Below, one piece after another: positions 1-64,000 of a stretch of 64,000 bases of DNA. The number at the start of each line of letters is the position of its first letter. Positions within the stretch are counted from its first letter, which is position 1. Source of the DNA: an uncultured Gammaproteobacteria bacterium (GTDB lineage Bacteria > Patescibacteriota > Patescibacteriia > Magasanikbacterales > GWA2-37-8); NCBI GenBank assembly GCA_964596525.1, contig CAZQUL010000001.1, forward strand, positions 204,830 through 268,829. The letters run 5' to 3'. Below the pieces are notes generated by a model. That model was not told the origin of the DNA. It made no database searches and saw only the letters and a program-made list of their open reading frames with translations. The translations under genes and the position numbers were made by a program.

Positions 1-308
1 CGTCGATAAGGCGCTCGTTGGTGACAATAAGGACATCAAGATAATAACTCGTGAAAGCCGAGAAATAAAATACGATGAGCATGAGGTAGTACGCGCTCCC
101 GAGTGGCACAGCCGCGGCATACAGCGGCTCGCTGATACTAATTCCTTCGGGGAAAATAAAGCCCATGATCTGCACAAAAATGAGCGGCATGAGAGCGAGC
201 GTGGCAAACCCAACGGTTGTTGCTACGAAGGTAATGGGATGCGGGCGGATGACCGCAACGATCTTTTCGTACGGTTTTTCGTGGATGAACGCAGCGAGGC
301 TCATAGGT
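1..308 (-). CDS. hypothetical membrane protein, 3' end cut by window edge (two TM helices then a YdbS/bacterial-PH-like 'TNERLI' segment)
   Basis: ATG at 306-308 on minus strand; revcomp translation MSLAAFIHEKPYEKIVAVIRPHPITFVATTVGFATLALMPLIF...YYLDVLIVTNERLID runs off the window start. Confidence 0.4.
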
Positions 309-572
309 TTATATACCTAAATTTTGCGAATAACTAGCAGTTTCGGCACCAATCGTCAGGCTGTGCGACCAGTTGATTTGGTGGGCAAACTCGTAGGTAA
401 TCTCGAACGTGATGATAGTAAGGATGATGAGAACGGCCGTAACGCAAAGGCTACCCGCCGTTATAGAACCCGTGGCTACGAGGTGGACGATATTAACGAC
501 GAAAAAGAAAAGGAAGATCGCTACGAAAAGACCGTATATGGCCAAAAAGATGGTGAAAGGAATTTGGATCAT
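309..572 (-). CDS. small hydrophobic membrane protein (87 aa)
   Basis: ORF track; start codon 570-572 sits 2 nt after the ruvB stop (575-577), suggesting an operon; strongly hydrophobic sequence. Confidence 0.35.
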   Translation of the reverse strand: MIQIPFTIFLAIYGLFVAIFLFFFVVNIVHLVATGSITAGSLCVTAVLIILTIITFEITYEFAHQINWSHSLTIGAETASYSQNLGI

Positions 573-574
573 AC

Positions 575-1672
575 TTAGAGAAGCGTTGGTAACTCACGGA
601 ACGTAAGGCCTAAATGCTGATAGGCTCCGCGCGTAGCTTTGCGGCCGCGCGGCGTACGTTCCAGAAAACCAATCTGCAATAAAAAAGGTTCGTAGACTTC
701 TTCGAGGGTGGCGGTTTCTTCGGCCAAAGCTGCCGCGAGCGTAGAGATGCCTACCGGGCCGCCGCCGAATTTTTCAATAAGAACGGTCAGGAGCCGACGG
801 TCTACTTCATCAAGACCGTACTGGTCGATGGCAAGAAGCGCGAGCCCTGCCTCAGCGATTGCCGCAGATATTGTACCATCCCCTTCGATTTCAGCAATAT
901 CGCGCATGCGTTTAAGCAGGCGGTTGGCGATACGTGGTGTGCGGCGGGCGCGCTCGGCAATAAGACGCACCGCAGAAGGATCGATCGCAACATCCAAAAC
1001 CCGCGCGCTGCGCTCGATGATAGCGGCCAATTCTTCTACTTCATAGAACGACAAATGAAACGTATGGCCGAAACGGTCGCGCAGAGGTGCGGCGATAAGA
1101 CTGAGCTTGGTGGTGGCGCCGATGAGCGTGAACTTGGGGAGCGGCATGCGCAGCGTACGCGCCGAGGGGCCTTTGCCAATAATGATATCGAGCACAAAAT
1201 CCTCCAGTGCCGGGTAGAGCACTTCTTCGATAGCTTTATTGAGCCGGTGGATTTCGTCGATAAAAAGCACATCACCCGGCTGCAGGTTGGACAAAATCGC
1301 GGCTAAATCCCCGACTTTTTCGAGCGCTGGACCGGATGTGACTTTGAAATTTGAACCCATTTCTTTAGCAATGATATGCGAAAGGGTTGTTTTGCCGAGT
1401 CCGGGATTGCCATACAAAAGCACATGCTCGATAGGCTCGGCGCGTTTTTTGGCAGCTTCGAGCGCAATGGTGAGCGTTTGCTTGATGTGGGCTTGGCCGA
1501 TGAATTCTTTGAGCGTCTCGGGACGGAGCGTCTGTTCGGTGGTTTCTTCAGGCGCAGCCGTAGGGGCGATAAGGCGCTCAGAGGGTTCGTCGGCCGCGTG
1601 CGATGGAGGGATGAAAAAATTCATACGCGATATGTTCTTGACACTATACACCCAAGACCCGGGGATGGCCAA
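575..1672 (-). CDS. ruvB: Holliday junction branch migration ATPase RuvB
   Basis: [10 protein letters not shown] Walker [11 protein letters not shown] Walker B, RuvB-like length and C-terminal winged helix ([14 protein letters not shown]). Confidence 0.95.
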
Positions 1673-1720
1673 TTCGCGACGTTTAAAAACAAAAGAGGCT
1701 AGGAACCGAAGTTCGTAGCC

Positions 1721-2233
1721 TTAGCCGTAGTAGATACGGACTTTGACTGGCAGCGTGCCGAAATATTCGGCGGCACGGCGCACGGCTTCATCGATGTTAG
1801 TCAAGCCGCATCCGCAGCTCCAGCCGACAGCAACACCCAAACGGGCGACGTCGAATTCCTTGAAAATCTCCACTAAGAGCTTTCGCACCGGCTCGATATT
1901 ATCCGGCGCAATCTCCTCTGGAGTGGCAGCAGCGACGAATGTCGTTTCGGGAGGGACATCCGGAATAGGATGTCCGACCGCTTTTTCGATCTTCTGGCGA
2001 GAAACCACGTTTTTGCGGTATTCTCCGGGAGCAAGCTCTGGCTTACGCAAATCCCAGATGCCAGTCTCGGTCAAATCCAGGCCAAGACCGCTCGTCACGA
2101 GAAGGGGTCGGCGCCCTTCATCGGATGGCACGGCAGGCACGAAAAAGATTTTAAGGGCAGCACGATCGGTCAGGAGGTTGCCGTTCACCTTCCGGACGCC
2201 CTTCACTCGCCCACTTCCGTTTCCATTACCCAT
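1721..2233 (-). CDS. hypothetical protein (170 aa), conserved C-terminal GWSCGCG motif
   Basis: Internal ATG at 2231-2233 preceded by AAAGGAGGTG RBS (revcomp of 2236-2245); the longer track ORF 1721..2314 probably over-extends at its 5' end. Confidence 0.6.
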   Translation of the reverse strand: MGNGNGSGRVKGVRKVNGNLLTDRAALKIFFVPAVPSDEGRRPLLVTSGLGLDLTETGIWDLRKPELAPGEYRKNVVSRQKIEKAVGHPIPDVPPETTFVAAATPEEIAPDNIEPVRKLLVEIFKEFDVARLGVAVGWSCGCGLTNIDEAVRRAAEYFGTLPVKVRIYYG

Positions 2234-2353
2234 CGGCCACCTCCTTTCTCGGGGCACTAAGGGGATTATGGACTTCCATGCTGGTACGATGGCACGTTTT
2301 TTGCGTGTCGTCAAGACTATGATGGGATAGTCTAACCATGAAGACAGGCCTCT

Positions 2354-2617
2354 CTAGGGAAGATCGACCCCCCCTTGTTGCCACGGATGACAGCGCGCCA
2401 CCCGCCGCAAGCCCTTCATTAACCCACGGATCACTCCGTAGGCCATAACGGCCTGCCGCGTATATTCGCTGCATGTAGGGTAAAACGGACAGTAACCCCC
2501 AGGATAACGGTATTTTCGCCAACTATGATCAGGAGACAAGGTGGCTTGATAGACCCGTATTAGCCCGGCAAGCACATAGCGAGGGAGAAGTACGACCTTG
2601 CCCAACCGGAAATTCAT
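2354..2617 (-). CDS. yidD: membrane protein insertion efficiency factor YidD
   Basis: LIRVYQATLSP...CPFYPTCSEYTRQAV...GLRRVARCHPWQQGGVD matches the YidD/hemolytic-domain signature; 4-nt overlap with rnpA. Confidence 0.9.
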   Translation of the reverse strand: MNFRLGKVVLLPRYVLAGLIRVYQATLSPDHSWRKYRYPGGYCPFYPTCSEYTRQAVMAYGVIRGLMKGLRRVARCHPWQQGGVDLP

Positions 2618-3024
2618 ACGTGTTTAGCCACCACCAAGCGGGCCTGCCGGAGAAGTTCCGTAAGCTCAGCTTGTACCACGGAAAACGGCAGTCGGGTTAA
2701 TACTGCTGACTTAGCGATAATTAAAAAAAATACGCCCGGCGTGATCTGACCAGCGGCAAGCAACGGATAGACAACAGCTCGAACACGACGGCGCAGGCGG
2801 TTACGCACAACGGCGCGCTTTTCTCCTTTGATAGTAACGCTCGTTGCGTAACGGATCTGCATAGAGTAACGACGAGGATCTTCGTGAGGCGGCAAAAGAT
2901 GGGCAGGTAAACGCGTTAAATGGAGGCATTTAAGCGAAAAATGAAGACTATTAAACCACCGCCCCTGAGCGAGAAGGAGGTCGAAATCCCTTTTTTTGGC
3001 AAGACGAAAAACAGCGGAAGGCAT
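2614..3024 (-). CDS. rnpA: ribonuclease P protein component RnpA
   Basis: LAKKRDFDLL...RNRLRRRVRAVV RnpA motifs; conserved rpmH-rnpA-yidD order. Confidence 0.85.
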   Translation of the reverse strand: MPSAVFRLAKKRDFDLLLAQGRWFNSLHFSLKCLHLTRLPAHLLPPHEDPRRYSMQIRYATSVTIKGEKRAVVRNRLRRRVRAVVYPLLAAGQITPGVFFLIIAKSAVLTRLPFSVVQAELTELLRQARLVVAKHV

Positions 3025-3082
3025 ACTCTTTTAAACACAACCGCCTTTAACGTAAAAGGCGGTTGTGCGAGAGATGAGTGGA

Positions 3083-3259
3083 TTAGCGGGTTTTGCGAGC
3101 GCGCTTTCCTTTCACTTCATCGGAAACGGTAAGTTTCTTGCGGCCTTTGGCGCGGCGGCGAGCAAGAACGGCACGACCTTGTTTTGTGGCCATGCGTTTG
3201 CGGAAACCATGCGCCTTAGCGCGTTTGCGCTTCTTGGGCTGGTATGTTCTCTTGGGCAT
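3083..3259 (-). CDS. rpmH: 50S ribosomal protein L34 (58 aa), absent from the ORF track because it is under 60 aa
   Basis: Manual revcomp translation of 3083-3259 gives [58 protein letters not shown]; canonical L34 core; sits upstream of rnpA. Confidence 0.9.
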
Positions 3260-3395
3260 AGAGACTTCGGGGAAGACAATAAAAAAGTATTGATAGTATA
3301 AAGAAGTGGAGTGTGTTTGTCAATGGATGGGTGCATCCTTGCCTATATTCTTAATTAAAAACTCCTACCGGGTTGGGGTAAGAGGGATGGGAAAA

Positions 3396-4376
3396 CTAAG
3401 GTGTGTAGACGCCGAGAGTTGCGAGATCTATCGCAGCAGCCATACTGGTCGCGAACTCATGGCGAGAAAAATCATACTTTGTGTGCCCTTGCACCGCCTG
3501 GCTAAAGTGCTGCATAAGGGCAGGATAACGCAGGTCGTCGCTGATCCGCTCACCGACGCGCGTACTGAACACGCTCGTATCGTGATCATGACGGGTAAGA
3601 ATGCCGGTCTTAGTGCACAACCGCGCTGCACCCCGCTCAAACCGGAGTGCAATCTCTTGCGGGTTTGGACTATTTTTAAGCAGACGAGTGCCGGAGAAGA
3701 GAAAAGAAACACCGTCGGCACGGGTTCCGGCAACTGAATAGCGCAGCGGTTCGTGCACCAGACACACGGCCCGGAACGGACACGGATCAAGCAAACCTGC
3801 CAGGAAATCAAGTTTCTGGGGAAGGTGATCAATAAGCAAGTTGCGAGAGAGAAATACGGTGCTTTCAGGGCGTTGGAAGGAAAAATCGATATGAACGGAA
3901 ATGAGCCGGCCGTAGCCGGGATCGGCACGAGCGTTAGACTGAACGACCTGCTTCATATAGAGATGCGCCGGATCAAAGCGCCGCCCCGAACAGGTGGAGA
4001 CAACGAGGCGTTTTTCGGTAGCAATGGTCAAAGCTTCTTGCACAAGCGCCATACCCGGTCTATCAACAGCAAGAGGCTTGTCGACAAAAACATGCTTTCC
4101 GGCCTTTACTGCTGCTAAGAGATGCGCCGGATGCTGCTCGTCGGGAGAAGCAATAAGAACCGCCTCGACGGCGGGGGTGGTAATGAGCTCTTCGGGCGAT
4201 ACGCATACCACAGGCGGCGATACAACTGTTTCGCTGATTAGAGCTCTATTCTCGGGCAGAGGGTCGTACAACGCAGAGAGCATGAAGCTGTTAAACCGGC
4301 AATGGGCAACATGTGCCCGCACGACGTGCTTAATGCGCTCTTTGTCTCCAGGTCCGATAACTCCATACCTGATCAT
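3396..4376 (-). CDS. Gfo/Idh/MocA-family NAD(P)-dependent oxidoreductase
   Basis: N-terminal Rossmann IRYGVIGPG...; KHVFVDKPLA consensus of the family. Confidence 0.8.
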   Translation of the reverse strand: MIRYGVIGPGDKERIKHVVRAHVAHCRFNSFMLSALYDPLPENRALISETVVSPPVVCVSPEELITTPAVEAVLIASPDEQHPAHLLAAVKAGKHVFVDKPLAVDRPGMALVQEALTIATEKRLVVSTCSGRRFDPAHLYMKQVVQSNARADPGYGRLISVHIDFSFQRPESTVFLSRNLLIDHLPQKLDFLAGLLDPCPFRAVCLVHEPLRYSVAGTRADGVSFLFSGTRLLKNSPNPQEIALRFERGAARLCTKTGILTRHDHDTSVFSTRVGERISDDLRYPALMQHFSQAVQGHTKYDFSRHEFATSMAAAIDLATLGVYTP

Positions 4377-4496
4377 ACGTACCTCCTTATGGGGAGCATA
4401 CTAGCCCTCTCTCGATAAAAGATCAAATCAAAAGTGACTAAAAATCACCCACAGAAGCAGGTGACGGTCATCTAAGCGAAACAAACGCATGAAGGG

Positions 4497-4883
4497 CTAA
4501 GGGCGAAGCGGGGGGAGAGATTTGGGATCTCGTGGCTTTAAGGGAGAACAGTGCACACGGACACCCCATGTTACTTCGCAACTACCATCGGAGTGGAACG
4601 TGCTGCAGACAGCGCTTAATTCCAGCTTACCGCCTTTACAGCAGATGTAGGTTCGTACCAGATCATCGTTATAATCCCTAGAGAGAAACAGAAACGCTGG
4701 GCCGAGCGGCGTAACGATTGTTTCGTGAAACTCGGCGGCCACAATTGAAATATCTTTTACCTGCTCAGGGTGAAGGATAATTTCTCCCGGCGGAAGCATT
4801 AAGACTAGCCCTGCCCAGACCGAAGATACGGCACAAAGCACATAACACAGAACGAGAACGCAGCACAGTTTGTATATACGCAT
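4497..4883 (-). CDS. hypothetical exported/membrane-anchored protein (128 aa)
   Basis: ATG at 4881-4883 with strong RBS AGGAGGGA (revcomp of 4886-4895); N-terminal hydrophobic stretch. Confidence 0.6.
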   Translation of the reverse strand: MRIYKLCCVLVLCYVLCAVSSVWAGLVLMLPPGEIILHPEQVKDISIVAAEFHETIVTPLGPAFLFLSRDYNDDLVRTYICCKGGKLELSAVCSTFHSDGSCEVTWGVRVHCSPLKPRDPKSLPPLRP

Positions 4884-4951
4884 GATCCCTCCTAGGAGGA
4901 GGGATAAGCGAAAAAACGACACCTGTCAATAATAATGAGGCACAACACGGC

Positions 4952-6460
4952 TTACTTAACTTCAAGGCGTTTTATTTTCTGCGGCAGCATGTCTTTAATC
5001 CAGGTGCCGATGGAGCGACGGGCTTTCATCGCCGCTTTGATATGATGCTTGGCGTGCTGAGTTTTGACGAACTTGAGCCAATCGCTCGCTGGACCTTTGC
5101 GGTTTTTATCGACGACAATCTCTACCATATCGCCGCTATTAAGCGGCGTAGAAAGACTCACCATCTGGTCGTTGACGCGCGCACCTGTGGCCGTGTTACC
5201 GATGTCGCTGTGAATATGGTACGCAAAATCCACTGGAGTGGCGAATTCCGGCAGATCGATAACATCGCCGCGTGGCGTAAAACAAAAGATACGGTTTTGA
5301 AAAAAATCGATTTTGAGCTCTTCGACATCAGAAAGATCTTGAAGCACCTCCTGCTGGATACGCACTAGTTCTTTGGCCCAGGCTACGTCGCGAGCTGGCA
5401 TGCGTGAACCGTTTTCATCGTAGTGCCAGTGCGCAGCTACGCCGTACTCGGCTTCTTGGTGCATCTCAAGGGTGCGGATCTGGATTTCGACTACCTTGCC
5501 CTGGTCGCAGAATACCGTGGTGTGGAGCGATTGGTAACCATTAGGCTTGGGTTGGGAAATATAGTCTTTGATGCGGCCACGCAGAGGTTTCCAGAGGTGA
5601 TGAATAATGCCGAGCGTGGCGTAGCAATCGGCTACGGTTTTAACGATGACGCGCAAAGCAATGATATCGTAGATAGCCTCTTTCTCCCAGTTTTTGCTGA
5701 CGAGTTTTTGATATAAGCTATACAGCTGTTTTTTACGGCCGTGCACTTCGACGAAATTGATACCCGCGCGCTTAAGCTCGTCACGGATGCGCTCCATGAC
5801 GGTTTCGAGGTAGGCTTCTTGGTCAGAGATGAGGCGGTCGCGGATGGCTTTGGTACGCTCAAAATCTTTGGGGTAGAGATAGCTGAAAGAATAATCTTCG
5901 AGGTACCCGCGGAATTCGCTCATGCCGAGGCGATTGGCGATAGGCGCAAGGATTTCGAGGCTTTCGAGCGCAATACGTTTGGCTTTTTCGGGTGGAAGCG
6001 CAGCGAGAGTGGAGAGGTTATGCACGCGGTCGGCGAATTTGATGATCATGACACGCACATCTTCGGCCATAGCGACGAACATTTTGCGCAGGTTTTCGAT
6101 ATAGCGCTCGACACCGCGGTATTTGAGCTTGCCAAGCTTGGTAATACCACGGATCATGCCGGCAATATCAGCACCGAAATTAGCTTCGATTTCTTCGAGT
6201 GTGACCGCGGTATCTTCGGGCACATCATGCAGAAGCGTGGCGATGATGATCGGCACCTCGATTTTCATGGTTGAAAGAAGGTAGGCAGCCGCAAGTGGAT
6301 GCACGATGTAGGGTTCGCCTGATTTACGGAACTGTCCCTCGTGGGCTTTGGCGGCAAATTCGCACGCCAAACGTACCAGCTCCACGTCGCCAGCATGATA
6401 GGTACGGATTTCATCGATAACTTTATCGATGGTGATATGAGGGGGAAACAGTTCGCGCAC
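4952..6460 (-). CDS. rel: bifunctional (p)ppGpp synthetase/hydrolase, RelA/SpoT family (HD + synthetase + TGS domains, no ACT/RRM tail)
   Basis: HD hydrolase motif (LLHDVPEDT), RelA_SpoT synthetase core (YQSLHTTV...), TGS-like C-terminus; at 502 aa it is shorter than typical long RSH enzymes. Confidence 0.9.
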   Translation of the reverse strand: MRELFPPHITIDKVIDEIRTYHAGDVELVRLACEFAAKAHEGQFRKSGEPYIVHPLAAAYLLSTMKIEVPIIIATLLHDVPEDTAVTLEEIEANFGADIAGMIRGITKLGKLKYRGVERYIENLRKMFVAMAEDVRVMIIKFADRVHNLSTLAALPPEKAKRIALESLEILAPIANRLGMSEFRGYLEDYSFSYLYPKDFERTKAIRDRLISDQEAYLETVMERIRDELKRAGINFVEVHGRKKQLYSLYQKLVSKNWEKEAIYDIIALRVIVKTVADCYATLGIIHHLWKPLRGRIKDYISQPKPNGYQSLHTTVFCDQGKVVEIQIRTLEMHQEAEYGVAAHWHYDENGSRMPARDVAWAKELVRIQQEVLQDLSDVEELKIDFFQNRIFCFTPRGDVIDLPEFATPVDFAYHIHSDIGNTATGARVNDQMVSLSTPLNSGDMVEIVVDKNRKGPASDWLKFVKTQHAKHHIKAAMKARRSIGTWIKDMLPQKIKRLEVK

Positions 6461-6574
6461 AGACGAAAAAGTTTATATATAACTATGATTATTTAGTATA
6501 AACAGCGCGCTTCAAGAACGCAACAGAGCTGTTAATGCAAAAAGACCCGGGGGCGGGTCTTTTCAAAAAAGAGG

Positions 6575-6808
6575 CTAGGGCGGGGGTCCCTGGCAGGTGC
6601 CGTCAACACCGACAACCTGCCCAAAACCGCACTGGCTAAATGTGGACTGGCCGCACCCCTTGCTGGACGCGGTATTCACTGCGGGCTTGACAGTGGCGTC
6701 GGTCGAAGAAGACGTGACCGTCGCATCCGCCGCACCTTCGTTCTCACCGACTCCCATTTGGGTGGCGAGAAGTCCGAGGCAAATCCCAATCAGAAACAGT
6801 CTACGCAT
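6575..6808 (-). CDS. small secreted Cys-containing protein
   Basis: Internal M (MRRLFLIGICLGLLATQ signal peptide) preceded by GGAGGA RBS; start coordinate set by codon arithmetic from the ORF track and may be off by 1. Confidence 0.5.
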   Translation of the reverse strand: MRRLFLIGICLGLLATQMGVGENEGAADATVTSSSTDATVKPAVNTASSKGCGQSTFSQCGFGQVVGVDGTCQGPPP

Positions 6809-6892
6809 AAGGTCCTCCTCTCGTCGCAAGGACGAGTTCGCTCTTAGTATAATAACTTGGCAAACGAAGTGCAATCGGGATAAATTAGTAGA

Positions 6893-7663
6893 TTATTTTC
6901 CTTTGCGACGTTCGGTGGCATGATAGATATCACAGGCTTTGTCGAACTCAGCGGTATCGAAGGCCGGCCACCAGGTATCGGTAAAATAAAGCTGCGCATC
7001 GCTTACGTCCCACATCATGAAACCGCTTGAAAGATGCGGACTACCGCCGGTACGGATGACCAGATCAACTGCGGGTAAATCCGCGGTATATAAATGCTTT
7101 TTGATCGTTTCGGAGGTAATATCAAGCGCTTTGGCACCCTGAGAAGCAATGGTGCGTACCGCTGCCGTCATTTCTTCAATACCGCTATAGGCCATGAGGA
7201 ACGTAAGATGGCGGCGTGTAAACGAAGCGGTTTTAGCCATTAGATTGTCCAGCGTAACAATGAGATCGGCGGGGAAAAACTCACGCCACCGACCCACAAT
7301 GCGCACCCGTACCTGATCGCGGATAAGTGTTTCATTTTCAAGAAGCCGTGTAAAATGCGAGCCAAAAATTTTCATGAGAAAACCGATCTCTTCGGGCGTG
7401 CGCTTATTTAGGTTGTCAATCGAACATCCCCACAGCGTAAGATGAGTAACGGATGTGGTAATAGCGTGCTCCAAGATACGCTCCATAGCTTTGGCGCCCT
7501 CCTGATGTCCCATGAAACCCGGCAGGTGGCGTTCTTTGGCCCAACGGCGGTTACCGTCGGGGATAATAGCAACGTGAAACGACTGTTCAGCGGGCGACAT
7601 AGCTAAAAAATTAGCGAAAAAAACAAGTACAGGGATGGTAGCAGAAAGCAGTGTCCGCTTCAA
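6893..7663 (-). CDS. uppS: undecaprenyl-diphosphate synthase (cis-prenyltransferase); true start possibly M22 at about 7600
   Basis: HVAIIPDGNRRWA hallmark motif; full-length UPPS architecture. Confidence 0.9.
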   Translation of the reverse strand: MKRTLLSATIPVLVFFANFLAMSPAEQSFHVAIIPDGNRRWAKERHLPGFMGHQEGAKAMERILEHAITTSVTHLTLWGCSIDNLNKRTPEEIGFLMKIFGSHFTRLLENETLIRDQVRVRIVGRWREFFPADLIVTLDNLMAKTASFTRRHLTFLMAYSGIEEMTAAVRTIASQGAKALDITSETIKKHLYTADLPAVDLVIRTGGSPHLSSGFMMWDVSDAQLYFTDTWWPAFDTAEFDKACDIYHATERRKGK

Positions 7664-7758
7664 GCGTTAGTTTAAAAACATTCTTGACACATGACATTCT
7701 TTGTCTTAGACAAGTAACAATGTTTTTCGGTATTACTAGAAAGACAAGGAGTAAAACC

Positions 7759-9162
7759 ATGCGTTCTTTTTCTCAGCACCGTTCTTGGCTGTTTGCAGTC
7801 GTCGTTTTTTTGGCGCCGCTTGCGGTCGGGTATGTGGTTCCGCACCATGAACGGATCGTCTCAGGGCTCGGTCTTTTGAGCTTAGCTTCGCTCGCCTGGA
7901 TACTCGGTTCAAACCGCCGCATCGTACCCTGGCGCGTGGTTGTGGGCGGGCTCGCGCTGCAACTTCTCATGGGATTTATCATTCTTTCGCCGGGCGTGCA
8001 GCAGTTTTTCTTCACGATCGTCGACGGCGGAATCCAGTGGCTTTCCAAGCGCATTGAAAAGGGACCGGAATTCCTGTTTCAAACACTCGCACCGCACACG
8101 GTCCTCGACGCGAGCGGGAAGATGCCGATCGCGGTAACCGGTCGCGCATCACCTGGGATCATTACGTTCGCGACGTGGGTGCTCTCGTCGATCGTCGTAT
8201 ACTCGGCGTTCCTCGCAGTGCTCTTCCACATCGGGCTTTTGCCGCGGCTCGTTGCACTCCTCGCGCGCGCCATGCACTGGACTATGCGCATCTCGGGCGC
8301 TGAAGCGCTTTCTACTGCCGCCAATATCGTGCTCGGGCAGTCCGAAGCGCCGCTCGCGATCAAGCCGTTTATGCCACGGCTTACGCGTTCGGAGTTGTTC
8401 TGCATCATGCTTGGTGGGTTTGCAAATACCGCAGGAACGGTGCTTGCTGCCTACGTGATGATTCTTAAGAATATTCCAGGCATCGCCGGGCACCTCGTCA
8501 CATCATCCCTCATTTCGGCGCCCGCAACCTTGGTGGTGGCGAAGCTCATGTTTCCGGAAACAGAGGAGCCTGAAACAGGGCGCAGCGTGCCTTCAAACCA
8601 CGAAAAGCTTGACGCCAATTTCGTTGACGCGCTCGTGCGCGGCGCACAAGAAGGCTTCACACTCGCCATAAACGTTGGCACCATGCTTCTCGTATTCGTG
8701 GCCGCTGCCGCGGTCGTCGATGGCGCACTCAGCGCGATTATCCCGCTTTATCGCGACGCAGCAGGCTGGCATGTCGGCTACGGCGGAACGGGATTTTCGC
8801 TAAGTGTTCTTCTGGGCTGGCTCTTCACGCCGCTCGCGGCCATAATCGGTGTACCCATTTCAGAGGTATACGCGGTGGGGCAGCTCCTCGGTACGAAGAC
8901 GGTTTTCACCGAATTCATGGCATACATGGACCTTGGCACGCTTATGTCAGGAGACCATCCCCTCTCGCCGCGCACTGCTGTTATTGCGTCGTACGCGCTC
9001 TGCGGATTCGCGAACATCGCATCAATCGGCATTCAGATCGGCGCCTTTGCCTTTCTGACCGGCAAGAACCACGCTGAGATTTCACCGCTCGCGATCCGCG
9101 CCATGTTCGGCGGCATGCTCGCGACGCTCATGACGGCCTGCATCGCCGGTATCTTCACCTAA
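7759..9162 (+). CDS. NupC/CNT-family concentrative nucleoside transporter
   Basis: ATG 7759 after AAGGAG RBS; multi-TM; GQSEAPL and C-terminal GFANIASIGIQIGA motifs typical of NupC-like transporters. Confidence 0.85.
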   Translation: MRSFSQHRSWLFAVVVFLAPLAVGYVVPHHERIVSGLGLLSLASLAWILGSNRRIVPWRVVVGGLALQLLMGFIILSPGVQQFFFTIVDGGIQWLSKRIEKGPEFLFQTLAPHTVLDASGKMPIAVTGRASPGIITFATWVLSSIVVYSAFLAVLFHIGLLPRLVALLARAMHWTMRISGAEALSTAANIVLGQSEAPLAIKPFMPRLTRSELFCIMLGGFANTAGTVLAAYVMILKNIPGIAGHLVTSSLISAPATLVVAKLMFPETEEPETGRSVPSNHEKLDANFVDALVRGAQEGFTLAINVGTMLLVFVAAAAVVDGALSAIIPLYRDAAGWHVGYGGTGFSLSVLLGWLFTPLAAIIGVPISEVYAVGQLLGTKTVFTEFMAYMDLGTLMSGDHPLSPRTAVIASYALCGFANIASIGIQIGAFAFLTGKNHAEISPLAIRAMFGGMLATLMTACIAGIFT

Positions 9163-9196
9163 AAGACCTTTCCTAAAAACGGAAAGGTCGTTTTTA
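9163..9196 (+). terminator. intrinsic terminator downstream of the nucleoside transporter gene
   Basis: gacctttcc-taaaaac-ggaaaggtc hairpin followed by TTTTTA. Confidence 0.7.
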
Positions 9197-9315
9197 TTGC
9201 AGTTCCTATCGTCTGATTTTTTAAAACCATACAGTTCAAACCCCTGTATCCGCGGCACGCATAGCCGAGTAAAAAGCTTTTTGTTATAGTGAAAAAGTGT
9301 TAAGGAGGAGCGATC

Positions 9316-9810
9316 ATGCACATTCCCGTTTCGGTCTTCGTGGGACTGGTTGGCTGGGTGTTTCTGAGCGTTGTTTTGCTCATACGATCCAGAAAGAAAA
9401 TCGACCGCGGCTCGCGAATTTTCAACTGCCCATCGAATGCAGCGGCGCGTGCCGTGGCGGAAATAGTCAGCCAATATCATATCGAACCGCGCTACCGATT
9501 CGACACTACTCTTGTTAAACGCATTCTTTTCGATGATGGCACCGTAGTGACCGTAACCGATCATGAACTACGCGCAATCATGGGCAATTGCGGCGCCGGC
9601 ATCGCACTCACCACTCCCGACCCGGAGCGTGCAGCCGTGAATGCTGCCTGTTTTCTGGAGGAGCAAGGTTTTGAAGCAACAGTACTCGGGGCGCTCGATC
9701 CCGAAGCTTCCCCGAATATCATCTTCCTCGCCTCAAACGCTTTCGACGGCTGGCTGCTCATCTTTCGCCAGAGCGTGCCTATTGATTGGGCACCGCCGCG
9801 TTGGGACTAA
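9316..9810 (+). CDS. hypothetical membrane-anchored protein (164 aa)
   Basis: ATG 9316 preceded by TAAGGAGGAG RBS; N-terminal TM helix. Confidence 0.65.
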   Translation: MHIPVSVFVGLVGWVFLSVVLLIRSRKKIDRGSRIFNCPSNAAARAVAEIVSQYHIEPRYRFDTTLVKRILFDDGTVVTVTDHELRAIMGNCGAGIALTTPDPERAAVNAACFLEEQGFEATVLGALDPEASPNIIFLASNAFDGWLLIFRQSVPIDWAPPRWD

Positions 9811-9908
9811 GATGTATGATTTATTTTGATCTTTTTACGATAAAACGCAGCGTTCGGCTGCGTTTTTGGTTAACCAACCATACAAAAACCCGCCGGTTTC
9901 GGGCGGGT

Positions 9909-10232
9909 TTACAAACCAAGGAGTTCGGACGACGGCGCTTGGCCGGAAATGTATGTTAAGCTAATAAGCCAGCGTTGATCATCGTCAGTGACGAGCTGGC
10001 GATGATACGCCATAAGGTGGACCGCCCCGGGCGAGATGGTATCGGAACCATATTCGTATGCTCCCTTAGGGACAATCTTTTGGCACAACGGGCAGATCCA
10101 CTTTCGATCCGATCGTCCGGAACTGTAGGCCGTAGCGAGGAGAGCAGCCGCGCGGCACGTGAGCCAGTCAATGCAGGCGCGGGCAGTGGTTGGAGCGGGA
10201 TTTTTCTTGAGAATGAAAAAACGTTCGGCCAT
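9909..10232 (-). CDS. hypothetical protein with a CxxC-type motif (WICPLCQK)
   Basis: ATG 10230-10232 with GAGGAAGGGGG RBS; terminator hairpin immediately 3' (9872-9900). Confidence 0.55.
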   Translation of the reverse strand: MAERFFILKKNPAPTTARACIDWLTCRAAALLATAYSSGRSDRKWICPLCQKIVPKGAYEYGSDTISPGAVHLMAYHRQLVTDDDQRWLISLTYISGQAPSSELLGL

Positions 10233-10353
10233 CACATCCCCCTTCCTCGAATCCACGAGAATCATACTAACTCCGACCGGGAAAAACTGTCAACTACGCG
10301 ATAAAATTTTTATGAAATGTAAAAAGAAGCTTCTCAGCTTCTTTTTTAATGTG

Positions 10354-10818
10354 TCATGATTTTTTTGGTTCTTGGTCGGCCAGAAGATGTTTTTTCTGCA
10401 ATCGATAACGATCAACGGCTTGAATCTGTTGGAGTGTTTTTTGAGCGGTTTCCCATACAGCAGCTTTCTGCGGGCTCAAACGACGAAGAATTTTGCCGAT
10501 CAGTCCTTCAAGATCGCCAATGCGCTTGAGAGCTTGATATTCCATGGCAGCACGTTTCGCTTCCCAGGCGTCCGCCGGACCATCCAAATGATTCCACAAA
10601 ACTTTGTTATCCAAATTACTCACCGCTTCAACATGAAGCTTGGCCAGATCACGATCGGCAGGCAACGCAAGATCCAGTGCGTCGTCGTCAGAAATTTCCG
10701 TTTCAACGGACGGAAGCGAAGTCGCGGCGAATTTTTCCAAATCAGCCCAGGAGTCGATGTCTTCGGGAAGTTCTGAATGCTCGGCGAAGGAGTGGGGGTT
10801 GGGGTGTTCCATATACAA
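10354..10818 (-). CDS. hypothetical acidic protein (154 aa)
   Basis: ORF track; no recognisable motif. Confidence 0.5.
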   Translation of the reverse strand: MYMEHPNPHSFAEHSELPEDIDSWADLEKFAATSLPSVETEISDDDALDLALPADRDLAKLHVEAVSNLDNKVLWNHLDGPADAWEAKRAAMEYQALKRIGDLEGLIGKILRRLSPQKAAVWETAQKTLQQIQAVDRYRLQKKHLLADQEPKKS

Positions 10819-10840
10819 AAGAGTAAGGGTTAGTCTTGAA

Positions 10841-11920
10841 TTATATCAAGTTTTTCCTCTTCTTGTTTATAGTCGACAGCTCTTTTTCGATGTTATCGAT
10901 AAACTTTTTTTCAGTATAACGATGAGCGGTGGTAATTGCTGCCGCTGATACTATATCCCTTTTTTCGTATGGAATGGCGGCTGCTTTTTTGATCGCGTGC
11001 CGAAGTGCTTTCACCGTCCTTTCCACAACAAAACAATTCTTTCCGTCACGCACAAAATCTCTAACACCACCGGAGTCGGTCGCGACGCATACAAGTCCGC
11101 TTGCCATAGCTTCGAGCAACGTGAGTCCAAAACCTTCTTCTTTGGAAAGATGGAAGAATACGTCGCACTTCCGATAAAGCGCAGCAAGCTCTTTATCGCT
11201 GCTTGGTTTATGAACTACGATCGTGCATCTACGGACCGGAGGAACCGGCCCTTGTGTCGTGACGTGGAGCTCGAAATTAATATCACGCAATCCTTGGCAT
11301 GCTTTAATAAGGATATCGAAACCTTTATTACGATTCATAACATTACCTACGAACAACAAACGCAACGGTTGAGTATTTAGCATCGGTCTCACTTTCTTTT
11401 TTGGAAAAAATACCGAAGTATCGACACACGGAGGGATGACAGCAGCTGAAATATTGAAACGATTTTTAAATAAAGTCCGCAGATACTGTGATGGGGTTAT
11501 AAGCTTGACACGTGAGGCGAAAGCTTGGAATGACAAATAGCTAAGAAATTTTAGAGATGATTGTTTAAATGTGTATGCTTCGTTGGCTTGAGCCAAAAAA
11601 ACGGTGGTCCCACGCCCAATGTTCGCAATGCACGGTAGAACGGTGAATACCCAGTTGGCAAGATAGATATCGGCCGGAGGAAGATTATCGGCCAATTTTT
11701 CAATTCCGTTTATAACAAATTTCTTGAGGTCCTTCTTACTGGTTTTGAAAGGAACCGTTATGAACTTGACGCGCGGTGAGAGCGAATAAAAAATGGGTGC
11801 TGAGCCTAGATTGATAATAGTAACTTTGTGTCCCCGCTTAACAAGAGCATTAGCGATGACCGTGAGCATACGATCACCACCGGTCGAGCCTAAACCGAAT
11901 GAAGGAATGGCAACATGCAT
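10841..11920 (-). CDS. glycosyltransferase, GT4 family
   Basis: EEGFGLTLLEAMASG GT4 signature; noticeably lower GC than neighbouring genes. Confidence 0.85.
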   Translation of the reverse strand: MHVAIPSFGLGSTGGDRMLTVIANALVKRGHKVTIINLGSAPIFYSLSPRVKFITVPFKTSKKDLKKFVINGIEKLADNLPPADIYLANWVFTVLPCIANIGRGTTVFLAQANEAYTFKQSSLKFLSYLSFQAFASRVKLITPSQYLRTLFKNRFNISAAVIPPCVDTSVFFPKKKVRPMLNTQPLRLLFVGNVMNRNKGFDILIKACQGLRDINFELHVTTQGPVPPVRRCTIVVHKPSSDKELAALYRKCDVFFHLSKEEGFGLTLLEAMASGLVCVATDSGGVRDFVRDGKNCFVVERTVKALRHAIKKAAAIPYEKRDIVSAAAITTAHRYTEKKFIDNIEKELSTINKKRKNLI

Positions 11921-12023
11921 AAGTTTTTAGAAATTCTATCGGTGTTATAGCATTTATCCTCTTTCCCATCCATACCAACCACAAATCCGCCCACCTCACG
12001 AGGAGGCGAACGGAGAAGGTAGC

Positions 12024-13445
12024 TTAGTTTAATCGGCAGGAACGCATGCGCGCCTGAACTTCGGCGTGCGTCCAATCGCGGATGAGCGAACCGTCTTCCC
12101 ACACCGTAACCATTTCGCACGGGAGACCAAGACGTTCGGCTTCTTCCACGGTGACGGTGCGCCAGAGACGGTTTTCACGAATGAGCGCGAGGCGGCCAGC
12201 CTTGGAGCGCTTTGTCGGATCGGTGATCGGATCTTTCATCACCGCGTGCCAGACACCATCGATCTTGACCGCACAGCACTTCATAGCGCACTTCTGCGTG
12301 TCGCGGTTGATCTTCTGCAAGAGCCCGCCACCCGAGCCGACGACGAGGTTGTCGGCCGACCAGCCATGCTCTTTGATGGCAGCGAGAAGGAGGCGCAGCA
12401 TGGCGATGTCGATACCATCGCCCTGAATGACGCGGATCTTGGGATGGAGCACGCGGTAGCCCTTGGCGTTAACGGTCCAGCCGTACGCGGCGCCAAGAAT
12501 CTCGAGCACGTCGACCACGACTTTCGGCGGGTAGCCGGAGTCCGGGCGCACGACGAGTACGCCGTCACGCGCAAGCACGTCGTCTTTGAGCGCTTTGCCC
12601 CAGATCTCGCGGCAGGCATGATAGATATCGTAGCTGTCGGAAACGATAGCGAGCGGCCCCGTGGGGTAGGCACGCAGGATGTGGCGATACGCGTCGATCT
12701 CGCGGTCGCGGCCCCAGGCGATGATGGTGGCATGCTCCGCCGCAGGGATGGAATCACCGGCCATCGGTTCGTGGTAGTAGTCGCGCAGGTAGGTAAGCGC
12801 CGGTATGGTATCGGTGCCGCGCGAGTTGATAAGGTGCGCGCCGCCGCCGATCATAGCCGACTCGATGGACGTAGACCCGCGCAAACCGAAGTCATGCACG
12901 CGCCATAAGATTAAGTTAGGATCTCCGGTCTCTTCGAGCGCTTGGCGGAATGCCTCGACCATTTCGCCGCTTACACCGCCCACGCCGGTCGGATACCAGG
13001 TGTGGCAGAAGATCGGCTCGAAATAGTTAGGGAGCCAGCTGAGCATTGGGTCGGTGTTGGCGACCGTAAAGAGCACGTTGTGGACAGGCAGGATCGTGCC
13101 TTCCTGCACCGCGCGGATGCGCAGCGGCAAACGGCCTTTACGTACATTGACGATATGATTCCACCCCGCTTCGTTAAATACGTCGCGGCTGTGAAAGTGG
13201 TCAGCGAAAAACTCGCGCGCCTCGATAACATGCTCGGGAAAAACCACTTCGCCAGTGAGATACTCTTTGAGCGAGTACTGTAGCCCGTGAAAGAGCGTAT
13301 CAGGAAACGCCCCACCCCGGCTTTCAAAGAACGACTCCATATGGGTCATGCCAGGCGGGGTCATCTTCCAGTGCGACACTTTGTAACTGTCAGTAAGGAG
13401 GATGGGGTTGCGGCGCTTGCGAGCGAACGAGCTGAAGCTCAGCAT
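12024..13445 (-). CDS. nadV: nicotinamide phosphoribosyltransferase (NAMPT/NadV)
   Basis: NPILLTDSYKVSHW N-terminal hallmark, RPDSGYP, IRVIQGDGI; about 470 aa as in NAMPT. Confidence 0.9.
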   Translation of the reverse strand: MLSFSSFARKRRNPILLTDSYKVSHWKMTPPGMTHMESFFESRGGAFPDTLFHGLQYSLKEYLTGEVVFPEHVIEAREFFADHFHSRDVFNEAGWNHIVNVRKGRLPLRIRAVQEGTILPVHNVLFTVANTDPMLSWLPNYFEPIFCHTWYPTGVGGVSGEMVEAFRQALEETGDPNLILWRVHDFGLRGSTSIESAMIGGGAHLINSRGTDTIPALTYLRDYYHEPMAGDSIPAAEHATIIAWGRDREIDAYRHILRAYPTGPLAIVSDSYDIYHACREIWGKALKDDVLARDGVLVVRPDSGYPPKVVVDVLEILGAAYGWTVNAKGYRVLHPKIRVIQGDGIDIAMLRLLLAAIKEHGWSADNLVVGSGGGLLQKINRDTQKCAMKCCAVKIDGVWHAVMKDPITDPTKRSKAGRLALIRENRLWRTVTVEEAERLGLPCEMVTVWEDGSLIRDWTHAEVQARMRSCRLN

Positions 13446-13658
13446 GACAGACTCCTTTTTCGGCCCGAGGCCGAGTTACTTCCTTCGTGGTGAAGGATAG
13501 TAAGTGTTATATATACACTTATAGAAGTGTGGTCAAATCGGAGGGTGGATAAGTTCCCACAGAACGCAGCGGCTAGCAGGTCTTCTAGTAAGGTATACAA
13601 AAATGAGACGAGGTCCATGCGCTCTACTCATTTTTTGAGACCAATAAAGCGAGGGCTG

Positions 13659-15236
13659 CTATTTTATAAAATTCAAGTCGACGTCAGGGACTTTAACAAA
13701 ATCAGGTAAAACCTCCCAAGGACGTGAACCTTTTTTATAAAGAAATCTACCGTTGCTTTCAATAACAACACCATTTTCACTCATCGCCACAAAGGGCGTG
13801 GTCGGAAGATCTTCGGTCATTGTTTTAAGAAAGTCGCGCGAAGTTCCAAAAGGAGATTGGCGCATAAACTGTGCAAGTGTTGCATACAGGCCCCTGTAAC
13901 TCACGGGAGTATCAACCGCGATACGCATACCTTCGGAACGTGTATTAAACCCCGGTCCAAAGAACTTGATAGCCGCCGGCACAAACGTGATGTTGGGCAA
14001 AGGAATATCACGGACGATGGTTGGCTGGAGCGCATTTCCTTGGAGGGCCGTGCCATGCTCCCCTACTACGACAACAACGGCTTTGCGACCTGAAGCTCTC
14101 AGCTCGGCGAAGAAACGTTCCACACTGTCCGTGAGGCGGCCAAGCGATTCGCGGTACACTGCCTGATGGGTTTTTTTCCACCACTCTTTTTCATTACCGT
14201 GCACTCCGGGATGCAGCGAAATAGAATTGTAGTACAGCGCGAGAGGGGCTGTGCTTGTCGCATACCGCGCAAGCCACGACGATAATACGGCGTGATCGTC
14301 GTAGACCCACGTATCGTCAAAGCTGGTACGCCGATCTTTTAACGAAGAAATATCCAACGGCTCGTCGATTTTACCCCATTCGCGCAACGTACGAGTGAAA
14401 TCAGAATATACTCCATCATGGTTAAAAGCAGCAGTCGTTGTATAACCTAAATTACGCCAGATCTCGAATGGATAGCAACGCTCAGAAGCAGGCTTAAACA
14501 GTTCATCGTGAGGAGTAAGACCGCATGTTCCCCGTAACAAACGCAGCGCGGCGGAATTACTATAGGAATCCGCGGAATTGAACCGGGTGAATACAATATC
14601 AAACTGACCGAAAAACGCATCGGTACTATGACCAACAACGTGAAAATCCTCCCATGCAAAAGAACAAAGTTGCAGAAGAATAATGTCAAAATCAGGGCGC
14701 GTTGGAGAAGCTAGCGGGACACTGCGATCTTTTTCGTCGGCAAAAAAAAGATTTAAACTCTCATCGGGAGATAGGGTGCGCATCGCGGGCGCTCCGGATT
14801 GGCTAACAACAGCTTGAGGTGCAAAAGGGATAGGGGTCGGTTTATCCAATAATTCAGATGAAATCTCTGATCTTGAAAAAAATGCGCCTCCACTAATAAC
14901 AACCAGACAGAGCACGCCCGCTACCGCGTAATAGCGGGCTAAGCGTGTGGTGGCAAGCAAAAAACAGCTCGTGAGTATAGTGAGCAGTGTGAGAACCGAC
15001 GTGAGGCTAAACAAACGGTAGACAAAGCTAAAAACAAACGAAGGCGAAAACCGCATGTTCTTATGGGCAACCAAACTCCACATCGTGCCAACCGAGGGAA
15101 GCCGACTTTCATACCACAAAAGCAGGAGGCCTGCTATGACCGCAAAGCAATGGCGCAGTGTTTCTGCCCGCGCACGACGGGGCCCGGCAATTGTCACAGG
15201 AAAGCCGACACCTAAGGCAAGAAATAGGATCATCAC
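13659..15236 (-). CDS. membrane-anchored alkaline-phosphatase-superfamily protein (sulfatase / phosphoethanolamine-transferase-like)
   Basis: N-terminal multi-TM region then a soluble domain with VVVVVGEHG, resembling the sulfatase/LtaS-type GDHG motif. Confidence 0.55.
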   Translation of the reverse strand: MMILFLALGVGFPVTIAGPRRARAETLRHCFAVIAGLLLLWYESRLPSVGTMWSLVAHKNMRFSPSFVFSFVYRLFSLTSVLTLLTILTSCFLLATTRLARYYAVAGVLCLVVISGGAFFSRSEISSELLDKPTPIPFAPQAVVSQSGAPAMRTLSPDESLNLFFADEKDRSVPLASPTRPDFDIILLQLCSFAWEDFHVVGHSTDAFFGQFDIVFTRFNSADSYSNSAALRLLRGTCGLTPHDELFKPASERCYPFEIWRNLGYTTTAAFNHDGVYSDFTRTLREWGKIDEPLDISSLKDRRTSFDDTWVYDDHAVLSSWLARYATSTAPLALYYNSISLHPGVHGNEKEWWKKTHQAVYRESLGRLTDSVERFFAELRASGRKAVVVVVGEHGTALQGNALQPTIVRDIPLPNITFVPAAIKFFGPGFNTRSEGMRIAVDTPVSYRGLYATLAQFMRQSPFGTSRDFLKTMTEDLPTTPFVAMSENGVVIESNGRFLYKKGSRPWEVLPDFVKVPDVDLNFIK

Positions 15237-15450
15237 CGGGTCGGCTTGGATAACGTTAAGTAGGTGCAGTACGGCCGTGAGTGAAAAATAAAAAAAACCA
15301 CCACGTGCTCCAGCCTATAGAACGCCGCGGCAGCTCAAAAATAATATGTTTCTTTTTATTCATAATGAACAAAAACGGAGATTGCATGTTCATCAAAACG
15401 TGGAGCGATTTTTTTGTACGTCGACACGTATCCCCGGCGGCGCTCAACCA

Positions 15451-15981
15451 TCACTCACGAGGTAATTGTGCCAGAGCGATAACGACCGCCTGTGCCAAAA
15501 TACGCTCCCGCGGAAACGCGCCATGCGTCAGCAGAGCGTGCGGATCCTGCGGATCGCCGCCGTACGTTTCGGTGAAGACTTTACCGATGGTGGTGGTTTT
15601 GAAATCACGTTTGATAGTTTCTTGGATGATATTTTTTGGAAAAATGATACCAGCGGAGTGCGCAGACGCTTCTTGCCCATCACGATTACGGACAATAACG
15701 ACGGCGTAGTCGAACCAACGATGATGCTCATCGGGACGAATACCGTTCTCGATGGCAACCCATAGATCGGCATCGGGTGCTGCATGTCCCACGGCGTCGA
15801 GACGATTTTTAGCGCCTTGCGTGGTTTCGCGATCGCCAAGCGGCTGCTCGTTAATACCTGACGCTGCTGTATAACCGGTGATTTCTACATCACCAAACCC
15901 GAGTTCGCGGCACGCTTCGGCAACGGCATTTATTTTCTGCTTGGCTTTCGAAGCGACGGCGATTTTTTTGTAGGTCGGCAT
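15451..15981 (-). CDS. inosine/xanthosine triphosphatase (YjjX/DUF84 non-canonical NTPase)
   Basis: SGINEQPLGDRETTQGAKNR...ADLWVAIENGI...ILAQAVVIALAQL aligns with E. coli YjjX. Confidence 0.8.
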   Translation of the reverse strand: MPTYKKIAVASKAKQKINAVAEACRELGFGDVEITGYTAASGINEQPLGDRETTQGAKNRLDAVGHAAPDADLWVAIENGIRPDEHHRWFDYAVVIVRNRDGQEASAHSAGIIFPKNIIQETIKRDFKTTTIGKVFTETYGGDPQDPHALLTHGAFPRERILAQAVVIALAQLPRE

Positions 15982-16065
15982 AAAAAAATATTTCTATACA
16001 TAAGCTTAGCATGTTTTTCATAAACAAAAAACCGCCACAACAGACGGCTTTTTGTAGTACTAGAT

Positions 16066-16854
16066 TTACTGCGGAAAACGGAGAGTTTTTTCCCAGGCAA
16101 GAACACGTTTAGTGCAATACTCACCGCTTGGAAGATAATCAAACGAACAGAGCGGTAGAGGAGCTGAGGCGTCAAAAATCGGCAAAGAAATAGAATTTGT
16201 TTCGAGTTCGAGCTCCGGTATAATTGGCGCGCCATCCGTACCGCGTGCAGCAGAAAAACTTTGACGGTTCGGCAGTCGAACAAGAACTCTTTCTTTGTCA
16301 TTCACGAGATCGAGTTCATATAGAAAACGCACTTCACCGTTCAGGTCCGGGCTTCCAAAGCCCAACACCATATCCATACCTACATAATCCGAACCACGCC
16401 ACCACGCACGGTAGGGAGTCTTCATTTTTGAAAACTGCCGACCATCAAGGCGGTACACCCACAACGCCACGTCTTTGTATACACCAGAATCTTTATCAAA
16501 GGATGTTTCGAGGAAGAACAGCAGGCGGTTGTTATAAGAAGAATGCCAGAACGAAAGCGTGCGCCCTGATGGAAGATCGATTTTTGGGAGATCTTCGACA
16601 TACGTTCCAGCTGACACGGAAGAATTGAAAAGATAGATCTTTTTTTGATCTTTATCTACAGCATAGCGAGGAAAAGATCCGACTTCTTTCAAGTTTAATT
16701 TTCCAAAATTAAACGATTCGTCCTGCAAACTGTTCGATGCCATGTCCATCTTAGTATCACCCGCGCCCGACACGGGCTTTTTTGCGCTCTGCTGAGCGCA
16801 ACCACTGACCACGATGAGCATGGCGAGCACTCCTCCTACCAACATTCGTTTCAT
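16066..16854 (-). CDS. hypothetical lipoprotein
   Basis: Signal peptide with lipobox VVSGC. Confidence 0.7.
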   Translation of the reverse strand: MKRMLVGGVLAMLIVVSGCAQQSAKKPVSGAGDTKMDMASNSLQDESFNFGKLNLKEVGSFPRYAVDKDQKKIYLFNSSVSAGTYVEDLPKIDLPSGRTLSFWHSSYNNRLLFFLETSFDKDSGVYKDVALWVYRLDGRQFSKMKTPYRAWWRGSDYVGMDMVLGFGSPDLNGEVRFLYELDLVNDKERVLVRLPNRQSFSAARGTDGAPIIPELELETNSISLPIFDASAPLPLCSFDYLPSGEYCTKRVLAWEKTLRFPQ

Positions 16855-17003
16855 AACGAAAGATAAAAAATAAAAACTTTAATTATTTTGCATGTAGTAT
16901 AACAGTTTCGACCATCTACCTGCGAACCGCGCAATTTGCCATACCCCGGGCAGCATGATACAACTCTACCGGCCTTTTACCCCCTTTGAGCCGGAGAAAA
17001 GCG

Positions 17004-17324
17004 ATGAAGCGAAACGTTCTATTTGTCATAGCCTGCGCCGCCTTAGGTGTTCAGTGCGGCCGACCCCCCTACCCCACCGACCCGATTGCCTGGTGCGCCG
17101 AAGTGATGGAAAAACCGGCAGCATCGTGCAATGTTACGACGGCAGACGGTGATCGTTTATGCGATCTCGTAATCACCGAATGCCCGAACACTGTCAGATG
17201 CGGCGACAGGGAATTGAAGATTAAACAGGTCAGCTACGCATTCTGCGAAAAGAGCGGTACCTGGCAGGTCTATGGACTGGAAACGTCGATCGGCGGCTGC
17301 ATGATAAAGCAGTGGTGCCTCTGA
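17004..17324 (+). CDS. small secreted Cys-rich protein
   Basis: ATG 17004 after GGAG; signal peptide MKRNVLFVIACAALGVQC; 9 Cys in the mature part. Confidence 0.55.
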   Translation: MKRNVLFVIACAALGVQCGRPPYPTDPIAWCAEVMEKPAASCNVTTADGDRLCDLVITECPNTVRCGDRELKIKQVSYAFCEKSGTWQVYGLETSIGGCMIKQWCL

Positions 17325-17498
17325 CAATCAACCCGCGGAGCTATGCTCATGCGGGTTTTTGATTGATAAAGCCACTCCTGGTAACGATAATAGGTGGCTG
17401 GACATTACAGAGGGAATCTTTAATCGTCAACAACATTCTCTGTACTTACAAAAACATCGGCTCCCAAAATGCCGATGTTTTTGCTTACTAAAGCTTTT

Positions 17499-17729
17499 TT
17501 ACCGGCGGTAGACCATGCCGGTACGGCTATCAAGAATATAAAGCCCACCCTCGTCTGAAAACGGTTTGAAACGGTTGAATTTTGCCTGCCAGACGATAGC
17601 GATGGCTATGATTAATGCCGCCGCAACGAGACACAGACCGAGAAACTTAAGCCCTTCTAAAGCAAAAAATTGGGCTGGTAATCCTTTTCTTTCTTCCCCC
17701 GTCGGAAGAGGTGAGGAAACAGGTTCCAT
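17499..17729 (-). CDS. small single-TM protein (weak call)
   Basis: ORF track, trimmed to an internal M to avoid overlap with 17740..18555; no RBS seen. Confidence 0.3.
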   Translation of the reverse strand: MEPVSSPLPTGEERKGLPAQFFALEGLKFLGLCLVAAALIIAIAIVWQAKFNRFKPFSDEGGLYILDSRTGMVYRR

Positions 17730-17739
17730 AGGTATGAAA

Positions 17740-18555
17740 TTAAGATACAACATGTTCCGCGAGCGGACGCTTGCGTTTGCGTATGGCGAGAGAGCACAAC
17801 ACAAGCACAATTGTGCCCATAAGGGCACTAGCGGCCGCTACCATTACCCGATTATTTCCGGTGGTCAGATTAATCACTAGAATTCCATGGAGCGCCCACA
17901 TAACCGCAAGAGCGTACACGAGCGCACCGCGAGTAAACAGTATGATTATAAGGGCTACCGCGCCGTCAAGCAGGAGCAGTACGAGTGAGAGCACCGTGGA
18001 AGAACCGAAACCACGTTGCGCCAAAACAGAAGAAACGTTTACAAACGTGGCGTTAGTGATCCATCCGGCGAGAAGAGCGATGGGAGCGTAGACAAGCCAC
18101 AGCTCGCGGGAGGTGCGGCGATTAGGGAATCGTGCGATACGGACAAGAGCGGTAACGGAACAGACCAAGACGCCGATGATGATAACAAGGGTAGGCCAAT
18201 TGAAACTGAGGAGCTGGGTAACTAACCCCCATAGCGTATTGAAGAAAAAAGCTCCGGCAGTAAGAAACCCGATACGGCGCAGCAGGTCATTACTGGCCTG
18301 CGCTGGCATGGCCTGATAGATAGCATATCCGAGGCACAAGAGATAAATCGGACCCCAAATTGAAAATGTATAACCCACAGGAATAAGAGGCGTGGGAAAC
18401 GCGTTCGACTGCACAGCAATACTCGTACCCACGCCAAAGAGCGGCGTAAAAAATCCGGCCACGACTTGAGTGATTGAAAAAATAACGTTCAATATTCTAC
18501 GAAGTGTGTCGGAAGTTGTGATGGTCATAGGCACATGGTGTGGGTATGGTGGCAC
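17740..18555 (-). CDS. integral membrane protein, multi-TM, unknown family
   Basis: ORF track; about 7 predicted hydrophobic helices. Confidence 0.6.
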   Translation of the reverse strand: MPPYPHHVPMTITTSDTLRRILNVIFSITQVVAGFFTPLFGVGTSIAVQSNAFPTPLIPVGYTFSIWGPIYLLCLGYAIYQAMPAQASNDLLRRIGFLTAGAFFFNTLWGLVTQLLSFNWPTLVIIIGVLVCSVTALVRIARFPNRRTSRELWLVYAPIALLAGWITNATFVNVSSVLAQRGFGSSTVLSLVLLLLDGAVALIIILFTRGALVYALAVMWALHGILVINLTTGNNRVMVAAASALMGTIVLVLCSLAIRKRKRPLAEHVVS

Positions 18556-18655
18556 ACGAACAGCAAGAGTACAACAGCGCTGGTGATTAACTCTCTAAAA
18601 AATCCTGGAGCACTTTACCGAAAAACGAAAACAGTGCATGAAGCACTGTTGTTGG

Positions 18656-19240
18656 CTAGTGATGAGCGAGCGGCTGACGGGCGGGAAGGTGGGGAATCGT
18701 TCGACCACTCTTCTTTGGCAGCACAACCACCGGATAATGTCTGCGGAAGACCGCAAGGATCTCAGCGACTCGTTGCGAATCGAGTCGCTTGCCAACCTCA
18801 ACCGAAGCGGCGAGCGGCGATCGTCTGTGCCACGGTTCGTCTGTGATGAGGAGCAAGAAGCACTGGTCTTTTGTGGCTCGTAGGCCGTACCAACCGTTCG
18901 GTTCGGCAAGCTCGCCCGAGCTGCCAGGGGCCAACGTTAAACGGGCATCGACCGGTGGCTCGCTGTTGTCCGCCAGGCTGTTGCCGATGAGCAGCTGGGC
19001 GGTACCGACGACCAGCTTAAACGCCGATGGCCAAGGATTCGGAGCGAAAACGATGTCGCCCGGGCGGCACGTGTGGGCACACTGCAGGTAAACGAAAAAT
19101 TCGTTCCAGCGCCTGAAGACCTGTTCTACAACAGGCGCATGATTCTTAAGGAGCATACTTCTCCAGGACTCATCGTCGGCGAGCAGGTGCGGCAGCTCGA
19201 GCTCCATCGCTTCAAGATTCTTGAGAAGAGAAACGCTCAT
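18656..19240 (-). CDS. hypothetical protein (194 aa)
   Basis: ORF track only. Confidence 0.45.
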   Translation of the reverse strand: MSVSLLKNLEAMELELPHLLADDESWRSMLLKNHAPVVEQVFRRWNEFFVYLQCAHTCRPGDIVFAPNPWPSAFKLVVGTAQLLIGNSLADNSEPPVDARLTLAPGSSGELAEPNGWYGLRATKDQCFLLLITDEPWHRRSPLAASVEVGKRLDSQRVAEILAVFRRHYPVVVLPKKSGRTIPHLPARQPLAHH

Positions 19241-19342
19241 GGCTCAACTCCTTTGTTTGACGTGGGGCAGGTGTGCCCGCAACTTTGTTACCCTATGCCT
19301 AGGATTAGCATGGGGCAAGGAGAAAGGTGCATAACCCATTCA

Positions 19343-19672
19343 TCACTTCTTAGGATACTTAGCATCGAGCTGTGCAAGGAGCGCGGCTGCTTTTTCCGGA
19401 TCAAGCATGCGTAAAATCCCATCCAGCTTCTCTTCGGTCCGCTCTTGGGCTTCTTTGGATTGCGGCGAGCCGACACACCAAAGAATGGCCAGCCCCGCAA
19501 CCTGCCAAACGAGTTGTAAAAATTCCGATTGCCAATTTTCGAGCGTATCACGTCCAACCTCAATAAAAAATTCTTTGATAACAATTGGCGCACCATGTAT
19601 ATTCTGTTCGTCGCGGTACGCAAGCCAAGCGAGCGTCCAGTGGCCGAACAAGCTGCCGAAAAAAAAGAGCAA
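19343..19672 (-). CDS. hypothetical small membrane protein (weak)
   Basis: ORF track; charged C-terminus; start uncertain. Confidence 0.3.
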   Translation of the reverse strand: MLFFFGSLFGHWTLAWLAYRDEQNIHGAPIVIKEFFIEVGRDTLENWQSEFLQLVWQVAGLAILWCVGSPQSKEAQERTEEKLDGILRMLDPEKAAALLAQLDAKYPKK

Positions 19673-19722
19673 TTAAAAACACCACACGGATTATTGGCCG
19701 TGCGGTGTTTTCTACGATGGAT

Positions 19723-20559
19723 TTACTTTAAATTCTTTCTTAAGAATTCCACGGTCTTTCCCCACGCGTCTTTGGTTTCATCCGGAGCATAATTCGCACC
19801 CGACGGATTGGCAAAGGCATGGCCGACGCCCGGATAAATATAGATATCATTCTCGACGCCAAGGGTATTGAGTGACGTTTCGAACTGTTTCACCATGGTG
19901 ACAGGAATAGCTTGGTCTTTGTCACCGAAGATACCGAGTACCGGCCATTTGATAGGCGCAAGGCGTTGCGTGGTTGTCGCCATACCGCCACCGTAGTACA
20001 CGACGGTCGCATCGAGCTTCTCGCCCGAAACGGAAAGTTCGACCGATTGACGACCGCCAAAGCACCAGCCGAGACTCGCCATTTTCGAAGCGCCATTGTC
20101 GCGCAGGAATTTCGCCGCCGCGCGCATGTTTTCGACACCTTTCTTCTGGTCAAATTTCGCGGTCAATTCACGCGCACCGTTCTGGTCTTCGGCTACGCCG
20201 CCCAAGAGATCGACCGCAAGAACAAGATAGCCTTCTTTGGCGAGCTCCTCGGCCATTTTCTTAATTTCGGGACGCAAACCACGATTTTCATGGATCATCA
20301 CGACGCCCGGATACTTTCCTTCTGCTTTCGGGCGGGCGAAGTAACCTTTCGCGCCGGAGAAATACTCCACGTCCGCTTGAGTGGTGATTTCTCTTGTGCT
20401 CGTGCTAAGAAGCAGATCAATATTTTTAGCATCGGCGGTGGAGGCAGAAGCAGGCGACGGAGTTGAAGTGGATACCGGAGCTGGAGAAGGCGTGTGCGAG
20501 CAGCCGGCCACCGTGATAAGAAGGAAAAATAGAGCTACGACGAAAAATGATGTGGGCAT
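19723..20559 (-). CDS. dienelactone-hydrolase-family lipoprotein (alpha/beta hydrolase)
   Basis: Lipobox TVAGC; GWCFGG nucleophile elbow; DLH-like spacing of the His (GVGHAF). Confidence 0.85.
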   Translation of the reverse strand: MPTSFFVVALFFLLITVAGCSHTPSPAPVSTSTPSPASASTADAKNIDLLLSTSTREITTQADVEYFSGAKGYFARPKAEGKYPGVVMIHENRGLRPEIKKMAEELAKEGYLVLAVDLLGGVAEDQNGARELTAKFDQKKGVENMRAAAKFLRDNGASKMASLGWCFGGRQSVELSVSGEKLDATVVYYGGGMATTTQRLAPIKWPVLGIFGDKDQAIPVTMVKQFETSLNTLGVENDIYIYPGVGHAFANPSGANYAPDETKDAWGKTVEFLRKNLK

Positions 20560-20665
20560 ACATTGAAAATTAGGAACAAAGTTATCATAACGTATTTTGG
20601 GCGATCAGTATACCAAAAATTTTTTCATCAAAAATCCAGATGTCCCCATCTGGATTTTCATTCGC

Positions 20666-21151
20666 TTATTTCGTTGCGCGGACCGTGTTCAAAATTGCTT
20701 CCAACTCACGCTTCGTTGCAACATCATCTTTCCGGTAATACAGCTCGACGAGATATTCTTTGCTCCCCCACTTTTTCCGCAGTGTTTCTTTGGGGAACGC
20801 GCGGTCAATCGCGTCGGCGCGTTTATCTTCCGGAACGTCGATGAATTCATCGCCGCTAAAGCCGGTTGTTACGGGCTGCAATATCGCTTCAAAGATACGG
20901 ATCTGACCGATCTGACCTTTATTGATGCGGATATCGTAACCCGAACCTTGCTGCAACATTTGGTACTCGACATGCGAGGCATACGTTTCGGGGAAATAAA
21001 AAGCCAATCCGACTGAACGGCTGCCGAAGGCGTAAATTTCTTCCGGAGTATTGAACGTAACAAGCCGCGGGGGAGGTGCCACCGGCACAGAATTCTGACA
21101 ACCGGCACCAAGCATGAAAATAACTGCGAATATAAGTACTAATTTTGACAT
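20666..21151 (-). CDS. hypothetical lipoprotein
   Basis: Signal peptide with lipobox LGAGC. Confidence 0.65.
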   Translation of the reverse strand: MSKLVLIFAVIFMLGAGCQNSVPVAPPPRLVTFNTPEEIYAFGSRSVGLAFYFPETYASHVEYQMLQQGSGYDIRINKGQIGQIRIFEAILQPVTTGFSGDEFIDVPEDKRADAIDRAFPKETLRKKWGSKEYLVELYYRKDDVATKRELEAILNTVRATK

Positions 21152-21358
21152 AAAGCTACATCGTAGAATTCTTATTTAAATTATCCCAGTATAGCACATT
21201 AAGGAGGTCGCCGGTCAGGTACTATGCACGTTGTTACCAGAATCAAATATCCGTCTAAACCAACGCATACCTACTCTTTACTTCTAAGAACTGTAATCTG
21301 GAATAAGTCCCAATGTTATTCGTTTGATGATGACGCTGCGAATTCTTAATTCAACAAC

Positions 21359-23059
21359 TTACCAACTCCCTCCCCCACCACCTCCAAACCCGCCGCCCGC
21401 TGATCCTCCTCCGCCGAACCCACCGCCTTTGCCCGCCGGTGCGGCCGCGATGGAGTGCGCAACCACCGAATTGACTGACGAAAGATTGTTCGCGAGCATG
21501 ATCGGCGTGAACGTACGGAAGTTACCCTGGTACCATGATGGTGGCGCAAGATGCATGTCGGCGAAATGCGCGGCCCACTCTTTTTCTACGCCAAGGGCGA
21601 GTGCATACGGCAAGAACCGTTCGAACTGCTCCGGTTTTTTGGCTGGCGCATTGAAGAATTTGAGACGTTCGGTTTCGGTAACCGACAAGAACAGTTTGAA
21701 ACCCTGGATGTGTTCGGCACGTATAGCACCCTCGCGCGTGAAACGCGGCATGAACCAGCCGGTGAAAGCAATGATGCAGCCGTTTAAAACCATCGCAATA
21801 ATCGCTGCCGCAGCCGGAGCACCGCTTCTAAAGACAGTCGCTGACAAAAGAAAACCACCGCCGAATCCGATAATCGCGCCAGCTACGGCAAAAGCCACCC
21901 GTATGTTCATCGGATTTGTGGCAAAGTATCCTTTTTTGACCAGTGTGTCGTATGTTGAACGTTTGAGTTCGGCGATGGCATTAAAGACGCCATTCGATGC
22001 GGCGGGCTTGTACACATCGCCGGTCGCGAAGAGTTCTTTGAAAAGAGTCTGCTCAGCCGAAGAAGCACACGATGCTTCTTTCTGTTTGACGAATTCAAAC
22101 GTGAGTTTTTTACCCGGGACTTCGCGAATAGCGATAAAACCTTGCACGGCCCACGAAAGAAGGAGTGCGGTGACGTCGCGACTGTCGGCACTCTGGTCGA
22201 TGATGGTGCCGATCTCAAGGGGCGTGAGATGTTCCGGCGGTTCATACTCCGCGATGATCGTACCGCGGCCGCGCGGATCTTTGCCGTAACGATACCAGAT
22301 GAAAAAACATAGAAGGGCGACGAAGATTGGCGAGAAGAAAAGGGCATTATCAAGTGCAAAACGGAGCGCTGCCGTGAAAGAGCTCGGCGGCGGGACAGCG
22401 GCGCCCGGCATGCGCACCACAACGGTGAGCGCTTCTCCTGGATCGAGCGGGCGGAGGGCTTCGACAATAACCGTGCGGTCGTTCGCGAGCGTTACGCGGC
22501 CACAGGTACTGGTTGAACCAGCGCTGCCCATGAAACATTTAACATTATTAAGCGTAACCGCGGTCGGGAGTTCGATAATCGCGCTTGAACTCGCGATTGG
22601 CACTTCCCACTGTGGCCCGACGATGTTCCAATACAATTCCGCTTCGCCATTGTACCAGCGGATGGCCCGGTCGATAGTGTACGAAACACTATATACACGC
22701 GTGCCGCTGATGGTACGGTTCGGGTCGCCGATTTTTATGATGTGATCATTGTTTTCATATAAAGATTTGAACGGCACGCTGCCGCCGTCCATCGTAACGT
22801 CGTCAACCCGCGTTTTGAGATTGTAAAAGAAAAACCACGGTCCCAGATACCGAAATGGAATGGAACGGAAAATACCGTGGCGAGAGAGGGGACCAAAATT
22901 ATAATCGATGGTTTCTACCACGCTCAAGCGCGCATCTGAAGCAAGTTTCATCTGCACCGAGAGCGAGGTTGCTTCTTCGATGGCGGCATGCGCCGGCAGC
23001 GCTCTGCAAAATATGATAAATCCAACCACTGCGGCAAAAATAGATCGGCTACTAAACAT
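21359..23059 (-). CDS. DUF2207-family membrane protein with a C-terminal Gly-rich tail
   Basis: Signal peptide, large extracytoplasmic domain, TM segments, terminal GGGFGGGGSAGGGFGGGGGGSW as in DUF2207 proteins. Confidence 0.8.
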   Translation of the reverse strand: MFSSRSIFAAVVGFIIFCRALPAHAAIEEATSLSVQMKLASDARLSVVETIDYNFGPLSRHGIFRSIPFRYLGPWFFFYNLKTRVDDVTMDGGSVPFKSLYENNDHIIKIGDPNRTISGTRVYSVSYTIDRAIRWYNGEAELYWNIVGPQWEVPIASSSAIIELPTAVTLNNVKCFMGSAGSTSTCGRVTLANDRTVIVEALRPLDPGEALTVVVRMPGAAVPPPSSFTAALRFALDNALFFSPIFVALLCFFIWYRYGKDPRGRGTIIAEYEPPEHLTPLEIGTIIDQSADSRDVTALLLSWAVQGFIAIREVPGKKLTFEFVKQKEASCASSAEQTLFKELFATGDVYKPAASNGVFNAIAELKRSTYDTLVKKGYFATNPMNIRVAFAVAGAIIGFGGGFLLSATVFRSGAPAAAAIIAMVLNGCIIAFTGWFMPRFTREGAIRAEHIQGFKLFLSVTETERLKFFNAPAKKPEQFERFLPYALALGVEKEWAAHFADMHLAPPSWYQGNFRTFTPIMLANNLSSVNSVVAHSIAAAPAGKGGGFGGGGSAGGGFGGGGGGSW

Positions 23060-23247
23060 ATATACGTTAAAAAATAGGCAGCACTATAATCATATAGCAA
23101 AGGGCGCAAAATAAAAAATATCACGCAGCGTTGCGGGTACTTATAATTTCTTTTCAACACCATCAATGTGTATCATCATAGTCTTTTGACACTAGTGCCG
23201 AGCTATTTTATAGTTAGTATGCTCAACCTTACTAACGAGGACCTATC

Positions 23248-23463
23248 ATGAGCAAGCTTACGCGAGTCAGCGGCGTTCTTTTTTTATCCTTTACCATAGC
23301 GAGCAGCATTACCGACGAGAGGGGCTGCGACGGACCACCGGCACCAGCGCCGCGTACCGCCGAACAAGTGGCGCGCGGCATGCCCGAGAATAAAATTCCT
23401 GACACCGATCCACCGGAACAAAAGCCGGCTCCGGCACAGCAGGATAGTAACGCAACCAAGTAA
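23248..23463 (+). CDS. small secreted protein (71 aa), Pro-rich
   Basis: ORF with signal-like N-terminus; terminator hairpin follows at about 23489-23515. Confidence 0.4.
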   Translation: MSKLTRVSGVLFLSFTIASSITDERGCDGPPAPAPRTAEQVARGMPENKIPDTDPPEQKPAPAQQDSNATK

Positions 23464-23774
23464 CCACCTCAAAATCCGTACTTTTTACACGGATTCTACC
23501 CATCTGGGTAGTTTTTTTGTTATGAGCATATATACTGTATGATCGTAATTTTTAAATCAATAAAAACGACGCGGGTTATACTACCGCGTCATGCGTGTTA
23601 AGGGCGATTCAGGTTATTCCATACCGCTTCCGCTCTTCGTTCGTAAGCTCGCGCCATTCAGGCACTCTGCCATTTATATTTTTATATAAAAGCAAGGTGG
23701 GGATAATTATGTAGTACACCAAGACGAACCACGAAAAAAATCCTTATCCTAAGGCTATCAAATATGCACTATTA

Positions 23775-23803
23775 TTGACAAAATACCCTAAAAAACCTAT
23801 ACT
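23775..23803 (+). promoter_or_regulatory. near-consensus sigma70 promoter (TTGACA-17-TATACT)
   Basis: TTGACA 23775-23780, 17-nt spacer, TATACT 23798-23803; 40 nt upstream of the lipoprotein gene start. Confidence 0.65.
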
Positions 23804-23842
23804 TATGCAGCCTTGCTAACATTCCTCAAAAAGGAGATTCCC

Positions 23843-24010
23843 ATGAAAAAGCTACTGTTTGGCGCGTCGGTTTTTGTCCTGACCCTGGGGGCCTGCGGCC
23901 CCGCCTCGCGGACCGTGGTCTGCAAGTGCCAGTGTCCGCCGGCTGCCCAGTCTGCTCCACCTCCTCCGCCGCAGACCGGGGAAATCGATAGAATCCCTCG
24001 CGAGGATTGA
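23843..24010 (+). CDS. small lipoprotein (55 aa), Cys/Pro-rich
   Basis: ATG 23843 after AAGGAG RBS; signal peptide ending LTLGAC. Confidence 0.5.
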   Translation: MKKLLFGASVFVLTLGACGPASRTVVCKCQCPPAAQSAPPPPPQTGEIDRIPRED

Positions 24011-24152
24011 TCGGCATCTTCGATCTCCTCCATGATCGCCCCGTCCTCAAAAGACGGGGATTTGTTTTTGGTAACGGTTATGCACTTTCTCATATAAAAA
24101 GCGCAAACATCAGCCTACTATACCCCCATAAACCGCTTAACCGATCCCCTGT

Positions 24153-25052
24153 ATGTCCGACCCCATCGTCTCTATTCGTAATTTCACCATGCGTTTTGGC
24201 ACCAAAACCGTTATCGAAGATTTATCGTTCGAGGTGAAACGCGGTCAGGTTTTTGGTTTCCTCGGCGCCAATGGCTCAGGCAAAACCACGACGATCCGCG
24301 CGCTTTTGGGTATCTATGAACCGAGTGCAGGCGAACTCCTCGTACGCGGCAAACGTTTTACGCCCGAACAAGGACAGATCTTAGGTTACCTACCCGAAGA
24401 ACGCGGGCTTTACAAAAAAGAAACAGTCTTAAGCGTCATGATGTATTTCGGGGAACTCAAGAATATGTCGCGCACCGCTGCCCGCTCGGAAGCGCTCGCA
24501 TACCTTAAACGCGTCGGACTCGAAGACAAAGCGAATGAAAAAATTGAAACACTTTCGGGTGGTCAGCAACAAAAAATCCAGCTTGGCGTGACGATCATGA
24601 ACCGGCCGGAACTCCTTATTCTCGACGAGCCGACCAAAGGGTTCGATCCGGTGAACCGGCGCCTGATGATGGATATCATTGCCGAGCGCGTAAAAGATGG
24701 TGCGACCGTCATGCTCGTGACGCATCATATGGAAGAGGTGGAACGCCTCTGCAGCGACATCGTACTCCTCAAAGACGGCCGGCGCCGCGTGTACGGACCG
24801 ATCAATGACGTGAAAAAAGAGTATGGTCATGAACGGGTGTATGTGCGTTTTTCTGGAAACTTCATTCCGCAAGAGAATCTATACACGATCAATGCGCAAA
24901 CACCGACGAGCGCAGAACTCACGCCGCACCAAAGCATCACGACGCAAGATATTTTCGTGGCGCTCAGCAAGCAGCCCGGTCTTACTATCTCCGCTTTTGA
25001 ACTGCGTTATCCGTCGCTTGATGATATTTTCGTCAAAATCTATCAGGAATAA
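24153..25052 (+). CDS. ABC transporter ATP-binding protein (ABC-2/DrrA-like)
   Basis: Walker A GANGSGKTT, signature LSGGQQQK, Walker B LLILDEPT, H-loop. Confidence 0.9.
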   Translation: MSDPIVSIRNFTMRFGTKTVIEDLSFEVKRGQVFGFLGANGSGKTTTIRALLGIYEPSAGELLVRGKRFTPEQGQILGYLPEERGLYKKETVLSVMMYFGELKNMSRTAARSEALAYLKRVGLEDKANEKIETLSGGQQQKIQLGVTIMNRPELLILDEPTKGFDPVNRRLMMDIIAERVKDGATVMLVTHHMEEVERLCSDIVLLKDGRRRVYGPINDVKKEYGHERVYVRFSGNFIPQENLYTINAQTPTSAELTPHQSITTQDIFVALSKQPGLTISAFELRYPSLDDIFVKIYQE

Positions 25053-25062
25053 TTCTCCGCAT

Positions 25063-26304
25063 ATGCACAATCTCGCTACCGTTATCTCGTTCGAAATCGG
25101 AAAGACCGTGCGCAAAAAATCGTTCTGGATCAGTATTTTGACATTCCCTGTCCTCATTGGTTTCGTTTTCGGTATTTCGTATTTTTCCGGCAGGGCAGCC
25201 GAAGAAACCGAAAATTCTTTACGCATTACTTCAACATCCACGCCGCTCTCCGCCGCTGCCGAGGGGCGGCGCATCGTAGCACTCGATGAATCCGGCATTG
25301 TTACTCCGGCCGCCCTTCAATCATTTGGAATCACGACAGTACCCTCCGCGCCGGAAGGATTGCGTCGCATCCATGCTGATGAAGCCGACGCGTTCATTCA
25401 CATTCCCAACGATCCTGTTCGGGACGTGATTGAGATTCATGCGCGCGATCAGGGATTTGGTAAAAACGATCGCTACGCTCCGGTTGCGGAAGATCTGGTG
25501 CGCTCAAGCATCATCGCCGGCATCGGATCGACCCAAAAGGCCGAACTTCTCGAAAAAGGGGTGCGAACCGACGTGAGAGCTTACAAAGATGGGGCCGAAG
25601 CGCCGGGCATCGCGAGTGCCATCGTACCGGGATTATTCCTCGTTTTGTTTTATTTCCTCATCTTCCTTCTCGGTAACCAGCTTCTCACCTCCACGACCGA
25701 AGAAAAAGAAAACCGCGTCATCGAGATGGTGCTCACTACGGTAAAAGCGCGCACGCTCATCATTGGCAAAATCATTGCGACCGCCATACTCGGATGCATC
25801 CAAATCGCGGTACTCGTCGTGCCGACCGTAATCGCTTTACGCTTCGTGCGGCCGGGAACGTTATCATTTCTCCTGAATCTCGGAAGTTTGAATTTTGATC
25901 CGGTTAAAATCGCCGTTGGGGCACTGCTCTTTCTGTGCTCACTCATTTTGTTCGCCGGGATTCTCGTGATGATCGGCGCTATGACACCCACGGCCAAAGA
26001 AGCAGGCGGGTTTTTCGGCTTTATCATTTTCCTCATGTTCGTGCCGTTTTACGCGCTCATGGCGATCATGAACGATCCAGGACAGCTCATCGTCAAAGTC
26101 TTCAGCTTTTTCCCGCTCACCGCGCCCGTGACGTTAATGCTCCGCAACGCGATCGGCAATTTGTCGGCGCTCGAGACGGTACTCGGCGTCGCGATTTTGC
26201 TCGTCTTTGGGATACTGGCGTTCTTCTTGGCTATTCGGGCGTTTCGACATGGAGTCTTAGAATATGATCGCAAGCTGGAATTTAAACGATTATTAAAGCT
26301 CTAA
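25063..26304 (+). CDS. ABC-2 family transporter permease
   Basis: ATG at 25063 placed 11 nt after the ATPase stop; N-terminal TM, large extracytoplasmic loop, C-terminal TM bundle. Confidence 0.8.
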   Translation: MHNLATVISFEIGKTVRKKSFWISILTFPVLIGFVFGISYFSGRAAEETENSLRITSTSTPLSAAAEGRRIVALDESGIVTPAALQSFGITTVPSAPEGLRRIHADEADAFIHIPNDPVRDVIEIHARDQGFGKNDRYAPVAEDLVRSSIIAGIGSTQKAELLEKGVRTDVRAYKDGAEAPGIASAIVPGLFLVLFYFLIFLLGNQLLTSTTEEKENRVIEMVLTTVKARTLIIGKIIATAILGCIQIAVLVVPTVIALRFVRPGTLSFLLNLGSLNFDPVKIAVGALLFLCSLILFAGILVMIGAMTPTAKEAGGFFGFIIFLMFVPFYALMAIMNDPGQLIVKVFSFFPLTAPVTLMLRNAIGNLSALETVLGVAILLVFGILAFFLAIRAFRHGVLEYDRKLEFKRLLKL

Positions 26305-26427
26305 ACAGCCGAAAACAACCTTTTAGGCTTCTCTTCACAACTCCCACCCCTCCTTTACCTACATATACTATTGACATACATCACCAACCATGTTCTCCTG
26401 TCTCCTACCCGAAAGGAGGCGCGGATC

Positions 26428-27291
26428 ATGAAAACACGGTTCTTGGCAGCAGTTCTTTGTATCGGAATGCTCGGCGCGTGCGGGCAAGATGAGGAGACGG
26501 CAACAATCCTGCCGTTCAGAACGTTTGCGCATCATGTATTGCACACCGCCAAACCACTCAAGCTCAAGATCGGCTACATTCGTGGCAAGACCGAACCGTC
26601 ACTCGATCTCGGCTCTGGAGTGACACTCGAACAATTCTTCTGCGACAACGTGCGGGATATTCTCCCCGATCGGGAATGCAGCGGCCCGAAGCGGCGCGAG
26701 GATCTTGTTCCCATCGAGGTAGAGCACAAGGATTACTACGACGGTGCAGATATTCGGGCCGCGGCCGAAAAGGTATCGTCCGACAAAACCAATATCCGCG
26801 TCGTCATACTCTACGGGCAATCCAAATACTACTGCCTGGAAGAGCCTCATAAAAGATGCGCGCTTGCGCAGGCAAGCAGCTACGGGTCGGAAGCGGACAT
26901 CGCCGTTTTCTTTCCTGAGCTTGTAACGTCAGCGGGATATCAACGGATGGCTTCGGGCAAAGAATACGCTGGTTACATACAAGAGACGCTTGCTTTTTCG
27001 CTCGCAACAATCCTTGTCCATGAATTTGGACATACGCTCGGCTTGGTAAACAGCGGGCTTGCGATGGTTATGCCGCACGAAGACAAAGATCCGGACCACC
27101 CCCACCATCATTGCAACAATAAGGCTTGCGCCATGTACTATAGTGGTTCGCCGCGTACCTATAGCCAGTGGCTATACGGTGAGCAAATCCAAGGGTCACG
27201 AGCCAACCTTTTCTTCGACAAGAACTGCCGTGACGACGTGCGCGCCGGCACTATCCTCCCTGGCTTAACGTTCTCGTCGATCGACGAATAA
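26428..27291 (+). CDS. zinc metallopeptidase lipoprotein (HExxH zincin)
   Basis: AAAGGAGG RBS; lipobox MLGAC; HEFGHTLGL active-site motif; His-rich DPDHPHHHC segment. Confidence 0.75.
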   Translation: MKTRFLAAVLCIGMLGACGQDEETATILPFRTFAHHVLHTAKPLKLKIGYIRGKTEPSLDLGSGVTLEQFFCDNVRDILPDRECSGPKRREDLVPIEVEHKDYYDGADIRAAAEKVSSDKTNIRVVILYGQSKYYCLEEPHKRCALAQASSYGSEADIAVFFPELVTSAGYQRMASGKEYAGYIQETLAFSLATILVHEFGHTLGLVNSGLAMVMPHEDKDPDHPHHHCNNKACAMYYSGSPRTYSQWLYGEQIQGSRANLFFDKNCRDDVRAGTILPGLTFSSIDE

Positions 27292-27463
27292 GTACGAAAC
27301 GCCCCCGCTGAATGAAGCGGGGTTTTGAATATATTCGCTCGCTCTATTCATTGCACAATCATTGACAAAAAAAGTGTTCCATGCTTTTCTAGACTCGGCA
27401 CAAACGTGCTTGTTCTTTGCACAATAGCTCTGGAAACAGTGTCCGCCACACACGAGGTTCAGA

Positions 27464-28192
27464 ATGCCGACGAGCATCAGCAGCCCGCTAAACGATATCC
27501 GCTGTTTAGAATGCGACAAGCTTCTTGCTACACCCGCGGGCATCAAATGCCCACGGTGCAAGAAAGTCCACGCGTTTGAAGAGCAGTTTGCGACCGAGCT
27601 TAAACCGGATGAGTACGTGGTCGTATTCCTCTGGACGCGCAACGGAAGTCGCGGATCGTCCATCGTTATCCGCAAAGAGGTCTGGCTCGCGTTCGATTCA
27701 TTAGACGAAGTATCGAAAAACTGCCCGCAGTACCCGGTGTTCTTCGTCTATAACCATCTCGATCTGTCTCAAAACCTCGATTCGGGTGTCGGCTGCCGAG
27801 TCAATCGCGAGCCGATCCTCGATTTTAAAGAGGCCCTCAAGCTTGCCCGGGAGTGCGAGATGGCAGCGCGTTCAACCGGTCGGTGGTTCGACGTTTATAA
27901 CATCACAGAACCTGAGCTGCAGAAACCAGCGGACGGTATCTGGGATTTCCGCAGTCTCGAGCGCTTGAGCGCGGCCAACCAAGCAACATTTGATGATCTG
28001 CGCGTGACGCTTGAGGATTACACCGATGGCTCTGCCATTATCCCAGCCGTAGTCATTGGGATCATCGAGCGGCTGCACCTTACGACAGAGCACCGCACTA
28101 CCCTCCTCGACATTGCTCGCACCGGCGCTGCGAAAACCACTAAAAAAGCGCATGCGGAATGGAACGAACTGATTTCCTACCTGTCCGCATGA
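27464..28192 (+). CDS. hypothetical protein with an N-terminal zinc ribbon
   Basis: CLECDK...CPRCKK tetra-Cys motif; rest without recognisable similarity. Confidence 0.55.
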   Translation: MPTSISSPLNDIRCLECDKLLATPAGIKCPRCKKVHAFEEQFATELKPDEYVVVFLWTRNGSRGSSIVIRKEVWLAFDSLDEVSKNCPQYPVFFVYNHLDLSQNLDSGVGCRVNREPILDFKEALKLARECEMAARSTGRWFDVYNITEPELQKPADGIWDFRSLERLSAANQATFDDLRVTLEDYTDGSAIIPAVVIGIIERLHLTTEHRTTLLDIARTGAAKTTKKAHAEWNELISYLSA

Positions 28193-28281
28193 AAACTGAA
28201 GGCCTCACCTAGGCCGCCCTGTCTTCCAAGGCAGGGCTTTCATTTTTTATAGCTTTCTCTTGCAGCGGTTTAAACTTCTAC

Positions 28282-29379
28282 TCACGTTTGGCGCGCAGTC
28301 CCTTTAAGCGCCGCGAGCTCCATCTGCGCAACAAAATCAATCAAGTCTTCTTTGTTTTTAACGGCTGTCATCTCGGACGAAAGGCCAATGACACGATGCG
28401 TTGTGCCGTTAATTTCAACGGTGAGCGGATCAAAAAAATGGTCGCGGAGTTCGGGCACTGCCGCGATCACCGCTAAGGAATCATACTGGTTGTACGTACC
28501 AACAAACGGCCAGATTTCATCATCGTACCCCACACCCGGGTCTACCCCACCGCAAAACACCTGTATGAACCAGGCACGATCGCGGCTCAAGGGTAGGGCG
28601 CCTCGCACCGATGAACCAGCGGCCGAAAGTGCCGCTTGCCAGAGCTGCTGTATGCTTTTGCGTTGGCGATCTTTAAGCGCTTGCCCCACCAGCGAACCGG
28701 TGGCCGCAAACTGGTCATAGAGACGAATGGGAAACTGCGCTGCATAGCACGCAGAGCGCATCACAACCGTCATCGGTACACCAAGCACTTGGAGTTCGCG
28801 GTACAAAAATTCCGCGGCCAGCATATCGAACGCGTTATTCGCCGCGTCATCAGGCACCAAAAAACCATGCGCGATGAATGGTGTCGTCGCATTCACAGAT
28901 TTGACACCACCCATAATCGTCACATTCGCTATTTTACGAACGAACAATTCTTTTTCCTCACGCACCAGGCGCGCGGCGTCAGTAAGGCCAGCATTGAGAA
29001 TAAGAATGAGAGAACGATCGGGAGCTGCAAGGAGCGTATCAACCAATAATTTATATCCATCATGAGCTACCTCGTTTTCATGAGCCAGATAACTTACGTC
29101 AGTCTCGTGATGGGAGGTATCTCCACCCACAAAACAATCACTTCCCACACCAACTGGAACGTGCGAAAAACCAAGCTCTTTAAACGTCCCTTTGGCTAAA
29201 CGAGCGCGTGCGCGAGCTGGCTCAAGGCAGGCAATAACCGCAGAGATATCTATGAATCCGGCACGCGCCAGTCCGGCACAGAGTACAAATTTGTGCTCAT
29301 CATCTAAATCTTTACCCGGATCCGTAATGTCAATTATACGGTAGGGAGAAGCAGGCATTGAAACATTAAATCTTTTCAT
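28282..29379 (-). CDS. inosine-uridine nucleoside N-ribohydrolase-like protein
   Basis: N-terminal DITDPGKDLDDEHKF matches the IUNH aspartate cluster DxDxGxDDxxA. Confidence 0.6.
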   Translation of the reverse strand: MKRFNVSMPASPYRIIDITDPGKDLDDEHKFVLCAGLARAGFIDISAVIACLEPARARARLAKGTFKELGFSHVPVGVGSDCFVGGDTSHHETDVSYLAHENEVAHDGYKLLVDTLLAAPDRSLILILNAGLTDAARLVREEKELFVRKIANVTIMGGVKSVNATTPFIAHGFLVPDDAANNAFDMLAAEFLYRELQVLGVPMTVVMRSACYAAQFPIRLYDQFAATGSLVGQALKDRQRKSIQQLWQAALSAAGSSVRGALPLSRDRAWFIQVFCGGVDPGVGYDDEIWPFVGTYNQYDSLAVIAAVPELRDHFFDPLTVEINGTTHRVIGLSSEMTAVKNKEDLIDFVAQMELAALKGTARQT

Positions 29380-29574
29380 AAAAAATCATGGTGACTGAAG
29401 TATAACCAAGGAAACTAAACTTGTTAAGAATATATTTTTTAAGAAAGGCTACACGATACCCACCAAACATGCTCATGAAAAAACTTCACGAGAAATATCA
29501 ATTATAAAAAGACTCGGGAATTCCCGAGCCTCGTTTTTGAGTACCACCATAATCTGAGAGGTACACTACCGGCC

Positions 29575-29982
29575 CTACACCAAGAGGAGTGTTGCCACCA
29601 CCGCGGCGAGAAGCCCCATAGTCGTTTTAAGAGTGAGGCCGCCGAGCAGTGCGCCATAGACGGCCGGCAGAACGATCTGCGCCAGCAGGTTCATAATAAA
29701 GAGCCGACTGATATTTTCCGGGCTCGCCTTCGAGAGCGCGGCGGTGAAAAGCAGTATGCCTGCGCCGCCCATCACCCCGGCCGCGACCCCAAACCACCAC
29801 TTCGCGCCGGTGAATGAAATTCCCTTCCAACCCGACACCGCGAGCACCACCAGACAGGCAAACACCTCCAGCATGAACGCCGACGTCCAGCCGGTAAGCC
29901 CGCTCTTATTCATAACGAGCGGCCAGGCGCCAAAAAGCAGTCCGGACACGATCATGAGCAGCGCAAGATTGTTAGTCATCAC
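29575..29982 (-). CDS. small 4-TM membrane protein (DMT/EamA-like)
   Basis: ORF track; four hydrophobic helices; Gly-rich. Confidence 0.5.
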   Translation of the reverse strand: MMTNNLALLMIVSGLLFGAWPLVMNKSGLTGWTSAFMLEVFACLVVLAVSGWKGISFTGAKWWFGVAAGVMGGAGILLFTAALSKASPENISRLFIMNLLAQIVLPAVYGALLGGLTLKTTMGLLAAVVATLLLV

Positions 29983-30341
29983 TATCTCCTCTTCTGTGTG
30001 CGATGAAGGAAGATGTAGCTTTAAACCACAGCAATGTCAATGGTTGAGTTTAGAAGGAAAGCCTGGAGGCAGGCGCCATCTTCTAACTAAAAAATCAAGG
30101 TTTTTCTACCTCTTTCCGCTCGCTTTAATACTTTTGCCCGCCGTGTTTAATGTTTCAACAACAATAGCGCGCGGACTGTTCATTGGGGCACTGAGTTGTA
30201 TTTTAGTTACCCTGTTCGTAAACCTATGGTTAGGCTACCAGGCCTACCAAGGAAGAATGAAGAAGCTGCTTCCCGGTACTGATGTTTTTAAATTTTTCGT
30301 TTAGAATTAAAAACTATTTTCAGCATCTAATTTCAGCATCT

Positions 30342-30372
30342 AAAAGACCGGCTTCATGAAAGCCGGTCTTTT
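30342..30372. terminator. symmetric hairpin (copy C of the composite element); acts as bidirectional terminator after the 1014-aa gene
   Basis: aaaagaccggctt-catga-aagccggtctttt; A/T runs on both sides. Confidence 0.6.
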
Positions 30373-30377
30373 AGAGC

Positions 30378-30412
30378 GAACTTTGAAATCGGGCTTTGGA
30401 ACCTGTTTAGAC
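30378..30412 (+). repeat. 35-nt conserved repeat, copy C (GAACTTTGAAATCGGGCTTTGGAACCTGTTTAGAC)
   Basis: 28/35 identical to copy A; lies 5 nt after a 13-bp-stem hairpin, as in copies A and B. Confidence 0.7.
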
Positions 30413-30437
30413 TGGAAATGCTGTATCTTACTGAATT

Positions 30438-38622: not shown

Positions 38623-38770
38623 GGTGCCATGCCTGCTGATATTTTCGCAGGTTTAGGCTTAAATTGTGATAAATCTATTTAAATAGAGACATTAAAGATA
38701 CTTTTAAGTATAGTTTATACTAACAAAAGACTCAGTTTATTAAAAGGATTTCGACAATTAAAAGGTGGGT

Positions 38771-39718
38771 ATGAAAATAGTTAAAAATTTTCCAGAGAGA
38801 TTTCCTATCAGATACGCTATTATTTTGAGGGAGTTTAAAGATGATGACGATGATTTTTCTAATCGAAGAACCTCAGAGAGAAAATTAATAGATGAACAGA
38901 TATTCCGACAATTTATCCTTTTACTTCAAGAACAGCCTCTTGATCGGACTATACTTCAATTGAGTAAAGTGTCCGTTTTATGCAGATCCCTAGGCTTAAA
39001 AGTTTTTGAAGGTGCAAAATTAAACGCAGGAGAAGAGTGGATCAATGAAGTTGAAAAGTATATTTCTTTATTATATCCCGAGGCCCTAGTCCTTACTGAT
39101 ACCACTCGTGGGCATGCTTATAACCTGGGGTTATATAGTTATGCTGGAGCCGGAGAGATTCCTAGCTTCTGGAAAATGTATCAGAAGTATGATGATAAAA
39201 ATTTTTTGGGGGAGAGATTTGGTTTTCATGAGCATTTCGGTGCGATCCTTAGCCGCAGTCGCTTATATGAAAGAATGATGAAAGGAGAAGTAACAGAATC
39301 TTTTTTGTATGAAATGGGAGAGTTATACGAACGGCCTATTTATTTAACAGTTCCTCATTCATCACTGTGGAGTTTTCTCGATAAAGGAAATTTGGAAGGA
39401 GTAGTTCCTACCTATTTAGATATTCTAAAATATAAAAGTTTTATTGAGCAGCTTCCAATTGAGGATTTCGATAAAAGATCCGTTTCTTTAAAAGAAAAAA
39501 TGCACGAGCCAAAAATAACGATTGTTTTATGCAGAAATTGGGTATCTCTTTTTACAGAGGAAATATTATCTTTATATCGTAGTTCAGTGTTTTGCAAAAA
39601 CTGCTCTGCTTGTTTGCCTTTTAATTATAAAGGTAAGTATTGTTTGAGTAGTCCTGAAAATAAGCAATGCAATAGAGAACGTGCTCGCCAGAGAAAAAAG
39701 CTTTCACAAGAAAAATAA
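38771..39718 (+). CDS. hypothetical protein (316 aa) with a C-terminal Cys cluster and basic tail
   Basis: AAAGGTGG RBS then ATG 38771; C-terminal CRNW...CKNCSAC...C...C and RARQRKK. Confidence 0.6.
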   Translation: MKIVKNFPERFPIRYAIILREFKDDDDDFSNRRTSERKLIDEQIFRQFILLLQEQPLDRTILQLSKVSVLCRSLGLKVFEGAKLNAGEEWINEVEKYISLLYPEALVLTDTTRGHAYNLGLYSYAGAGEIPSFWKMYQKYDDKNFLGERFGFHEHFGAILSRSRLYERMMKGEVTESFLYEMGELYERPIYLTVPHSSLWSFLDKGNLEGVVPTYLDILKYKSFIEQLPIEDFDKRSVSLKEKMHEPKITIVLCRNWVSLFTEEILSLYRSSVFCKNCSACLPFNYKGKYCLSSPENKQCNRERARQRKKLSQEK

Positions 39719-39790
39719 ATAACTTGTGAATATTTATATAATTACTTGTTAGGTCTCGACGTAGTAAAGAAAAAATCACAAATGAGTCAC

Positions 39791-39817
39791 AAAAAGCCTC
39801 AGACAATGAGGTTTTTT
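39791..39817 (+). terminator. intrinsic terminator at the end of the AT-rich cargo block
   Basis: aaaaagcctca-gacaa-tgaggtttttt. Confidence 0.6.
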
Positions 39818-39854
39818 ATATTCTGGATTCAGTAAGAAAAAATCATTTAATGTT

Positions 39855-40259
39855 ATGTCGAAAAAATACCATCTAAACCTAATCAAAAACAAACGAAGTT
39901 ACACCCCTACGGAAATCGCCCGGCTTTTGGCCCTCGACGTACGGACATGCTTACGCTGGATTTCTTCCGAAGGCTTGAAACCGGTCCGCGAGGGTGCCCG
40001 TCCGCTCCTGGTCATGGGTCATATCTTGAAAGATTTCTTGAAGAAAAAACAGGCCAAGTTCGGATGCGAGCTGGGAGAAGAGGAGTTTTATTGCCTTCGG
40101 TGCCGCTCGCCGGTCATGGCCCGACCAGAATCCGAGACCATAAGGGAAACAGGAAAAAAGATCGGCAAACATTCCGATCCGCAGCTCGTCCGTCACGCTC
40201 TGTGCGGGCAATGCGGAACGCCGGTAAGGAGATTCGTACGCGTCTCCCGAAAACACTAA
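39855..40259 (+). CDS. HTH DNA-binding protein with C-terminal zinc ribbon (excisionase/regulator candidate)
   Basis: YTPTEIARLLALDVRTCLRWI helix-turn-helix; CLRCRS...CGQCG tetra-Cys motif; first gene after GC returns to host level. Confidence 0.6.
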   Translation: MSKKYHLNLIKNKRSYTPTEIARLLALDVRTCLRWISSEGLKPVREGARPLLVMGHILKDFLKKKQAKFGCELGEEEFYCLRCRSPVMARPESETIRETGKKIGKHSDPQLVRHALCGQCGTPVRRFVRVSRKH

Positions 40260-40323
40260 GTGATACTGGATAGAGACGTCCGTATATACACTTAACCATT
40301 AAATATTCTTTAACCATAAACGT

Positions 40324-41463
40324 ATGGCAAACAATTCGTCCTACGAAAACGAAATCGTCAAAAGGAAGTTCTTCACTTATCTCAAAGACGCTCAAGGTTT
40401 CTCGGATATTTCCGTCCAGTGCATCGAGAAAGCGCTCTGGCTCTGGGACGAGTTTACCGGCAATGCCGACTACGGTTCCTTCGGCGAAAAACAGGCGGTG
40501 GGGTTCAAGGAGTGGTTGAAAAACAAGAAGAAAAACCGTTCCGAAACGCTCGTCAGTCTCTCGTACTGCTACGATAATTTCCGTTACTTGCGGACGTTCT
40601 TTTCCTGGCTCGCCGAACAGCCGGGTTATAAATCGAAAATCAGTCCGGTGGATATCCACTACCTGAATCTTTCCAAGAAAGAGGCTCGTATGGCTATCAT
40701 GCCGAAACCCAAGAAACTGCCCTCTCTCGAAGACGTGAAAAAGGTGATCGAGACCATCCAGCCCAAGAACGAGATAGACCGACGCGACCGGGCGCTTCTT
40801 TCGCTTACACTCCTTACCGGAGCCCGCATTTCGGCGTTAGGCAGTCTCCCGCTCGAGAGTTTCGATGAAAAGCGGATGACGATCGATCAAAACCCCAAGC
40901 TGAATGTCAGGACCAAGTTTTCAAAACGGATCGTGACCGCCCTCATGCCTTTTCCCTACAAGGAAGCCTGCGATTATTTCGTCGACTGGGCCCGTTATTT
41001 GCGTGACGTGAAGGGCTTCGGCCCGTCCGATCCGTTGTTTCCCGCGACCAAGGTAGAAAACGGCCGGGAATCTTTGGGTTACTACAGCAACGGAGAGGTC
41101 GAGCCGGTCTTTTGGAAAAGCGGCAGTTCACTGCGAAAGATTTTCGAGAAGCGGTTCGATAACGCGGGTTTGCCTTACTATCATCCCCATACGTTCAGGC
41201 ACTTGTTGGTCAAAGAGATCTCGAAACTTCCGTTAACCGAAGAACAGAAGAAAGCTATCAGCCAGAATCTGGGTCACGAGCACGTAGGAACGACGTTCGG
41301 CACGTACGGTTACGGTGCCATCGGCGAAGATCGGCAGATAGAGCTTATCCGTACGATGAGCCTGGAAAAAACGGACGCAGGAGCGAATTTATCCGTATCT
41401 AACGAGCAAATAGGCGCTATCGTCGCGGAAGTGTTGAAGAAGCTACCGGCCCATTCGTCATAA
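40324..41463 (+). CDS. tyrosine-type site-specific recombinase/integrase
   Basis: LLTGARISAL (box I Arg), HPHTFRHLLV (HxxR), LGHEHVGTTFGTYGY (catalytic Tyr). Confidence 0.9.
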   Translation: MANNSSYENEIVKRKFFTYLKDAQGFSDISVQCIEKALWLWDEFTGNADYGSFGEKQAVGFKEWLKNKKKNRSETLVSLSYCYDNFRYLRTFFSWLAEQPGYKSKISPVDIHYLNLSKKEARMAIMPKPKKLPSLEDVKKVIETIQPKNEIDRRDRALLSLTLLTGARISALGSLPLESFDEKRMTIDQNPKLNVRTKFSKRIVTALMPFPYKEACDYFVDWARYLRDVKGFGPSDPLFPATKVENGRESLGYYSNGEVEPVFWKSGSSLRKIFEKRFDNAGLPYYHPHTFRHLLVKEISKLPLTEEQKKAISQNLGHEHVGTTFGTYGYGAIGEDRQIELIRTMSLEKTDAGANLSVSNEQIGAIVAEVLKKLPAHSS

Positions 41464-41507
41464 CGTTCTTTCTCGGATCTTTTTCTAAAGAATGGTATGC
41501 TTAAGGG

Positions 41508-41577
41508 GCTACACAAAAGCCGGAAACATGACGTGAAGTCGTGGCCAATAGAGGGGCGACGAGGGCTTTTGTGTAGC
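41508..41577. repeat. 14-bp perfect inverted repeat (GCTACACAAAAGCC / GGCTTTTGTGTAGC) separated by 42 nt, between the integrase and serine recombinase genes
   Basis: Arms 41508-41521 and 41564-41577 read directly from the sequence. Confidence 0.7.
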
Positions 41578-41695
41578 AACAACAAGTCATTTCGGAGCCC
41601 CTCTTTTGGTTCTCCTCCCCCTTTCGCTTTCGAGGACGACGCCATCGACTACTTGGCCGAGACCCTCGTCGAAGCCTTCTTAGAACGAAAAACGT

Positions 41696-43243
41696 ATGTT
41701 CGAAAACAAGTCCATAACCAAACGAGCGGTGATTTATTGCCGGGTGTCGACGCGTGAGCAGGTCGACGAAGGTAGCAGTCTCATTACCCAAGAGAAAGTC
41801 TGTCGTGAATACGCGACTAAAAACGGTTTCGAGGTCGCGCAGGTATTCCTCGAACAAGGCGAGAGCGCCAAGACCGCCGATCGTACGGAGCTGCAAAAAC
41901 TCCTGGTTTACTGCTCCGACAAGAAACAAGGGATCGGTGCGGTTATCGTGTACAAACTGGACCGCCTCTCGCGCAATACCGATGATTATAGCCAACTCAG
42001 ACTGCTCCTCAAGCGTTACGGGGTCGAGATACGTTCGACGAGCGAGTTTTTCGAGAACACTCCGGCGGGTCGTTTCATGGAAAACATCATCGCCAACGTC
42101 GCGCAGTTCGATAACGATGTTCGTGCAGAGCGATGCGCCGGAGGCATGAAAGACGCCATGCGCGAAGGACGGTTCGTTTGGATGGCTCCGGTGGGCTACG
42201 AGAATGCCAAGGTCGGAGGCAAACCGAACATCCGACAGAACCCCGTCATGGCCCCGCTTATAAAACAGGCTTTCGAGTCGGTGGCCAAAGGTTTTTACGA
42301 TATCGACGAAGTGAGGAAGAAAATGAACGAGGCCGGGCTCAAGGGATACAAAGGTAAACCTATTTCCAAAAGCTACTTCTACCGTTTGTTGAAGAATCGG
42401 GTATACCTCGGCTACATCGAAAAATTCGGAGAGAGCCACAAAGGGCTGTTCGAGCCTATAATCGACGAGGAGCTTTTCAACCAGGTCCAACGCGTCCTCA
42501 AGAACAAAGGCCGCAAGATAGCCGCCTACAAGGCCGATAACCCCGATTTTCCACTCCGACGCTTCGTCGAGCACCCGTCAGGCCGTAAATTGACCGGCAG
42601 TTGGTCGAAGGGCCGTTCGGGCACGAAATACCCCTTCTACCGTTTCGGTATGAAAGGAAGCAATTACCGTCGTGACGATTTCGAGAAGGAGTATATGGCT
42701 TTCATGGATAGCTACGCTTTCGACGAGGAAAAGATCGAAAAACTCAAACAGACCGTACGCGAGAAATTCGGCAAAGCGACCGAGAATGAACGAAACGAGG
42801 CGCACCGGCTCCGTTTGCGTCAACAGGAGCTTGTCGAGCAGCAGAACGTTCTGGTGCAGAAAAACTTGAAAGGCATCATCAACGACGTAGTCCTTAAACA
42901 ACAGCTCGATTTGATCGATAAAGAAGCCGACGAAATCTATGCCGCTTTAACCGCCTATAACGAGAACGAGATAAACGTCGAAGAAGCGGTCGCGTTCGCC
43001 GAAGAGTATCTGCGTTCTCCGAGTTCGGTCTGGAAGAAAGCGCTTTTGCCGAGCAAGCTCAAACTCCAACGGTTCCAATTTCCGCGTGGCGTGAGTTTTG
43101 ACGGAAAAATATTTGGAACCACCGAAACTGCGCTAGTCTTCCAACTAAAAGACTGGCTTTCTTCAAACCAGTCTTCTGTAGTGGACCAATGGGGATTCGA
43201 ACCCCAGACCTTCGCCTTGCAAAGGCGTTGCTCTACCAACTGA
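41696..43243 (+). CDS. large serine recombinase (resolvase/invertase N-terminal domain + recombinase domain)
   Basis: AVIYCRVSTREQ (Ser nucleophile), LDRLSRN, large C-terminal recombinase/coiled-coil region; the last 62 nt run antisense into tRNA-Ala so the true 3' end is uncertain. Confidence 0.9.
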   Translation: MFENKSITKRAVIYCRVSTREQVDEGSSLITQEKVCREYATKNGFEVAQVFLEQGESAKTADRTELQKLLVYCSDKKQGIGAVIVYKLDRLSRNTDDYSQLRLLLKRYGVEIRSTSEFFENTPAGRFMENIIANVAQFDNDVRAERCAGGMKDAMREGRFVWMAPVGYENAKVGGKPNIRQNPVMAPLIKQAFESVAKGFYDIDEVRKKMNEAGLKGYKGKPISKSYFYRLLKNRVYLGYIEKFGESHKGLFEPIIDEELFNQVQRVLKNKGRKIAAYKADNPDFPLRRFVEHPSGRKLTGSWSKGRSGTKYPFYRFGMKGSNYRRDDFEKEYMAFMDSYAFDEEKIEKLKQTVREKFGKATENERNEAHRLRLRQQELVEQQNVLVQKNLKGIINDVVLKQQLDLIDKEADEIYAALTAYNENEINVEEAVAFAEEYLRSPSSVWKKALLPSKLKLQRFQFPRGVSFDGKIFGTTETALVFQLKDWLSSNQSSVVDQWGFEPQTFALQRRCSTN

Positions 43244-43254
43244 GCTATTGGCCC
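43182..43254 (-). tRNA. tRNA-Ala (anticodon UGC)
   Basis: Revcomp GGGCCAATAGCTCAGTTGGTAGAGCAACGCCTTTGCAAGGCGAAGGTCTGGGGTTCGAATCCCCATTGGTCCA folds as a 73-nt cloverleaf; anticodon loop TTTGCAA; G3:U70 alanine identity pair; GGTTCGAATCC T-loop; CCA not encoded. Confidence 0.9.
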
Positions 43255-43388
43255 TTCTTTACTAGCAGTAAGCAAGTATCAGCCTACCATCCGCCGGTTG
43301 AAGCGTCAACTCTTCCCCAACCTACATCTTGGCATTTCGGCAGTTACCACGTTATACTAGCCCCATATTCCCTAATCTTACCACATGT

Positions 43389-44036
43389 ATGCAGAACGCA
43401 GCGTCTTCACGCGCCGGGTTTTGGGTGGCCGCGCTCATCGTCATCGGCCTCCTCATCTACGGTTTCGTCCGACTCATTTCTTCTACTTCACTCACCAACA
43501 TCACGAGTCTGCGCGCTGGTGACCACACTATTGGCGACACGAGCAAAAAAGTAGTGCTCATCGAATACAGCGACTTCCAATGTCCCGCCTGCGCCAGCTA
43601 TCACCCGCTCGTCAAACAGCTCACCCAAGAACTCGGCAATCAATTCGTCTTTGCTTATCGCCACTTCCCGCTTACCGGCCACCCCAACGCCGATGAAGCT
43701 GCCCGCGCTGCGGAAGCTGCTGCCAAACAAGGCAAATTCTGGGAAATGCACGATCTCTTGTTTGAACGCCAGTCATTTTGGGGCAGCGAAGCTGATCCAG
43801 AAGCGAAATTCCTTACCTACGCCGAACTCCTCAACCTCAACACCACCACGTTCGTCGCCGACTACCGTTCGGACGCCCTCAAAACGATCGTCGAACAAAG
43901 CGTTGCCGACGGCACCTCGATCCGCGTCGATCGCACGCCAACCTTCTTCCTCAACGGCCGCCGCCTCATCAACTTGCCCGAAGATTATGCGGGGTTCAAA
44001 AAACTCATCGAGGACGAAGCCAAAAAACAACAATAA
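43389..44036 (+). CDS. DsbA-family thiol:disulfide oxidoreductase (membrane-anchored)
   Basis: N-terminal TM, then the thioredoxin-fold active site FQCPACAS. Confidence 0.85.
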   Translation: MQNAASSRAGFWVAALIVIGLLIYGFVRLISSTSLTNITSLRAGDHTIGDTSKKVVLIEYSDFQCPACASYHPLVKQLTQELGNQFVFAYRHFPLTGHPNADEAARAAEAAAKQGKFWEMHDLLFERQSFWGSEADPEAKFLTYAELLNLNTTTFVADYRSDALKTIVEQSVADGTSIRVDRTPTFFLNGRRLINLPEDYAGFKKLIEDEAKKQQ

Positions 44037-44262
44037 TACCAACCTTACGAGACGTAAGGCAACCAAGAACTCGTCAACGGGTTCTTGTGTGTTTTAGCTC
44101 CGAAAGACCTAAGACCCAGGCCATACTCTTAGCTTATAAAAGGCCCACAAGGCAGGTCTGTTATCTAAGAGCCGAGATCTCTGATTCCCACCTCCTTCAA
44201 CCCTTGCGCCGCCTGAGAGCTTACGGTATAACACCCCTACACTCAACATTAACGTTTGTCGT

Positions 44263-45354
44263 ATGCCCAAACACTCCGTGAGCGATGAAGTGAAGAACAA
44301 ACTCAAGGCCGCCGAGTCCGCGATCGACCAGATCAAGACCCGTTTTGGCGATGGTGCCATTATGCGTTTCGGCGAAGCCAAGACCATGCAGGTAGAAGCC
44401 GTACCGACCGGTTCGCTCTCGCTCGACATCGCGCTTGGCGTGAAGGGTGTACCGCGCGGCCGCGTAGTAGAAATCTACGGTCCGGAAGCTTCTGGTAAAA
44501 CCACGCTCGCCCAGCACATCGTGGCCGAAGTGCAGAAACTCGGCGGTATTGCCGCGTTCGTCGATGCCGAACACGCGCTCGATCCAGACTACGCCAAAAA
44601 AATCGGCGTTAAAACCGACGAACTCCTCATCTCGCAGCCCGACACCGGCGAACAAGCGCTCGAAATCGTGGAAACGCTCGTGCGCTCCAACGCTGTCGAT
44701 GTCGTCGTCGTCGACTCGGTCGCAGCTCTTGTCCCCAAAGCCGAAATCGAAGGCGAGATGGGCGACCAGCACATGGGTCTCCAAGCCCGCCTCATGAGCC
44801 AGGCACTACGCAAACTCACCGGCATCATCAGCAAATCCAAAACCGTCGTCATCTTCATCAACCAGACCCGCCAAAAAATCGGCATCGTATTCGGCAATCC
44901 GGAGACAACGACTGGTGGCGTGGCGCTCAAGTTCTACGCCTCGGTGCGCATCGAGGTCCGCCGCGCCGCGCAAATCAAGCAAGGCGACAAAATCATCGGT
45001 AACCGCGTTAAAGTGAAGATCGTCAAGAACAAAGTCTCGGCACCGTTCCGCACCTGCGAATTCGATATCATGTACAACGAAGGCATTTCGGTTCCAGGCG
45101 ATGTGCTCGACACCGGCACGCTCTACAAAGTCATCGACAAGAAAGGCAATTCCTACACCTTCAAAGACACCAAGCTAGGCGTTGGCCGCGAACAGGCCAA
45201 GCGGTTCCTCAAAGACAACCCCGAAGTCCTCAAAACCATCTACGATGAAGTCTGGACCGTTGCCGAGCGCGGCGAAGCTCCCGAAGAAGAAGCTGCTTCA
45301 GACGCTCCGGCTGCTCCTGCCGCTGACGACGCCCCCTTCCCGACCGAAGAATAA
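44263..45354 (+). CDS. recA: recombinase RecA
   Basis: [11 protein letters not shown] Walker A and near-complete identity to the RecA core across the protein; acidic C-terminal tail. Confidence 0.97.
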
Positions 45355-45367
45355 AACGATTACAGAG

Positions 45368-45404
45368 AAACACCCAGCTCAAACAAGCCGGGTGTTTTAT
45401 TTTT
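45368..45404 (+). terminator. intrinsic terminator after recA
   Basis: aaacacccagctcaaacaagccgggtgttttattttt. Confidence 0.65.
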
Positions 45405-45498
45405 GCTTAACAATTGACACATAATCGCTTATCTGATAGCGTACGCTGTTCTTCTGGGCACCACGCCTTCAATCACACGAGATTACAGGAGGATTGCC

Positions 45499-46293
45499 AT
45501 GAATGCTGAAAAGATTGAACTGCCCCGTTTCGCAACTGCCACTGGCGACCGCGTGGACGTTGCAGCCATCTTTGGCTGGGTGTTCGAGCTCTGGGGAGCG
45601 CAGATGGACGAAACCTGGCTCGCGAACGAACTTACGGGTCGAGGCAGCATCCCACCCACTTTCCCCGTCCTCTTCCCCGCTGGCTGGAGAACTAAGAAGA
45701 ACGATCGATCTTTGGATCGCTACGCAAGCGAGTCCTGCGTCGACTACTGGGTTGTTGATGACCGTGGACGCCACCGCGTCGAAGTGCGCAAGTACGGCGA
45801 GCGAAAAGAGGCAGAATATTCGCTCAGGATCCTGCCGCGTTTTTCCACCTCTGCCGATCGATACTACCGCGAAACCAAAGATGCTCCGCGCCGCGTGCTG
45901 TTCCAGATCCTGGAAGGCGGGACGAGCGTGGCAAAGAACTACATCTTCAGAATCCCTTCCTTCAGCGAGGAAGAATACCCGCACGCCCAAGATCGGGAAG
46001 GGCTCATCAATGCGGCATGCGACCGCATCATCAACGAAGCGATTGCCGCTCATGTACCCGCCGATACCATGCCAGACTGGAACGACCCCGTAACGAGCTG
46101 GTTTGAGCCGGGTGCCAATCCGTTCGAGGGCGGAGTGCCTGGTTACCTCGTGACGAGCGGTCTCTTGCTGCGCTGGACCAAGCTGCTCGGGAACTCGGTG
46201 CGCGAGTATCTGGTGAAAACAACCTACCCGCTACGCGACGCCTCGCTCTTTGAGCGCGTCGCAGCGCAGCACCGCCGACTCATGGGCGTCTAG
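45499..46293 (+). CDS. hypothetical protein, member of a two-copy paralogous family in this window
   Basis: CAGGAGGA RBS; shares FPxGW...W.VDDRGR and WNDPVTSWFEPGANPFEG motifs with the 47480..48226 product. Confidence 0.6.
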   Translation: MNAEKIELPRFATATGDRVDVAAIFGWVFELWGAQMDETWLANELTGRGSIPPTFPVLFPAGWRTKKNDRSLDRYASESCVDYWVVDDRGRHRVEVRKYGERKEAEYSLRILPRFSTSADRYYRETKDAPRRVLFQILEGGTSVAKNYIFRIPSFSEEEYPHAQDREGLINAACDRIINEAIAAHVPADTMPDWNDPVTSWFEPGANPFEGGVPGYLVTSGLLLRWTKLLGNSVREYLVKTTYPLRDASLFERVAAQHRRLMGV

Positions 46294-46420
46294 CCAACAC
46301 TCTTTTTCAGCCGTTTTGCGCATGCAGGACGGTGTTTCTTTTTTATAATAAAATCCCGCCCATCCCTATGTAGGGAGAGCGGGCTCTCCAGCGCTGAACG
46401 CCAGAGTCAGAGCGGCAGGT

Positions 46421-46858
46421 CTACTCGAGGAAGCGGTTGGGCTGATCCCTGAGCAGTCCCGATCCGCCGAGCTCGGGCGGGATCACGTCCCGGCTGTGGA
46501 AGTACAGGACGCCCCCAGCCTTGTTGAGCGGGCTTGAGTCCTGCCCGTCGTCCACCAGCTCGACCGCGAACAGGCCGTAGTTGTTGTCGCCGCAGGTCAC
46601 CGAGCATTCGGTGAGGCCCTTCACGACAAGGTGGTCGTCCGTGTTGGGCATGATGGGCTGACCCGCGCAGTCGAGGAGCTGGACTCCCGCGGGGAGCGGC
46701 GCGACCGTCTTGATCCGTACGCCCTTGGTCGGCTTGCCGGAGCCCATGTCGACGGACACGAAGAGAATCTGAAGAACCATCTTGAGCCCGGTCGCCTCCT
46801 CGGTGAAGGTGAGCTGCGTGCCGTTGTCCGCGATACGCCGATTGCTAGGAATGTACAT
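46421..46858 (-). CDS. hypothetical protein (145 aa), about 65% GC; Hcp-like or tail-tube-like is only a weak guess
   Basis: ATG 46856-46858 with AGGAGG RBS (revcomp 46865-46870); GC well above the window average and flanked by AT-rich DNA. Confidence 0.55.
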   Translation of the reverse strand: MYIPSNRRIADNGTQLTFTEEATGLKMVLQILFVSVDMGSGKPTKGVRIKTVAPLPAGVQLLDCAGQPIMPNTDDHLVVKGLTECSVTCGDNNYGLFAVELVDDGQDSSPLNKAGGVLYFHSRDVIPPELGGSGLLRDQPNRFLE

Positions 46859-47182
46859 GAAATGCCTCCTATAGCGAACCTTCCGCCATGCCCGAACGCT
46901 GCCGAAACGCAGCACTCGTCACGTCGGATTAAAGAGGAAAAAATATTTTTTGCTCTTTACTCCAGCGCGAGATATTCTTTTTAAGAACAGATGAATATAT
47001 CATCCCTTACTTTTATTGTCAATCATTAACCTCTCTATCTTCAGCTTAAAAACATATTTAACCTTCTTATTAAAACCCTTCTGTGCTCAGGGATGACAGA
47101 AGTATCCGAATAAAATCATCGTCAGCAGCAAACTCACGACATCTGCAAATGCAGAATAGCTTAAATTGGCCAAATTTCGGCC

Positions 47183-47211
47183 TTGACAAAACCCGTTTTC
47201 TGTGGTATACT
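47183..47211 (+). promoter_or_regulatory. consensus sigma70 promoter TTGACA-17-TATACT
   Basis: TTGACA 47183-47188, 17-nt spacer, TATACT 47206-47211. Confidence 0.65.
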
Positions 47212-47217
47212 ATGTTT

Positions 47218-47293
47218 GTGATATTAAGGATATCCTTAGTAAAACAAGCCAAACACACACCCCTACGAGTAATCGCAGGGGTGTGCTGTTTTT
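47218..47293 (+). ncRNA. candidate small RNA of about 75 nt, consensus promoter to intrinsic terminator
   Basis: Starts about 7 nt after the -10; terminator stem CACACCCCT/AGGGGTGTG (47256-47285) followed by CTGTTTTT; the only overlapping ORF is an unconvincing 70-aa frame. Confidence 0.4.
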
Positions 47294-47337
47294 AAGCGTA
47301 AAATATAAGGTTTTATCCTATTTTTAAGACTTATTGA

Positions 47338-47479
47338 TTGACAGAATCGCAGAATTATGGTATTATTTTTTGTTAAATTTGAGCTCTTTTCAACAAACCG
47401 ATGACGTGGATTTACCTCTTGATTTTTCGAGATGTGAACCTACGCTCATCGGTACACTACGTACTAGAAAGGACCACCC
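47338..47479 (+). promoter_or_regulatory. promoter (TTGACA-17-TATTAT) plus about 110-nt conserved leader, copy 1
   Basis: About 70% identical overall to 48288-48427; the last 40 nt (CGCTCATCGGTACACTACGTRCYAGAAAGGACCRCCC-ATG) are nearly identical in the two copies. Confidence 0.6.
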
Positions 47480-48226
47480 ATGACACACCTAACCACTAAC
47501 GATGGAGATAATAACATCATCATCCTCCCTCTCACCGGAGACCGCGAGGCACTTATTAAAAAAGGATGGATCCTGCAGCTCTGGGGAGCAAAGATCGCCT
47601 CGACCGACGAAGATGAAGAGAGGGAATGGTTAACGTCCTACCTGGCCAACTCTGAAAACTCGGAGTTCGATTCGGTCAAAATCGTGTTCCCACGGGGCTG
47701 GAAGATCGAAAACAACAAGTCGACGGACGGAGAAGATTACGACCCTTATGCGGATTGGTGGGCGGTCGACCACATGGGTCGGAGACGGATCCTCGTACAG
47801 CCTCAAAATAAGCGTGGACATGCCTGGTGGCACATCCTGTCGCGCTATGAAATAAAAATCACTACCGAAACTCCCTGGCGCGAAGATGGTGCCCGAATCA
47901 CCCTCTGTACCGGACAGGTCATCGATGGCGGAAAAAATGTGGTGCGAAAGGTCGGGCCGACAGAGCAAGCCGAACTTTCCGTAGCGTATGAGCTGGCAGA
48001 CTACACCAGATCTCTTCATCCATCCTGGAACGATCCAGTCACCAGCTGGTTCTCTCCAGAATTCAACCCTTTCCGCGGCGAGTTCAGAGCGCACGCTGAA
48101 ATGACACAGCTCTTCACGCACTGGTTCTTCCTGCTGAAAAACAGATCCCACCTGCTCGCTGAGAATTGCGGCGACATAACTTCATTCGCCGAGCGCCTCA
48201 ACGATCAGTCCAGGAATCTCCTGTAA
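47480..48226 (+). CDS. hypothetical protein, paralog of the 45499..46293 product
   Basis: Shared WNDPVTSWFSPEFNPFRGE and FPRGW...WWAVDHMGRRR motifs. Confidence 0.6.
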   Translation: MTHLTTNDGDNNIIILPLTGDREALIKKGWILQLWGAKIASTDEDEEREWLTSYLANSENSEFDSVKIVFPRGWKIENNKSTDGEDYDPYADWWAVDHMGRRRILVQPQNKRGHAWWHILSRYEIKITTETPWREDGARITLCTGQVIDGGKNVVRKVGPTEQAELSVAYELADYTRSLHPSWNDPVTSWFSPEFNPFRGEFRAHAEMTQLFTHWFFLLKNRSHLLAENCGDITSFAERLNDQSRNLL

Positions 48227-48287
48227 CCACCCCCTCGCCCCCGAGGGGGCTTCGCATTAAAAACGAAAGTTGCTCTGTCATTTTTTC

Positions 48288-48427
48288 TTGACAGAATCGC
48301 AAAGTCGTGGCACTGTTTCTCGTTCCACAGCGCTCATTTAACACACCGGTGACGCCGGTTCACAGCTTGATACTTCAAGGTATGATTCAGCGCTCATCGG
48401 TACACTACGTGCCAGAAAGGACCGCCC
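48288..48427 (+). promoter_or_regulatory. promoter (TTGACA-17-CACTGT) plus conserved leader, copy 2
   Basis: See copy 1; precedes an unrelated small membrane protein gene. Confidence 0.55.
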
Positions 48428-48766
48428 ATGTCCGAAACGACCGACCAAGAAGATAACTCCAACGAAGAGAAATCACTCGAGCGTCGCGGCCGCATCGGCC
48501 TTGCACTGCTCGCCCTCCACGACGAAAAGGAAGAGCTGACGAAGCGACTCGGCTGGTGGAGTTTTTTCATCGAGATGCCGTTTCTTGCCGCCGTTGTCGT
48601 GGCAAAGTTCGCCTATCATATCCCCACGGGAGCGGCGGTTCTAGGTATTTTGACGGTGCATCTTTTTAGCAAGCTGCTCCATCGCCTGCTCATGTTTTTC
48701 AAGCGCAGCGAATACGTGGCATTCAAAAAACGCCGAGCCGAACTGCGCCGCCTTCTCTCCGCTTAA
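48428..48766 (+). CDS. small membrane protein (112 aa)
   Basis: ORF directly after the conserved leader with AAAGGA RBS; two hydrophobic helices. Confidence 0.5.
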   Translation: MSETTDQEDNSNEEKSLERRGRIGLALLALHDEKEELTKRLGWWSFFIEMPFLAAVVVAKFAYHIPTGAAVLGILTVHLFSKLLHRLLMFFKRSEYVAFKKRRAELRRLLSA

Positions 48767-48927
48767 AACACGGCGCTGCCTGAGCTCTTCCAAACTCACC
48801 AAAATGCTCCGAAGACGTGGGTACGTCATCTGTGAAACGCCGGCCGCGCGCCGGTTTTTTGATTGACAAAACAGCGCAGGCACGATAGCGTCACTTAAGC
48901 ATGCAGGCTCTAAGAGCGAGGGAGAAC

Positions 48928-49689
48928 ATGTCGAACAAAGAAACTCTGGCCGAAATCATCGAAGCCCGGACCCTAACCTCCTCGGCCGCAGAACAGGACA
49001 TTCTCTTAGCCGGACAAATCGCCGTGGCGCGCGATGTGGTAAATGAAGAAAAAAACGCGCTCGAGCAGCGCATGGAACGCCGAGCCATAGCCTTCGAAAT
49101 CGCTACGGTTCTCGGGGCTCTAGGCCTGGTGTGTTCGTTCCCAGAATTTAAAGCTTGGTGGCTCCTCGGCTACGTAATAATACTTTTTTTACGTTACGTT
49201 CTCCGGCATGCGGTTAACAGAAAAGATGCAAAAAAGCATCGCAAGCTGCGCGCGGCGGAGCGCCACTTGAACCACCAGCTCTTGGGCGATGTGCTGCCGG
49301 CACCGCCACCCAAGAGCCAAGAGTGTTCATCCCGGATAGAAGCACTCGCTTCAGTTCGCTCGGCACTTTATGCTCCTGCCGACCCTTTAACCCCCCACGA
49401 AAAACGCCTGCTCGCCGAGGGTGAGCAGCTTCTCACACTCGATCTTTTGCACGAAGAAGAGAAACGTCGTCTTCTCAAAATTTACGGCAGCGTCTTGCTC
49501 TTTGACCTTACGCTCACGGGGGTGGTCTGTGTAGCTGTACACTGGCATCTCGCCCCAGCGCTCGTGGTCATTGGGGTCGGAGCGCTCTTCTTCCACGCCA
49601 TCTGGAAATCATCACTCCAAGATAAAGTCGATGATATTCGTCGGCTTCGCAACGATCGCTACGAGCTTATGAAAGAGCTTCCTGACTAG
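48928..49689 (+). CDS. hypothetical membrane protein
   Basis: ATG 48928 after GAGGGAGAA; the track ORF starts 27 nt earlier; preceded by a terminator and a TTGACA promoter at about 48873. Confidence 0.55.
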   Translation: MSNKETLAEIIEARTLTSSAAEQDILLAGQIAVARDVVNEEKNALEQRMERRAIAFEIATVLGALGLVCSFPEFKAWWLLGYVIILFLRYVLRHAVNRKDAKKHRKLRAAERHLNHQLLGDVLPAPPPKSQECSSRIEALASVRSALYAPADPLTPHEKRLLAEGEQLLTLDLLHEEEKRRLLKIYGSVLLFDLTLTGVVCVAVHWHLAPALVVIGVGALFFHAIWKSSLQDKVDDIRRLRNDRYELMKELPD

Positions 49690-49848
49690 AACAAAAGCGC
49701 ACTTGCCAAAATCGGCAGGTGCGCTATACTCATAGGGCAGGCGCCCAGGGCCTTAATATCACCTTTGGCATCTAAGGCTCCCTGCGTTGCGCTTGCACCG
49801 ATCATCTCACCTCACCGGGTGGGATGTTTTGTTTATACTCGGAGTGAC

Positions 49849-52086
49849 TTAGGGCATGGCGTTAATAAAACCCATAGTGCTGAGACCAAAAATACCGGTT
49901 CCTTTTACCAAGCCATTAGGATTGAGGATGTCGGCCGCGTGCGCCTCTTGGAAGGCAATCAACGCGCGGCGTGTCGCTGGACCGAAGATCGTAGTTTCGT
50001 TGCCCAAACTTCCGGCGCCGCGGGCCGCTACTACAAAGCCCTGCGCATTAAGAAATTGCTGCAGAGCACGTACGTCCGGACCGGCTGAGCCGAGTCGCAA
50101 GACACGGGCGAAGGCTGCGCGTTTAGGTACCGGAGCAGAAACTGGAACTGCCGATGGGGTAGAAACCGGAAGCGGCAGATTTGCCGGAAAGATCATAACC
50201 GGGCTAGGCGTGGTGGAGGGAGCGGATACGGTAGACGTCGGTACAGAAACCAGAGCTGTACCACCTGAAGACGAGGGTTCGGATATGATGACACGCACGC
50301 CTCCGCCGCCGTACGAAGTTTCACCACCGTTTAACGGATCCGCAATGATTACTGCGGTCGAGGTAGCGCCTGCCGCCGGATCACCGTAGATATCTTGGTA
50401 ATGGAGCGCGACGGTATACGTGCCGTCAGGAAGCGTATCGGATGTTGCGGAAGCTACACCAGAAGCAGTCTGGATGCCGCCCGTGGGAACAAAGGAAATG
50501 CTATGGCGGCCCGTAGCAACGTCGTTTAAAACAATGGTATTGACGGGCGTGCCGCTTGAAGGCGTAAAGGTCAGCTTGAGACTGCCGGCGAGCATCGCTT
50601 GCGGCAACGAGAAATCAACGAGGAAATTGCCGTTATGGGAATACGTGGTGGTAGAAACCGGAGAATGCAGCGAGGGCGGAGCGGTAATCGGTGTTGTTGT
50701 CGCTGCCGAAGCCGAAGCGGTTCCGGCTCCAAGCGCGTTGATGGCCGAGACGCGATAGTTATACGTCGTTGAAGCGACGAGTCCGGTGTTGGTATAGCTC
50801 GTGCCGATTGAAGCGGTATTCGTTACGATCGTAGCAAAGCCGCCTCCAACCGGAGATTCGCGTTCGATTTTGTAACCAGTGATCGTCGATCCGCCGTCAT
50901 CGGGAGTGGACCATGATAAAGAAAGTGCGGTTGACGAAACGCGCGTGACCGCCAGGTTGGTCACCTGTGCCGGAGTGGACGAAACGAATTCCATTACCGT
51001 CGCCCGGCCGCTCACGGCACTATCGGAAAAAGCGAGAGAAGGCGCACCGTCTGGTGTTAGGGCGAGAGAAATTTCGGAAGAGGTGCTGTTCGTTAAGCCG
51101 GGAGCGCCGACGAGTAACCAGTTCGCACCGTCATACCTCATCACGGTAGCTTTGCCCGTTGCACTTCCGTCTCTGAAAGCAAGGTACGGCGTGCCGGTTG
51201 TCCCCACAACAAGCGAAGGAAAAGTTGCTGTGCTGGTCGTAAAACCAACGGAACCGAGCGCCATCCAATTGCTTCCATTGTAAGCCGCAACCGTTGCCTT
51301 GCCCCCATTGCCTTCGTCCGTAAAAGCAAGGTACGGCGTGCCACTGGCATTTATTTTTAACGACGGGCGCGTGGCAATACCAGCCGAAAAACCCGCGGTG
51401 CCGACAGCGCTCCAGCTCGTGCCGCTGAAAGACATGACCGTCGCTTTACCACTGTTCCCATTATCCCGATATGCTACATACGGCGTACCGGTTGGACCAA
51501 TCGCCATGGAATTATACAGCGTTAAACCGGCTGAAAAACCGAGTGTGCCAACGACCTGCCAACTCGTGCCATTGTAGGTGAGAACCGACGTCTTCTGCGC
51601 TTCGTCATCATCGGTAAAAGCAAGGTACGGCGTGCCGCTCGGGCTGATGGCCAGAGACGTGTAGTATGCTGTACCGGTCGTAAAACCAGCACTGCCGACC
51701 TCCACCCAACTCGACCCGTTGTAGGTCATAACGGTCGCTTTGTTACTGTTGCCCGTGTCCTGATACGCTACATACAACGTCCCCGTGGGACCGATGGCGA
51801 GCGATACATAATGCGCAGTGGCAGCCGAAAAACCCGCAGTGCCGACAGCGCTCCAGCTCGTGCCGTTATACATCATAACCGTAGCCTTGGAACTCGCTCC
51901 ATCATCTTTGAAGGCCACATATCGCGTGCCCGAAGGGCTGATTGCATATGACACGTACTGCGCATTGCCGGCCGAAATTCCGGCAGAGCCGAGCGTCTGC
52001 CACACGCCGCTTAATGCGTGCACCGAAGAAGCAGACGCACAAAAACCGACTGCTATGATCAAAAAAAACAAAGCCCTCCTTAACAT
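49849..52086 (-). CDS. secreted repeat protein (745 aa): about eight tandem 45-aa repeats, an FN3 domain and a C-terminal peptidoglycan-binding domain
   Basis: Repeat unit GTSWxxVGxAGFSxGxAxYxSLAIxPxGTPYVAFxDxGNxxKATVMxYNG; FN3 (SWSTPDDGGSTITGYKIERE); PG_binding_1-like tail (GPDVRALQQFLNAQGF...ALIAFQEAH). Confidence 0.8.
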   Translation of the reverse strand: MLRRALFFLIIAVGFCASASSVHALSGVWQTLGSAGISAGNAQYVSYAISPSGTRYVAFKDDGASSKATVMMYNGTSWSAVGTAGFSAATAHYVSLAIGPTGTLYVAYQDTGNSNKATVMTYNGSSWVEVGSAGFTTGTAYYTSLAISPSGTPYLAFTDDDEAQKTSVLTYNGTSWQVVGTLGFSAGLTLYNSMAIGPTGTPYVAYRDNGNSGKATVMSFSGTSWSAVGTAGFSAGIATRPSLKINASGTPYLAFTDEGNGGKATVAAYNGSNWMALGSVGFTTSTATFPSLVVGTTGTPYLAFRDGSATGKATVMRYDGANWLLVGAPGLTNSTSSEISLALTPDGAPSLAFSDSAVSGRATVMEFVSSTPAQVTNLAVTRVSSTALSLSWSTPDDGGSTITGYKIERESPVGGGFATIVTNTASIGTSYTNTGLVASTTYNYRVSAINALGAGTASASAATTTPITAPPSLHSPVSTTTYSHNGNFLVDFSLPQAMLAGSLKLTFTPSSGTPVNTIVLNDVATGRHSISFVPTGGIQTASGVASATSDTLPDGTYTVALHYQDIYGDPAAGATSTAVIIADPLNGGETSYGGGGVRVIISEPSSSGGTALVSVPTSTVSAPSTTPSPVMIFPANLPLPVSTPSAVPVSAPVPKRAAFARVLRLGSAGPDVRALQQFLNAQGFVVAARGAGSLGNETTIFGPATRRALIAFQEAHAADILNPNGLVKGTGIFGLSTMGFINAMP

Positions 52087-52160
52087 ACCGTATGAAAATA
52101 AAAATAATTTCTCTTAGTAGAATAACAGATTTTTAACATCAAAAAAACTCTCCTCGTATT

Positions 52161-54011
52161 TTAATTTTCTCGATTGACCACCTTCATAGTCGCATCTGCA
52201 AAAATTCCGGTTCCTCTTGTCAAGCCGAGCGGGGCGAGAATCTCGCCGGCGTGCGCTTCCTGAAACTTGATGACTGCTGCGGCTGTAAATTTGCCGTACA
52301 AAGAGGTCTCGTTTCCGGGAGAACCAGGGCCCGAGCGAGCGACAAGAAAACCGTGCGAATTCAAGAATATTTGCAGAGCTTTGACATCAGCTCCTTCGCT
52401 CCCCGGTTTGAGAACGCGTTTGAAGATATATGCTGAAGATGTAGGTATTCTCGTGCTCGCCATTGCTGCATTGAAAGGTGGGGCGGCCACTACCGGCTGG
52501 CTAAAAATCATCGGTGTGGAAAGCGGTAAAGCAATAATCGGATTCGGTTGGAGCACCAACGCTGGTGTAGGGATAAATGCCGCAGGCACGGCAACGATTC
52601 CACCACCACCCGGATCATACGTCGTAGCATCTCGCGCGGACGAAACAACACCTGCGCCGAGACTATTAATTGCCGCAACTCGATAGTTATAAACGGTTCG
52701 CGGAGCAAGATCTGTATCAGTGTACGAAGTTGACGACGCACTGCTCGTCGCAATAGTTGAAAAGCCATTACCGATCGGTGATTCACGTTCAATGCGATAA
52801 CCGGTAATGATATAGCCGCCATCATTTACCGGCGCGGTCCACGAGAGAGCAGCCGCACTCGGCGCCGAACCCACAGCTGAAAAACCAGTGACCTGCCCGG
52901 GTACAGTGCGTAAAAAAGCCATCACCACGACATGATTATTGTCATAATCCGAGTACGCCACATACGGCGTGCCGCTTGAACTGAACGCGAGCGACATCAT
53001 GCTTAGGGCAGCGGTTGAAAACTGCGCTTCGCCCACGGTTTCCCAATCGGATCCGTTATAGCTTATAACCTCACCTCTCGTATTGCTGTGCTCAAAGGCT
53101 ATATAGGGCGTACCACTCGGACTGAACGCCATAACCGTATCACCGTTCGTAACCACTGTTCCCGTCCGGGCAAACTGGACCCAATCCGAGCCGTTGAAGG
53201 TAAAAGTTTTTAGATAATAATCGCTGATATCGATCGCTCCGACGTAGAGCGTGCCACTTGCGCTGATGGCAAAAGAAACATTCGCCGCCAAATTCATGCT
53301 CGTAATGGGACTGCCCACCAGATTCCAACTTGAGCCGTCAAACGAGATGATCGTGGGATTGCCGGTACTAATGTTAGAAAACGCGACGTAGGGCGTTTGG
53401 GCGCTGTCAAACGCAAGAATAGGAACTGCGCCCAGCGCCGCCGTATACGGACTACCGACATTTTCCCAGGTAGAACTATTCAACCGCATGATCGTAATGT
53501 GGTAATTTCCATCAGTAAAGGCCACATAGGGAGTATTGCTTGCGGTATTAAAAACAATCTTCGTGCCCGAAATAGATGTGGTTGAAAAATCGGCATTACC
53601 CACCGTAATCCAATCGGCACCGTCATACTTCATGACCATCGCGCGGCTGCTGCTGGCGCCGTTGGCGAATGCCACATGAGGCGCGCCCAGGGCATCCAAT
53701 GCAAGCGAAAGGCCGCCGGCTTGGCCTGGTGAAAAACCGGCATCTCCAACTACGGTCCAACTTGAACCTGAGTATTTCATGACGGTCGCTTTGTTGCCGT
53801 TTGAACCATCTTGGTATGCAATATAGGGAACGCCCCGCGCATCAACAACAATGGGCGTAGTCGCAACAGTACTGGACGAATAATGCTCTCCGCCGATGGT
53901 TTGCCAGGCACCACCAGTTGCCTGCACAGGCGAAAAAAACGCAAAAAAGCCGATCATCATGATCAACCACAACAGACCCCTCCTTAAATATGCCATATCC
54001 AACAAGAACAA
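52161..54011 (-). CDS. secreted repeat protein (616 aa), tandem paralog of the preceding gene (repeats + FN3 + PG-binding)
   Basis: Same repeat family; FN3 (SWTAPVNDGGYIITGYRIERE); GADVKALQIFLNSHGF...AAVIKFQEAH. Confidence 0.8.
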   Translation of the reverse strand: MFLLDMAYLRRGLLWLIMMIGFFAFFSPVQATGGAWQTIGGEHYSSSTVATTPIVVDARGVPYIAYQDGSNGNKATVMKYSGSSWTVVGDAGFSPGQAGGLSLALDALGAPHVAFANGASSSRAMVMKYDGADWITVGNADFSTTSISGTKIVFNTASNTPYVAFTDGNYHITIMRLNSSTWENVGSPYTAALGAVPILAFDSAQTPYVAFSNISTGNPTIISFDGSSWNLVGSPITSMNLAANVSFAISASGTLYVGAIDISDYYLKTFTFNGSDWVQFARTGTVVTNGDTVMAFSPSGTPYIAFEHSNTRGEVISYNGSDWETVGEAQFSTAALSMMSLAFSSSGTPYVAYSDYDNNHVVVMAFLRTVPGQVTGFSAVGSAPSAAALSWTAPVNDGGYIITGYRIERESPIGNGFSTIATSSASSTSYTDTDLAPRTVYNYRVAAINSLGAGVVSSARDATTYDPGGGGIVAVPAAFIPTPALVLQPNPIIALPLSTPMIFSQPVVAAPPFNAAMASTRIPTSSAYIFKRVLKPGSEGADVKALQIFLNSHGFLVARSGPGSPGNETSLYGKFTAAAVIKFQEAHAGEILAPLGLTRGTGIFADATMKVVNREN

Positions 54012-54193
54012 AAAGTAACGCTTCTTTAGTATAGCAAATTCCTGGAAGCTGACGAAGGTTTTTATGCCATACGTACAGTTTCTGTTTAAAATTAAGGTGT
54101 TTTGTCGCTTAATTAAACTCTTGACAAAAGTTCTAAAGTATGGTATAAAAATATGTTACCGGCACCGTCGAACCCCAAGTTCTGGAGGATTGA

Positions 54194-54442
54194 ATGCTCA
54201 AGCAGATAGTGATCTTTCTGGCAGTCTTCGTGTGGAAGCTGACCGTCGGTACGATTGGCGTGATCTTTCGCGCTCTGTGGAAGCTCGCCTGGGTAGTCAC
54301 CGCCGTCGGTCTGCTGCTCTGCCCGCCGGTCGGCCTCGTACTGCTCATGATCATGTTCCTCCTCACGATCACCTACAAGATCGGGGAGGGCATCATCACG
54401 AGCGGCCAAGAAGCCTACCGCATCGCCAGCCGGCGCCCTTAG
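54194..54442 (+). CDS. small membrane protein (82 aa)
   Basis: GGAGG RBS 7 nt upstream of the ATG; two TM helices. Confidence 0.5.
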   Translation: MLKQIVIFLAVFVWKLTVGTIGVIFRALWKLAWVVTAVGLLLCPPVGLVLLMIMFLLTITYKIGEGIITSGQEAYRIASRRP

Positions 54443-54563
54443 CGCCATCGGCCGTCCCGAATTCTCGGGGCGGCTGCATTGTTTATAAAAGCCCGTCCTG
54501 ATTCTAGGATGAGCTTTTATTTTTATTATGAGTTTATAGAGAAACCAGGGTACTCACCGCTTG

Positions 54564-54977
54564 CTACGCCGATACGCTTTTCTTGATCATGCGAGAGTGG
54601 AGATAGAACAGCGGAGCGGCAACAACCAGAAGCGACAAACTCCACACTAAACTCGATTGCTGACTGGCGCGACGGTTTTTCTCCTGATGTTCCTGGTCGG
54701 CCTGGGCAAGCGCATCGCACTGCTCCGGAGTAAGCTTGGTGGAAGTAGCGACCGCGCCACTTGTCACGACCGGGGCAGGTGGAGCTACCATATTCTCACA
54801 GCCGGATGGGCTGTAGTAGCTTGAGTAGTACATGCCGGCTTTGGTGAAGACGAACATTTTGAGCAGATTGTTAAGCACCGAAACCGATGAGAAGACGACC
54901 ATCATGAGCGTGGCTAGCGATACCACGTAGAGGTACAGCATCTTAATGGTAACACGTGGCGAGGAGGAATTATTCAT
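54564..54977 (-). CDS. hypothetical membrane protein, paralog pair member
   Basis: N-terminal and C-terminal TM helices; shares architecture and YY..Y(P/S).. and E.C(E/D) motifs with 54989..55525. Confidence 0.5.
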   Translation of the reverse strand: MNNSSSPRVTIKMLYLYVVSLATLMMVVFSSVSVLNNLLKMFVFTKAGMYYSSYYSPSGCENMVAPPAPVVTSGAVATSTKLTPEQCDALAQADQEHQEKNRRASQQSSLVWSLSLLVVAAPLFYLHSRMIKKSVSA

Positions 54978-54988
54978 ATACGAGGAGA

Positions 54989-55525
54989 TTAAGATTTGGC
55001 GCGTGCCAAACGGATGTAGTAAAGGAACACCGGCAGTGTGATAACGAGGAATGCGATGTCCTGGGCAAAACTACCATGGAGGGAAGAAAGGCGGGAGGTC
55101 TCGCGGGACTTCTTTTCGTACGCCAAACGTTTTTCACACGCTTCCTTACTGACACCCGGTTGTGCGGCCAACATCGTGTCGTCGCAGCGCATGAGGTCGG
55201 GGTAGCCGGCGTAGTACGATGTGTCGGCCTCTCGGAAAATGGTGGACTTAAGAACAGCACTCACCAAATCAGCACCAGAAAAAACGACGGCGATGAGCAT
55301 GACAAAACAGATGCCGTATAAGTACAGGCTCTGCAAGGCTCCGCGCGGGCTGCTCTGCGACACGGCGGCGGAAGCGTTCTCGGGAGCGGGGGCGGTGGAT
55401 CCGTTCATAGGACGTATAAGATAATAATAAATAAGGAAAAAACCACCAATCGGTACGGCGAGCATAAGCGCAAACCGTACGACGACTGTAATGATAATAA
55501 ACGGCGTGACTCCGAATTCAGACAT
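54989..55525 (-). CDS. hypothetical membrane protein, paralog pair member
   Basis: See previous entry. Confidence 0.5.
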   Translation of the reverse strand: MSEFGVTPFIIITVVVRFALMLAVPIGGFFLIYYYLIRPMNGSTAPAPENASAAVSQSSPRGALQSLYLYGICFVMLIAVVFSGADLVSAVLKSTIFREADTSYYAGYPDLMRCDDTMLAAQPGVSKEACEKRLAYEKKSRETSRLSSLHGSFAQDIAFLVITLPVFLYYIRLARAKS

Positions 55526-55542
55526 ATGCAGAAAATTAAGAT

Positions 55543-56532
55543 CTAGAAGGTGAGACCGACTTTTTTACGCACTTCAGCTATGGTGCGATCGGCAATGGCT
55601 TGGGCTTTGTGAGCTCCGACAGCCAGTGCGGCGTGGATTTTTTCGGGCTCGGCCAACAACTCTCGGCGACGGTTACGGAAATCGGCGAAATGGGCACCGA
55701 TAACTTCCGCGACTTTGGTTTTTAGATCAGCATAACGAATGGTGCCGGCTTGTTCTTGCGCGGTAAAATCCGCGGCCGCCTCTGGCGCACCGAACCAGCC
55801 AAGCAGCGCAATGAGATTGGCCACGCCCGGAGCCATGGCCACGCCCGGAGCGGTCGCAGTTACCGCGCGTTTGAGTTTGGCGAGAAGGGCATCCGGTTCA
55901 TCCGCCAAAAAGAGTACATTGCTTTCACCATCGCTTTTACTCATTTTTTTGGTTGGCTCAAGAAGACCCATCACTTTGGGCACGTCGGTGAGCTGGTGCT
56001 GCACGTCGGGGAAATAGTCGCCGTAACGGTTGTTGAACCAGCGGCCGATATCGCGCGTGATTTCGACATGCTGCACCTGGTCGATGCCGACGGGTACGAG
56101 CGAGCCGTGGTAGAGCAAGATGTCCGCAGCCTGTAAAATGGGATACGTGAGGAGGCCGGCAGTAATATTTTTTTCTTGTTTCTGCGACTTGTCTTTAAAC
56201 TGGGTCATGCGGGAAAGCTCTGTGATGGGCGTGACGCACGAAAAAATCCAGGCAAGCTCGGCATGACCGACAACATCGGACTGGGCAAAAAACGTGACAC
56301 GAGAAGGATCAATACCGAGCGCGAGAATTTCGGCTGCGCACGTGAGGCGCTGTTGGCGGAGCTGCTCGGCCGACAACGTGCCGGTGAGCGAATGTAGATC
56401 AGCGATGAAAAAAATGAGCTCTTTATCTCCTGCCGCCTGCATGGTTTGCCATTGCTTGAGCGCGCCAAGATAGTTGCCGATGTGCAGGTTGCCGGTCGGC
56501 TGCACGGCCGACACGATAATAGCTCGTGACAT
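55543..56532 (-). CDS. trpS: tryptophan--tRNA ligase
   Basis: Class I aaRS with HIGH (PTGNLHIGN) and KMSKS (KMSKS); about 330 aa as in TrpRS. Confidence 0.93.
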   Translation of the reverse strand: MSRAIIVSAVQPTGNLHIGNYLGALKQWQTMQAAGDKELIFFIADLHSLTGTLSAEQLRQQRLTCAAEILALGIDPSRVTFFAQSDVVGHAELAWIFSCVTPITELSRMTQFKDKSQKQEKNITAGLLTYPILQAADILLYHGSLVPVGIDQVQHVEITRDIGRWFNNRYGDYFPDVQHQLTDVPKVMGLLEPTKKMSKSDGESNVLFLADEPDALLAKLKRAVTATAPGVAMAPGVANLIALLGWFGAPEAAADFTAQEQAGTIRYADLKTKVAEVIGAHFADFRNRRRELLAEPEKIHAALAVGAHKAQAIADRTIAEVRKKVGLTF

Positions 56533-56734
56533 ACAACTTCTTCTGTGTATAAGGAATATGCTATCCTAATAATACTTTATTTTTAGCACTTTCATATGAA
56601 CATGTCTATACGAAGAGAGAATCTGCCTTCTTCGGAAACGCCGCGTCCCAGTGTTGAACAATCTACCCGTCGAGCACGACGTGATTCGAGTGAGGCGATC
56701 AAAATTCTCGATGACGCTATCTTAAAAAAAGAAG

Positions 56735-57295
56735 GTGGCGATCTTTCAGATATTGCTCGGAAAATGGACCAAATCGCCAAGAAAAAAGCCAAGTAAGAAC
56801 ACCTCATCTACCCCTTTTTCTACCCCTATGCTAAGCTCCTCGAGAGAACCTTCGCAGGGTTCTAAGACGGCAGAGCATCTTCTGCCTGAGGCACAAGAAA
56901 TGAAGGATTATATCGACTTAAAGCTCAATCAGCAGGCCTTGTTTACGATTAAGCCAGAACATATAAACTGGCTTAAAAGCATCGGTCAAAGCGATGACGA
57001 GCTGCAGGCGCTTAACCTTGAACAACCGACCGCCTTCTTCTTAAACCCTAAACGGTTCTTTTTCGAGGATGAAACCCCGGTTTTTGACCGCAAACAGCTC
57101 GCCTATGACCGAGCCAACCACGCCGTCGTGTTTTCTGCACCCGGGCAAGACACGATCCGAATTCCGCTTAACGTGTTTGTTGCCGGGCTCAAAAATGCTG
57201 AAACACAAAAACAAATTTTCGCCATCAGCTCACTGACCCGCGAAGACGTGGCAACGGTCGACAATGTGGTGCGCTACCTGGAACAACAAACCTAG
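56735..57295 (+). CDS. hypothetical protein; start uncertain (internal ATGs at 56828 and 56900, the latter after GAGG)
   Basis: ORF track only. Confidence 0.35.
   Translation: MAIFQILLGKWTKSPRKKPSKNTSSTPFSTPMLSSSREPSQGSKTAEHLLPEAQEMKDYIDLKLNQQALFTIKPEHINWLKSIGQSDDELQALNLEQPTAFFLNPKRFFFEDETPVFDRKQLAYDRANHAVVFSAPGQDTIRIPLNVFVAGLKNAETQKQIFAISSLTREDVATVDNVVRYLEQQT

Positions 57296-64000: not shown

Follow-up and report, generated by a model that had tools for sequence, protein, structure and literature searches.

Integrative units stacked at the 3' end of a tRNA-Ala(UGC) gene and their probable insertion by a large serine recombinase

The 12.8-kb island beside the tRNA-Ala(UGC) gene of the window (the whole 64-kb stretch of DNA that was analysed) most probably consists of integrative units that are stacked at the 3' end of the tRNA gene and were inserted by the large serine recombinase (LSR) of the island and not by its tyrosine integrase, a reading to which we give a probability of about 80%. 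The native C-terminal tail of the LSR is encoded three times on the left side of the island, each time after a hairpin and, for copies 2 and 3, also after GTGGAC, and from this arrangement we infer that the attachment site attP would lie in the LSR frame, that the crossover would take place at the tRNA 3' end and that three units are stacked. A circular relative that carries the unbroken site and a five-copy array of the tail in another related locus, L251, support this scheme.

The island, its serine recombinase and its cargo

The intact tRNA-Ala(UGC) gene (43181..43254, minus strand; Rfam, 70.8 bits, and ARAGORN) is the only tRNA that ARAGORN and Rfam find in the window; its 3' end points toward the island, and it is the proposed integration target, providing the B' arm. 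A 54-nt repeat is present in three copies, one at the left border (30376) and two at internal junctions (33711 and 34885), and it is on these three tail copies that the count of three units is based. The earlier note on this DNA had proposed an integrative island at the 3' end of this tRNA, with borders near those given here and with two recombinases of different element families, all of which holds. The composite nature that it suggested also stands, but mainly in the form of a three-unit stack, each unit being bounded by a copy of the LSR tail, and not simply as an element inside an element.

The LSR in its integrated form (515 aa; 41696..43243, plus strand) has a catalytic domain (PF00239, E = 1.9e-33) that contains the nucleophilic-serine motif AVIYCRVSTREQ and matches PDB 3guv and 3bvp, and a Recombinase domain (PF07508, E = 2.1e-11) at residues 185-270. 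The zinc ribbon PF13408 gives no match at E <= 0.01 and residues 280-345 show no four-cysteine cluster; a divergent version of the ribbon could still fit, given the length of 515 aa and the charged region 345-430. The top NCBIfam match is CcrB, with 114 bits versus a cutoff of 900, and thus the LSR is not a Ccr protein. The native part of the protein comprises residues 1-495, V496-D497 come from the shared core, and residues 498-515 are the antisense translation of the tRNA. The core GTGGAC (43181..43186), which encodes V496-D497, is at the same time the antisense of tRNA positions 69-74. Within the LSR coding sequence lies the P-arm hairpin (43143..43176; -22.3 kcal/mol, z = -5.15), which codes for LKDWLSSNQSS and on the minus strand resembles a terminator for tRNA-Ala, with equivalent hairpins held by the P arms of L067, L068 and L069. 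The LSR start is overlapped by a small ORF of 86 aa (41497..41757, plus strand) with 40% identity (E = 4e-13) to an 88-aa ORF of the circular L069. Its motif is also found upstream of the LSR in L002, L006, L009 and L027, and in L250 and L251 genes of 90 aa stand in this position, making the conserved ORF a candidate accessory or directionality factor.

On the left side, junction J0 has a hairpin that is a perfect 16-bp palindrome (30339..30375; -29.3 kcal/mol on the minus strand, z = -8.0) and is similar to the hairpin at 43143-43176 in 15 of 16 nt; it would represent the 3' flank and terminator that tRNA-Ala had originally, i.e. the B arm. It is followed by tail repeat copy 1 (P' arm; 30376..30453, plus strand; nhmmer E = 2e-15 within the repeat family), which encodes a peptide beginning with ANFEIGLWNLFRLEMLYL, coincides with the drop in GC content and, as judged from its sequence, is a decayed native C-terminal tail of the LSR that marks the left island border. 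The J1 hairpin (33673..33710; 14 pairs, -16.2 kcal/mol, z = -4.8), which is terminator-like with a U-tract on the minus strand, forms the right end of unit 1, and after it copy 2 (33711..33764, plus strand) begins with GTGGAC and encodes VDFEIGFWNWLRQKMNYL. The right end of unit 2 is formed by the J2 hairpin (34849..34884; -21.2 kcal/mol, z = -5.95), after which copy 3 (P' arm; 34885..34983, plus strand) begins with GTGGAC and encodes VDFEIGFWNRFRLEIQYLFEILQCSTSKINKK and then a stop. Every tail copy sits directly after a hairpin, and the four junction hairpins of the window, folded singly, give stable folds on the tRNA strand in every case (z = -4.8 to -8.0); a simple terminator scan picked one of the four, J1. 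The right-end hairpins of units 1 and 2 differ in sequence from the P arm of the LSR, and these two units, bounded by tail copies, are without any recombinase and hold no detectable LSR remnants.

The peptide of copy 3 fits the tail consensus of intact homologues, and the relative L067 has this arrangement too; we take copy 3 to be the native end of the LSR gene, split off from its 3' side. With a native-tail HMM built from the native tails of 20 homologues, the window being left out, positions 34885-34950 of the window rank first among 7,634 six-frame fragments (E = 7e-6), and positions 6211-6291 of L002 rank second (E = 2e-5). Copies 1 and 2 are not significant alone against this HMM (copy 2 has E = 4.7 and copy 1 is not listed) and their only link to copy 3 is a DNA identity of 70-81%. 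The homology between copies 2 and 3 begins exactly at GTGGAC, in place of which copy 1 has GCGAAC.

GTGGAC is common to junctions J1, J2 and J3 and to the junctions of L002, L068, L069 and L251, and it is the only sequence common to the tRNA junction and the tail junctions, there being no long direct repeats. A search of the left borders in the window and in five related loci gave direct repeats of the tRNA or its flank of no more than 11-17 nt; in the window the tRNA body beyond GTGGAC gives no repeat longer than 11 nt, and the matches of 15-17 nt are the flanking hairpin. The earlier note had likewise seen no long tRNA direct repeat at the left border, where only the hexamer is common, while it had missed the 54-nt repeat that is present there. 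The missing tRNA repeat is what a serine recombinase predicts, and the left border is marked by the split-off recombinase 3' end. The 54-nt repeat was also considered as a tRNA-like sequence and rejected, since ARAGORN and Rfam see one tRNA only and a manual T-arm and acceptor fold fails.

Unit 1 (30376-33710, GC 0.43) carries a 1014-aa protein (30438..33482, minus strand) that has no match in Pfam, PADLOC, NCBIfam, PHROGs or the PDB sequences. Unit 2 (33711-34884, GC 0.40) carries a 345-aa protein with no family assigned (33801..34838, plus strand, gene call), whose mechanical ORF starts at 33711 only because the frame runs on from the tail repeat. Unit 3 consists of an ATPase pair, a type II pair with a LOOT leader, a 317-aa gene, a fragment with the tyrosine integrase and its 134-aa partner (HTH134), the small ORF and the LSR. 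The AAA_15/AAA_21 ATPase (35150..36490, plus strand; AAA_21 E = 2e-15, AriA E = 1e-16) resembles the defence ATPases AriA, PtuA, GajA and HEC-01A. Its partner (36441..37163, plus strand; HEC-01B E = 8e-4) possibly carries a Toprim domain; of the ATPase and Toprim pair named in the earlier note, the ATPase is borne out, while for the Toprim domain the OLD-like_TOPRIM match (E = 0.08) is below the cutoff. The PD-(D/E)XK nuclease (PDDEXK_11, PF20472, E = 2.8e-36; 37165..37683, minus strand) is likely a restriction enzyme, and its gene overlaps and is co-oriented with that of a D12-class N6-adenine DNA methyltransferase (PF02086, E = 6e-60; MTase_II E = 6e-92; 37649..38479, minus strand), giving by their domains a type II restriction-modification pair. 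Directly 5' of the methyltransferase gene lies a LOOT RNA (Rfam RF03000; 38538..38659, minus strand), which is full length (model positions 1-121) with 85.1 bits versus a gathering threshold of 46.4. The LOOT motif is listed by Rfam as sRNA only, we found no described function for it, and the main text of the discovery paper is silent on it. The 317-aa protein (38765..39718, plus strand) has a Cys-rich C-terminus and no family assigned; in L201 a homologue is placed divergently to a LOOT RNA. The gene content read before from the letters is thus borne out for the AAA_15/AAA_21 ATPase, the PD-(D/E)XK nuclease with the D12 methyltransferase, and the HTH_17, Phage_integrase and Resolvase + Recombinase domains.

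The low-GC block extends from ~30.38 kb to 39.85 kb, with 36-43% versus 51-53% in the flanks, so that the shift noticed earlier is real and the flank figure of 57% given with it is to be replaced by the measured 0.51-0.53. The cargo of unit 3 (34885-39849) has a GC content of 0.36, the lowest value being 0.25 at 35.0-35.5 kb, and from 39850 on the content is back to 0.50-0.51. GC3 is 0.28-0.50 for the cargo, 0.60-0.66 for HTH134, the tyrosine integrase and the LSR, and 0.66-0.70 for the host genes DsbA and RecA. With this sharp split of GC and GC3 at 39850, exactly where the nucleotide homology of the tyrosine-integrase module to L070 starts, it could be argued that the host-GC recombinases are long-resident chromosomal genes and that the AT-rich block from 30.4 to 39.85 kb is a separate recent insertion that came by another route. 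We consider this very unlikely, because the tail copy that completes the LSR gene (34885) lies beyond the AT-rich cargo, which places the cargo inside the segment between the LSR half-sites, and the GC split fits cargo exchange in a resident platform better than an unrelated insertion.

Related loci and the tyrosine-integrase module

The 120 closest homologues of the LSR, the window's own protein included, have 54-66% identity. Tails that are antisense to a tRNA are present in ~82 of the 120, 71 being of the Ala(UGC) type and 11 of other tRNAs, and ~24 of the 120 have the native tail VD[FYL]..FWN.F..E..YL..IL; the homologue tails all part at one point, '..S.xVD'. In these protein sequences the split LSR tail is thus shown to be a family-wide pattern, and the ending of the LSR, which had been suspected to be degenerate, is an integration signature, the same tRNA-antisense ending being found in most of the 120. 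In the six Patescibacteria-type loci (the window and five others) the LSR frame runs antisense into the tRNA 3' end without exception, the tRNAs at the five homologue loci being Ala, Arg, Leu, Glu and Glu, and at ~40 Bacteroidota homologues no tRNA adjoins. Not every family member fits the scheme, because some intact-tail homologues, L250 among them, are chromosomal with no tRNA nearby. A profile of the Bacteroidota-homologue tails is too weak for the window (E = 14) but finds the tail of L027, and against the Bacteroidota full-length profile the reconstructed LSR scores no better than the integrated one. The predicted attP junction has no match in viral contigs.

Several loci bear on the scheme individually. 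In L002 the left side consists of a host terminator hairpin, GTGGAC and the tail, and the right side of the LSR 3' end, GTGGAC and tRNA-Ala; the comparison of sequences shows that L002 repeats the architecture independently, as a second genome with the same attL/attR layout, and its LSR unit at tRNA-Ala is without a tyrosine integrase. In L027 the tail lies 660 nt upstream of the LSR, giving a minimal element of 2.2 kb. L069, a contig of 12,223 bp that is taken as circular because of its 30-nt terminal overlap, has an LSR with 64% identity, an unbroken P-GTGGAC-P' and no tRNA, and the contig L068 also has an unbroken LSR frame across P-GTGGAC-P'. In L251 a 105-nt tail is present five times with 87-92% identity, the homology starting from GTGGACT exactly and each copy opening a cassette. 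L067, with a RecA that is 89% identical and the same tRNA-Ala-DsbA-RecA synteny as the window, has a C-terminal LSR remnant fused to a D1-like tail, and L066 has an LSR remnant of 79 aa at its own tRNA-Ala.

For this host the checks proposed earlier gave neither a relative with an empty site nor an excised circular form, and no strain polymorphism at the island was found. The tRNA-Ala loci of other Patescibacteria (L047-L064) have no flanking genes in common with the window, the nearest relatives have a DsbA identity of only 55-57% and are without left-flank synteny, and in L066 and L067 the right flank is kept while the left flank is not. Since no genome without the insertion was found, integration at this site is something that we infer.

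The tyrosine integrase (379 aa; 40324..41463, plus strand; Phage_integrase) has readable catalytic R, H-x-x-R and H...Y motifs, and HTH134 (39855..40259, plus strand), with an excisionase-like HTH (HTH_17) and a CxxC...CxxC ribbon, is its conserved partner, 68% identical to a 134-aa gene upstream of the L070 integrase. The nucleotide homology to L070 covers 39850-41366 of the window, and the module 39850-41463 belongs to a widespread Patescibacteria family that elsewhere does not lie beside tRNAs or this LSR. For this reason the tyrosine integrase probably did not place the island here, as far as the comparison of loci can tell. The opposite view is that the tyrosine integrase and HTH134 placed the island in the classical way, the LSR being a later passenger or a decayed gene that drifted into the tRNA. 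It is usually tyrosine integrases that act at tRNA genes (PMC7192596), the present one is apparently intact and is separated from the tRNA by no more than 1.8 kb, and in L070 and L072 the module stands at the end of defence or metal-resistance cargo. Against this, the integrase does not adjoin the tRNA, with the small ORF and the LSR in between, and the 3' segment of the tRNA is nowhere directly repeated in the island. The modules of L070-L072 lie away from any tRNA, and after them comes a second recombinase of 314 aa, which the window lacks. Furthermore, no homologues of the tyrosine integrase or HTH134 were found in the LSR loci, and no direct repeats bounding a nested tyrosine-integrase element were found. 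The recurrence of the LSR/tRNA overlap, in 6/6 Patescibacteria-type loci and in ~82 of the 120 homologues, means that decay is no explanation, and we regard placement by the tyrosine integrase as very unlikely.

It is also very unlikely that the three 54-nt repeats are regulatory or MITE-like and unrelated to recombination, the borders being set by composition only. This view can point to the shortness of the repeats, to the failure of copies 1 and 2 to score alone against the tail profile and to the hairpin beside each repeat, which could be a plain gene terminator. Against it, the repeats keep an open frame whose peptide fits the native tail of intact homologues, and the point from which the copies are homologous is exactly GTGGAC, which is also the hexamer at the joint between the LSR and the tRNA. 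The same fusion of LSR C-terminus and tail is present in L067, the layout with the tail at the far end is present in L002 and L027, and the three are the only copies that nhmmer finds in the 64-kb window. A nhmmer search with the repeat in 63 genome loci found none because the DNA is too diverged, and the protein-level tail profile worked instead.

Proposed mechanism and known systems

Based on the insertion by the LSR, which we favour, the following pathway is proposed. In the LSR clade, attP would lie within the reading frame of the recombinase itself, in its final ~100 nt. Its P arm encodes '...K(D/E)AF..S.xV' and forms on the opposite strand a terminator-like hairpin, its core GTGGAC encodes Val-Asp and is identical to the antisense of the last acceptor bases, the discriminator and the first C of the tRNA, and its P' arm encodes the native tail 'F..GFWN.F..E..YL..IL'. 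A crossover at the tRNA 3' end would leave the mature tRNA whole, and the tRNA would gain a new 3' trailer and hairpin from the element, while the LSR frame would become fused to tRNA-antisense codons and its true tail would be moved to the far end of the element. The predicted circle junction is 43180|34885 (or 33711 or 30376), and in the predicted repaired site each hairpin would be joined to GTGGACCAATGGGG. That recombination has happened at this site is deduced from the anatomy of the island, and the same conditional reading would apply to the exact crossover dinucleotide, to the succession in which units came in or stayed behind and to a functional effect of the tail swap.

More tentatively, and with rather less than an even chance in our estimate, the family might be an integron-like cassette system. 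In such a system the LSR platform would have its own 3' end as the primary site, and recombinase-less cassettes (three here, five in L251), each opened by a tail copy and closed by a hairpin and GTGGAC, would be excised, left or captured in varied combinations at tRNA 3' ends. The tail swap might then signal the free or integrated state, acting as a directionality or stability switch, and the LOOT RNA might be part of the module.

The scheme resembles the SCC/SCCmec elements (CcrA/CcrB/CcrC) in that the insertion, made by a large serine recombinase, lies at the very 3' end of a conserved housekeeping gene and leaves this gene undamaged, with recombinase-less units bounded by copies of the attachment sequence stacked alongside. 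By contrast, the SCC target is rlmH while the target here is a tRNA gene, and the attP proposed here lies inside the recombinase frame, so that integration alters the LSR C-terminus. With A118, Bxb1, phiC31 and TP901-1 the LSR shares the Resolvase + Recombinase architecture and the very short shared core with no long direct repeats, whereas the Pfam zinc-ribbon domain is not detected in it. To our knowledge, the known phage-type large serine integrases target protein-coding genes or intergenic sites and have their attP outside the integrase frame. The use of tRNA genes by serine integrases was called previously unreported in 2020 (PMC7192596).

A site inside the integrase gene is known from the SSV-type 'suicidal' tyrosine integrases of archaeal viruses and plasmids, where integration at a tRNA gene partitions the integrase gene (PMC8371274). 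They are alike in having the attachment site within the integrase gene and a tRNA gene as target, but they are tyrosine recombinases, reported only in archaea, whose gene is cut into two large inactive parts. In the island a bacterial serine recombinase is concerned and only its last ~30 codons, after residue 497, are exchanged, and thus the integrated LSR still encodes the catalytic and DNA-binding domains. In mycobacteriophage BPs and its relatives a phage gene has attP in its 3' end, so that the protein acquires another C-terminus, and with it another behaviour, when the phage integrates at a tRNA gene (PMC4557955). There a repressor is affected and the integrase is a tyrosine integrase, whereas here it is the serine recombinase itself whose behaviour might be affected.

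Among the tycheposons of Prochlorococcus, 910 of 937 use tyrosine recombinases and a minority large serine recombinases, and the integrated copies adjoin partial tRNA gene copies (bioRxiv 10.1101/2020.12.28.424599). They are likewise cargo-bearing, tRNA-targeting integrative elements with tandem junctions and variable islands, but the present island leaves no partial tRNA copy, its repeat being the recombinase's own tail. It also differs from a classical tRNA island of a tyrosine integrase, since here that integrase is not next to the tRNA and there is no distal repeat of the tRNA 3' end.

Significance for Patescibacteria and the recombinase family

So far, serine integrases have been regarded as avoiding tRNA genes (PMC7192596), and an attachment site inside the integrase gene as a peculiarity of archaeal tyrosine recombinases (PMC8371274). 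If the proposed scheme is right, a large bacterial clade does both, targeting the tRNA 3' end, mostly that of tRNA-Ala(UGC), with the site in its own coding sequence, and the embedded site would also provide a replacement terminator hairpin for the tRNA. For delimiting such Patescibacteria islands this would give the rule that the split-off tail is to be sought and not a tRNA repeat, and the apparently 'corrupted' recombinase 3' ends in annotation would be explained. The orphan LOOT RNA motif is given what is, to our awareness, its first genomic context. The family may also supply candidate compact integrases with a predictable, conserved target, and the island would show a way for very small genomes to stack and exchange defence cargo.

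The recombinase frame at the tRNA gene

The gene of the large serine recombinase (LSR) at 41696-43243 (+) runs for 63 nt in antisense through tRNA-Ala(UGC) (43181-43254, minus strand), the sole tRNA of the window, the 3' end of which lies towards the island. The earlier note had feared that this 3' end of the recombinase gene is a defect, but it appears instead to reflect the mechanism of integration and recurs in the family, as discussed below. Among relatives of the LSR taken from one genome per species, giving 45 loci with homologues at 43-61% identity, the frame enters the 3' end of an opposite-strand tRNA gene in all five loci of Patescibacteria type, namely L002 and L009 (Saccharibacteria), L020 (Patescibacteria), L027 (Paceibacterota) and L006 (unclassified), with the tRNAs being Ala, Leu, Glu, Glu and Arg. 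In the approximately 40 Bacteroidota homologues the C-termini are longer and there is no tRNA next to the gene. Note also that in four of the Bacteroidota homologues (L046, L040, L011 and L015) stretches such as VTLRGQKIEP and VPTRGRNYEP occur in the intact C-terminal linker, where the Patescibacteria genes read the tRNA T-arm in antisense (RG.EP); these may be what remains of a tRNA-like site within the frame, or may imitate one.

The hexamer GTGGAC at 43181-43186 encodes residues V496 and D497 of the LSR and in antisense corresponds to the last four acceptor bases, the discriminator and the first C of the tRNA. To its right all is tRNA and to its left all is recombinase coding sequence, the latter forming, on the strand of the tRNA, a hairpin with a U-rich stretch behind it (-22.3 kcal/mol, z = -5.15). 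GTGGAC also opens two of the three copies of a 54-nt direct repeat, copies 2 (33711) and 3 (34885), with copy 1 (30376) being located at the GC border and no further copies being present within the 64-kb window. Directly before each of the three copies there is a strong hairpin, which folds on the tRNA strand in the same manner (z = -4.8 to -8.0). The copies vary mostly at synonymous positions, with the encoded peptide being VDFEIGFWN....

The first link of the repeat to the LSR came from L067, a host relative in which the tRNA-Ala-DsbA-RecA synteny is kept and RecA is 89% identical. Its 69-aa ORF has an LSR-like C-terminus (IFQAKDLLSSSKSSL) fused to a peptide resembling that of the repeat (MDFENGFWNRFRQ...), with the hairpin DNA at the fusion point being almost identical to window 43143-43176. 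A fusion of the LSR body and the copy-3 peptide was then used to query a large protein collection, and among 8,000 candidates scored, 1,661 were LSR homologues at E <= 1e-30. The best 120 matches, comprising the window's own protein and homologues at 54-66% identity (mostly Patescibacteria where labelled), are alike up to '...S.xVD' and then split into distinct C-terminal states. An antisense peptide of tRNA-Ala(UGC) type (VDPTGLEPATPSLQMRCSTR and variants) comes next in 71 of the 120 and antisense peptides of other tRNAs in 11, while about 24 carry a native tail, VD[FYL]G..FWN.F..E..YL..ILK, with which the three tail peptides of the window agree. The remaining approximately 14 have other or truncated ends; seven of them (P0132, P0150, P0175, P0177, P0197, P0205 and P0187) have '...VVFV' or '...VVLF' as their end, at the very junction, a third state that matches neither the native tail nor any evident tRNA antisense and that may reflect another target or crossover partner. 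A profile of 20 native tails with the window left out was run on all six-frame fragments from the window and from seven related loci (7,634 in total), and it ranks copy 3 first (E = 7e-6) and L002 6211-6291 second (E = 2e-5). Since copy 2 alone gives E = 4.7 and copy 1 gives no score, the assignment of these two is based on their DNA identity to copy 3.

Proposed integration mechanism and the stack of units

Based on these data, we propose that in the free element the attachment site lies inside the recombinase gene, in the order P arm (hairpin, coding), GTGGAC and P' arm (tail, coding), with the crossover occurring within or beside GTGGAC, where a stagger of 2 bp is predicted. Integration would thus send the last ~30 residues of the recombinase to the far end of the element, while the mature tRNA would remain wholly host-derived and acquire a new trailer and terminator. 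The predicted circle junction is ...AACCAGTCTTCTGTA-GTGGAC-TTTGAGATTGGATTTTGGAACC if copy 3 is used, with the corresponding junctions of copies 2 and 1 as alternatives. The predicted repaired sites are ...GCCGTTTTTGGTTCTTA-GTGGAC-CAATGGGGATTCG, ...GGTTGATTTTGCCTGC-GTGGAC-CAATGGGG and ...AAGCCGGTCTTTTAGA-G[CT]G[AG]AC-CAATGGGG. The LSR is the putative driver of both integration and excision in the host.

The related loci are described as follows. In L069, a 12,223-bp contig without tRNA, which we read as a circle from its 30-nt terminal overlap, the frame of the LSR (64% identical) passes through an unbroken hairpin-GTGGAC-tail site. In L002 the left junction has a host-type terminator hairpin, GTGGAC and the tail, and the right junction, 5.3 kb away, has the LSR 3' end, GTGGAC and tRNA-Ala. 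The element of L027 measures only ~2.2 kb, its tail (FPLKVDLLETKEFWTDVASDLARLNKNLGH) being separated by 660 nt from the start of the LSR downstream. We hold with high confidence that the split-gene architecture of the LSR is family-wide. Moreover, L066, a second host relative, has a 79-aa LSR C-terminal remnant at tRNA-Ala, and L067 has two tail copies without LSR. Because the host relatives also bear traces of the LSR family there, the tRNA-Ala-DsbA-RecA locus is a recurrent landing site of the family.

It is also noted that the conserved FWN codons of the tail (TTTTGGAAC), which end 27 nt from the start of GTGGAC, are similar to the T-loop TTCGAAC of the tRNA, which ends at 22 nt; we take this 5-bp offset as a lead rather than a test. 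A 5-bp offset between the attP and attB half-sites has been described by structural work on serine integrases. In other serine integrases directionality is controlled by a coiled-coil, which is one possible docking place for the tail helix. In addition, an 86-aa ORF at 41497-41757 (+), with the motif LLCSN...LAEILVEAF, overlaps the LSR start and has conserved counterparts before the LSR of L069, L002, L006, L009 and L027, with 90-aa genes being called at the same position in two loci with intact-tail LSRs, L250 and L251. The search for a family gave no match to this ORF, and it is a candidate for an accessory, regulatory or directionality factor.

In the simplest reading the island consists of three units, 30376-33710, 33711-34884 and 34885-43180. 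Every unit has the P' tail on its left and a hairpin on its right, followed by GTGGAC that opens the next unit or the tRNA, with the recombinase being confined to the rightmost unit. Two routes to such a stack can be envisaged. The first is that serial insertions would occur beside the tRNA, with the older recombinase genes then being lost. The other is that excision from an inner tail copy would leave the outer units behind or excision from an outer copy would capture them. A search of units 1 and 2 for an LSR remnant found none, and the sequences of their hairpins are unlike the P arm of the LSR. Our confidence in the history of the stack is moderate. That such stacks recur in the family is shown by the two LSR-less tail copies in L067 and by L251 6021-15635, where an intact-tail LSR is followed by four further copies. 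The five 105-nt tail copies of L251 are 87-92% identical, and GTGGACT is the exact point from which they are homologous. From the second copy on, each stands at the head of a cassette that contains an HTH_3 gene, a small ORF and cargo (Fic, PIF1 helicase, AAA_15 ATPase), and the recombinase with its intact tail appears to be followed by an array of cassettes. Genes for TrwB/TraG-type coupling proteins adjoin the intact-tail LSRs of L250 (3918-9579) and L251 (2839-4161), both in chromosomal contigs, with ArdC and RadC genes also near the former, and certain family members may be carried by conjugative or mobilisable elements.

Composition of the island, tyrosine integrase and LOOT RNA

The GC content is 0.36-0.43 in the segment 30376-39849, with the lowest value of 0.25 at 35.0-35.5 kb, is 0.51-0.53 in the flanks, and is back to 0.50-0.51 from 39850, across the recombinase genes up to the tRNA. 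The GC3 is 0.60-0.66 for the 134-aa HTH protein (HTH134), the tyrosine integrase and the LSR, 0.66-0.70 for the host DsbA and RecA, and 0.28-0.50 for the cargo. Both profiles show the step that was described in the earlier note, the island of which is real with nearly right borders, but its host GC of 57% was too high; the rest of its description holds. Most of the genes that it listed were identified in the island by domain searches: an AAA_15/AAA_21 ATPase, a D12 methyltransferase with a PD-(D/E)XK nuclease, an excisionase-like HTH protein, the tyrosine integrase and the LSR. The exception is the ATPase partner, which matches the Toprim model weakly (E = 0.08). For the 1014-aa, 345-aa and 317-aa proteins family and domain searches gave no match. 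Outside the island, milder dips of GC occur at 29000-29500 (0.43) and 10000-12000 (0.46), and a second short low-GC patch (46750-47500, 0.37-0.43), 3.5 kb right of the tRNA, holds a 30-nt palindrome at 46919-46970 and inverted repeats at 47025-47316. At the left border, the 3' part of a mechanical 186-aa ORF (30080-30304, +), having two hydrophobic helices and stopping 35 nt before the border hairpin, is probably a small membrane protein and the last host gene left of the island; the 5' part overlaps an opposite-strand 135-aa membrane gene and is probably spurious.

The 379-aa tyrosine integrase looks intact by sequence, and its family in Patescibacteria is very large, with 2,219 homologues at E <= 1e-10, many of them 54-81% identical. 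The LSR homologue loci contain no homologue of the integrase or of HTH134. In L070/L071 and L072, loci related to the integrase, an HTH_3 and M78-peptidase pair and cargo (type I restriction-modification with an AAA_15 ATPase, or metal efflux) are followed by the 134-aa HTH gene and the 379-aa integrase, with a 314-aa second tyrosine recombinase 5-13 nt after the integrase and no tRNA near. The nucleotide homology of L070 corresponds to window 39850-41366, beginning exactly at the GC step. Direct repeats flanking the module were sought and none was found. We read the module as a fragment of another element family embedded in the LSR-bounded unit. This reading agrees with the term 'composite' of the earlier note but lends no support to a role of the tyrosine integrase at the tRNA. 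L070/L071 also have a third recombinase (268 aa), and the gene orders of both would close as a putative circle of ~15.3 kb, as long as the contig itself.

A full-length LOOT RNA (Rfam RF03000) at 38538-38659 on the minus strand closely precedes the methyltransferase gene, and a second copy lies within the L002 element (9507-9621, minus strand), divergent from the small ORF and the LSR and upstream of an operon with a HEPN/AbiV gene. A metagenome scan with the 5' pattern of the motif gave more than 120 stretches, 80 of which were fetched (L130-L209) and together with a viral contig (L126) make 81 LOOT loci. Thirty of the 81 have, no more than a few kb away, the gene of a distantly related serine recombinase (22-33% identity over most alignments), which is divergent from LOOT at 130-380 nt in nine and starts ~1,330 nt upstream on the same strand in seven. 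A full recombinase is found in none of 23 control loci, but the association is a lead rather than a result because these controls are unmatched.

Relation to known systems

The closest functional analogue is SCC/SCCmec, where a serine recombinase likewise inserts the element at a housekeeping gene's 3' end and units without recombinase are stacked, but the LSR of the window scores far under the thresholds for Ccr. A site inside the integrase's own gene is also found in the 'suicidal' tyrosine integrases of archaea, described as archaea-only (PMC8371274), the C-terminus of the mycobacteriophage BPs repressor is similarly altered by integration (PMC4557955), and tycheposons are likewise islands built at tRNA genes (bioRxiv 10.1101/2020.12.28.424599). 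A survey of 2020 regarded the use of tRNA genes by serine integrases as previously unreported and needing proof (PMC7192596). Our literature search, which was partial in coverage, so that earlier work is possible, found no account of such an arrangement. The most interesting content of the island would be the mechanism behind what had been supposed to be a defect of the recombinase 3' end.
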